This document shows positions 1 through 64,000 of a DNA stretch of 64,000 bases, one piece after another. The stretch spans positions 1,426,001-1,490,000 of the forward strand of contig NC_089430.1 in the NCBI RefSeq assembly GCF_026210795.1, read 5' to 3'. A model generated the notes under the pieces. That model saw only the letters and a list, made by a program, of their open reading frames with translations. It was not told where the DNA came from and did no database searches. The position numbers were made by a program, and so were the translations under genes. Each line of letters starts with the position of its first letter. Within the stretch, counting starts at the first letter, position 1. This DNA comes from Rhizophagus irregularis (lineage: Eukaryota).

Positions 1-1729
1 TTGAATAGTATAAATAAAAACCTGTTTCTAACCTTTATAACCTGGATGTAAAAAAAAACTTAGTAAATATAATGGATCTGCAAATTCAGCATAACGTTTA
101 TTGAATATTGCAATGGATTGACGACGAAAACACAATAATCATTTTCAGGTAAGGTTTTGATTGCAGCTCCAAGCTGAGCCAGTCCAAGCAAACAGTCAGC
201 AAGTGTACATGATTGTGATTCTAATGTTAAAATTGCTTTTTTGATAGGATGTAAAGCAAATGCTAATGCACGTACATCATCAAAAAAAGCACGAGATCGT
301 AATATTGTTAAAATTGCTTGTGGAAGAAGGTTTTCATAATCTGTTTGTAACTTTAAAAAAATACATTTCAATTAGTTAACTGTTATTATATAAAAATTAA
401 TGTAAATTAAAAGATGTATAATAATATAATTACCTTCTCCAAAACTTCTTTATGACGCCTAATAGAATCAACACAATCAAACATGGTGTGCCATTGGGTA
501 TTAACCCATCTTTTTAACCCACCTCCGCTTATATTACAAATTTTGGCCTCTTTTTTTAAAGCTGCACCTAATGAATACCACTTTTGTTAATGATTATTTG
601 CTAAATAAAAACAAAAAAAAGCAAAAAATTTATATAAAATATTACCTCCTTGATGACTTTTTTTGAAGTAAGTTACAATTGTATTGCATCGAGTTAGAAT
701 TTTATTTGCAAAAGAAGTATTGCATATATCCTTGGAAATTAGATTAATTGAATGAGCAATACAATGAACATTAAGGATATTTGGATATTTTTCAGTAATT
801 ATCTTATGAGCATTTTGAATATTTGCCCCTGCATCTGACACTATTGCACAAAATTTTTCAGAGCCAATTTGCTCAATCACTTCTTCCAATTCTTTCGCTA
901 AAAACATACCAGTATGGCTTTCATCTGATAAGTTTTTTAAACACCACAAATATTCTTTACAAGCTGGTGTATGGATGAGAAAATTCCAAATTGATTCATT
1001 TGCTGCATTGGTCCATCCATCGCATGCTTTAAATTTTAAAATTTTGAAAAATGAAAAAAATGTTATCATTAATATAATTTTCATATTTATATAAAATTGT
1101 TATCTGTTACTTACACAATGTTAAATTTGTAGAATTGTTTAATTCTTTTTATTTGCAACAGCCACTTCTTGCGTAAAAAGTTGGTTAGAAAGTATTTCAC
1201 AAGAAGGTGGTACATATCCTGGACGTAATGTTCTTACAAATTCTACAAAAAATGGATTTTTGATAATATGCCAGGGTATACTACATATGACAAAAGCTTT
1301 TACACACGCCCGATCAATTTCATGACTTTTTTCTGGAGAGAGCTTTGAACTTTCATGAAAATCTGTTATTCTTGTTTGGCTTTGTTCAGTTCTCCCATTA
1401 TTATTGAATTTTCGTCTTTTATTTGATGGATTTTCAGCTTTTGCAGCAAGTCTGTTTAGAAATAACTGTTTCACTTCTATTGGAACCTTTAAACAGTCAT
1501 TAGCAAAGTGTGCCTCTAAATTTTGGGGTGAACCTTTATGCCAAAAAGTGTTACAATATAAACAAGTAGCCTCATAGTGACCATCTGATACTTGTTTACC
1601 CTGTTTAGCGTAAGTTCCCCATACAAGTGACTTGGGCCTACCACCCAAATTTTTTGATTTTTTATTTTCTTCACATTGTAGTAAATCATCTTCTGGTAAA
1701 AACTCTTGATATTCTAGTTCACCTAACAT
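1..1729 (-). pseudogene. Degraded hAT-family transposase (BED zinc finger plus DUF659/RNase H-like core), spliced, runs off the window start
   Basis: BED finger (VWGTY..ATCLYC..W..LEAHFANDC), CDGWTN, VSDAGANI, HCIAHSINL (CxxH) and NTQWHTMFDC (TRW-like). Frameshift near 1140. GT-AG introns near 1112, 645 and 433. Confidence 0.85.
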
Positions 1730-1801
1730 TTTGCACGTCTACCGCGTCAAAAATTTAACTACGCGTCAAAATTTAAAGCTGCAGTTTCCGCAGTTTATAT
1801 A

Positions 1802-4377
1802 CAGTCGTCCCCCTCTATAGTCACACCTCTTGGGACCACACAATGCTGTGACTATAGAGAGGTGTGCTTATATGAGACTTTTACAATATAGTCACATATA
1901 TATAAAATTTTTGTATTAGCGTGACTATAAATTTTTTTTTTATTTGTTATTTTTATATAATAATCTTTATTTTAAAATTAAATATAATTATATAACATGA
2001 TAAAAATAAAGCACGTTGCCTTCTAATATGTATATCAAATCCGATTTTATTATTTTACGCTATTATAACTATTATAACTATTATAACTAATAAAAGTATT
2101 ACATCTCGCAATTATTAAAAATTATATTAATGTTATTTACCTATCAAAAAAACCATCAAGTGTACTTTGCTTTTTTGCATTGATCTCTCTAACTCTAATT
2201 ACTCGTAAGTATTTTCTAAAAATACGCAAATCACCAATATTAAACTCGGAATCTTCTTGTTGTTCAAAATAATTAACAAAAGTTTCCAACCCATTAATTG
2301 CTTTTTTCACTGATATCAGAGGAATTTCTTCATTTTCGTCATCATCTTCACTTTCTTCTACTTGATTTTCTTCATTTCGCACCATATCAATAATTTGCTC
2401 TTCAGTAAGGTGCTCTTCAGTTGGAATTTCACGATCAAGCAACTGAAAATATTCCAATACATCAGCAGTTTCTTCCGGCAAATTAATAAGAAGATTTTCA
2501 AGTTCATCATCATCTAAATCTTCTTCATCCGTATTATCATCATCACAAGATGGAAGTATACCTGTTTTGATCCAACAATTTTGAATTGTTGTTGGAGTGA
2601 CATTATTCCATGATTCAGCAATATAATCAATTGCCTCCTTAATGTTTAACTTATTTCTAAATAAAATAATAAATTAATAACATTAATAGAAAAATAATGT
2701 TAATTTTTTAAACTTACTTAACATGATCAACTCCAGAATCAAACTGCCGAATTAAATGTCTACAAAATTCTTGTTTATATTTAGCTTTAAAACTATGGAT
2801 AATACCTGCATCCATAGGTTGGAGATGAGCGGTTGTATTTGGTGGAAGATAAACAAGCTCAATATTAGTAAGATCAACAGCAGGTTTTTCTTTTTTCTTT
2901 TGTTTTTTAGATTCTTGTTCGTCATCAGATTCTGAAATTTCTTCATCATCCATATCATCATTTTTTTTAAATCTTTTTGGATTAAAGTGGGATCCTGCAT
3001 TATCAATAAGAAGTAAAACTCTTCTATCCATTGTGCGAAAGTAATAGTCAAGGTGTTTAAGCCATTCAATGAAAATATCAGATCTCATCCATGCTTTTGA
3101 ATTGGCTCGATAAATGACTGGAAGAGTTGACTTGTTGAGATTTTTAAAACATCGGGGATTTAATGATTTTCCAATTACCAAAGGACGAATTTTATGAGAT
3201 CCTGTAGCATTAGCACAAAATAAAACAGAAACTCGGCTTTTGTCCTACAGAAAATAATTATTTTGTCAAAAAGTGATTACAGAAAAATAAAAAACATTTA
3301 AAGAGTTATTTTAACGAAAAATTATTACAATAAAAATTACCATTTTACGCCCCGCAACTGCACCAGTACTCAATGTTTGGTTTGGCTCCATTCGGAAAAA
3401 AAGCCCAGTTTCATCTGCATTATAAATATCTTCCTTGTCATACTTAGCTAAAAGTGCACGAAGACGTACACGTTCTTCTGGAAGAGTTTCTATAGGGGCA
3501 CTATTGGCCTCACCTGAAAACTTAACTCTTTGAAGTCCATTCCGTTTTTTGAATCTGTACACCCAACCATTAGTAAATTTTATTTGATTTTCTCCAATAT
3601 TTAACATTTGTGCAAGTTCTATTCCTTTTTGTTGTAAAATCATATCAGTTAAAGGAAGTCCAGCGGTCACTGCTTGTGCTGTCCAAATTTGCAAGGCCTT
3701 ATCAAGTTCTGGATACTGAACTGAGCGATGACGAAATGTACATGCAGTCTGTGAAGTTGAAAGAACTGCCATCCACTTTTCACGATTTTGCCATATTTTT
3801 GATACAGTTGATCTATCAATGTTTAATTCATTATATTTTGTATTAAAGTAAAGTGCAACTTCTTCCTGTTTCACATTACTATTTGCCATTATATATTCAC
3901 ATATTTCTTTTTTTATTTCATTACTAATGGCAGAACGAATTCTCCTTGCTTTTTGTAAACGTATAGGTGGCATTATATTAGATATAAAAAAAAGTGAAAA
4001 AGATAGTTTTTGTAAAAGGATGAATTTATGTAATGAAAAAAGTTTGAAATCGAAAAATAAAACATTTTCAAATAAAAATTGTAAAGAAAAAGTTCGAAAC
4101 ATGTGGTGATTATCAACTTAAAAGGAAAATTCATTTTATGCACAAAACGCGCGATATATTTTCCGAATACATTGTTAATCACGTGATATGACTATATAAG
4201 GGGAAATTTTCATATGTTAATTATTATATCGGGACTAACTATTAGTGTGATAGTGACTATAATCGATTTGTGACTACAAAAGGGGCATTTTAATATTTAA
4301 AAAAACGGGACTTGACAATGATATGACTAAATAGGGGGTGTTCTTATATAGGGGGTGACTATAGAGGGGGACGACTG
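1802..4377 (-). mobile_element. Complete pogo/Tigger-like DNA transposon
   Basis: Perfect 23-bp TIR CAGTCGTCCCCCTCTATAGTCAC at 1802 and inverted, ending at 4377. TA on both flanks (1800-1801, 4378-4379). Confidence 0.95.
2137..3973 (-). CDS. pogo transposase (CENP-B-type HTH plus DDE_1), 3 exons (3973-3341, 3244-2718, 2656-2137), 559 aa, apparently intact
   Basis: Hand-spliced at GT-AG sites into one open frame. Motifs: FTNGWVYRFKKRNGL, YNADETGLF, LLIDNAGSH, LQPMDAGII, WNNVTPTTIQNCW. Confidence 0.92.
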
Positions 4378-4379
4378 TA

Positions 4380-4558
4380 TTTAGATAGGATGATCATTTT
4401 CCTTTTTTAGGTTTCGGAGGTTATGGAAGTTACGGAAGTTTCATCAAATTTTGGAGGTTTTGGCAGTTTCAGATTTTTAACCAATGGCGAAACTAGTTTC
4501 GTCAAGTTTCGGAAGTTTTGCCTGCAAATAGGTTTCGGTTTCGCCCGAAACATTACTG
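4380..4558 (-). mobile_element. Probable 5' terminus and subterminal region of the hAT element, displaced by the pogo insertion
   Basis: Repeated GTTTCGG/GGAAGTT subterminal motifs ending in ...CCCGAAACATTACTG (CAGTAATGTTTCGGG on the minus strand). The partner TIR is outside the window. Confidence 0.5.
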
Positions 4559-5287
4559 TGAGCATTAACTAGATTGTGAAAACAACATAGTTAAAATTTC
4601 GTTTATTGCAGTGATATTATTGCTTAGTGATTTCTTTTGCAATTTTTATTTCTGCAGGTTTCCCTATTTTCTGCAAGTTTTGAGTTAAACATCTTTAGGC
4701 TTTAGCCCTATAATAATACGTAAATTCAAATAATGGTTTAGTTATTGTAGTAGGTGTCTTTCAAAATAGAATTCTATTATAGAGAAAACAAGCCAACTTT
4801 TCATTTAAAAAAACAATTTTGTATTCATAATAATGCGGATATGAAAAGAAAGCTTTGAATAATAGCTTAAATAATACGCAAAATTACTGTATATTTAGTA
4901 GATCAGTAGTTACTACAACTGCCCCGTTCACATGCTCAAAAATCACATGCCTGAGCTTTTTTTGATGGTAATACTGGGAAGATCAATTGGATACGTTCCA
5001 ATAATTTAGAACGGATATTTTATTAATTTGGTATTTGTGATTAGAAAGAATTACTTGTGAAATTGTATCGAATCAGGGCTAGTGTTCATATGATAATCAT
5101 TTGTGTATATTTTAAGATGTCAGTGGATGATCAACTAAACTCACTAAAACTATGAATGATCATTTGGCTGGTTAAAATATTCTTTTTTTAGTATCTCATT
5201 GATCGATATATTAAAATAAAAAAAAAACTTTAATTTGAAATAAAATTAAACTTTTTCACAATATTAATAAATTTCAAAAATAACCAA

Positions 5288-8200
5288 ATGGAAACTAAAA
5301 TAAATATCTCAGATAAAGATACTGATATAGTAAATACTAAGAATTGTAAATATTGCAATAAACCTTTTACTGATGAAGAATTATGGTGTAAAGAATGTAT
5401 TAATACTTTAGAAAATTTAGCAAAAAGTGGAAATGCCAATTTAATGTTTCACTTAGCAATATGTTATAGAAATGGTAAAAGAACAGGAAATAATTTAGAA
5501 AAATCCTTTTATTGGTTTCATAAAGCAGCAGAAAATAATATTAAAGAAGCAATATTTGGTTTAGCCATATGTTATGAAAATGGAGAAGGAACAGAAAAAA
5601 ATTTAGAAAAAGCATTTCATTGGTATCAAAAAGCAGCAGAAAAAGATCATATTAAAGCGATAATTAATTTAGCTGTATGTTATGAAGATGGAAAAGGAAC
5701 AGAAAAGAATTTAGAAAAAGCCCTTCATTTGTATCAAAAAGCAGCAAAAAAAGGTGATATTATAGCTAGTGCCTCAACCCGTATCTGGATCAATCCGGAT
5801 TGATCCGGATTTTTTTTTTTTTGGATATCCGGATTTTCACGGTTTTCATCCGGATTATAAACCGGATGAAAAATATCCGGTTTGACCCGGAATCCGGATG
5901 AAATTTTTATTATTTTTTTTTTAATTAATAATGATTTTGCTGATCCTATATCTAAATTATATTATGGCTAATTATTTTTGCTCCTAATACCAATTTTTTT
6001 ATTAAAATTTATTAAATTTATATTTGTTATATTAAACTTTTTAATACAGTAAGTTTAAGAAGATTTTTCAATTATAATTTATTTATTGAAGTTTGTATCA
6101 GATTTGTTTATTTAAATTTATACATTAACAAATAACAAATAATTTTAGATTTCACATTCAAACATTCAAAAGAAAAAAACTTTATATTATTTTTGTTACA
6201 ACAAAATAATAATTATTGTTTTAAATGAAAAATTGTTCAATATTATAAATTTATATAATTATAACAACTTTTTTTAAAAATTAAAACTAGTGTTATATAA
6301 TTTGATTCAAATGATTCTTTAATTTTTGAAAGAAGAAACAAATCCTTAAAAAATTGCCTTACTAACCCAACACATCTATTTATAGTAATCTTTAGCTGTA
6401 TATAAAAATATCTTGTTTAAAATTTCATAATTAAACAATATTCTGAGACAATGCTGAAATAATATGAAATTGTTTTAAAGAAAAGTATTTAATGAAATTG
6501 GAATTATGTAAATTTCGTGGTCTTGGATAATTTTGGCCAAATTTGTAATTCTGGCCGAAATTAACATCACGTGACACCGGAAAATAGTTTAGCCACCGGG
6601 CAAAAAATTTTTTATCGGCTGGCATGAAAATTTAATGTTACACAATTTGTAATTCTGGCCCGCGTTATGAATTCTGGCCAGAATTATTACTGATCATTTG
6701 TAAATCCAATCCAGTTTCTGGTTTCTATCCGGATTATCTGATTCAGATTCAAAATCTGGGTCAATCCAGATATAATCCGGATTTTTTTTTTGTGTAATCC
6801 GGATGACGGTTTTCATCCGGGTCGAAGCACTAATTATAGCAATGTTTAATTCAGCTAAACATTATGAAATCGGAAAAGGAACAGAAAAGAATTTAGAAAA
6901 AGCCTTTTATTGGTACCAAAAAACAGCAGAGAATGGTGTTAAAGAAGCAATGTTTAATTTAGCTGCATTTTATGAAAATGGAAAAGGGACAGAAAAGAAT
7001 TTTGAAAAAGCCTTTTATTGGTATCAAAAAGCAGCAGAACAAGGTGATATTATAGCAATATATAATTTAGCTATATTTTATAAAAATGGAGAAGGAACAG
7101 AAAAGAATTTAGAAAAAGCATTTCATTGGTTTCATAAAGTAGCAGAAAATGATATAAAAGAAGCAATGTTTAATTTAGCTGTATGCTATGAAAATGGAGA
7201 GGGAACAGAAAAGAATTTAGAAAAAGCATTTTATTGGTATCAGAAAACAGCAGAAAAAGATGATATTGATGCAATAATTGAATTAGCTATATGTTATGAA
7301 GATGGAAAAGGAACAGAAAGGAATTTAGAAAAAGCCTTTTATTGGTTTCATAACAGCAGAAAATGATATAAAAGAAGCAATATTTAATTAAGCAAATAAA
7401 TATAGAGATGGAGAAGGAACAGAAAAGAATTTAGAAAAAGCCTTTTATTGGTATCAAAAAGCAGCAGAAAAAGGTGATATTAATGCAATGTTTAATTTAG
7501 CTATATTTTGTGAAAACGGAAAAGGAACAGAAAAGAATTTAGAAAAAGCCTTTTATTGGTGTCAGAAAGCAATGCATAATCTAGCCTTATATTATGAAAA
7601 TAATAAAGGAACAGAAAAGAATTTAGAAAAAGCCTTTTATTGGTACCAAAAAGCAGCAGAACAAGGTGATATTGTAGCAATGTATAATTTAGCTATATGT
7701 TATAAAAATGGAGATGGAACAGATAAGAATTTAGAAAAAGCCTTTCATTTGTATCAAAAAGCAGCAGAAAAAGGATATATTGATGCAGTATTTAATTTAG
7801 CAAATAAATATAAAGATGGAGAAGGAACAGAAAAGAATTTAGAAAAAGCCTTTTATTGGTATCAAAAAGCAGCAGAAAAAGGTGATATTAGTGCAATGTT
7901 TAATTTAGCTATGATATTTTATGAAAGTGGAAAAGAAACAGAAAAGAATTTTGAAAAAGCATTTCATTGGTATCAGAAAGCAGTAGAAAAAGATCATATT
8001 AAAGCAATGACTTACTTAGCCATATGTTATGTATATGGAAAAGGAACGGAAAAGAATTTAGAAAAAGCTTTTTATTGTATCAAAAAGCAGCAGAAAATGA
8101 TGATGAAATAGCATTGTTTAATTTAGCTATATGTTATGAAAATGGAGAAGGAACAGAAAAGAATTTAGAAAAAGCATTTCATTGTTACCAGAAAGCAGCA

Positions 8201-9854
8201 GAAAAAGATCATATTAAAGCAATGTTCTATTTAGCAGTATGTTATGAAAATGGAGAAGGTACAGAAAAGAATTTAGAAAAGGCCTTTTATTGGTATCAAA
8301 AAGCAGCAGAAAATGGTAATAAAGAAGCAATGCTTAGTTTAGCAAATAAGTATGAAAATGAAAATGGAACAGAAAAGAATTTAGAAAAAGCTTTTTATTG
8401 GCATCAAAAAATAGCAGTAAGTAATGAAATTAGTTTTGAAAATGAAGTTGTACTGTGTAATGAATGCAAACAACCATATATTGAATACAAGTGGTGTTAA
8501 CAATGCAATACTAAACGATTTCAACAAGATTTTTCACAGTGGACTAGTAAAAATGAATTTATTAAGAAATTTATTCAAGAAGCACAACTCAGTGCTAAAA
8601 ATATTTATGAAATTTTAGAATGGATACCTTACAATAAATTATCGAGTGTTAATTATTATGATAAAGGGGGATTTAGTGAAATTCATAAGGCTATCTGGTC
8701 AGATGGACCTATTTTTGGTTGGAATTCTGACAAACAACAATGGAATAGACAAACAAATTATAATGTTATTCTTAAAATACTTAATAATTCATCAAGTTTA
8801 GATAGTAAATTTTTGGACGAGGTATAGTATTTTTACATTTAATAGAAAATTTTACTTTCTTTTATTTACAAAAATTTAATAATTGTTTTATTATTTATGC
8901 AGTGGAAATATCATTATAATTGTCAGAAAAAATCATTTTCAAAATTTATTCAATTTTTTGGATTTACTCAAGATCCAAATAATTTAAATTATATAATAGT
9001 AATGAGTTATGCAAAAAAAGGAAGTTTGAGAAAATGTTTATCTGATATAATTAAATTTAAATGGCAAGACAAGTTACAATTATTGAAAGAAATTATCTTG
9101 GGACTTAAAGTAATCCATGAATCAAATTTAACTCATGGTGATTTTCATGATGGTAACATTTTAATTTCGGATAATCACAATGAAATTTTTATTATTGATT
9201 TAGGATTATGTAAACCTATAAGTGATTTTCAAGATTCTGATAATAATGAAATATATGGCGTTTTACCTTATATGGATCCTGAAATATTAAGAAATAAACC
9301 TTATACTCCAGCAAGTGATATTTATAGTTTTTCAATGGTAATGTGGGAATTTACATCAGGCATTCCTCCATTTAATCGTGAAGCACATGATCGAGATCTG
9401 ATCTTGAATATTTGTGAAGGAAAACGTCCTGTAATTGTAAAAAATACTCCAAAATGTTATATAGACTTAATGAAAAAATGTTGGGATTCAAATCCTTCCA
9501 ATAGACCAACTATGATAATGCTTGAACATATTATATCTGAATGGATTAGATGTGTTGATAAATATTATGAAATTAACAGTGATGGAAATTATCAATATAT
9601 ATAGATTTAATATTACTAATCAATTAGAAAATGATATGTTAGAATTTGTAGAAGCAAACAAAGCTTTAGTACAAGAACAAGCAAATACTTCTAATAATAA
9701 AATTGATAATCAATTAGAAAATGATATGTTGGAAACTTCAGTACAAGAACAAGCGAATACTTCCATTATACAATCTCATTCACAGGCATATTATACAAGT
9801 CGAAAACTTACTGAAATTTTATTACAAGATAAGTCTGAATGTTGGGAATGTTAA
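5288..9854 (+). pseudogene. SEL1-repeat (about 18) plus TKL-type kinase gene, disrupted
   Basis: 36-aa repeats (G.GTEKNLEKAFYWYQKAAE). Kinase motifs HGDFHDGN, IDLGLC and GVLPYMDPE after intron 8822-8902. Lesions: MITE insertion, frameshifts near 7350, 8075 and 9600, and in-frame TAA at 7389 and 8498. Confidence 0.9.
5767..6832. mobile_element. Non-autonomous hAT-type element (1066 bp) inserted in a SEL1 exon
   Basis: TIR TAGTGC(C/T)TC(A/G)ACCCG. Exact 8-bp TSD ATTATAGC (5759-5766, 6833-6840). Subterminal ATCCGGAT repeats. Removal restores the frame KGDIIA-MFNSA. Confidence 0.95.
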
Positions 9855-10194
9855 GTTAAAGATTAATAATTCTGTTATTTATTCTTTATTTGTTGAATTA
9901 TTTATCAGTTATTATATTTATCAGTTACTATTATATATATTAGTTATTATATTTATCAGTTATTATATTTTATCAGTTATTATATAGGAATATTTATATG
10001 ATTATGTGCCTTTAATTCTTTTACTTTATTGTAAAAACTGTAAACATTATTAAATACAGTATGATAAATTATTGAAATTACAAAATCCATCAGTATATAT
10101 GTTATACACAATAAGATAAGCCTGTTATTTCATGGATATCCAATAAAAACTAAATATACACTAATGCTTCTCTGGCTCCCAATACATCAGTAAA

Positions 10195-10520
10195 TATTTT
10201 TAGTTTTGTTGGCCAAAATTAATCATAATTTTCAGTGAATTTTTTTTACCAGAATTAATGATAATTTTTGATTACTTTTTTGAGTTAAAAATCTAATTTA
10301 AAGGTGGTAATACAGAATTACATTTTTAGTTTTGTTGGCCAAAATTAACCATAATTTTCATTGAATTTTTTTTTACCAGAATTAATGAATTACATTATTT
10401 TTAGTTTTGTTGGCCAAAATTAACCATAATTTTCAGTGAATTTTTTCTACCAGAATTAATGATAATTTTTTTTTTTGGTTTATTAGCCGTAAATATTTTT
10501 TTACCAGAATTAACGATAAT
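10195..10520. repeat. Degenerate tandem repeat (3-4 copies)
   Basis: Unit TTTTAGTTTTGTTGGCCAAAATTAACCATAATTTTCAGTGAATTTTTTTTACCAGAATTAATGA recurs near 10198, 10324 and 10399, plus a partial copy. Confidence 0.75.
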
Positions 10521-12549
10521 TTTTAATTAGTTTTTGAATGAGATTCGTATCTAACATCTTAAATTCCTCAAATAAATTCTCTATCAAAATTCTCCACCAA
10601 AATTCTTTATCACAAAAAAAAAAAAAATCTCTCCTAGTGAATAAATTCTCTATTGAAATTCTCTATCAAAGAAATTCTAATATATTTGATTAAATTTGCT
10701 AATTTACCATTTGATTGGTCGAATTTTTAATGTTAAAATTCTTAGAACTCTGCAGATAAGATAGAATTGTTTAGTTTCCGCTTAATACACATCTCTTATT
10801 ACCAAAAATACTTTTACTCATAACAGTACAATGAATTTTTATATTTGTAATTCTGGAATTAAAAGTTAATAGGCTAAAAAATTACCCAGAGATCTGGCGC
10901 CTAACACACATTACTTATGCTTACAATGAATTCAATATTTTGTTTATAATTTTTGTGAAGCCAATGTAAATATCAACACAAATACTGTATAACTTCCGCG
11001 TACATAGTACCGTGAACCATTACAAGTCTAAAAAAGACGATTAATGGTTTAATTAAACAATAATAATTTTTGTTTCACATAATTTATCATATTTATAGAG
11101 AAATTAAGTGAAATTCGATCTCATGTCGTAATTTTAACGTAACGCGTGCTAGCGCCTAGCGACGGAATTCTCTCGTGACCTGACTTTACCTGTTACTCGT
11201 AAAAATATTATAGTTCTTCGCTCCAGGCTTCGGTCAAAAAATTTAAATAAAATTCATAAAAAGTAACACTAAAAATGCAAGAATGAAACATATTTAATAA
11301 GACGCGACTAATGCATATGTCCTTCGAACAATTAAACACGTGGTTAAAATTGTAGGTCATTCTTTTTTGAATTAATTCCAAATAGCATTACATAATGCCA
11401 GTTTAGAATGAACTAAAAATGCGCTGCAGGATTACCGTTGATCATTTTCCAAGAACTAATTTTTCATTTTTTTTCATTCCTTTTTTTTTCTTTTTTTGAG
11501 GGTCATAAAAAACAATTATGAACAAATAAGTTTATTAATAAAAATTTTTATCTAATTAAAACTAGAAATGAACGTATATTTCTTTGCTTTAACTATATTT
11601 TTTTTTGAGAATTTATCTTTTCAAATATATACGTTTGACCGATTGTATGTTTTTAAATTATTGCTTTCACTTTACCCAAATCAAGATCGTCATTAATTAA
11701 TATACAGTACTTGGAATTTGTTTTAACGCAGATCGTTATAGTAATATCTTATAAAATTGTTATGACCTAATTTTTCCGACAAGAAACTCCAATAAAAATT
11801 CAAGTAATTATTAAATTTGTTTTTAATGTAATAATTTTCAGTAAAACTCAAATAATAATACACTATCTTCGATACAATGAACTTAATTAGCACTATTATG
11901 CCAATCATTTTGCTTATCCTTAAACCTTAAATACCAGATACATTAATAAGTTGGGGTACATGCCCCAATTGCCCCACGACATTTTGTCTTTAATTGATTT
12001 AGATAAAATTCCGGTTCTGAACACAAAAGTAGCATGATAAAACATTTGACGGGTATAGAATAATTTACGATAATCGCTAATACAAAAAAATCACATTTCC
12101 GAAAATTTATGTCCCCATGGACCATACATAACAAAATTTAGCCATACCCGTTCGTTATCTTTCTTATCAAAGAAAAAAAAACTTGATTTATTATTAAAAT
12201 AACCTGTATTTTCGTCATTAAATAAATAACGTTTTTATTTATTTCATATGACAAAGAAAGTTCATTAGAAATTATAAAGAAATCGAAATTTCTTTATTAC
12301 CTTCCCATAAAAGAAATAAAATAAACAGGGGTGAATATATATGATATTTAAAGAGGTGAAAAACTTTAAAAACTTGAAATATGACAAGTTTTATTTTTTT
12401 TCAACGTTATACAACTGATCTACAAGAACAAATCATTCGACATCCACATGACTGTTTATCATGAAATAGGAATAAATTAACAGTTAATATTAATTTTTTT
12501 TTTTCTATTTTTCTTTTTACTTTTCGCAAATAATATTTCAATATTCACC

Positions 12550-14296
12550 ATGCCTGCTGATGAATTTGAGATTTGGATCGAGGGAGCCATTTCTAACACA
12601 CATATTAAACACTTCGATTATAAACATTTTCGAAATATTGAAGAAATCGGTAAAGGTGGATTTGGCAAGATATATCGTGCGAATTGGAAAAATTCGGAAC
12701 AACATTTAGCATTAAAATTGCTTTCAAATCTAGATGCTGTTGTTGCTAGGGAACTTGTTCATGAGGTAATTATAAATGTTTAATATTGTACCCAATAAAT
12801 TTTTTCTCTAAATGTACTTTATATTTATAATATAGTTAAAACTTCATCGTGATGTTGATTTTCATGACAATGTAATCCGTTTTTGTGGTGTTACGATAGG
12901 TAATAGATTATTTTAACAATAATATTTATTTTTAATTATATACTAAAGTTTACTCAAAAAATCTAATTTTATTAAAATAACTTCCTAAGATGATGACACG
13001 AACAAATATATGTTAGTGATGGAATACGCCGATGGTGGCACTCTCAAAGATTATTTGACAGAAAATTTTTATAATCTTTCTTGGAAAGTTAAATATAATT
13101 TATCTTTTCAATTGGCTAGCGCTATCTTATGTTTACATGATGAAGGCATCGTACATTGCGATTTAGTAAGTTCTTTTACATTCATACTCGTTGTATTTAT
13201 TAAAAAATTAAAAAATTGATAAATTAATATATTTTTTTATAATAGCATTGTGGTAATGTATTAATCCGTCAAGATACGCTTAAATTGGCAGATTTTGGAC
13301 TCTCAAAAAGAATTGATGATGCGTCAAATTCTTCAGAAAAGTTATTTGGCATAATTCCTTTTATTGATCCAGAAAAATTCGGAGGTTGTAGTCAAAATTA
13401 TAAACTAAATGAGAAAAGTGATGTCTATAGTGCTGGTGTATTGTTATGGGTGATATCGAGTGGCCAATATCCATTTAATAATAGAAAATATGATATTAAT
13501 TTGGCTATAGAAATTTCAAAAGGGTTAAGGGAAACCCCCATTACACAAACACCTGATGAATTTTTAAAAATTTATACCAGTAAGTAAAAAAAATTAAGCT
13601 TAGTCATAACATTTAAAGTAATAAAAATTTAATTTAAATTCATGTTTTTTTTTCTTAGAGTGTTGGGATGGTAAGCCAACAGAACGTCCAACAATGCAAC
13701 AAGTAGTTGCTAAATTAAAAGCAATCATCACAAAAACAAATGGGACAAATGGGACAAATGGGATAACAGAATATTCTCAAGTGGAAGATTCAAGCAGCAA
13801 TGTTATTGCAAATTCTGTTACTTCCGCTGCTACTTCAAGTATTAATAATTCCTTACATGGAGAATTATCTGGAATAATAGAAAATTTTGGTAACATGGAA
13901 TTAGAATCCAATAATAATTCTAGCGTTTCATCAAACATATCAACCATTGAAAAAGTTGTTAAGATATTGTCAACGGTTAATGACGCTGATGGTGTAATAA
14001 ATATAACTGTACCGTTTCCACCTCAAATAACTGCCGAAGAGATTTTAGATCGAAATAAAAAAAAAGAAAGAAAAAAAGTTCCAAACAAATTCATGATCTA
14101 CCGTATGGCGTATGCTAAGGAATTAAAGACACAAAATATAAGCAATATTAATTCATTTAATATATCTGTTCTCGCAGCTTCAAGATGGAGCAGTGAACCT
14201 GATGAAGTTAAACAAGCATATAAGGATATATCTAATAGAGTTCGTCAATTAGAAATTATTCGAAATTCTATTGATAGTAATACTGTTAATACGTAA
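12550..14296 (+). CDS. TKL-type kinase fused to a C-terminal MATA-type HMG box, copy 1; 5 exons (12550-12765, 12836-12899, 12990-13165, 13246-13579, 13659-14296), 475 aa
   Basis: [41 protein letters not shown]. The last exon runs in frame into [44 protein letters not shown]. Confidence 0.9.
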
Positions 14297-16804
14297 ATTA
14301 AAAAAAAAAATATTTTAATGAGATAATTTTTTATATGATCAAGTTAATAAATATTGGATTATACTATATTGTACTTGTTATTGTTGGTTTATATTTTATA
14401 TATAACGTAACGTAAAATAAATTTATTACCGGATGAATCTGTGGATTGATCGGATATACTGATAATTGTAATAAAAAAGCGAAAAAAGCGAATAAAAAAA
14501 AATTTTAATTTCTTTTCTAATAAAAAAAGAAAAAAATTTTTATTTCTTTCTATAGTCTATACTGTCTTTCTATACTGCGGAAAAAAAATTTTTTTTTTTT
14601 TAGAAAAAAACTGTTCTCTACTTTTTTTGATAAAAAAAAGTCTCCTCTAACGTTCTAGTCTCTATAAAATATAGGAGCGCATCACATATTATAGTCACAT
14701 GAACTTGTTAAATTACGTGAATTAAATTTTTAAAAAATAAACAAATATTTAGTTTTTACATTTATTTTATTTGAGAAAAGAGAAACTTGATAATACAATA
14801 GAAAAGATAATAATGATCAAAAGAATAGAAATGATAAAACATGAAGAAATAAAATTAATACAAGAATAACAAAAAAGAACTATTAAAGAGTAATCATGCC
14901 TTGAACATAGGACTAACAAAGGAAGTATCAGAAATGAAATGCCAAACAAATAAAGCAAAAAAAAAAGAAATGAAAGAAAAACGTACCTTAATTACTACAA
15001 ATACACTATTGGACATTCAGGTTTACATATTTGAGCTTAAAGAATTATAAAAAAAAAGAAAAGAAAAAATTAAACGTAATAAAATAATAAAGCTTTAATT
15101 TAACTACTGCGTCCTATAAAAATACAACGCCAAGTAATTATAACGCTTTTTATTTGAAAACTCGTAAATAAGCCACATTTATTTAGCCTAGGTAAAGCAT
15201 AGGCTTACATTATTTGCAATCGTGGCATAATTCATTCTTCTAATTACTAATGTACTCAAATTATCAACTTCTGATGTTATTATCACATCTAATGAACGCT
15301 TTGATAACTTAGTTTCCTGAATCCTAATAAAATTCTTTTTCAAATAAATTTAAGATGGCCACGTCAGTCACCGCCAGTTGCATAAAACTAAGCTATTCCA
15401 ATATTTTTTATGATTCTTATAACTTGATCAGATTAATCAGCCTTCTTGAAAGGTTTAAGAACCAGAAATCATTCCGAGTTTATACAAGCAATATTTATAT
15501 AATCTAGGTCGCATAACCGAGGAATGTTAATATGGCAATGTTGGCGTTAATTAATTGTGAATTGTGATGATATGATAAAAATATATATATATATATATAT
15601 ATAGCTTTATTAAACATTAGTTTTATTGAGGGACAAAAACCATGAAGTAAAATTTTTAAAAATTTCGATTTTCATCCGCATGTGAATTGATTAAAATATT
15701 TTTCATGATCACGTCGATTATATCGGCCAACGGTGATTCGCTGAAATAGAATCGGAAAAATGTTGAGGTAAGCTAATTTGCTGTTGATGGAATAGATGTC
15801 GTTAAAATGGTTGAATATGGTAATAATTGGTAACAAACAAGATTATAGGATCATGAAAATGGTATTAAATTCTCCCTTGTAATAAAATTTATTCGCAAAA
15901 ATCTTCGTTATATTAAAAAAAGTTCGTTATAAAGAAATCTTTGTCATAAATGAATCATTTATATAATGTATACGATTTATAATGTTAAACGGCATACGGC
16001 ATTACGGCATTTAATTAGAAAAATTCAGTATAAGATGATTTTTATTTAAAAATCGGGACGGCACTGAAAATCCGTTAAATTGTGAAAATTTTGCAGTGTC
16101 AGGATTCACTGTACTGTATTAAAGTATGGCTATATCAATTAATTTAATGCTTTTTTTTTGTTTTAAAGCAATCCTGGTTATTGAATAATTGCAAATCTGT
16201 AGCTACTACAAAGTGAAATAAAGGTAATAATCAAGTCGTGATTTTTTTCAAAGAGATTTTTCGGTGCTTTTTGTGTTAATTTGAATATACTTTTACCGAA
16301 TATTGATAATTTTAGTTTAATTGGGTTAACAAATTTTATTTTGGGTAAAAATGGTAAAAATGATTATCAAGATCAGATAATTGATCCTCATCCCTATCAT
16401 AAAAGATCGGCGAATTTTTACCCTAAATTCTTTATAATACAGATTTCGACAACGCCTAATTCTTGAATTTATCTGAATGGGCGCCAATATTTCAATCATT
16501 TTAGTTAGTAGTATTAAAATGTTCTTATTCACATGGAAATTGAGTAATTGTTTACCATTTTCCATTTTACATAATTTATAATTTTTTTTTTGTTACCATT
16601 CATACCAAAATCGTTGACTTATGGTAGATAAAGGTGCCATTGCGAACCAAAAAATATAAAATTTATCAGAAATGAGAATGAAAGAAAAAAATCAAAAAAC
16701 TATATATATATTATTAGTTTTTTTTTTCAAATTAAAACTTACATTACTCGATACTCTAAAAAAAAAAATTTCTACTTTCACATTAATAATTACACTTATT
16801 CACC

Positions 16805-18639
16805 ATGTCTAGTGATTCGAACAACTGGATTGATAATGCTATTTCTGAAATGCATATTAAATATTTCGATTATAAACATTTTCGAAATATTGAAGAAATC
16901 GGTAAAGGTGGATTTGGTAAAATATACCGCGCAAATTGGAAAAATATGGAACGACATTTAGTATTAAAATCACTTTTAGATATGAATCCTATCGCTGTTA
17001 AGGAACTTGCTCACGAGGTAATTATATATATATATATATATTTTTAATATTGAACTAATATATTTTTCGCTAAATATATATTTATCATATAGCTTAAACT
17101 TCATCGTGATGTTGACTTTCACGATAATATTATCAGTTTTCATGGGATAACGCAAGGTATAAATTATTCACTATAATACAATTATATTATAGTTATTATT
17201 TTTAGCATTTACTTGAAAATTGTAAAAGTCTAATAAAATTTAAATCGTTTCCTAGAAAATCCAAATGATAAATCGAAAAATTATTTGTTAGTTATGGAAT
17301 ATGCCGATGGTGGTACACTTCAAAATTATTTGGAGAAAAATTTCTTTTATCTTAATTGGAAGCATAAATATAACATGGCAAGTGAACTTGCCAGTGCAGT
17401 CTTATGTTTACATGACGAAGGAATTATTCATCGCGATTTAGTAAGTTCTTTTACATTCATATTGTATATATTTGATAAATGATTAGAAATTAATTATTTA
17501 TATTTTATAATAGCATTCTTGCAATGTATTAGTTCGTAATCATAGTGTCAAATTGGCAGATTTTGGACTTTCAAGAAGAATAGATGAAGCATCAAAAGGT
17601 ACAGGGTTATTTGGCGTAATTCCGTATATTGATCCGAAAAGATTCGGGAATATCAATAATAACGAAAAGAAAAAACAAATATATAAATTAAATGAGAAGA
17701 GCGATGTATATGGGATTGGTGTCTTGTTATGGGTAATATCAAGCGGTCAGCAACCCTTCGGTGGTGTTAATAATTATAATCTTGATTTAATTATGGAAAT
17801 TTCAAAAGGTTTGAGAGAAACACCTATTCCTCATACACCCAGAGAATATGTAAATATTTATACTGGTAAGTAATGTCTAAGATTAATTATAGAATATCTT
17901 AAAATGTTAAAATTTAGTATTAAATTTAGTAAAATTATATATATATATTTTTTTTATAGAATGTTGGAATGGCGTACCAGAAAAGCGCCCTACAATGCAA
18001 CAAGTGGTTGCTAAATTAAAAACAATAAGATCAACAACAGATACGATGCCAATAATTACTCCAATGTGTACTAGTCCCATACATGGAGATTTATCTTCAC
18101 TAATGAATAAATTTGATCAAATGAAATTTGAATCCGATGGTAGTAATGATTCAACTAACATAGAAACTACTAATACCGATGGTGTCGGTTCAACAAACAT
18201 AGAAACTACTAATGCCGATGGTGTCGGTTCAACAAACATAGAAACTACTAATGCCGATGGTGTCGGTTCAACAAACATAGAAACTACTAATGCCGATGGT
18301 GTCGGTTCAATCAACATGGAAACTATTAATACCGATGGTGTCAGTTCAGCCAATATAGAAACTATAAAAATACCATTTCCGCCCCAAATAACTGCTGAAG
18401 AAGTTTTAGATCGCAGCAAAGACAAAGAAAGAAGAAAAGCTCCAAACAATTTCATTATCTACCGTATGGCACTTGCTAAGGAATTAAAGTCGCAAAATAT
18501 AAGCAATATCAATTTAATTAATATATCTGCCCTCGCAGCTTTAAAATGGAATAATGAACCTGATGAAGTAAAACAAGCGTATAAGGACATATCTGATAAA
18601 ATTCGAGATGATATTAAAATTTCCAAGTATACTAAATGA
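16805..18639 (+). CDS. TKL-type kinase-HMG box fusion, copy 2; 5 exons (16805-17017, 17093-17156, 17256-17440, 17514-17865, 17960-18639), 497 aa
   Basis: Same intron positions as copy 1. HRDLHSCN, LADFG, VIPYIDP. HMG box [37 protein letters not shown]. Confidence 0.9.
18151..18365 (+). repeat. 39-bp coding tandem repeat (about 5.5 copies, STNIETTNADGVG)
   Basis: Unit TCAACAAACATAGAAACTACTAATGCCGATGGTGTCGGT, in the kinase-HMG linker of copy 2. Confidence 0.95.
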
Positions 18640-21600
18640 TTTATTTTTTTATTTGAATTTATCAGTTTGTATTTTAATCCATATCTTAAATAAACTGAAA
18701 TTATTTGATATTTATAATATTCAATAATTTATGGTTATAATGTCATTTATTTATTTTAATAATTATTTTGAATCAATTAATGTACAATATTAAAGTGAAA
18801 TGAGTCATCGACATTATCGACATTGATCTTGATATTGATCGACCTCGATCTTGACATCTAGATCACGACCTTGTAGAAGAAAAAAATGTAGTAAATTCGA
18901 TCAAGATGATGACCTTATTTCTAAATCGTTGTTTATTTTATTAGTACATTCAAGGTTAAAACCATTTAACATTATAACAGTAAAGTTATAAAGCATATGG
19001 AACTACTTGTCTTTATCCTTATATAAATAAAAATGGATAATAATCTTTCAAAACATAAGATTCAAAAAAAAAATTTTTGTATTTACTTAAAGAGCTGACT
19101 TCGTCTTCTTTAAAGTATGACGTTATACATGTATAAAGATAATATAAAACGTTTGATAATTTATAAATAAAATATTTTACAAATTAAAAATAAGATTAAA
19201 AAAGCCCAAAGATAATTGAAAATAAAACGAAACCAAAAATAAAATCAAATCCAAAAAAGAATGGAAAAATGAGATCGAAGAAACCAAAGCCTAAAACAAA
19301 ATGGAAAACGAAACAAAGCTCAAAAAATTTGAAAAATGCTATTACCGTAATTAATTTATTTGTATCATTTCAAATTTTCTTTTTTTTTTTTTAAAAAAAA
19401 AAAGACTTTTAGCGTCTCTTTATTTTAAGAATTAAAAATTTACTATCATTTCATGTTGTTCGGAATAATTTATTATGAAATGTCTTTTATGCATTAATTT
19501 GAAATATGACTTGCCACTTTTAATTTTCATATATTTTCATTAATCGAACTATCAAAGTAAAAACTAAAAAGTCAGTTGTTTAAACGACCTTCTTAAACAG
19601 CCTTTCAGAAATAATTTCAGATTTATTGATACACGGTACACATTTATCATATTTTAAAATTAAATTAATAAAATTGCTCCTCTATTCATGTAAAGGTAGA
19701 ATTAAAGAAGCAAGTGATGAATTAAAAAAGTTAATGAAAACAATAGAACTTGAGATTAAAAAGTCAAAAAATACTAGGAAAAGGGAAATAGTTAATAATA
19801 ATAATTAAAAATGAAAAATCAAAACGTTGGAAAGAAAATAATATGAAAATAATGACCTCAGAATGGAATGAATCAACTCTCATATAGACTACAATAACGT
19901 AAGATACAAAAAAATTACACGAGTTTGGTCATTACTTTATTTAATAATAACTTCTCTTTTAGTAAATATTTAGTCATGTACTTAAAATGATTAGGAAAAA
20001 ATCTTGAAATGTTCTTAATAACAATATGAAATTATTGGTGTACATATGTATGTAGTCTGTAATTAGTAATTTTTGTATGCCACTTTTTTATTTGTATATG
20101 TATTATTTTTTAGAATTTTAAGTATTTTAAGTAAAATATATAACAAAAAAGCATCAATCATGGAGAAGCTGTGAAATTTACATTTATGAGTGAGTTAATC
20201 AAAATAAGCATTTTCCAAATAATAGTTGGAATTGAGAATGCATGAATTATTTATTTATATTGTAAATTATTTTTTAAGAATTATTTTAATTATTTTTTAA
20301 AAATTTTTCTTTTTTTTTTAAAAAAAAATTCATTTCTTAATTTTTAAATCAAATATTTTTATTAATATGGTTTTTTTGATACAATAATTTATACTTATAC
20401 GATTAATGCTAAAATTAATACAAAAAAATACTTGACGCTACATTTAACAAAAGTTGAAAAATTGAATTCAATTTCATATAATTAATTTCAAAAATAGATT
20501 TGAAACTTTAATGGGATATTATTGTTGCATAGTATTTTAATGAATCTTTAAAAATAAATATTTTGTTTGCTAAAAAAATATGGTGATTTCTATCAACAGA
20601 ATTTTCCTATCAAATATAAAGAATTTATGAGTGGAGTTCTTGAGTATAATTAAGAAATTATTGGAAGAAATGCATGCAAAATAATTTTTAATATTACATT
20701 AGTTTTATAATTTGATCACTGGATAGTGTATTAGATGAAACAGTTTGTAATCAATTATAAGAATTAATAATAAATTGAATAAATATATTTTATGTTTTCT
20801 CTCTAATCACATAACTTTCTTCATTTTAAAAAAAAAGATTGATAATATTGAAAATTATATAATACATTATTACTAATACTAATCTTACTAATATGGTATG
20901 AAATAAGTAAAGAAAATGATTGAAAAGCGGAAACACATTTTATACGCTTAAAGGTTATGTTTTACGGTGTCCAGTCCGATGATCTTTCTGAGTCCGGTCA
21001 TGTCAATTTTTAGCAGTCATGTGAATTTGGGTTTGATTGACACAGTGTCGCCGGCGGGTTCAAGAAACTATGTTCGTAATATTATTGAGACAAATTTTTT
21101 ACCAAGAATATGTTGATAATATTAAAATATTTGAATTCTGTACTATAAAAAGTTAGATAATAGGATGTGCAATAGTCAACAATTCAAATCAGAGCGATTT
21201 TGATTTGGCCGGAATTAACATAATTTCAGCCAAAATTTAAAATGCGTAAATTTAACCATAATATAACGCTTTTCTATCAAATTTGGATTACTAATTTTTT
21301 TTAAAAAAAAGAATTCATACCCTCTTTTGTTTTAATTGATTGGATTACGGTAATACAGTAGAAATAATAAAAATAATTTATTACTTAATTTAGTCAGTAA
21401 ACATATATGAAGTAAATCTCTTGATCATTTTGGCACAGTCTATCATTTTTATAGATTATAATAACTCCAAATGAAAAATTCGCACAAACATTAAAAAAAT
21501 TTCAGTCATTTAAAATATAAATAATAAATAAGTCTCAATTTTATTAATTTTATCAAGATAAAAAAAAAAATCCTTTGGTTACTAGATTAATTACGTCCCA

Positions 21601-22155
21601 TTTGATGATCAATTTTACTTTTCATGGAATAAAAAACTCCAATGAGAAATTCTCAGATATTATTATTAACAAAAAAAAAATAATAATTTCAGTCATTTGA
21701 AAATAATAAATTCTCAATTGTATAAAAAAAAAAATAAATAAATTTTCTTTTATAATTGTCGTATTATTGGACTAATTAGATTCGCCTGATGATCATTTTT
21801 AGAGTTAAAAAAAATTTTTATAGATAATAATAACTACCAATGAGAAACTCTTGGATAAATTAATTATTATTAATTAATAAAATAATAATTATAAAATTTC
21901 AAATGTTTTTGATCATAAAAAAAAATTTAATAAGTTTGCTATCAGGCGTTCACTGCCTGTATCATGTGATAATGTTATCATGTGATCATAAATTAAATGT
22001 TTATTCGTTGATGTAAATTTACAATTTATCGTTATGCAATAATACAGTACAATAAATACAATTCTAATGCTAATAATTTATATACTGTTCTACCCTAAGA
22101 CATAAATGCAAATACTGTAATTAAAATTCTAGTTTTGCTATAATGCTCTTAACCA

Positions 22156-22800
22156 TTAATATATGCTGATTAACATTTTCTTATCAGCTTTATGTTTACT
22201 AGCACACCCACGAATATTATGTCCTCTACCTAAACAATAACTACAAGTTTTAAGAAAACCTTCATTTGATTTTGCCACAGCAGAAGATGAAATATTTTGA
22301 TTATCTTCTACTGATGATTTATAACGCTTAGTAGGGCGCCCTTTTGCCTTGTGGTATTCTGGATTAGATATCTGAAGATTATCCAAAGGCTGTTGTATTA
22401 TTGCAAATTTCAGTGACTCTTGTAATACGTTGTTTTGTAATGAACTAAACTGATGAACTTCTTCAATGCCTAAACCTGTATTGTTATGATACTTCATAAT
22501 AAATTGCATGTTTAGCCAAAGACATCGTATTCCCATATTGAACTTTTTTTATTAACACGTTCTCTTGCTATAAACATTGTTAAGTCTAATTTGATTAATA
22601 TAATGTAAAGGTGTAGCTGTGTTACTTGTTTTTCCTTTAACAATTGTAATATTTGATGTTTCTGATGGAATTGATTCAAACCAATAACCATGAATGAGAA
22701 ATAAATGAAATACTGCTTTTCTGATTTGATTAAGATTCAGTACTGGTGACTAAGCATTCGAACCCACGATATGAATTTCTCTATCAACGTACCATAATCT
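22156..22800 (-). pseudogene. Mutator/FAR1-like transposase C-terminal remnant
   Basis: ISNPEYHKAKGRPTKRYKS followed by the CCHC knuckle CSYCLGRGHNIRGC. Upstream is a degraded KAVFHLFLIHGYWFES segment of the kind that follows SWIM fingers. Confidence 0.7.
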
Positions 22801-24228
22801 CTGTACAATACAATAAGTCCAAGTACAATTATCAAAATTCTTTACTTAATGAAACTATTTTTCTTTTTTTTAACAGGTCATCATATTTTTTTATAATTTT
22901 ACGATTCTTTTCTTGGTTAACAAAAATTTTTTGTCATTAGAGTTGGGATGACAAGATGTATTAGTTACTATCTAATCTCAATCTGTACTATAAATGATTA
23001 AAATTAATTATAATATCCTTCTCTTTCCATCCTTCGAATAATTTTTTTTCCATATTTGAAAAGTTTTTTATAATTATATACTTTTAATTTTTTTTTAAAA
23101 AAAAGTTTTTTCCCCGTTATAAATAGGTATCGTCACAGTTTTTCAAAATTAAAGTTATCAAAAACATTTAAGGAATTAAAGAATATGATTTTTAAATATC
23201 TTTATTATAAATATTTGTCAATTTTAAAATATATGAATAAATAAATATATATAAAATAATGAATATAATGACCCAATTTTCATTAAAAAAGTATATATTC
23301 TAAGTTGAACATACTACACATTGATCATAATATACCTCTAAAAAGACAAATTTTTTTTCTGTACCTCCATCGGATTGTTACGGCGGTTTTATATATTAAA
23401 AAATTATTTAAAAATGGTCCAATTTTTATGGAGAAATTTTTTTAAAAAAAATTTAATCATATATATCTTATTATAATTGAACTACTGTCATTATTGTCAT
23501 AGAGAAAATAAAAAATAGAAAAAAAAATAAATGAAAAAATAAAAAAAAATTAGTGATAATTCAAGAATTATCTATGGTTATTCAAATAATTATTTAAATA
23601 ACCATTTTACTGACTTTGCTGGTTTTGCATGTTTAAATTATTTGGCATGAGTAAAAGTCATTTGAGGTGAGGTGATGGGATGATGATGATGCGGAATTTT
23701 GGGAATTTTGGGATTTTGAAGTGAATCGATCATATTAATGAGTTGTTGAAAATAATTACCATTGGACGGAAATCACAGAATTATGATAATTTCGGTCAGC
23801 ATCCAAAAAAGGCAATGGCTTTCCACCAGGCATTATCTATAAAAGGAAAAAAAGTTCATGATTTTTTTGGTCGGTACGCAAACTCGTATGCCGATCCCAA
23901 AAATATAGTTAAATCACTCAGCTTTTATTTTTAATAAATAAATTTAGACAACTCGTTACTTAAATTTATTATAAATAAAATGAAAAAATTGATAAACAAA
24001 AAATTGTAAAAAAGCCAAAGATAAAAAAAGAAATAAAAAGCAAAAAGATAAGGAAAAAAACAAGACAAGAGTGAAAAACAATATCTATTTATATTCTCAA
24101 GCTCCAATAATAAAAATTAACAAAATCCATCGCGAAAAAAATGCACTAGTTCATTATAATGACCTGCAAATGTTAAATAAATAAAGAACGAGTATACTGT
24201 AATATCTAAACTTATTATATTTGAATCA

Positions 24229-25649
24229 TTAGATTGCCAAATCTAAACCTTCAGACATAACTGAATATTTAAGTAATCTAGACGTATAAATAGCTTGTGG
24301 ATGAGTATATGATTGATCATTTTCATCATATTCATCAATTTTATTACTTTCATCTCTTTCATCAAATGAAGAACTTTCTTCTTTACGTCGTTTTTGTCCT
24401 TTTTTTTGCCTTCTGAATTTTCTGATTGTTTTGATCTCAGATTTAGTTGGTAATTTTGCTTTTCTATGCTTTTCTGCTTCTTCGAATTGTTGTTTGATTT
24501 CAGCAGACTTATCAGCCATATATGAATCATGAAATAACTTAATCAATTTACGTACTCTATTAGCACTTGGCCTGTTTTTCGGATCTGGATCCCAACAACT
24601 TTTCATTAAATCAATATAACATTTTGGTGCTTCTAACTCATTTATCTCAGGCCTTTTATTTTCTTTACATATATCTAATGCTAAATATTGATCATGTGCA
24701 CAATCTTGAAAAGGTTGTCTTATAGTTGCTATAAAATACATAATCATACCGAAGCTATATATATCTGCTGCTTGCGTATAAGGTTTTCCTCTTAACACTT
24801 CAGGAGCTACATAAGGCAAAACTCCATAAACGTTATTTTCATCTATATTACCAACTTCTCCACATAATCCCATATCCGAAATGCGTATATCCAAAGTAAT
24901 ACTTCTATTATTTTTATATAATATATTTCCTGTATGAAAATCTCGATGAACCTTCTTTTTTTTATGAATTTCTTGAAGACCACTTATAATATAAGTAAGT
25001 TTAAATAATTTAAGTGACCAATCAAAACCTTTATTGTGCTTGCTTATCCAATTAAAAATATTTCCATGATCTGCATACTCGAGAACCATAACATATTCTT
25101 TCGTATCTGGTTTTTGAGTTATTCCATATATGCTTAGAACCTTAGTGCCACGTCTAGCCTTTGAATATGTTTTAACCTATTTAATAAATTAAAAAAAAAG
25201 GTTATGCTAATTAAGAAAGATTGAAAAATAAATCCAATATTTCATACCCCATTTAAGAATTTTTCAGATATATTTTTACAATTATCTAAACATTTTAAAG
25301 CAACATTTGCGCTGGCTAATCTTTTCCATTTACCATCAAAATATCTTGGATCATCCCATTTATTGACACGATATAACGGACCATCCTTCCATTTCGCCGA
25401 ATATACCGTAGCAAAACCACCTTTTCCTATTTCTTTAAATCTTCCAAATTGGTCATAAGGTACCCATTCAATTACTGAATTATCCTTAACATGAAGTTTT
25501 AATTGCATTTTTTGTATAAATTTATCAATTTCTTTATTTCCACTGGTCCAGTTTGAAAAATTATTTCTTAAATAACTTTTAAGACATGTTTGATTACACC
25601 ATACTTTATTAGTACATTTTTTACATTGTTCCTTATATGTTTTACTCAT
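24229..25649 (-). CDS. TKL-type protein kinase, 2 exons (25649-25248, 25176-24229), 449 aa
   Basis: N-terminal CxxC..WC, WTSGN, GKGGFATVY, VALK, HRDFHTGN, ISDMGL, GVLPYVAPE, HPQAIYTSR. The spliced frame is open. Confidence 0.92.
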
Positions 25650-26571
25650 ACTTATCCAACAAAGTGTGAAAGCTCGTATAATTTGAGTAAAAAGAAAATA
25701 TTTGGGAAAGAGAATAAAAATAAAATGTATATGAAATAATACAAAAAAAAAAAATATTTGCGAGAGAGAATAAAAATATGTATTTAAATTTAATACAAAA
25801 AAAAAAATATTCTCATTATTTCTAAGTACGAAATTTTTAATTTGTGCATATTTTTCAACTTTTAAAAGTAAAAAATGGTTAGGATACTTATAACGTTCAA
25901 CTGAATGTTTGTCGTTTATTGATTAACAACCATTTTTTGTTATATAATGTAACGTAAAGGCGCATATCATGACATTAAAAAATGATCGTCAATCACATAC
26001 ACTATTCAAAAAAAGTTTCAAATGGCCCTATCAAAAAACAGTATTAAATGGTCTATTAATTATCAAATGGATTCTAGTAGAATAGATATAATGAAATATA
26101 ATAAATAAAAATTTTTTGGAACCAAGAGATTGACTTGTGTACATAGTACCACTGCTTTATTAAAAGCTTATTTTATTAAATTGTAAATTCTAAATAAATT
26201 AAATATTCTATTGTTTATAAGATTTCAAAATCTAAAATCAGAGCTTAAATAATTTTTCCTGTTTGGATATTACGAAATTCATAATAAAAGCATAATAAGC
26301 TTCATTATTAATTACGAAAATTTTTATAATCCTACGTTTATTCAGAAAAAATATTCATCTCATGTATTGAATTTCATTTATTGATGTTATTGGTTAATCT
26401 GAAAAAGAAACATTTATAGCTTTTTTGAGATGTTCTGTTGAACAAATACGGGGTATAATCTATTTTATAAACAATGAAGATTTTATTTAAAACATTCTCA
26501 TAATCTGATGTCTGATATACTGGACTAACTATTTATATAATTTAGACGTCAAAATCACGATTTAAGATATA

Positions 26572-26759
26572 CCGTATTTTTCGGTTATTAAGCACCCGAA
26601 TTTTTTTTTCTTTGTATTTTTCTTTCTTTTGATTGGATTTTTATACTTTGGTCCGAAAATAAGACCCCTGGCCAAAATTATGGAGCTTTTGACCAGAATT
26701 ATTGGGATTTTGGCCGGCATTAAGTGCAAAAGGGGGTGCTTATATTCCGAAAAATACGG
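26572..26759. mobile_element. Tc1/mariner-pogo-type MITE (188 bp)
   Basis: Imperfect ~26-bp TIR CCGTATTTTTCGG....TAAGCACCC, flanked by TA on both sides. Confidence 0.8.
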
Positions 26760-29700
26760 TATATCACACAAAAAAAAGTCTAGTGATTTTCAAAATTAAA
26801 ATAAAGTTATCAAGACTATGATATAAGATAAATTATATAATTATGTCTTTCTGATATGAACAGATTTAAAATAAATAACATTAATAATGTATAACAAAAT
26901 ATTGAAAATATTAAAAATTTATTTATACTAATATCTTAATTTACAAGTTACAAAAACTCTAATATCATAAACTGAATATATCATATAAATATTTCATATG
27001 TTAGGTACAATATGTTTATGCGCTACGTTTTCAATATAAAGTGAAGATTATTTAATTGGCATTTGACAAACACATTTTCTTTAAAGGATTAAAAAATGAA
27101 ACTATCTTCATACTATCACATCCTTGCAACATTTAAGTAAATTACTTAAGCCAACACTAAATAACAAAAAAAATATATTAGGTTAAATCGATGTTATTTG
27201 GTGAAGAAAGACTGAAAGACCATCTTTGTTGTAGATCCTAAATCAATGTAACGAAATATAAAAAAAACTGTACCCATTATTGAAAGAGCGTTAACTCTAA
27301 TGTTAAATATTATTATTTTTTTTTATTTAATATCTATATGAAGTATTTCATTCATTAATTGCTTAGTGGAGAAGAGAAAAATCAGTTATCTAATTTCATT
27401 TCTAACGTGGAAGTAGCAAACACCAATCGAGTGCATTGTATCTGTGCTTTCACTTATCAAAGAGGAGGTCAGCATGTTTCGAATGTTTGTAAAATTAGGT
27501 CGTATAGTTTCTTTAAAAATTCTTTTGAAGTTGTGTACGTGCGAGATAAATCGGAAAAAAATCATCAGCCGTACGAAACAAAGGAAGAGGTGAACACGTG
27601 ACAAATATTACCAATCATCAAAAAAGAAAACGAATCCAATCCAGTCCGCCGAGAAAATAGTTACCAGTCAGGTGTTTTCGAAAAAAATATTTCTAATAAA
27701 TGGCCCCGAAAAGATTCTTAACTCACAGCTTGGGGACCACAACAACGCAAGTACCAAACGGTGCACGTAAAAATTGCACTATCATCCTCGACTCTCACTA
27801 GCCTTTCGTCTTACACGCCAGGAATTGTATCAGACAAAGCAATCCCGAAAGTTAAAAAAAAAAAGATTAAGATAAGCTATTTTCTCAAGTTTATCTGAAG
27901 CAAATCGATGGAACCGGAAAGTGTCACGAAATTTTGGCCAACCGTAACGCCAAAAGCTCAAAAGAATTAAAACTGCGTTTTTTGATAGAATATTTCGGGA
28001 ACCATATGACTCTGAAGACGACATTAGAAGCATCCTTCATAGTCGAAAGAACAGAATACCAATGATCTTGCGCCGTTCCCTAAGCCATATAAAAAGAAGA
28101 ATCAGGCTCTTTAATAGAGACGTTGAAAAAGGAGACATGCGAGGAAATGCAGAATTCCTTCCATAATCCGAAGTCGAATGGTAAATCAAGGGGAAAAGTC
28201 GTGGCAGAGGGTTTAAGACAAAGTTAGGAGTATAGGGAAGAGTAGGAGTTAATGAGGTTTGTGTTTCCGGTGGATCCTATTCTATTACTCTAGACTTGTA
28301 GTTTTTTTTTACTCTTAGTGGATTTACCAAATCACCGGTTGTACTTGATCAAATCTTTTGATAATCTGGTGTGGTTGGTGCACGCACTTCGGCCTTCAAG
28401 TTACGTGCCTTGGGGATTTGCATTGGAATTTATCGCCAGGGGTATGGTGAACAGTTATCTTCGTGGTGACTTTTTTTGCATAAGTTAGTTTTAGTGCAAT
28501 TTACTTTCTTGGCTGTATTTAGTATAGAATTGTTGTTTTGTCCAATTACCACCAATAATATTATTACATGTTTGACTTTTCTTGTTTTCCTTTTAATGAA
28601 TCGCATACAAATTCACCGTCTTTAGCATTAACTTCATCTACTATATTTCTTGTTCATAAAACCAATCGCTAATCCAAATACATTAATTTTCTCAGACGTT
28701 CACGGTGTTGATTTTAATGATAGATAATCATTGACCTGGTAAAAAAAAAAATATATCTTTGACGCCACGTATATAATTTCTATAAATAAAAATTTTTTAA
28801 TAAAAAATAATAAAACACTGTAAATGCATATATAAATTATAATAATATTTTAATTCTACCTTTTTTTAAACACCCGTTCTTTTTAAAGTGTGTAGTTTTA
28901 CTCGAAGATTGATTATTATCGGATACAATATTCCTTTGCTGCTCCTCTATGTTTTATAATCTGTTGAAATTTTACTAGATTAGATATTTAATATCTTTTT
29001 AAATGAATTAGATATCATAAGCATATTTAACCGACTTTTAGACGTAAATGAAAAATTTTAATGAATCTTTTTTACCGCCTAATAATAAAGAATTTTACAG
29101 AATATATCAATTTCTGACGCTCAAGATGAAGATTGCGCATAAGAAAAATCGTCGATCGATCACCGTGGATGAATTTTTTGATTTGGTAAGTCTCTTAGAC
29201 TATATAATACAAAAGTACAAAGTGCAAAACAATCTCCAATCTACGACTTACCTATGAAGTTTTCTTTCCAAGTGATGGAGTACAGAAAATGTTCAAGTAG
29301 ATACCGAAAATGAGTTAAAAATTTGAATAACCCGAAATATGAGCCGACCAAATTTCAACGTATTTTCTGTACTCATTTGGATATTTTCTGTATATTTCCG
29401 AAAAAGACTATTTTATCTTGATTATTTGGGGGTTATATAATAGTTACAATGTTGTAAATTTGATTGATAGCCAGGAGCTTTTAAAAAATAAATAACTCTC
29501 TAAATGAAAACATTCAATTGTTATTTTTTCGATTGTAGTTTTTGATATATAGGGAAAATGAAAAAGAGCTTTAAATAAACCGTATCTAGAAATCGAGAGC
29601 ATAAAACGTAATTTAACCAAACCATGCATGAAAGATAGACAGGATTGTTATTATATAACCAAATTTCTTTATGATCGGCCTTGTTATCTGACTTTTATAG

Positions 29701-30905
29701 AAATACATAATGACGTAATTCATCTTATTATAATACGAATAGGGTTAGTAATGAAGTAATCGAAAAAAAAAAGATTATTCCTTTTAAAAAAAACGCTATT
29801 GTTCGAAATTTCTGCACATGATTATTTTCTGTTTGGACAAAAATAGAATTATTTCGTCATTCGACCACTAAAAAGAAAATGCTCAGGCAAGAAATTCTAG
29901 AATAGACTATTAATCTGAACCTTATCTGGCATAACGGACATTTCAAATAATAAATTACTCCAAAAATTATGCATTAATGATCGTGGCTTAACTAAGTGTG
30001 TTACACAATGAAAGCGATATGACCACTTATTTGTAATCAACTTTAGCCTTTTTCAATTTTTTTTTTTTTGTTTATTCTAAAAAGTGATTATGTTGATAAA
30101 AATATGTATTAAATAGTCTTCAATAATAAATATCTGATAAACGATATATTTGTATGAATGGATCGTTGATTTAATAGACTATTACAAAGTTTTTTATAAT
30201 TGCTTCGATGTGTCGCGTAGATCATCAAAATTTATCATCCAATAAAATTAATTCATACGGATCATTGTTCCGAGATTAAGAGATTATTTTGTAATCATAA
30301 ATGGTTAAAGTATGCATCTATCGTCCATACAGAGCCTGATCTCCTTTATTATAATCGTTTTCTGTCCAATAATAGTTTGTAAATACATACGCCTAATCGA
30401 CTTATTTAAAACTTAATTTTGATTATATATGAGAAAGGTGGTTAGAACAATATTTTCAATTATTTAAATGTAATATGACATAAAACATAATTCATTAAAT
30501 TAACAAATCAGATTCTAATTTTAAGACGTGTTTTATATAACCTTTTGATCCAATAAATTCAAAGAAATTATATTTCTTGATTACGATAAATAGTTTATAT
30601 GAGTCAATAGGGAATTTCAATTTAGTTAATTTATTTTCTCCGCAATAATTTCACCAAATTTGGGTAAATAAGTTACTTAATTCATTTTTTTATAAATCAT
30701 TCACAATGTTACTTCATTAGCGAACGTCAAATGACTTATTTAAGCGCGAATTTGATCATGCATAATCACATCATCTCTAGACCAATGACTTTGATATTTC
30801 AATTAAGTAAAAAGAAAGAAATCATTTGATATATCATCAAAACATTATAAAAAAGAGTAAAATTTTCCATCGAAAAAAATCTCGCGTTCAAAGTCTACGT
30901 TTACG

Positions 30906-31337
30906 ATGCTTCCACCTTCGCTTTCTATTAATAGAAATGGAAAAATTGTCTTATCCGTTGCGCAATTTTGCGTATATAATTACGAGCTTCCCGACACAAA
31001 TTCGTTTAACGTTAATCATTATAACGGTTTTACCGTTTACCGTTCGTTATTGCATAAAGAGTTTCGTGGCTTAAGTATCGAAAAAGTATCTCAAATAGCG
31101 AGCACGACTTGGAAAATTGCAGATAAAGAATTTCGCTCGTTTTTCGCTAACTACGCGAACGAGATCAACTCTGCCGAAAATAGAATTTCACCGAGATTCA
31201 AGTTATTTGAGATGAACCCTAAACGAAAATGGAAACCGTGTAATCAGCAAATTAAATATTTATTTGTTGAACGTGAAGAATACATGAGACATGTATTCGA
31301 AAAAGCAGTCGAAGAGTTTGAGTTCATATCATTTTAA
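30906..31337 (+). CDS. Small intronless divergent HMG-box protein (143 aa)
   Basis: NGFTVYRSLLHKEFRGLSIEKVSQIASTTWKIADKEFRSFFANYANEIN fits the MATA-HMG pattern N.F..YR....IS..A...W......+..Y...A. Confidence 0.7.
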   Translation: MLPPSLSINRNGKIVLSVAQFCVYNYELPDTNSFNVNHYNGFTVYRSLLHKEFRGLSIEKVSQIASTTWKIADKEFRSFFANYANEINSAENRISPRFKLFEMNPKRKWKPCNQQIKYLFVEREEYMRHVFEKAVEEFEFISF

Positions 31338-32059
31338 AAAAAAAATACGTTTAAAATTCTATATTTATGATTATTCTTATATTTATGATTTAAATTAATT
31401 ATTTAAGATATATTTAAGCAATATTATTATAATTTTTTTAATTTTTATTTTACTCTCCCGTCTCTTTTTTTATTTTTTCGAAGATATATAAAAATTTAAG
31501 TAAGATTAAGATAAGTTTTGTTCGTTTATTATTTGTTTGTTTTACGCTAATCATAAATCGTGTGTAAAACAACTATATATATTAAATATTATTGTATTAA
31601 GATTTCTCATTTAAGAAGTTTTTAAATTTTTATTTCGTTTATTTTTGTAATTAGTTAATACGATTATTATTAAATAAATAAATTAATTCGGTACAATAGG
31701 CAATAGGCAAATTTATTAACGTCAATAACGTGCCTACAATTTATCTACTTAAATAAAATGAAATTGTAGTGAAGGAATTTTGAGATAGTAATGTTTGTCA
31801 GCATTGTAATATTATTATAATTCTGTATTTCTTTATTTTTTCAATTAAAGTCTCAGTCACGACAACTAAAGATTATTGTAATTTATAAGATTCATCGGTA
31901 AATTACCATTACTTTTGGTAATTCACTACTACGAAATGATGTATTAATTTTTATTACCTAAATATTTGTTTAATAAATAAAGTTAATAAAAATTCCATCA
32001 TAGAAATTAGATTTTGTGTCGGACTCAGCAACTTGGGTAAATTTGCAACAAAGATTAAC

Positions 32060-33000
32060 AAACATTAAATAGAGTATAGCGTAAAGTTTATCTTTGGGTA
32101 TACTCGATATACTCAGTTTTATCATTATACTTACTTCCTTATTAGGGTTCATAGATACCGATAATCCTATAACCACTGGTCGATAAACCAAATTTTTTTT
32201 TTAAAAAAATAAGAAAATCTTCCAAGGTTAACCGGATTTTCCTTGGTAATAACTTTTAATTTATATTTTGTATTTTGTTTTTTTTTAAAAAAAATATCAG
32301 CCAATTTAGCAAAGGAGAAATTCTTAAGGCATTATCTAAAGGGAGGAATACCTAAAGTCGATGAACATTTTGAATTAAAAATTTATTTGGAAGAAAATGA
32401 ATTTATTTTAAAGAAATTTATATTTATCTATAGATCCTTATGTTCATAAAACTTTACAAGAAGGATCACGTTAGTCATTAAGATAGTTGATCAAGTTATA
32501 AAATGGTCTTGGAGTTTCTGAAGTTGTAAAAAATAAACCTTATTATAAAGTTGGAGATTTCATTTGTGGATTTAATATAAAATCTACTTAACAAGTATTT
32601 TTATTGCAAAGATCGAGTTTAAATTATTATTTTCATTTGTTCTATCATAGCTTAGGAAGAATATCTCATGTCTCCACTTCTAATTTTTCACTCGTAAATA
32701 AAGAATTGTTGGAGGACACTCCATTAAGTTATCACGCTTGTTTTCTGGATTAATTTCTTATGCATCCCATATAGCCATTGGAAAACCGAAAGAAGGAGAA
32801 ACAATTTATCTTTTAGTATGCAAAAATAAATCCATTATTTTTTATTTACATTTTTTTTTTCAATAAAGGTGTCATAATTAAAAACAGAATCATCTCATCA
32901 GATCCGGTAGATCCAACAACTCTCATCTTAGCTATTTGACCGAAGAGTTGTCCTGTAAAACTAGCAGCAGCCCAAAACGATATTTTATTGGAAAAAAATT
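32060..33000. pseudogene. Scrambled pseudogene of an MDR-family NADP-dependent alkenal/prostaglandin reductase-like enzyme
   Basis: Plus strand: NLYLSIDPYV (~32416), NGLGVSEVVK..YKVGDFICG (~32502), IAIGKPKEGETIY (~32771). The next expected motif, AAASFTGQLFGQIAKMRVVGSTGSDE, lies on the minus strand at ~32895-32975. Confidence 0.7.
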
Positions 33001-33504
33001 TTTCTGGGCCCGAGACCCCAAAAGGCCCAAACCCCATCTTAATGCTTTTTTTTTTGTCTTTATTTTTATTCTTATTTTTGTTTTAATTTAGCGTTAGCAT
33101 TAGTGACTTTAATATTAATGTTGACCATATAATAATAATTATATCCAATCAAATGACAGCCATTTTTGGTGTCACAAAAAAAATGAATTGCTTTTAATAG
33201 AAGATACTTTAACACTATTACTATTATCACAAAAATAGTAAAATTTTTTAAAAAAAGAATACATAATATAATTTATATATTAAAATAATAAGAAGTTTAG
33301 TTGTTGCAAAATAGTATTAGCATAGGGGCAAAAGTGATGTTAACGCTTTTTTTCATACAAAATTGATGAAAATGCATCATGTTGATCTATAAGTAAAAGC
33401 AATTCATTTTACGTAACACACGACTTTTTTAATTTTTACGAACTTTTTTAATATTTTTACCTACATATAATATAAATCCTCTTATAGTTAATGTAATTTT
33501 ATAG

Positions 33505-33905
33505 GCTCTACAACTTTACTTAGTATCAAAAACCTAATTAAAAATGCTAAATTTGAGTTTTATATATAGAAACTATTAAAAATATTAAAATTGAGTACAA
33601 AATTTAGGCGTGAGCTTCGTACATTTATTCTATAAATACAGAAATTTGTAATTATATGTAATTTTATCCAAGCTACAGATGTACTTAAAAATAAAAAGTA
33701 GATTTAAAATGCAGATTTTAGTTTTATATATAGAAACTGTTAAAAATACTAAAATTAAATCTCTGAGTTGTATGTGAGCTTCATATATTTATCTTATGAA
33801 CATAGAAATTTGGAAATTATATGTAAAATTATCCAAGCTACAACTTTACTTAGTCAGAATAAGTAGATTTAAAATGTAAAATTTTAGGTTTATATAGAGA
33901 AACTA
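33505..33905. repeat. About 165-bp degenerate tandem repeat (~2.5 copies)
   Basis: Recurring CTACAACTTTACTTAGT...GTTTTATATATAGAAACT...GTGAGCTTC...ATCCAAGCTACA. Confidence 0.75.
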
Positions 33906-33932
33906 TAATTTTACATTAGTTTTTTACTTCAA

Positions 33933-34048
33933 ATCACCGGGGTGATCATCACCGTTGGCCAGAATTATCAAATTTTACCGGCACTCTATTTTTTTAATGC
34001 TGGTCGATCGTCATAATTTCAGTCATCGGTGATCATCACCCCGGTGAT
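33933..34048. repeat. Short inverted-repeat element
   Basis: ATCACCGGGGTGATCATCACCG at 33933-33954 and its reverse complement (21/22 match) at 34027-34048. Confidence 0.75.
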
Positions 34049-34382
34049 AGTTAGAAAAATTCTTTACATTATTATAAAATATTTACTTTTAATGCTTCTA
34101 ATCAAAGATACTTAAAACTATTTTTATAACAATATTAATAAATTAATTTATTAAACAATAAGATATTTGAATATTATGATATTAAAATATTAAAAAATTA
34201 TATTCATTTGAGTGTAATATTATATTATATATGAATTTTAATATTTACCTTTTTTTATATATAAAGAAATTTTCTCACTATCAGTAATTGGATTTTAATT
34301 TTCTTTGACTTGTTAGACTTGCCTTATCAAGTCAAATCAAAATGGTAGAATTTTGTATTTATTATTATTATATTTATTATTA

Positions 34383-34782
34383 GGGTTTTGTTTTTTATCG
34401 CCATGGCGATGCATCGCTAGTGTCACGTGATTTTATAATTCCGGCCGGAATTAAAAGATCGTCAAAGAAATTTCCTTTTTTTGTAAGTTTGTGTAACAAA
34501 AACTTGAATTTTGCTGAAAATAAAATTGCCTTTTTTGGATTGTGTAACGTTACCTAAAGCTCTAAAAAAGGATATTTTGGCCAGCGTTATAAAATTTGGC
34601 CGAAATTAAGCACGTGATGTATAGGGAGTGACAAATAGTATTTTTTGCACTGAAAAAATTGTCCCCAGAATAAATAATAAAAATGGAAAACTAGAGGATG
34701 TGACGCGGGGTGACAAATTATTACATATGTCAAGTCACGTGACACTTGCGACACATCGCTATGGCGATTTTTTATAAAATCC
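34383..34782. mobile_element. PIF/Harbinger-like MITE (400 bp)
   Basis: Imperfect ~48-bp TIRs (GG.TTTT...ATCGCCAT.GCGATG..TCGC.AGTGTCACGTGA). TTA on both flanks (34380-34382, 34783-34785). Confidence 0.7.
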
Positions 34783-35072
34783 TTATTAAAATATATTAAT
34801 TAAAATATTGCTAATATTATCTTACAAACTAATGATTAGAAATGAACAATTTATGGTTCATTAGATATCTCACTGAGATGAATTTAATGGTTATTAAATC
34901 ATAAAAATTGTAAAAATTGGATTAATATTGACAGAGATATCCTATTTTAAAATTTTAAAGCAATAGACGTAAAATTTTGGTGACGTCAAAATCGTCACAT
35001 GACCGAAAAGAATTTGAAAATTTTTATTAACGCAGTTCATTAATTTGAAATGTCCCAAATATGTATTATTGA

Positions 35073-38000
35073 CTAGGGGTGTGGGGGGTCCAACTGGTGG
35101 TTACACAATATGATTTCGTATTGGCAAAACTGTCCTTCATATTAAATTTATATATGTTACTAATTAAATGATAAAAATTGGATGAATATCGCACACAATA
35201 AAAAAAGATTAACCATATAAAAAATGTTACACTCAAGTAAAATTGAAACATAACAGAACTGGTTTTTTGCTTCTAGGTACTTCAAAACGCGGTTGGACCT
35301 CTCTAAAAAGAAAAAATTTTAATCGGCTATTTTCATTTCAACAAATATGGTTACGAAGGTGAAAAAAGTCAAATTTAACGCTTTACTTTTAAATTTTTTA
35401 TTAATTTTAAAGTTCTTTTGTACTTAGAAACGCGTTTTAAGTGATCAAACTAACTCACAAGAACCAAAGAAACAAAAGCACCCTGAAGCCCTTCAGGAAT
35501 TATACCGATTTAACCCTGAATTTAATGGAAAACAAGTTTATTTTTTTTATAAAAAAACAAAATATAGAGAAGGGACATTGATTTATAATAATAAAGATAA
35601 GACCTTCTATGTATTTGATAAAAAAACTGGCGAAAAATATAATACTTTTTCTTCTTGGTTTTTTTTTCTTAACACTATAAAAGTATTTAGAGGAGCACGA
35701 TGTCACCGGCACCTGCCACGTACTGATAGACGAAATCTTAACATTTATAAATATATATGTATCCGTGCTTGGTTTAGATTTTATCATTTTAATTTATTCA
35801 AAATTTCAAACTTCAATAATTTCCCTTAGTGTTATCATAACTTCATTATTTTGTTTTTAATAATTTTAATTTTAAAAGGTCAATTTATTAATTATTAAAC
35901 GTTTTCTAATATGAAGCCATATTAGTAACTCTATATTAACAACTAATACCATTATTAATTATCATTATATTTTCCTAAGTTCCCAATATTATTTTAAATT
36001 TCAAGTTGAAACTCCCTCCCTTCACTTAAGTCCAAAATCTCGATCTTAAATAACTTTTCTTATCTTGAATATCTTTTCTTATCTCTTGATCATCTATCTA
36101 AAACTTAACATTCCCCAACAATTTACTTGTTATTCCATTATACATTCCCCAACTTAACATTTTCATTATAAATCTGTATCCATGAATTATTTCCCCAACA
36201 ATTGATTTGTCTGATTCCCTTTTAATTTATCATTTATAATTTTCCCATTCCATCATAATTTATATGATCCATAATTTTCTCATTCCATCAATTAAACTAT
36301 CAAAGTCCTCCCAACGAAATAATAATCTATTTATGCTAGACTACTAATAACTAATCTAATAATATAAATAATTATAAATAACTGAATTATAAATAAATAT
36401 TATTATAAATAACTAACTATTGTACAACTATAATAATGTATTTCTAATTATTTCAGTTAAATATTCTTTCGTCGGTTAAATGTTTATCCATATTCCATTC
36501 GGTATTTCATTCAGCCTTCGGATAATTATTCCTCTGTTCACGTGATTATTTCGATATCTAGGGTTACAACGATCAGCACTTGCTACAATTTTTTTTGAGC
36601 CCAATTCTTCTTCCAGTTCCAACTTAGCTTCAATATTAAGAACAACAGAACAAATTCCTTATTGGAAAATTTGCAACTCAGCAAGTATAACGGAGGTTAC
36701 ATCATTAATTAAGACAAATATTGCATCTAAGCAAGAGTTTTTTGGTGCAGCAATAAGAGAAATTATTAATGGAGTAGGCGTAATATTTTTTGGAAAAGAA
36801 GACAAAGTAGAAAAGGATTTAACAATTAGATGGCAAGAGAACTTAATTTCTTATGACATACATGTTCTTGAAAAAAAAAGCCAAAATATAAATGGTATTG
36901 TAACAGGAATTGCGATTGAAAGAAACCTCTCAGAAATAAATAAGACAATCCAATTTGTATCTAAATCAAAAATATGTCCTGGACAAATAACAAAAGGTAT
37001 TTTAATTCTTATGCATATTTTTAATTAACTTGCAAATACTAATTTGATATTAGATTTTGAACAAGTAGTCAAACTTCGGGGTGCTCATCTTGTAAATAAT
37101 CGAAAAAATTCAAATAATGTTCATGAACCCTTTGCAATTTTGGAAAACCAAGGTCAATCCAATGAAGCCTACAGAAGAATAGACTGTGATTTATTAATAA
37201 AAGATATGGATATATGTCAGAATTGTCAAAAATTAAGAAACACGTTAATAAAAATTCGAAATCGAAATCTTACTGGTGTTTCATCTATTAAAGTCAGTCA
37301 TGCGTCTCAAGAAGTTTTAATAGAAAAAGTTCAACTGCAAAGAAAGGTAAGTTATAATTATTTATAGTTAAAATTATTAAATTTAAAAGGAAGTATTAAT
37401 TAATTTATTATTTTCAAGAAAATAATAAAACAGAATCAAATTATACATACCTTGCAAGATCAAATTCAACAAAAGATAGAAAATGAAGAAGAGGAAGTAT
37501 CAGAAGACCTAGGTCAAATTGCACAAGAGATATCTAAAAGAGTTGCCAAAAACGTAGTTGACATTTCTACTTATAGCCCAATTTTTCAAGAATTGATTAG
37601 AATTCAAAGTGGTAAATCAAATGGAATAAAATATCACCCTATGTAAGTGCACATTACAATTATTAAAATGAAAAAAAAAACATACCATACATAAACCTTT
37701 ATTATATTTAGGTTTTTGCGATGGGCTATATCAGTTTACAGTCGAGGAGGTCGTGCTGCTTATGAAGCAATGAAAAGTATAATGCGATTACCTTCAATAT
37801 CTACCTTAAAAGGCTATATAAATGAAAGTCAACAACATTCGGGATGGCAAAACAAAACTACTTACCATATTTTACAAAAGATGGCAATGGAAAATATTAG
37901 TGATCATGGACGAATCGGTTTTTTTTCTCATGATTCTTTTAAAATACAGAAAGGTATGCTTTATTAGTAAGATGTTTGTTAAATAAAAAAAGAATTAAAT

Positions 38001-41000
38001 TAATTACCTGTATTTGCTATTTAATAGGTTTACTTTGGAATCAGCGAGATAATTGTTATGTTGGCTATTTAGATTTTGAAGATGAAAAAGAAGAATTACA
38101 ATCTTTTATAATGCAATGTGAAAAAGAATTGCAAACAGAATTGCAGGTGGAAAATAACTCACCTAATTCAAATTATGATCGAGGAATATCAACCCAGGTG
38201 CATCAAATTGTTTGGCATTCAGCTACTTGTAAATTTGCATATCCTATAGCATATTATGGTATTAATATTCTTACTGCACATGAAATCAATAAAATACTAT
38301 TTCAACTTGCAGCTAATCTTGAATGTATTGGCATTCATACAATTGGATCCATTTGTGATGGTGCTGGTGAAAATAGGAATCACATTAAAAGTTTTGACTG
38401 GTGGGCTTCTACCTGGTCTTTAAATGATATTGTTGAAGTTTATATTGCACAAAACAACAATTATGAGAAAGCAAAAATCATAGCAACAAACCTTGATCGT
38501 AGCAAATTTACAGTACGTTTATTAGATCCATCTTTTTCTAATAATATTCAAGCAGATCGTAATTTAATAAGACCACCCATGCCTACTAAACAAAATTGGA
38601 ATATTAATGATTCCTGTGAATTCAAAAACCCAAAGGATAATAAATGGCATACAGCTGTTGTTACAAATCTTGATTCTAAAACACAAACTTTGGTTATTAC
38701 AATTTTGTCTAATAATGAAGAATGGAGAATAGAAAATGCATCCCAAGATACATATGTTAGACCTCTTTATAATGCTCAAATACACTGGACAAATTATAAA
38801 ACAATTAATCCAATTACCAATTCACCATGGTATTTTATTAGTGATCCCACGCATGTTTTTAAAAAACTTCGAAACAATCTTTCAAAAAGTCATGTTGGAG
38901 AAGGCAGAGGACGAAATATTAGAGAAATTATGCTAGATGGAAAAGAAGTTAGTTGGCGTCATATTCAAGGTGTTTATGAATATACTTGTAAAAATGTAAC
39001 AGCAAAGATTACAAGACTTACTAAGCGTCATGTTTGGCTGACATCATGGAGTAAAATGAGAGTTGATCTTGCTGAACAAACTTTGTCAAGAGATGTTGAA
39101 AGTGCAATGGAAATGATTGATGAATTAAAGGAAATATCTTCTGGAACATGAGTAAATAATTAATAAATATATATTATTATGTAAAAAATTATAAATATTA
39201 ACAATTAAATTTTTTTATTAAGGAATTTATAAGAAACTCATACCTTTACCGGCAAATCTTTCATAGCAAAAAACCTTTAGAAAATCTTGCTGATTCACGT
39301 TTACGAACTTTAAAAGAAATTTATGATTGGTTTGTAATTAAAGATAGCCAAAAAATCAGTCCATTAAACTGGATTTCACCGCAATGCCAGTTTGATTTGC
39401 TTTTATCCATTCAAGGTTTTCTTGGAATGGTAAATGATATTTTTACTTTATACCCAAATGTAACTATTGAACCTTGTAGAGTATCTCAAGATATGTTAGA
39501 AGGCTTATTTGGTACAATTCGACAACTTGGAGGTGATTCTTCTACCCAGACACTAAAAGGATATGGCCATGCATTAAATAAATTTCAGATTACTGCTAAA
39601 GTAACTGCTGAAGTAAAAAGTCTAAATTATGGAACATCAAGTCATACTGGAATGGAATTTGATTATCTTTCTCGATGGTAAGTAATTATTATATTGGTTA
39701 ATTTTTTTCGTGTCTGAAAATAATTTGTTTATTTTTTTAAAAAAAAATTTAGTGATTATAGAAGAAAATCATCAAAAGATAAAAATGTATATCCTATCTT
39801 ATTAACCCATACTGAATTATCTAAGATGTCTTCTTTTATGCAACGAGTGTTTAAAAGTCTTCTCTTAGACGACCTGTTTATGGGAAGAATCAACATTCCA
39901 ACATTATCTTTTCGTACTGAAGCTGATCAACAAATTCAACAAATTCTTCTTCTTCAAATTGAACGTCAGCAGCTCTTTAATTCATTACTTTATAATAATG
40001 AAATTATTTTATTACTAGAAAAATGGAAAAAAGATATTAAAAATATTGCCCTAAAATCAATACCTAAAAGAAAAGGAAATCTTTGGATGACCACATGGAT
40101 TTCTCACCTGGAAGCTAATTTGAATAACTATATTTGTTCAGGAGTTTGGTTTCAGCAATTCCAAGAGGTTATAGTTTCTCAAAGTTCACTTTCTACACAA
40201 CGATTAGTTGCTTATTTTCTTATTCAAAAATTGTTAGAAGAAACATATAAGAGTGAGTTTAATGAAAATAAAAACATACAAGAGCAAGCAGATCCCACTT
40301 TAATTCCCAAAGTCATTATTACCTTAAATCGTGCTGAAGCTTCCAAATTTTCTTATATTGTTGGTTGGATACTCTTCAAGTTACTTAAAAGAGACCATTT
40401 GATGAATTCACATCCCAAATTTTCAGTTATGCGAATTTTACTTGGAGCTCTTTGCATTGAAAAGGTTGAATATACGATAGAAACAAAATTACAAACTACC
40501 AATGTTATACCCGGATCTGAATTTCTTAAGTTCATGTATCACCTAGAATCTCTGGTAATTGAATTGTTTGAAAAACATAGTGTGCTAGGGCCAAATATTT
40601 TATGTTATGTGAAAAACAGCCTTCTTATCAATTTACATTTAAACCAGATGTTTATTGAGGTTTTAAAATCTTCAAATGAGAAAACAAATGTTGAATTGGA
40701 AAATGAGGAAATGAAATTCATTTATGAAAGATGTGTCTCAATCTATATGAAGAGTCGTCAAAAAACATGGAGAGATGTTAATAATTATATTCCAGAAAAA
40801 GGTACAGCAAGCTTACGAGAAAATCTAAAGGTGATGCGCTCTAGTAACTCTACAGTAACTTCCGAAAACAAAAAATCTACCATTATAAAAAAGGCATATT
40901 TGCCGTCTGATCCTGCTAATGCTTTGGAACAACTTCGTGCATGGGCACAACTTGAAGAAGCAGAAGAGTCATTTGCGAAAGTCTTTTTGGTGCAAGAGTT

Positions 41001-41518
41001 ATTATGGTTAGTTTGGGCGTTTGGAATATCAACACAATATAAAAGAAAACAAAAATTGGTACCTATAATTGTCACTAGTTTAAAAAATAGGACACCTTTT
41101 ATTGAGGAAGCGCTTAGAAAAAATACTATTTTTATGGAATAAAAGTATTAAACTGATTAAAAAAGTATTCTATTATTGAGATCATTTGAATAAATTCGTA
41201 ATAACTAAACTTAAAATTGCAATAAAATTAATAAAATGTAAAATATAAACCTTCTTTGTCGAAATAGTAATTTTTTAAGCTATGCCAGAAAGCCAATAAT
41301 GCACCAACAGCCGTGAAATTTTGACAATGCGTAACCCCCACCTAGGGTAATTGACTGTCGAACATCGGCTTTTAAAAACGTTATGTGTCAAAAGTTTTGG
41401 GCTTGAGATGTTTCTCAGATATATTAAATTAATATGTGATCGGCAAAAATTCAGGTGACAGTTTTGTAAATACGAAATCATATTGTGTAACCACCAGTTG
41501 GACCCCCCACACCCCTAG
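35073..41518 (+). mobile_element. Complete P-element-superfamily DNA transposon (6446 bp)
   Basis: 50-bp perfect TIR CTAGGGGTGTGGGGGGTCCAACTGGTGGTTACACAATATGATTTCGTATT, extending to 62 bp with 2 mismatches. Exact 7-bp TSD TTATTGA (35066-35072, 41519-41525). Encodes a P/THAP9-like transposase. Confidence 0.93.
35347..41142 (+). pseudogene. P-element-like transposase, about 1,480 aa reconstructed. Segments: 35347-35358, 35428-~35692, 36562-36996, 37054-37346, 37419-37642, 37712-37953, 38028-39151, 39223-39677, 39753-41142. One in-frame TGA at 39149
   Basis: P/THAP9 hallmarks: AYEAMK..MRLPSISTL, FSHDSFKIQKGL..YVGYLD (D1), SICDGAGENR (D2), ISDPTHVFKKLRNNL, SKMRVDLAEQTLS, SQDMLEGLFGTIRQLGG (E), SYIVGWILFKL. 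All splice phases from 36562 onward are consistent; the join at 35692/36562 is inferred. Confidence 0.85.
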
Positions 41519-42786
41519 TTATTGATATTATTACTTGTATCACGTGATAATTTATTACGCGACTTCGAAGAAATCATTTGCTATTGCATAACGATATATC
41601 TTTTATCGATTAACAAATAACAAGAATATATTTACAAAATTTTCAATGACATTGTATTATAATTGCTTAAGAATCAAGATATACTAAAGATCAAGAGTAA
41701 AAATCGAGAATATAATATGACAAATATAGATTAGGAAAACAATACACACCAAAAATCAAGAAAATATGTATATCAGATATACTCCAAAGATCAAAAACAC
41801 AATGCACTAAAGATCAAGATCATTTTACATCCAAAGATCAAGAAAGAAATATATCCAAGATCAAATACAGGGACGAAAATAGCCAAAGATAAATGAATAT
41901 TAAAAGTAAGAAGCGTTCACACATGTCAATTAGCAAAACACATTAACAATAAATTAAATGCAGGTTCAAGGGAGTATCATTCCTATATACAGTAAAAAAC
42001 ATCAACATTTTAACGTTCTTTACAAAAAAAATTATCCTTCCTCTTCACCATACTTACTGAAGTGGGCTTTTATTTCCAATGATTTTGGTTGTTTTTCCCT
42101 TAAAAAAAAAACAGAAATAATAGAACTTTTCTATCATTCTTTACAAAAACCCTCCCTCACCTTACCGAAATGGACCTTTATTTCCGAAGGTACAAAAGAC
42201 AAGAACATTAGAAACGTTTATAACGTTCTATACAAAAAAAAACTCATAAAGAAAATTTCACGTAAGTAAACCGAAATAAATCTGTGTAAAATCGGTTAAT
42301 TTTACGTGATAAGGCGATAAATTACTTTTTCTTTTAAAATTTTATTTCATATCCTTCTTCATGATTTGTCAAATATTAAACCCTAGACAATATTGTCATT
42401 ATTTGCAAGGATTTATTGTGATGGAATGAATATCTTGGAACAGATATTAAAAAAGAGTTGAAAAAGATATTATTGAATAGATTAAAACCGGTAAAATTAT
42501 TTATAAAGAGAAGATGAAGCAGAAATTATTGCGAAAGGTTTTGTTGACATATAGGGATAGAAAATTTTATGATAGTATATTATAAATGTTTAAATACCGT
42601 AATATTTATCCGTTGATATTCTAAATTTTTAAAAAAAAGATTGTGATATGTTTATTTTATGTAATATTAAAATGAAAGGAAAATCCCTGAATAGTATGCA
42701 ATTTGTGATCAACGTCCTTTATAAATATTTCCGATACTCGTCGCTAATTAATAATCACATAATCTAATTAATCTGAGAGTTTGTAC

Positions 42787-43561
42787 GGGAGCCGTTCAAA
42801 ATCTCGACAATCAGAATCCCGCTACAACACAAACCCGACGCTCACAATCCAGAGACAAATCATAATCCCAAAACTTCAGAATTCCGTAACCACATTATTC
42901 CCGACATTTCATTATCCCGACATTCATTATCCCGAAACTATCCTCCTAGCAATTGAAATATAATGACATAATATAGAAATTCTAAAAAAATGATTTATTA
43001 AAATCTTTAATCAGTATATTAAAAAAAATATGACGCAATAATTTAATTTTTATTGAATTTAAAAGCAAGATCTTTTTTTTTAAAAAAAATTAATCAAAAT
43101 AAATAAAATTTACAAAAAATTTATAATTTGCATTTTTACAATAAATCATTAATATTTGCGAAGTGATTCTTAATTTTTGCGATGTATTATTAAATTCATT
43201 AAAATATTAATAAAAAAAAACAATAAAACATTAATATTTGCGCAGTGATTTTGCAAATCATATTTGCGAAGTGGTTTAAAAAATCATTACAGGTTACTTA
43301 ATTTTGCGATGTATGATATTAATTTTCACAACAGAAATTAATTTTGCGACATTTTAAAAATTATTACATATTTATTACAAAATATTACAATAATATTACG
43401 TCTATAAAACAAGTAATAAAAAAAATAGCGCATCAGGATAGTAAGTGTCGGGATAATGAATGTCGGGATAATGAATGTCGGGATAATGAATGTCGGGATA
43501 ATGTGGTTATGGGATTCTGAAGTTTCGAGATTATGATTTGTCGGGATTTCATAGTAAATCC
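42787..43561. mobile_element. Mutator-like (MULE) non-autonomous element (775 bp)
   Basis: Inverted arms built of 15-bp repeats CATTATCCCGACATT / AATGTCGGGATAATG. Termini GG...CC. 9-bp TSD AGTTTGTAC/AGTTTGTAT (8/9 match). Confidence 0.8.
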
Positions 43562-44646
43562 AGTTTGTATAACCTTCATCTTATTATAAAAATGATAATC
43601 ACATGCGTTTATTACTCATTATTATCATCTCGCAGAAGTTTACCATCTTTTTTATTTGCACAATAAATTTTCCAATTTCTCTGGAATTATCATCTTGAAT
43701 ATTACTAAATTCTTACAATTTTACATTCATTTTAGAAAAAATATTCGTTTCGACTATTGAATTTTCGTTTAGTGACGTCATTATTTATAAGAGATGTACT
43801 GCCGATCAATGCCACAAAATCCAAAAAAATTATTCTATGGTCACAAAACACAAAAAGAGAAAAAGATGACTGAAATTGCAGTGTATTAATTATTAATTAT
43901 ATTAAATATCCTCCGGACAATTGATTTACAGTCCATGGTAGTACACTCATCACCAAGGCCATTTCTTCACCTTATTAAAAATTTTATATCATTTATTGTA
44001 TCTCATATGCGATTTACAGTATCATTTGTTCATTTATCATTTGGTATTCGACACATGATGACGTGATTTTGACATATTTAATCTTAATTTTAATATGGTA
44101 ATTGCATTATTTTGGGTTTAAACAGTCCAAACAGTGTATGGCTGAAAATTTATTTGTTTTTAAAATTAAATAAGAATGATCATGAATTTGTTTCATACGT
44201 GCGTTAAATATGATGTTAATATTTGTTTTATTAAAATGAAAAAAAAATAATTTTCAATTAGATTATGATGTATTAACCTATTGTATATGATGTATATATT
44301 ATTCAAAATCTTATAATAATAGGCAACGAAAATATTTGCTATGATGTAATATTTGCTATGATGTAAATTATTTGTATTTTATTTTTGTGAGCCGGTTAAA
44401 AGACAAAGCCACTGTCGCATAATAAATATACGTTATATGAGTTATGCAAGTGCACGTGTCAATAATAAGACGTGAAGGACGTGACATTTAGGCTTCGGTT
44501 TTTTGTTGGTCTTCATGACCTAGACCCCAAATTTACATATAAGTACCCCTAGCGCCCACTTTCACAGCGATTAAAAATATTTTCGTTTTACCTGCAAATA
44601 ATATTATTGTAATCCTGAAAATAATTTTTAACTGCTTTAAACCATT

Positions 44647-45021
44647 ATGGGTGAAGATTTAAAACAGACACAATTCAATCTCGAGCAAAAAATTCCAGAA
44701 ATAGAAATGGAAGTGGATCAAATTTTATATCCTGATTTAAATCATAGAGATATTGGAAAGCAGGGGGGATATGGACCCTGTCCTGATCCCTCTGAAGAAA
44801 AAGAAGGAGCAAAGCAAGTTCTTGGAACAGTAACTACTGGTATAACTGCAACAAATCCAGCGGTTGGTATTGCAGCTTCAGCTGGTTTGGGAGCTACTGG
44901 AGTGGTAACAGAGGGCATTGGTAAATTAACTGGTAATCAAGATATAAAGGATGTGGGTGAAGTATGGAAAGAAGCACCGGTACAACCAATCAAGGAAGTA
45001 AAGAAAACATTAGATAAGTAA
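44647..45021 (+). CDS. Small intronless hypothetical protein (124 aa) with a Gly/Ala/Thr-rich glycine-zipper-like segment
   Basis: Clean ATG-TAA ORF with higher GC than its flanks. TATA-like CATATAAG about 110 bp upstream. Segment GIAASAGLGATGVVTEGIG. Confidence 0.7.
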   Translation: MGEDLKQTQFNLEQKIPEIEMEVDQILYPDLNHRDIGKQGGYGPCPDPSEEKEGAKQVLGTVTTGITATNPAVGIAASAGLGATGVVTEGIGKLTGNQDIKDVGEVWKEAPVQPIKEVKKTLDK

Positions 45022-45730
45022 ATATGTAGTTAACAATTTCAATATGAATAGCTTTTAAAATTGCGCGCGATTTTTATTAAGAATATTTGATGGATAGTAT
45101 CTTTTTTTTTTTGTATTTCTATTTTTGAAAACTTTAGGAAAGTGGGAAATTTTATAATTTTGATATCATTTGATAGTTTATTTTTCTTTTTTTACGTAAT
45201 AAATAAAGATTTATTACTATTTATATTGTACTCTTTTTATTATAAAAATTCCAATGTTCACATTCAAATTGTATTCATATAATTTTATTAAGTAGTTCTA
45301 CAAGAGTCAAATATATTTAAACTTTACTTGGTAACTCTTCTCTGAGTGTACGGATTTTGCTATAATTGGTCAAAATTTTTAGCGTGATCGACCAATGATT
45401 GCTTGGCCACAATGTAAAATTTGCTCGATCTTTCAATTCATATTTATTATTTTCAATTAACTATAAAACTAAATTAGCTTCGTACTTTAACCATTAAATT
45501 TTTCATGTGTTTCGCATTTATTATACTAATATACTAGGCTATACAAATACACTGAAATTATTCAGAACATATAGTATTTTGTTGCTTATTAAATTTATAC
45601 TTAATCACATTTTAATTTAACTTATAATTCAAATAATTTATTTAAAAAAACAATGATATCTTTTAAAATATTCAATAGTTATCACAGCAATAAATATGTA
45701 AAAAAAATGATGAAAAGAAAAAAAAAATAT

Positions 45731-46802
45731 TTAATTTTCTTTTTTAATACAGATACCATAAGGACGCAAATCATCGTTTTTTGGTGAAATCCAAAATTCA
45801 CCGCTCCCAGTTTCTTCTTTTGAAACTTCAACTAAGCTGTTCGGATTTACTCTATTCTGAAACACGACTTTATAGTTATCCCCATCATGAGTGAATCTAG
45901 TAGCAAATTGGTACGCAATATCAATATCTGGAGTAGAATAAATTCCATTTCCAAATAAGAATCGTTTACACTTCGCCAAGTCATACCCTACTTGAGAAAT
46001 TAATTTGCAGTTATCTCTAGCAGTTCCATGATAAGAAACTATTAAAATAGATGGTATTATATTAATAAATAATAAACAAATATAAATAAGTAAAACATTT
46101 GTATATCAAAAAAAGATGATAAATACCTGGCCATTCATTTGTTGCAGAGCTTGTTGAAGATTTTCTATCAACTCCAAGCCAAATGTTATCACCATATTTA
46201 TTAAGAACATTGATAGCAATTCTTTTCCAACCACAAGGTCGCTTGTATTCAACATTTCCTCGCATAAAAGTTTTACCTTTATCATCTATTTGTGTAAAAT
46301 CATAATCGTAACTTGGGGCAAGTGAATCCGGATGAATGAATAAAACAGTAGAAGGGGAAGGATAACTACCATGAGTACCATCGCCACCACTACTATCTCC
46401 ACCACCACCTAATCTAACTACTAATTGTATTGTAGAATGAGATCCTATTTTGTAACTTGCTAAAGTAAGATTATCTTCAAGTTGTTTACCTGCAAATATT
46501 AATCTTTGTTGATTTGGTTCTATACCTAATTCTCCTTTAATGTTTTCTTTTAATTGGCGAATTTCATCACTTGGCCAAACTTCTACTCCTATATTTCTAC
46601 CGTTAATTCCCATAATGAATATGCGAATTCGTTCTTCTTCATTAGATGTTGGCACTCTGCCACCAACTAAATGAGATTGATGAAGAGCTTTTTGATCCAA
46701 TTGAGAACATCCATCATGTCCTCCTTTTGAATAATCATCATAAGTAATAACCGAACGATTCGTTATGGCACTTAATGCTGCGGCTAAAAGTGAATTTGAC
46801 AT
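45731..46802 (-). CDS. Ubiquitin-like domain plus PARP-like (NEURL4/Gig2-type) ADP-ribosyltransferase domain; 2 exons (46802-46127, 46038-45731), 327 aa
   Basis: Ubl: [59 protein letters not shown] (across the intron), [30 protein letters not shown]. Confidence 0.88.
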
Positions 46803-49179
46803 TTTCGCTTTTCATGAAAATAAGTATTAAAAAAGATTATTTTATTTCATATATTATTTATTTACTTATTTTTTTAAAAGAAAACGCACTGCTTAAATAT
46901 TTACATTTTGATATTTTTTTAGAAAAAACTTTTGTTTATTTCAAATATGTTGATATAATGATATAAAGAGCTTAAGATCTTCAATAGGTCACTGTATATT
47001 ATATGCATTTATGCCCGAAATTATCCATACATCCCTCCTCTAAGAGGCTATGTAAGTGGATAATGTTACCGAATATATCGGTAAATAAGAGTCGTATCTT
47101 AATATGACTCAACATATTTACTTCTATCGATAAGTTGGCGGAAGGTATATTAATATCTATTTCTCCATCTCTTTTTCTGACATCAAAGGGCGAAATCTAA
47201 TCTATCGATATCCTATTGATATCTGATTATTAATGTTTCATCGTAATATATCAATGTAATTACAATAGTGATAGTTTTTATTGTAAGCCACTTTTTAATA
47301 GAACACAAATGACAAATTTAAATAGTTTAATAATTACTATTGAGCTAATTTTCCTTAATAAAAATTGTATACATATAGATAATACAAATACAGAAAATAA
47401 ATAATATAAATAATATAAACAAAAATAAAAATAAATATCATAATAATACTACATATGTAAATATGATCGAATATAATCAATATCATCTATTAAGTTAATC
47501 TGTGTACACAAATCAGCGGTTGTATATCGACGTAAATCGTCATGTAACGTTAGGAATCGACGTGTACATAATGTACGTAAATCATGTGCGCAATATTTCG
47601 CGTAACAATAATAATATGAAATTCAACATCCCAATGTTTAACTTATTCAGAAAAATTTCATACACATACGTTCAATTATTGTTAGAATTCGAATTCTTTA
47701 ATGAATAATTATTTAGTTTATTTCATGTATTGAATATTCATTCACTGACGTTATTGGTTAAGTCTAACCTGATAATCAAATAGCACCCATCTACCCGATA
47801 GACTAAGATCTAACCCTATACGTTAGATCCTTTGTCGATCTGGTGGATGGGACCCATTGTCGACTCTTTTTAGAGGCAGATCTGTCGATTAATGACACTA
47901 AACTTCGAATATCTGGATCTCGAAAAAAAAATTATCCATAGACGACTGAAATTATATTATTGAGAATGTGTTATAAATTTTTAAATACATGAAATATTTA
48001 TGTAATAATTGTCTATCATATCTAATCGTCATCCAGAATTTACTGTTCACGGAAATCACAGAAAATATTTTTAACCAATCACTTTAAATTTTTAACATTA
48101 AACATATAAAAAGACACTACAAACTTATTTATTTGTACTTTACTTGTTATTTATTGGATAGGAAAGTAGTTATAACATTTAACTAATTACATGTATCTTA
48201 ATTATTGGAGGAAACGTCCACTATGTGACACATTTTCATCCAATAATTGAGACACAAGTGATTTATTGACTGATATAGCTCCTATCTAATAAATATCTAA
48301 TAAATATATTATTGTTCTGCTCATGTTAACTGATGAAATAAACTTACTTTTATCTAGCTTTTATAGATAGGGTATATAGTAAAATCAGTATAGTACGATT
48401 TATCAAATTTAGTAAGTACATAGATGGGGGAGTAGCTATTTCGGTCACAGAACCGAATGATTGGAATGAAACCCGATATAGCGATATAGCCCCAAAGTGT
48501 GATTCTGGCGTAGCATCATAAATAAGCTTCATATTTAACTATCTATAAATTTCATTTTATGCTATTTTTAACAAATTTTTATTTACACCATTTTTTACTC
48601 CACCTCATTTTATCAATTACCATTTATTATTGTTATGTCTAATAAAAATATTGGTCTATGAAAATCTGCATAATCCTATTGGGCTGAACGATAAAAAGAT
48701 AATATAACGCGGGAAAAATTCTTACTGTAGCTTATACTTATTAATAATTCGATTCGAAGTAAGAAATGAGCGAGATAATGAATATTGAGTGAGATCCTGT
48801 AAGTAAAGTAGACAAAAATTAAGCATTTAATTTAATAAATTAATTTCCTTTAATGTTTCTTAATGAGAAGTTATAAAGAAATATTATGAAATCAAGTTTT
48901 CATGCCTATACGTTCAAATATTGTTAGAATTCTTTAATTGAATAGCTATTCAGAAAATGTTTGTCTCACGTATTGATTAGTCTAACCTGTTAATCAGATC
49001 ATTTACACCTTTTTAGAGTTAGACCTGCAATCAATTTCACAAAATTTGAATCTCGAAAAATAAGTATCTTATAAACAACTGAATTAGAAAAATTGTCAAT
49101 TTTTTTTTATTTATCGCTGTTTTCGAATCAGGTGCGTGATGATCAACAAATAAAAGTTCACACACTTATAAGATACAAG

Positions 49180-49392
49180 TAGTGCTTCGATCCGGATTGA
49201 TCCGTTGATTAGCATCACAACATTTTTCTATTATTTTTGTCAAACTATAATTTTTGTCAGATTTAAAAAATTATTCTTCTACAAATTTTATTAATTTTGG
49301 CCAAACTTATAGCTCCAACTCAAATAAACCGTTTCCAAACTGTAGTAAACCGCGGATTGATCCGTTAAAATCCCATCCGGATCGAAGCACTA
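49180..49392. mobile_element. hAT-type MITE (213 bp), same TIR family as 5767-6832
   Basis: Perfect 18-bp TIR TAGTGCTTCGATCCGGAT. The left flank GATACAAG recurs 7 bp beyond the right TIR (49400-49407). Confidence 0.85.
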
Positions 49393-52300
49393 GATAGTAG
49401 ATACAAGCAATTTTTTTTGACTTTAGGATTTAAAAATTTAAATATTCAAACCAATAATCGCAAGTTTCACTAAATTATTTGTACAATTTCACGTATTTTG
49501 AACACAGCGATAATACACAAAATTTTCGTATGATTTTCATGATTTTGGTACATAACACAGCCATTGTGTTTCTATTTTGTAATATTTCATATGACTACAT
49601 ATCACTTTACTTTGTATTTGAATGACTAATAATATTACTAAACATTCTTATTTTAGGACAGCATTTATTAGTAATATAGGGAGGAATCGGTGCCGGAAGA
49701 TTAGTTAATGGTGAGAATCGGGAGTGGCTGAACTTGGACAAAGTTGTCCAATATCGTAATTTGAACGATTAATGATCATCCGGTAAGTTATTGGAGGGAT
49801 GAAAATATATCGAAAGTTGGATACTATCCTTTCTTTTTTTAATGCAGACTGCTAACTTTTTTTGAAATTAAATATAACAAGTGTACTAATTACATGTATA
49901 TAGTAAAGTTCAAATTAAATTTTTTCGTAATATGTAGAACCAATTGTATTACAAATATTTACTGCTAGTAAGTTTTTGTATGAAATTTTTATTTGTAAAA
50001 TCCATCAAAATATTTATCTATAGAGATATAAAAGGATGATATAGCTTGTATAACATATTACAAAAGTTGCCTTCGAACCTTTTAATTTTCGGTAATACAT
50101 AAAATTTCATCGGTAGTATAAGTTATGATTGTATAACACAATCATGTGATTTTATATAAAAAAATTTTTCTCAAAACCGATTACGTCATTAAATTTGTCG
50201 ACAGGCAAATATATCCATAAATTAAATTTCTAAGTAAATTTCAAACCTATTGAGTGTTGACTTTCAAACATCGTCTAAGCTCAATATACTTGTCGGAATT
50301 AATTACGGCATATGGAGTTTATACGTAATAATCCGTAATGCTTTAATTCAAATACCATAAATAGAAAGTTATGCGATACAAAAAAAGAAATTCATTTGAA
50401 TATTTATCAAAAAATCAACATTAACATTATAGATTTACAATTTATGGTATTATTAATATGTATTTATGAATAATATATGAATATTCAAAATGCCGAATTA
50501 ATGATTCAGTAATTCTGACGACACATATAAAGCTCAAACACCTCAATTGATAGGCCGACTGATCACTGATGACTGATGAGTGGTTCGATTGGTCAAAAAA
50601 TATCAGATTTTCAGAGTTTCAGAGGGTTTCCTAATTTTATGAAAAACAAGCAAGCTAAAAACCATCTTTTTTCTTTAATGATCTTCAATTAATAAAAAGC
50701 GCTCAATCATTATTTCAATTTATTTTATTCTTAGTATAACAAAGATGCAATATAGAAATTTACTTTTAATGCAAGAATCTTTTAAAATAAATAATAGAGA
50801 ATTTGATACAAATATGCATTGCATTTTAACCTTTAATCAAATTATTATTATAATAAAAAATTCATTGCTTAAAAACTATGCGATAAAATAAAAGAACTGA
50901 TGTAAAAAATAACAATATATTTATATCCATCAAAATTTCTTACGAAACTAAAAAAAAAAATTAGTGAAACATACTTTAAAAATTGATGTTAAACTATAAC
51001 GTATAAGTATACCAATATTTCTTAAAGAATATAATATCTAGTTTAATAAATACTACAGCTTTATCTTATGATTCGGGATTAGCCTTGATTATTTTGATGT
51101 AATTGAACTCCATTATAACCTGAGATATCTTCACTACTGTTTAAAGGAATTAAAGATGCATCACAAGCATTATTATCTGAGTATTCTTGGAAGGTGGGTT
51201 GAATATTTATAGTATCGAAATATTGGTTGTGGGATGGTATTTTGTTGGTAATCAACAGGTTGTTAAATAGAAGGAATTGAAGATACATCGTGAGCACTAT
51301 TATCAGAATATTCTTTAATAACTAACAGATTGTTGAAAAATTTGTTGTCGAATTAAATGTTGCACATGATTATAATGATAAGGAAGCCGATGACCAGGAA
51401 TTTGAGATAAATCAATTCTATTATTCACGAACTCCATTGAATTTAATTCGGTATAAGTAACGTGATTAATACGCGTATCATTTGGTAAAAGATAAAACTC
51501 AAATATAGTATTAGTATTATTACGAAGTTATTTTCAGTTTGATGACTTTGATCCATTGGTAAATTAGAATAATCTTGTGAATTCATGTTTCTAATAATTT
51601 TTAAATTAAGAAAAGTTAAATAAATATATTTTTTTTAAAATAAAGAGTAACCATATATTTATATATTTTTCTTTATATCTATGAGATTCTAAAAAACTGT
51701 TATAAATTGTGCAACAGCGAAGTCTTGTGCGCAGTCTTGTGTATCAGATTTTTCCCCCCGATTCCATATTCATCTTAGTTCGACGATCAAAATCTATATA
51801 AAGTAAAACGAGATTATCTCCATGCTAGTGACGTTTGATATAAGTAATACCAAGGAAACAAAATGATGATCATTGATTATTGAGACAACGTTCTTACGTT
51901 AAACCGTTATATCGTTGTACATCGCTAATACCACTAAAATAATCACAAATGTATAATCAAAAAATTAATTCGAAAAAAACAATGAATTCAGGTAATAATA
52001 TTACGCAAGATTATTCTAATTATCATAACTTCATAAATAATAATTATGAAACCTCTAAGTACACTTGTCTAATTGTCATACTAATGCATAACATAAATAA
52101 TATGCAGTAACACACTGATATTTTTTTACTGTATTATTGCGTAAAATATCTTTGATATTTTTGACGCAAAAAAAGGCATGCTCATTATTGATTGTTATAC
52201 TTAAGCACAATGAACATCACTACTTGATCAAATTGAAGGAGTTGCTTGAGAACGGCCTAAATATATGATTCAAATATTATGTTGTTCTTTTAAATCTGCT

Positions 52301-53080
52301 TAAGAATGTTCAATAAGTTCAATATAAAGTAAAAGTAGAACATGCATTATTCGCCTAACCTAATTCTGCTGAATTTTGGTATAATTTTGAACTATATGAA
52401 ATATGTAAAAATACCGGTCTGAATTAAAATATGAATACAGAATAAACCACAGTTTAATATCTTTTTATTTTATCACCTTGCTTAAAAAGATAGTTTGTTG
52501 AAATAAGATCATCCATAAAACTTTTAGTTTATATAATTAGTATGCTTTTGGTTATAAAACTTTTTTTTTTAAACAAAAAAAAAATTCAGTGAATTTCAAT
52601 ATGAGAAGGCTCACGTGTCGCGACACTTATACGTTGTAGCCCAAAGCCCGTGATGAATCACGTTGCCACCTTAGGCTTAACAAGCTTAATATAACTAAAT
52701 ATATCAAAAAATAATTTCCCAAATTTCGTATTCTGATTTTCACAAACTCAAAATTTACCCTATTAATAATAATCCAAAAATACTTTCTCCAAGAAACAAT
52801 TTACCCTTTTTTCACTTTTCAACTCAAAATTTTAGTTTTTCAAAATTTTATGCTAATTTACATTTTTCGAATTTTTCCTTCTTTTGGAACTTCTCCTAAA
52901 ATATAAGTGCTCCGATTTTTTCCTTTCCAAAATCTAATTATAGATCGTCACTCGAATCACATGTTCTCTAGTTTAACGTCATCTCGGACGTTTGTTGCGT
53001 CATACAATTTTAAATTTATACACTAATTCTAAATATAATACTGCGCCTCATAATTAATAAATTCACTAGGTAATTTACGG

Positions 53081-53266
53081 ATGCCGTAATTTATAATGGT
53101 GTAGTTAGCCGAAAAATAATTAGCCGCAACGTGATCCGGACCCTGCTCAGGCGTAGATTGTCGTGGAATTCCAGGGATTTTCTGCGATTAAACCGGGTCC
53201 GGATGATCGGCAATCAGGAATTCGGCTCCGGTTTTCGGCTAACTACACCATTATAAATTAAGGCAT
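53081..53266. repeat. Foldback element: 35-bp inverted arms around a GC-rich core
   Basis: ATGCCGTAATTTATAATGGTGTAGTTAGCCGAAAA at 53081-53115 versus the reverse complement at 53232-53266 (34/35 match). No clear TSD. Confidence 0.8.
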
Positions 53267-53429
53267 TATAACTTCATATTCCATTTATAAAAATCGTGAT
53301 CGACCAACAAGTTACTTTTAAACCGAGAAATGTTTTTCTACACGTACACCGTTATACAAAATCGATTTTGAAAAAGGATTTACATTTTGGCGTTTTTTTT
53401 CCTGCTTTCGTAAAATTAAACTTTGAAAA

Positions 53430-56400
53430 ATGTCATCTCACGAACGATGTGAAAAATGTGGTGAACAATATACAGATATATATAATAAATGGTGTAAGCC
53501 ATGCCAAATAAATATTTTAAATAAACATTTAATAAGTTGGAACAGCGGAAATGAAAAAATTGACAATTTAATAAAAGAAATGCAATTAAAAATTGATTAT
53601 GATATTGGTATAGTATTTGAATGGATACCATACAATCAATTTATATTTAGCAATATGGAAAGATGGTCCATTAAGTTACAATAACAATAAAAATGAATAT
53701 ATAAGAAATCAGAATAAAAAAGTCTTTTTGAAACACTTGTTTAATTCAAACAATTCCATTAATGAATTTTTATTTAAGGTATGGAGTCTCTTTATTAGTT
53801 TATTTAAATGATGTAAATGCTTTATAATATAAGAATTTTTTTTTTATACCTAATAGGATAAAATAGAAAAATGTTATTATAAAAAGAAAATATATGGAAT
53901 ATCTCAAAGTTCAAATACAAAAGATTATGTTATGGTTATCTTGGATGGATTTTATTGTGAAAAATGTGGCAAAAAATATAAAAATGAACGCTATAAGTGG
54001 TGTAAAACATGTCAAATAAATGATTTAAATAATAATTTTGCAGATTGGTCCAGTGGAAATGAAAAGATTGATAATTTAATTCAAGAGATGAGATCAAAAA
54101 TTAATAGCCCGTGGGATAATATATTTGAATGGATACCTTATAATCAATTTAAGGATATTAAAGAAATTGACAAAGAAGGTTTTGCTTCAATATATAAAGC
54201 AATATGGAAGGATGGTCCATTAAAGTATAATAATAATATAAATAAATATACAAAAATCCAGCAAAATAAACATGTTACTTTAAAATGTTTGATTAATCTA
54301 CAAAATGTTAATAATGAATTTTTAAACAAGGTATGAAATTTCCTTAAATATTTATGATGCATTGTCAGTATAATAATTTTTTTTTTTATTAACAGGTTAA
54401 AATACATTCAGTCAGTATTTCTAATTATAATAATTGTATATATGGAATAACCAAAAATCCAAATACAAAAAATTACATTATAGTTCTTTCAAACAGATAT
54501 TGTGAAAATTGTGATGAAAAATATACAAATTTATATAAATGGTGTCGACCGTGTCAAATAATTGACTTAAAAAATGATTTTATGAATCGGACTAGTGGAA
54601 ATAAAAAAATTGACAAGTTAATTCAAGAAATGCAATTAAAAATTTATTCTTACAAAGATATTATAATTGAATGGATACCATACAATCTGCTTAACATCAT
54701 TAAAGAAATAAACAAAGGAGGGTTTATTGCGTATATAGCTTTATGGGTTGATGGTCCGTCAAATTATAATTTGTATAAAGAGAGATATGTAAGAGATCAG
54801 CAGAATAAACGGGTTGCTTTAAGATATTTATGTGATTCGCACAATGATAATACCGATGAATTCCTAGTAAATGAGGTATGAAAATTTCTATCTAGAATAA
54901 AAAATATATATTTTTGATATAATAATTTTTTACACTTAATAGGTTAAAGAATGTTCAATTAATGCTCCAGGTGGTAATAATGGTTTTCCAATATATGGAA
55001 TATCTCAAGATCCAGATACAAAAGATTATATTATGGTTCTTTGTAATGAATATTATTGTGAAGAATGTGGTGAAAAATATACAGATATTCTTAATAAATG
55101 GTGTAAGCCATGTCAAATAAACTATTTGAAACCATCTACAACTAGTAAAATTGAAATAATTGATTATTTGATTCAAATAATGCAGCTAAAAATTGCTTCT
55201 TGTAATGATATAGTATTTGAATGGATAACATACAATCAATTTAATCAAATAAAAGAAGTAAGCAAAGGTAATTTTTCTGTAGCAATATGGAAGACTGGTC
55301 AATTAAATTATGATAAATATTTGTCAAAATACAGAAGAAATCAGAAGAATGAAAATATTATATTAAAGTATTTACACAACACACAAAATATCGTTAGTGG
55401 ATTTCTAAATGAGGTATAAATTTTTTTTTTGTTAGTTAATTGTCTCAGTTTTTTTTTAATGTAACAATTTTTTATATCTATTAGGCTAAAGCATATTCAA
55501 TTGAAAGAAAAGATGATTATATTAATATATATGGTATAACTCAAAATCCGGATTCAAAAGATTATATTATGGTCATTTCAGATGGATATTGTGAAAGATG
55601 TTATGAAAAATATACAGATTTGCTTAACAAATGGTGTAAACCATGTCAAATAAATTATTTTAAAGAAAATTTTACAAACTGGACTAGTGGAAATAAAAAA
55701 ATTGATAATTTAATTCAAGAAATGCAATTAAAAATTGATCGTTGTGGCAGTTTAATATTTGAATGGATACCATATGATCAGTTTAATTATATTAAAGAAG
55801 TAGGTATAGGTGGTTTTGCTAAAGTATATTCAGCAGTATGGGTAAATGATCAGTTACGTTACAATTGTCTTGAAAAAAGGTATGCAAGATATGGCCAGAA
55901 TAGAGAGGTTGCACTAAAATGTTTATATAATTCAGAGAATATCACTGATGAATTTTTAAATGAGGTATGAAATTTCTTAATTTTATACTTTTTATACTTT
56001 TTTTTTATAATACATAATAATATATTTTTAAATAGATTAAAGCATATTCAATGAATATCTTTGGGAATATTCTTCCAATATATGGAATATCTCAAAATCC
56101 AGATACAAAAGATTATATTATGGTTCTTGGTTATGCAAAGGGTGGAAATTTTAATTATTGGGTAAATAACAATAATAACAATTTTAATTGGCTAAATAAA
56201 ATGAAGATACTATGTAATATTATCAAAGGACTCAAGGAAATTCACCAAAATCAAATGGTTCATCGTGATTTTCATACAGGAAATATATTATTTCAATCTA
56301 AAACTTTAAATTATACATATATTTCAGATATGGGATTGTGTGGAAGAGCTGATGATGTTAATAATCACAATAATATTTATGGAGTTATGCCTTATGTAGC

Positions 56401-57083
56401 ACCCGAAGTATTAAAAGGAAAACCATATACTCAAGCAGCAGATATATATAGTTTTGGTATGATTATGTATTTTGTTGCAACTGGGAAACAACCTTTTGCT
56501 AATAGTAAGCATGACCACTATCTAGCATTGAATATATGTAAAGGAGGCAGACCTGAATTAAATGAGCCAGAAGCACCTGAATGTTATATTGATTTGATGA
56601 AAAAGTGTTTGGATTCAAATCCAGACAATAGACTAAAAGCAGCCGAAATAGAAGAATTGCTCAAATTATATTATTATTCGTATAAATATGATGAAGTTTA
56701 CGATGAATTTTACAAAAAATCACCAGCAGGATCAAGCTTTAAAATTTGTATGAAAATTGAAAAGGAACAGAAATATTATGAAATTGAAAGGCAATTCAAA
56801 ATATCAGAAGAATATAGAAAAGTGAACCAGCATTTGTTCATTAACAATCTTACTACTCATCTACAAGCTATTTATACATCCCGATTACTTAATCCTTTTG
56901 TAGAGGAATTCCTTAAAGATGGTAATAATTTTGTAACTTAAGCAATATTTTTTTTAAATTTATTATAATATTTTAATTAATATTTTTTAATTTTTAACAG
57001 ATATCAATAAATATAAAATTACTGACGATATGAGTGTTGATTTTTGTTCATTGATCGAAGAATCAAGTGATCAGAATGATTAG
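53430..57083 (+). CDS. TKL-type kinase with five tandem [Cys-finger plus kinase N-lobe] modules; first module frameshifted near 53640; last exon 57001-57083
   Basis: Five repeats of CEKC..Y....WCKPCQ..SGN..ID.LI.EMQLKI..FEWIPY..EFLNE|V, each with an intron at the same position. A single C-lobe: HRDFHTGN, ISDMGL, GVMPYVAPE. Confidence 0.82.
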
Positions 57084-58547
57084 TTTTAAAGGCAATTATT
57101 TTTGTTTTAAATGAAACATTAGGCATATTTTAATATATGAATTATTTAAATAAATTGTTTAACATTTTTCAATTTTTTTTTATAAAAAAGGTTTCGTGAT
57201 ATTAAGTATTTAAAAATATGTGTATATATTTACTTTTTTAATCGAATTATTTATGACATTAAAATGTAAGTTTTTAGTTTGTAATTTAAATAACTTATAT
57301 TAGCATGAAATTTTTGTATTATTATCCAATATATATACAATAAATTTTATAATCTTAAAGGATTTTTGCGTTAATTCCATGTTATTAATAAAATTTAAAT
57401 TATATGAATTTTTTAATAAAAGAAAATCGGTAAATAATATCATTTTCTAATTAATATATTAATTAGTTTAATATTTTACATACATTATATGCATTAAATT
57501 TATTAAATCAGATAATTCAAAGTAATGTTCAGTTTGGTCAGTTTAACTGGAACTAAATGATGAAATAGTTTTAACATTTGGCATTTTAGTTTCAGCTGGC
57601 TGTTGCAATCGTTATATACGTGTGCATAGTGTGCATAAAAAGTCACTTTTTCTTTATCAAACATTTATTAATTTACATACAGACTGTATATTTAAAAAAG
57701 ACAAAGTTATGTAAACATGGATAACATATTTATCTTCTAAAAAATTATAATCCATCCATTGGGTCAGTTCGTACAAATTCAATTATCTTTGCTGGCTTTC
57801 TTATAAAAGTCTACTAATTTCTGAAAAAATATTATTTAGCTTTAAATCTCGTAGATTGAATTAATAATTTAATTATAGAATGTAATATTGATCAAAGGTT
57901 TTATGTATTACTTATGATAGAATAAAGATAAAACATTTAACTCACCGATTTCACATTACATTTTTTGCGGATTCATTATAATGTAATGAATTAGCATAGA
58001 TGGAAAACATAAGTACAAACTACGCACAATTATTAATATATCAATATAATCAATGAAACTATGAGATTTAACATTAAAACTACTTCGCTAGTGCACATCA
58101 TTTCGTGTTACAACTTTCATCAAAATTTTGATTTATGGCTGAAAATCAGTCACAAGGTATATCATGAGGTTCGTTATATTAGGAATGGAAAAATTTCCAG
58201 TGCGTGATCAAATTCCAATTTCTTCCTAAGTTAACTTTTACAAAAATTAAAACAAGTTAAAAAAACCCTCCTTTTTAGAAAGCATAGCAAATAATAAATC
58301 TTTAGAATACATTATTATTTTTATTTTTGAATTTAATATGCAAGAATTTAGTAACAATGAAAAAAATGTTAAATTATTTTATAATTTTTTTATTGTTAAG
58401 TTACCAGGTAAAATGAAATAATGATATAAAATATAAACTAACAAAAAAATTAGTCATTTGTTTTCATTCTATTATATTAACCGCAGTCACTGTACTTAAT
58501 CGTATTGCATTTCATATTGTGTCCCCAAAACTTTGCATGAAAATTTA

Positions 58548-61358
58548 TTTATTTATTTATTTTATGTGAAGCTGGAAAGAGTATCAAAGAGTACATATAA
58601 CCTCCGAAGAGGTGTTCATCCTACATTTAATCTATCATCCATTACTAGCTATACCACTAGAACGGACCCTAACTTCTATATATATAGACTGAACCTAAAC
58701 CATGACCGATAAAGGAACAGGTAGCCAAAATAAAAATCAATTAACCAACGCGCGTTAATCCGTATTATCCTTTCAACCAATGGAATGGATGCCGCCTGTC
58801 AATACTGTAAGAGGCGGAATGATTTACACTATTTTAAGTTGTTAAGAGAAAAATAAATGAACAAAAGAGAAAACTAACGCTAAATAGCGTATAACAAATG
58901 AGAAACCTATACTATATAATAAAATCTAAAAATTTAAAATGAATTTCAATGCCGAATGGCGTATACAAAAAGAAAATATAAAACATAATAGTTATATATA
59001 AAAAAATAATAGTGAATCCTAAAAATGTGCTAATTAGCACTACTAGATAAATTCTCATCCGAACTCTTCGTAATGGTTGAATAACAAACTTTCTTATCCA
59101 TATGAGATCTATAATACGAATCTAAATTGCCATTATCATTGGCACATCATTTAAGCGGTCTACTACCTGGATTTTTAGCAAAGGGCCTGTATCGCCCCTC
59201 TTCTTCCATACTAACGACCATAGCGGACTCATAATTTCTGTATTCCCAACGCAAATCTTCGACCACTTGATCATCGGGTACGATCTTTGTTTCACATTTT
59301 TTCTTCTTCTTTTTCTTTTCCTTCGTCTCATTAACGATAGGTGGTGGTTTCAAAGACTTAAGCAATATTTCACGTTTTTTCGATTCATATGCATGATAAG
59401 CATCTGAAAATGTCATAATTACAGAAAAAGTATCTTCATAGTAAATGCCACGTTTGAGATCAGTTTCCCACGTAATTGCAGCTTGCTGTTTCCGTATTTC
59501 TTCACGGTTAAAGGATTCATATTCTTTATATAATTCTTCCATATAACGTAACTAAGATTCACTACCCCCTCTTAAGAGGTTGGAGATTTTTCCTTTTGAT
59601 TCTTCCTTTGGAGGGTTGGTTGAGGTATCCGCCTTCATAAGTAGGCTTCTCAGGAATTAACAGAATAAGATGAGCAGGAATAGGTTCAATGTCTTCTTGG
59701 GAAGACCCTGAAGAAAGGTCAATGGTGGTCAATAGCACAGGAGGAGTAGCAACTGATTCCTTTTCGGATTGACGAACTGTAGCATCAAGATCATGTCTAA
59801 GATGTGGGATCGGAAAGTTATAATAACAGTCTTCAGGAGCAACAAATTTCTTTTTGTAGCGAACATGGAGTAAAGATTTATGAAGGGTTTGTCCTTTTTG
59901 AAACAGAAAGGATTTTCATCTTGCAGCCAGAAGTATGTCTTCAACTGGCCTGTCCTCTTTGATACAAGAATGTTTAAAGACACGCTTACATAAGCCTTCA
60001 AAGCATGCATGTTGTCTTTTACTGACATTCGGAGATTTACTTTTCCTATCTTGGAAGTTAAAGTAAAATTTGTTGTAAATGCTTTTAAGACCTTTCTTGG
60101 CGACGTTATTAATTGGATACGTATAATATTTCGTATTATAAGAAATTCCTAATCGATTTGAATAAATTTCTTTTACATGACCTTTGGTCCATCTGTTGTA
60201 GAGGCGACAAGCATGGAAATTTTTAAAGCTTACAGCTTTACTATAGTGAGGTATATTGTTATCTCTCGGACCATGAAATATATCCAATTGTTTGTGATGA
60301 TTTATGCAGGCACGTCGGTGAGAAGACATAATGAAGGGAACTGGAATGGAACAAGTTTCAACTTGTTTGGTATATGGATCCTTGATATAAGAATGATTAC
60401 ATGGTATGAAAATACCAAAGTGAAATCTATATTTTTTATACGAGAAGTTAAAAAAAGTTTTCGTAATGTGATTTCGAGTATTCTTTTTTTGAGCACGTGA
60501 TCTTATAAAATCTATACGCCCCAATAATTTTTTGCGAATAAGTTCAAAAAATTTATTTTGTATTCGGCGGGGAATTACTCTTTGTGTTGAAAAAAAGTGC
60601 AAATCTGTAGTTTGGTAATTTGCTCGTGGATTCGTGATGAATCGGGTTAGATGATATATGATAGTCATTTGTATAGATCTTCAACTCGAGTTGATTGGTG
60701 TTTAGTAAATGATCTACTACCTCAAAAAAATAACTTTTTGAACGCCGAAAACTGTAAATCCTGTTATAACTGGCTCTTTTATGTGGAGTCACGCAGTGTT
60801 GGCAAATGACCTTGAAATGACCTTTAAATGACCTGATTACGTCATGATTTTACTATGAATATATCACGTGATCATATACGAAATGACCTAAGGTCATTTC
60901 AAAAAAGTGAAATGACCTCAAAATTTGCCAACACTGGAGTCACGTGAAATTTTTTGTACACAGTGGGAGAAAGAATAGTTCAAAATATTCGAAGAAGTAG
61001 TAAAATTATTATTCAAAGAACGAGAAGGAATGTGTGTTGTCGGTAACTTGTCTTCGACAATAAGTGGGGTGTTTATAGTATCATGGTTGAACACAAAGTC
61101 ATCAGGATTAGGAGTATATTCTGGAATGTAATCATCTATTCTAGGAAAAGAGCACATACAGTATCTTTTTGTTGAGACGAAGTAGACATAAGCCCATAAG
61201 TTCAGGTTTGAAAAGAACAAAAAACTTCGTATTGTGACCGAGGCGCCCACTAGGGTCTCCTCCCCTTTGAAGTTTTCGTAGAAAACTGAAAAAAAAGAAA
61301 CTTAATGCTATTTACTGCAGAAAACTAATAAAAATAAAAAAAAAGGGGAAAGAGTTTT
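58548..61358 (-). mobile_element. Non-LTR retroposon insertion (2.8 kb) with a degraded ORF of unknown function and no recognisable RT
   Basis: 16-bp direct repeat TTTGCATGAAAATTTA (58532-58547, 61359-61374). (TAAA)n tail at the minus-strand 3' end. Chain of frameshifted minus-strand ORFs from 61250 to 59147. Confidence 0.8.
60794..60936. mobile_element. Tiny hAT MITE (143 bp) nested in the retroposon ORF
   Basis: 14-bp TIR CAGTGTTGGCAAAT. Exact 8-bp TSD GAGTCACG (60786-60793, 60937-60944). Internal AAATGACC repeats. Confidence 0.93.
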
Positions 61359-61499
61359 TTTGCATGAAAATTTAGTAAATGTCATTTAAATGTCATAAGG
61401 AAATATTTCATTCACGTAAGTAGCACAGGAATCAGTCTTCAGGATATTATATAACCAATTGTAGGGATATTAAAAAATTTCATTTGACACCTATGTATC

Positions 61500-61860
61500 T
61501 GGATTAGACCAATTATATGACTTAATATGCATTAAGTTATCAGCTGAGTTATTTAAATTAAAAGAAAAAATTAAAGAAGCCATCAAAAGTGCGTTGTGAT
61601 GATTTAGCCAACAATCAACAGAGGATGATTGATAATATCACTGAAAGAGAAATTAAAAAAATACACATAGATCGTCTTGCTTATAATCAAAGATGATAAT
61701 AAGGAAGAACATATGGTAACAGATATGAACAAAATTAAAAAATTAACAATAGAACATTTTAAACATTTTGCAGGTTCCACCAATAGAGAAGTTGAAATAA
61801 CTAAAGTGTAGTCTGATGAATATGTGCCTATTAGGAGAATTAATAAGAAATTTATAGCGG
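61500..61860 (+). pseudogene. Probable LINE ORF2 remnant (region preceding the RT domain)
   Basis: Frameshifted translation RCDDLANNQQRMIDNITEREIKKIHIDRL..MVTDMNKIKKLTIEHFKHFAG resembles the pre-RT linker of fungal LINEs. It is cut off by the next element. Confidence 0.5.
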
Positions 61861-62397
61861 TGTTTTAGCACTTATATATGTTGTGCCTCAGATCGATTCT
61901 TGCCTCAGATCGCAACTCACGCACCTCAGATTGAAATCGTCATGTGAGGTGCGTGATGTGGATCATTGATAATCTGAGGTGCCTCGGTTTTAATCTGAGG
62001 CAAATAAAAAATTTTTTTTTAAAAAAAATATCGATCGTTTTCTACTATTTTTTACTATTTTATTAATCTGAAATAGTGTTAGTTTAACTCATTAGTAACT
62101 ACACTAAAAATTACTTTAATTATTATAAAGTTTTTAATAATAACGGTTCTTTACGGCTAATTGGCTCTTTGAGGTAAGTTCAGAAGCTTTTATTTTATTT
62201 TTTTTTTGTTTTTTTCTTTTTCGGAACGGTACTAACCATTCCTACCTTTTCTTTTTTTTGTTAAACATTTTAAGTAGGTTTTTTTTGTTTTTTTCTTTTT
62301 AGGAGCCATATTTAACCCATTTCTTTTTCTTTTTTTAATAGGAACGGTTAAAATGTTTTAAGATAGAATTCAATTTTTATTTTATTTTTTCTTTTTT

Positions 62398-63045
62398 GAA
62401 CGGTACTAACCATTTTTTTTTCTTTTTTTTTAGCATTTCGGCCTGGGCTCTCTCCCGGTAAATAGGTATGCTATAATGTTTACTATAGTGTTAGTTTCTT
62501 TCTCCTAGAACGGTACTGACCGTTCTTTTTTCTTTTTTTTTTTTAGCAGTTCAGCCTGGACTTTCTCCCGGTAAAATAGGTATTTTATAGTATCTATAAT
62601 ATTAGTTTCCTTTTCCTAGAATGGTACTAACCGTTCTTTTTTCTTTTTTTTAGCATTTCGGCCTGGACTTTCTCCCGGTAAATATTTGGTGCTATGATGT
62701 CTATGGTGTTAGTTTCCTTCTCCTAGAATGGTACTGACCGTTCTTTTTCCTTTTTTTTTTAGCATTTCAGTCTGGTCTCTCTCCCGGTAAATATTTGGTG
62801 CTATGGTGTCTATGGTGTTAGTTTCTTTCTCCTAGAACGGTACTGACCGTTCTTTTTTCTTTTTTTTTTTAGCATTTCGGTCTGGACTTTCTCCCGGTAA
62901 ATATTTGGTGCTATGGTATCTGCGGTGTTATTTTCTTTCTCATATGTTTAAATAATCGGCGTATTTGTAAAGTAGAACGGTACTGACCGTTCTTTTGTCT
63001 TTTTTTTTAGCATTTCGATTTGGACTCTCTCCCGGTAAATAGGTG
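62398..63045 (+). repeat. Six ~110-bp tandem units, each containing splice-like signals
   Basis: Unit GAACGGTACT(G/A)ACCGTTC - poly(T) - TAG - CATTTCGGCCTGGACTTTCTCCCG - GTAAAT starting near 62398, 62508, 62619, 62726, 62835 and 62975. Confidence 0.9.
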
Positions 63046-63402
63046 GTGTTATGGTATCTATAATGTTGGTATTTTCTTCTAGATATTAGCCATTCTCTTT
63101 TCTTTTTTTAATAGGAATAGATTAATGGTTTTTTGAGAATAGGTAAATAAGATTTTGAGTAAGAAAACATGGATGTTAGAGAAATGAAAATTTATAATAA
63201 GAGGAACGAAAAAAAATTTAATGTAAAATCTGATATTGAATAATATAAAATTGTGTATAATCTATTAACAAATAAAATCAATGATTTAAGTATACATGAA
63301 ATTACTTAAATTCAAATTCTTTATTATTTTTTCATATAAGACATCAGTAATAATGCATTTTTTTGACTAATTAATATATTTTTACATATAACAAATGCCG
63401 CA

Positions 63403-64000
63403 TCATTTATTTTGACATGAACGTCCACTATGGCATCTACTGCTACAGTCTCCACCTGCCTTCTTACAGCGACATTTATTACTATTGCATTCACCTTTAC
63501 AATTACATATACCCCTAATACTAAACCCGCACTCTGAAGACGTGCAGCCTCTCTAATTGATATTTTGTTTAAGGGAATGACTTCTAATTCAGGAAAAGTT
63601 TCTGTTCCAAGTGGTTCTAATTCACTAGCAGAATAATACACTCCAATTATTCCAAATTTTGATCCCAAACTATATTTATTATTTTCAGTTTTTTCCATAA
63701 TTTTACATGGCAAAGTGGGTCGATCAACACTAAATCTATCAATTTTAGGAACAGCAACCCTTACCAGATCACCAATCTGATATTCTTTAATTCTTTTTCT
63801 TCCCTTGCTCATTTGATTAGCCATCTTATTTGTATAATCTTGAAGGTCTTGACGAGCCATATTTCTTAATACTTCGTGCTGTGTATTATTTGTAATATCT
63901 AAAAGGACTGGATCAATAAGTACTATATGTCTATTATTTTCATTATCTTGATCTTGGACCACTGCTCTTTCAATATCTAATTGTTGAACTGGAATATTTG
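63403..64000 (-). pseudogene. C-terminus of a Ginger2/KRBA2-like transposase, frameshifted near 63510
   Basis: YQIGDLVRVAVPKIDR..ISIREAARLQS. In the shifted frame: ICNCKGECNSNKCRCKKAGGDCSSRCHSGRSCQNK*, the Cys-rich tail typical of this group. Confidence 0.75.

Follow-up and report, generated by a model that had tools for sequence, protein, structure and literature searches.

A dead P-superfamily transposon of Rhizophagus irregularis with a predicted RAMA fold in place of THAP and a predicted Tudor/Agenet pair inside its transposase core

Results

The element and its ends

The window, by which we mean the whole 64-kb stretch of Rhizophagus irregularis DNA that was analysed, contains a complete transposable element at 35073-41518, bounded by perfect 50-bp terminal inverted repeats (TIRs) and a 7-bp target-site duplication (TSD), TTATTGA, as the initial annotation had described. 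A duplication of this size falls within the 7 or 8 bp given for the P superfamily (PMC3698922). Kinase and Sel1 genes, together with other transposon remnants, surround the element, the ends of which consist of the following features.

35066..35072, no strand: left TSD, TTATTGA, 7 bp
35073..35122, + strand: left TIR, 50 bp, perfect, with an imperfect extension to 35134
35128..35134, + strand: subterminal motif ARCTGTC, bp 56-62 from the end, a candidate transposase-binding site
41457..41463, - strand: subterminal motif ARCTGTC of the right end
41469..41518, - strand: right TIR, 50 bp
41519..41525, no strand: right TSD, TTATTGA

The motif ARCTGTC, which contains neither CpG nor ApT, lies at about the same distance (approximately bp 56-62) in 8 of 8 ends from six elements, with variable adjacent bases, and only two exact matches to it occur in the 64-kb window. 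Since the eight ends share ancestry, the shared motif does not amount to eight independent observations. Its position is approximately that of the Drosophila THAP site at 54-61 (PMC3698922, Table 1). Summed contig depth over the left TIR was several-fold to about 50-fold higher than over the element interior, depth not being equivalent to copy number.

The transposase gene is broken by two lesions

Between the TIRs lies a single transposase gene, whose parts and lesions are listed below.

35347..41142, + strand: transposase gene of 1,478 codons spread over 8 exons (7 introns), disrupted in the window copy
35479..36641, + strand: RAMA-fold N-terminal domain (predicted structure), aa 22-118, split by the insert
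35701..36568, no strand: 868-bp solo-LTR-like insert, TG...CA ends, multicopy, with the 4-bp duplication ACGA at 35697-35700 and 36569-36572
36660..37226, + strand: alpha/beta domain with a putative C4 zinc finger (C-x-G...D-C...CxxC), common to other P-type transposases
37245..37895, + strand: coiled coil and helix-turn-helix (HTH), by profile match and a long helix in the model
37929..38400, + strand: N-terminal half of RNase H with D483 (37932) and D600 (38357), PF21787 E 3.8e-8
38411..38584, + strand: predicted Tudor/Agenet-fold barrel 1, cage positions I/E/L, no aromatic cage
38594..38773, + strand: predicted Tudor/Agenet-fold barrel 2, cage positions N/H/I, no aromatic cage
38843..39300, + strand: D(2)H motif and GTP-binding-type insertion domain, PF21788 E 2.1e-8, aligning to Drosophila 6p5a
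39149..39151, + strand: in-frame TGA at codon 864, a premature stop ahead of the catalytic Glu
39487..39501, + strand: QDMLE motif with catalytic E957
39991..40251, + strand: extra helical bundle, no specific structural match
40318..40791, + strand: helical domain like the Drosophila P C-terminal domain (6p5a_B, Z 6.7, rmsd 4.0, 108/118 aligned)
40903..41142, + strand: conserved C-terminal helical tail, possibly SAP-like (weak)

The modelled introns of the window copy are all GT-AG and 57-75 bp long, and the 1,478 codons encode a P-type RNase H DDE triad (D483, D600 and E957) together with the D(2)H motif (D762-x-x-H) at 762. RNA run X18 yielded only pieces less than 99% alike, with no joint at the modelled introns among the matches listed. 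The spliced frame of about 1,480 aa proposed in the initial annotation therefore holds as a gene model with its catalytic motifs, but it is not an open frame, being broken by the insert and by the TGA.

The 868-bp insert splits exon 2 at a point across which relatives are continuous. It has the TG...CA ends, short TSD, multicopy nature and lack of a coding region that characterise a solo LTR, and in contigs its other copies adjoin different sequence at 35701 and reach a far greater summed depth. The ends, the 4-bp duplication, the differing flanks elsewhere and the continuous relatives together rule out an ordinary intron. Fourteen in-frame GT/GC-AG cuts could on paper remove the insert, those at its edge using a non-consensus donor, and no joint from an edge-cutting splice was present among the matches listed (contigs only). 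At codon 864, where the window copy has TGA, all 7 loci whose junction could be read have AGA; because relatives have AGA, decay of a CpG was ruled out. Upstream donors that would skip the TGA would cost at least 16 codons of the insertion domain. An assembly error was rejected for both lesions: the TGA is covered without difference by contigs from two studies (X8 and X15) that carry no flag as a possible source, and the insert junctions are crossed by contigs from several runs. The window copy is dead and non-autonomous.

The protein of the window copy shares 98% identity with a record from Rhizophagus irregularis, and the full architecture was taken from an intact relative, L002, which has an uninterrupted ORF of 1,468 aa, TIRs at both ends and the identical seven introns. 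Because L002 has no clean TSD, a 7-bp stagger can be read from the window copy alone.

The core and domain order are those of a P-type transposase

In support of the proposed P-superfamily membership, PF21787 and PF21788 matched above their curated Pfam cut-offs, with PF21789 just below its own, and a profile match to 6p5a was obtained (E 0.005). The P order is also present, with the coiled coil and HTH, for which profile matches were obtained in 33 of 33 outgroup proteins, lying before the core as had been annotated, and a C-terminal-domain-like region after it. That last match is modest, since its Z lies below those of several unrelated helical rows matching another part of the model. The long C-terminal region remarked on earlier is thus present but not special to this element, part of it matching the Drosophila domain; Foldseek found nothing similar to the region at a threshold of E 0.001, and its tail, modelled at pLDDT <50, matched Fan1_SAP once (E 0.11, in 1 of 5 copies).

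The Cys-rich region, previously regarded as a special feature and perhaps a new reader, turned out to be common property of P-type transposases. The alpha/beta and C4 region was detectable in 7 of the 33 such proteins from outside Glomeromycota, with a BLASTP match to P0033 at E 2.5e-19 over aa 176-610; its model matched a Mediator chain (7emf_Q, Z 9.4, rmsd 4.9, 93 aligned). In the alignment to Drosophila P, the GTP-contact positions K385, K400, V401, S409 and D528 are kept or conservatively changed, and F443, D444 and N447 read as R, Q and H, respectively, in the aligned rows.

No Pfam match to THAP was obtained in eight window ORFs or in 24 Glomeromycota homologues, in agreement with the reported absence of this finger. 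THAP is restricted to animals according to PMC7776569, so a fungal element would be expected to lack it.

The N-terminal domain has a predicted RAMA fold

The RAMA-like assignment of the initial annotation was borne out at the level of predicted structure. Residues 19-118 of the P0006 model aligned with MPND (7ydt; Z 9.5, rmsd 3.0, 87 aligned) and with CcrM (6pbd; Z 7.8, rmsd 4.2, 88 aligned), and for residues 16-119 these two independent RAMA structures were the only matches among the best 50 listed. By sequence, RAMA gave no match in Pfam (10 members), PDB sequences or the ESM Atlas, and RAMA sequences are reported to be poorly conserved (PMC9963953). A SAND or related fold may be an alternative for this predicted domain; no SAND structure was among the best 50 matches listed, a list filled by Tudor matches. 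The domain is basic (K+R versus D+E, 15/8) and was present in all eight genera sampled. Its profile returned 52 matches, all from Glomeromycota, and 52 of 52 carry another part of this transposase.

The conserved ARCTGTC motif suggests that the RAMA-fold domain took over the end-binding job of THAP. The RAMA domains of MPND and CcrM are, however, reported to contact the DNA backbone without base specificity (PMC9963953), which is a poor fit with a RAMA domain recognising a specific end site, and the motif could instead be bound by the C4 finger or the HTH.

A predicted Tudor/Agenet pair without an aromatic cage lies inside the RNase H core

The Agenet-like pair that had been placed within the RNase H core is likewise supported by predicted structure. 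It forms an insert of about 120 aa between the second catalytic Asp and the D(2)H motif. In Foldseek the pair matched ADCP1 (E 4.5e-6), the top structural matches being tandem Agenet readers of H3K9me2; pLDDT was 70-89 over residues 611-730, Z reached 10.4 (rmsd 1.2, 54 aligned), and the Pfam Agenet match (E 4.4e-4) lay below its cut-off. Over RNase H itself the model reached only pLDDT <50, so any placement of the Tudors relative to target DNA would be tentative. Between the second Asp and D(2)H lie 159-169 aa in 14 of 18 Glomeromycota rows versus 29-47 in 30 of 33 other P-type rows (the remaining three being regex mis-hits), indicating that the Tudors are a real lineage-specific insert. P0168, which seemed to represent another P lineage carrying an insert at this position, proved to be a regex mis-hit.

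Reading the cage positions in a register set by a weak SPF30 sequence alignment (E 0.15) and not by model coordinates, we found a complete aromatic cage in 0 of 32 Tudor-2 and 2 of 36 Tudor-1 rows. At the three main positions, F/W/Y occurred in 13/37, 9/37 and 2/37 rows of Tudor-1 and in 1/33, 20/32 and 0/36 rows of Tudor-2, a set that includes one Tudor-1 cross-hit; the second Tudor-2 position was Y or H in 32 of 32. The full F/Y/Y triad was kept in two Tudor-1 rows of one lineage (P0047 and P0052). Another observation is that one lineage lost Tudor-2 and then kept diverging, its single-Tudor copies spanning 81-90% identity. The surface charge of both barrels is near neutral (K+R versus D+E, 7/6 and 6/8).

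The lineage is confined to Glomeromycota in the rows compared

The transposase lineage spans eight Glomeromycota genera. At least one Tudor was found in six of these (Rhizophagus, Glomus, Diversispora, Gigaspora, Dentiscutata and Entrophospora) and weakly in Ambispora, and neither the RAMA-like nor the Tudor profile matched any of 33 non-Glomeromycota P-type transposases. In a quick tree, from which 3 of 51 rows were dropped as too short and which was built without Drosophila P, Galileo, rust or Allomyces P elements, the Glomeromycota rows formed their own long-stemmed group (SH-aLRT 100); the sister group was placed only tentatively (support 90, long branches). Between the window copy and L002, a single pair, dN/dS was 0.22 overall, 0.18 for RAMA, 0.36 for Tudor-1 and 0.53 for Tudor-2, the last two (about 60 codons each) being the highest in the protein. 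These values indicate that the RAMA and Tudor domains were under purifying selection.

Discussion

We consider it reasonably probable that this dead copy belongs to a Glomeromycota-wide P-superfamily cut-and-paste transposon in which a predicted RAMA-fold domain replaces THAP and likely binds the element's own ends, and a predicted cage-less Tudor pair likely adds a grip on DNA or nucleosomes without reading methyl marks. In intact copies, the HTH would hold the TIR in a P-like manner, the N-terminal domain would bind the subterminal ARCTGTC site, and the coiled coil would dimerise the transposase; the DDE/D(2)H core would then excise the element and insert it with a 7-bp stagger, the Tudor pair contributing its additional grip.

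The initial annotation had instead proposed that targets may be chosen by reading methylation, with the Tudor pair, the RAMA domain or both reading histone or DNA methylation and steering insertion into or away from marked chromatin. The H3K9me2 readers among the top matches and the two rows with an F/Y/Y triad favour this proposal, as do the naming of RAMA as a candidate 6mA sensor and its eukaryotic fusions with Tudor, chromo and PHD domains (PMC4738411). In addition, the window copy sits among kinase and Sel1 genes, classes reported to be heavily CG-methylated (PMC8647823). However, ADCP1 is reported to need its Y/W/F cage (PMC6318295), and the cage is missing from the window copy and nearly all relatives, one lineage having dispensed with Tudor-2 altogether. 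Moreover, 6mA is reported to have had no effect on binding by the MPND RAMA, so that 6mA discrimination is disputed even there (PMC9963953), 6mA in Glomeromycota is reported to be low, <0.3% (PMC11258239), and selection alone would account for finding one insertion in a region rich in repeats. THAP itself is described as binding transposon ends and not the target (PMC7776569). We therefore regard mark-guided targeting as unlikely. A broader version, in which an old Glomeromycota P lineage used the Tudor pair and RAMA together to steer insertion by histone or DNA methylation and so helped to build the two-compartment genome of mycorrhizal fungi, with the cage intact in P0047 and P0052 and re-purposed elsewhere, seems to us equally doubtful.

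Alternatively, the cage-less Tudor pair could serve for protein interaction and tie the transposase to a host factor, such as a chromatin or small-RNA pathway protein, and thereby biases insertion or dampens silencing. The near-neutral Tudor surfaces, as compared with the basic RAMA-like domain, argue against strong DNA binding by the Tudors, and the fold is retained in several genera; nevertheless, the analysis points to no partner and Tudor-2 is dispensable in one lineage, and we hold such a tether to be improbable. That the extra domains are captured passengers, kept only as in-frame fusions that must stay folded and playing no role in transposition, is very improbable, for although the Tudors have the highest dN/dS, a decayed cage and a deletable second barrel, the RAMA-like domain persists in every genus sampled at low dN/dS, at least one Tudor is seen in six genera, and more frequent loss would be expected of an insert that does nothing within a catalytic domain.

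A cage-less pair beside an end-binding RAMA fold, the reading we favour, gives a hint of how end binding might be achieved by P elements outside animals, which do not have THAP. Natural variants within the lineage, with two Tudors or one and with the cage retained or lost, also make it possible to ask whether insertion by cut and paste is guided by accessory domains, and the GTP-cofactor site, thought to be unique to P, may be altered in the lineage. The intact L002 and the published methylation and Hi-C data of R. irregularis make these questions testable.

Comparison with known systems

Compared with the 751-aa Drosophila P transposase (PDB 6p5a) and THAP9, the fungal protein shares the coiled coil, HTH and split RNase H with DDE and D(2)H in the same order (PMC7776569), as well as the GTP-binding-type insertion domain, the C-terminal-like domain and TIRs with a conserved subterminal site. 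It differs from Drosophila P in being about twice as long, in lacking THAP, in its predicted RAMA-fold N-terminus and tandem Tudor insert, in its extra helical bundle and tail, in three GTP-contact positions, and in a TSD of 7 rather than 8 bp. Galileo and 1360/Hoppel also have a 7-bp TSD but are reported to be intronless (PMC3698922), in contrast to the seven introns here, and Galileo carries THAP and has long TIRs (PMC3688188), as against 50 bp in the fungal element. The largely THAP-less P-type transposases of sponge, amphioxus, crinoid and metagenome origin (P0104-P0189) have the same core and a variable N-terminal domain (C2H2, zf-AD or RAG1-like); Pfam detected THAP in no more than 2 of 28 proteins, a set that includes some truncated ones. 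Families named 'P' and 'P-Fungi' are already counted in a curated R. irregularis TE library (PMC11075540, Table S4); they share species and superfamily label, the comparison being one of labels and counts only, and the present family may well be among them.

The predicted folds resemble the tandem Agenet readers ADCP1, AGDP1 and AGDP3 and the RAMA domains of MPND and CcrM at 4-22% identity in structural alignments, the Y/W/F cage of ADCP1 not being conserved in the fungal Tudors. No DNA transposase with a Tudor/Agenet or RAMA domain was found in the literature searched, a scope that lay outside Repbase and most subscription journals, and the architecture therefore looks like an undescribed variant within the P superfamily. 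The nearest parallels are the chromodomain integrases and Gypsy-10_Ec32 of Ectocarpus, called the first reported TE with a Tudor domain in a 2025 paper (PMC12477816), in which a royal-family fold is likewise fused to a transposon enzyme. Gypsy-10_Ec32, however, is an LTR retrotransposon with a C-terminal domain, whereas the fungal element encodes a DNA transposase with a predicted tandem, mostly cage-less pair inside the catalytic domain.

Identification of the element and its relatives

The element at window positions 35073-41518 (6,446 bp) has perfect 50-bp terminal inverted repeats (TIRs) and is flanked by a 7-bp duplication, TTATTGA. After seven GT-AG introns (57-75 bp) were spliced out, the transposase model comprised 1,478 codons with catalytic residues D483, D600 and E957 and, at 762, a D(2)H motif; PF21787 and PF21788 both scored above cut-offs, and the family profile matched structure 6p5a of the Drosophila P transposase (E 0.005). 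The complete element and P-type core described in the initial annotation were confirmed, and the element belongs to the P superfamily, outside the canonical THAP-bearing group. The features of the window were as follows:

590-4117, minus strand: hAT-like DUF659 ORF adjoining a pogo/Tc5-type transposase (DDE_1 plus HTH_Tnp_Tc5)
5234-25922 and 53857-56938: genes for kinases and Sel1-repeat proteins; upstream of one kinase, four similar Cys-containing ORFs (~160 aa)
33508-33906: 165-bp unit in ~2.4 tandem copies
34374-34791, directly left of the element: MITE-like pair of inverted arms (60 bp, 75% complementarity) separated by 298 bp
35347-41142, plus strand: eight-exon transposase gene
35701-36568: 868-bp insert
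38411-38584 and 38594-38773: predicted Tudor-1 and Tudor-2
42854-43542: Foldback-like element of 690 bp, its 48-bp arms (90%) containing inverted 15-bp tandem arrays
46065-46811, minus strand: ORF for a longer unknown protein that includes a ubiquitin domain (PF00240, E 1e-20)

The TIR region (35073-35130) occurred in many variants among contigs at a summed depth much above that of the interior, which suggests numerous related ends or non-autonomous derivatives.

The largest exon was 98% identical to the Rhizophagus irregularis UniRef record P0001, and named Glomeromycota proteins made up 32 of its 33 UniRef matches. Named relatives came from Rhizophagus, Glomus, Diversispora, Gigaspora, Dentiscutata, Entrophospora, Ambispora and Paraglomus. 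A quick core tree (48 of 51 rows retained) joined the 20 Glomeromycota rows in a single long-stemmed group (SH-aLRT 100) without fixing its sister. An intact metagenome relative (locus L002, 5,535 bp) is bounded on either side by TIRs and has an open frame of 1,468 aa and the same seven introns; its flanks showed no clean target-site duplication. The family is real and whole. Between L002 and the window copy, a single pair, dN/dS was 0.22 over the whole frame, 0.18 for the N-terminal domain, 0.36 for Tudor-1 and 0.53 for Tudor-2.

The window copy is dead

The open frame of about 1,480 aa proposed initially did not hold for this copy, while the rest of that anatomy largely stood. The 868-bp insert lies within the N-terminal domain, across which relatives are continuous, and has a 4-bp duplication and TG...CA ends, which we take to be an LTR signature. 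Among contigs, its other copies had different flanks at the left edge, and its summed depth was several-fold over the unique interior of the element. A solo LTR is its most plausible reading; no parent element was found. A 51-bp piece of this multicopy repeat matches a low-complexity stretch at 47400-47446 (82%). In addition, codon 864, upstream of the catalytic Glu, is TGA, where all seven readable loci of relatives have AGA, and contigs of two studies spanned this stop without difference. The public gene model P0001 (779 aa) begins past the 868-bp insert and terminates at the same TGA.

Predicted domain architecture

The relative P0006 was folded from a 29-row alignment (mean pLDDT 55; mostly 70-89 in three domains, below 50 in the RNase H part). 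In this model, residues 19-118 matched the RAMA domains of MPND (Z 9.5, rmsd 3.0, 87 aligned) and CcrM (Z 7.8, rmsd 4.2, 88 aligned), residues 118-222 a Mediator chain (Z 9.4, rmsd 4.9), and residues 607-735 Tudor barrels, for which the tandem Agenet H3K9me2 readers ADCP1/AGDP ranked first in Foldseek (E 4.5e-6). The RAMA-like N-terminus and the Agenet-like pair within the RNase H core, both noted initially, are thus supported as predicted folds. Some relatives are named "Agenet domain-containing" or "Tudor domain-containing" in UniRef, so automatic annotation had already noticed this domain. In the last exon, residues 189-346 modestly matched the Drosophila P CTD (Z 6.7, rmsd 4.0, 108 of 118 aligned), and structure search of the remainder gave no clear match. 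The labels RWD-like, C4 finger and SAP-like for parts of the transposase are our assumptions.

The outgroup comprised 33 non-Glomeromycota P-type proteins, only the top long matches among 2,081 proteins with E no higher than 0.001. All 33 matched the coiled coil-HTH profile and seven the alpha/beta plus C4 region, while none matched the RAMA-like or Tudor region profiles. The second Asp and D(2)H lay 29-47 aa apart in 30 of 33 other rows (the three exceptions being mis-hits) and 159-169 aa apart in 14 of 18 Glomeromycota rows (the rest 111, 111, 133 and 58), because the Tudors are inserted there. The RAMA-like profile found 52 proteins, every one with another part of the transposase, so no host donor was seen.

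Function of the additional domains

The mechanism that we favor, and regard as fairly probable, is cut-and-paste transposition with Tudors lacking a cage. An intact transposase would grip the element ends through its HTH and N-terminal domain, dimerize through the coiled coil, and cut and paste the element with its DDE core, leaving the 7-bp duplication; the Tudors would add non-specific contact to DNA or nucleosome.

The mark-guided targeting proposed initially is unsupported and appears unlikely. ADCP1 is reported to require a Y/W/F cage (PMC6318295). With the cage positions assigned from a weak SPF30 Tudor alignment (E 0.15), the window copy reads I/E/L at Tudor-1 and N/H/I at Tudor-2, and all three positions were aromatic in just 2 of 36 Tudor-1 rows and 0 of 32 Tudor-2 rows. 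The two rows, P0047 (named Dentiscutata erythropus) and P0052, are near-identical there; with F/Y/Y in Tudor-1, their lineage is the leading candidate for genuine mark reading. As for RAMA, its original description proposed a 6mA sensor (PMC4738411); a report on the MPND structure describes 6mA as without effect and CcrM contacts as to the DNA backbone only (PMC9963953), and 6mA in Glomeromycota is given as below 0.3% (PMC11258239). Tethering of the transposase to a host protein by the Tudor pair is more doubtful still, and that the extra domains are passengers is very improbable. In a separate, Entrophospora-type lineage (81-90% identity), Tudor-2 is absent at the DNA level, lost in frame (L009:455-703; P0013, P0014, P0018).

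Comparison with known P elements

In Drosophila P, THAP, described as animal-restricted, binds internal sites adjoining the TIRs and the HTH binds the TIR (PMC7776569); the 5' THAP site is bp 54-61 (PMC3698922, Table 1). Here, ARCTGTC, which contains neither CpG nor ApT, stood at about bp 56-62 in all eight ends of six elements, and the bases immediately outside it varied, even between the left and right ends of L002. By this position, the RAMA-fold domain is its likely binder. The eight ends are not independent of one another, and base specificity is not known from other RAMA domains, so the C4 finger or HTH could bind it instead. Swapping of the N-terminal domain is common among P-type relatives: by Pfam, 2 of 28 carry THAP, and C2H2, zf-AD or RAG1-like domains occur in others. 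One THAP-less clade (P0104, P0107, P0110, P0114, P0115, P0122, P0123, P0126; some named Sycon ciliatum) has C2H2 fingers between coiled coil and HTH.

The GTP-contact positions F443, D444 and N447 of Drosophila P are R, Q and H here (of 14 filled Glomeromycota rows, 13 have H at N447), so GTP use may differ. The motif that in Drosophila P touches the base of GTP (39247-39264, codons 873-878) differs from Drosophila P in all intact-looking Glomeromycota rows.

P elements are rare in fungi, where a 2017 survey counted 11 copies with transposase (PMC5751038). R. irregularis is nevertheless credited with families labelled "P" and "P-Fungi" (PMC11075540, including its supplement), and a term search of the main text of a later Glomeromycota survey returned no passage on P elements (PMC11952901), whose supplements could list them. 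Literature listings, outside Repbase, Dfam and subscription journals, yielded no report of a RAMA plus Tudor P transposase, and a 2025 paper called a Gypsy element the first transposable element with a Tudor domain (PMC12477816). The window-type element is a new architectural variant of the P superfamily.
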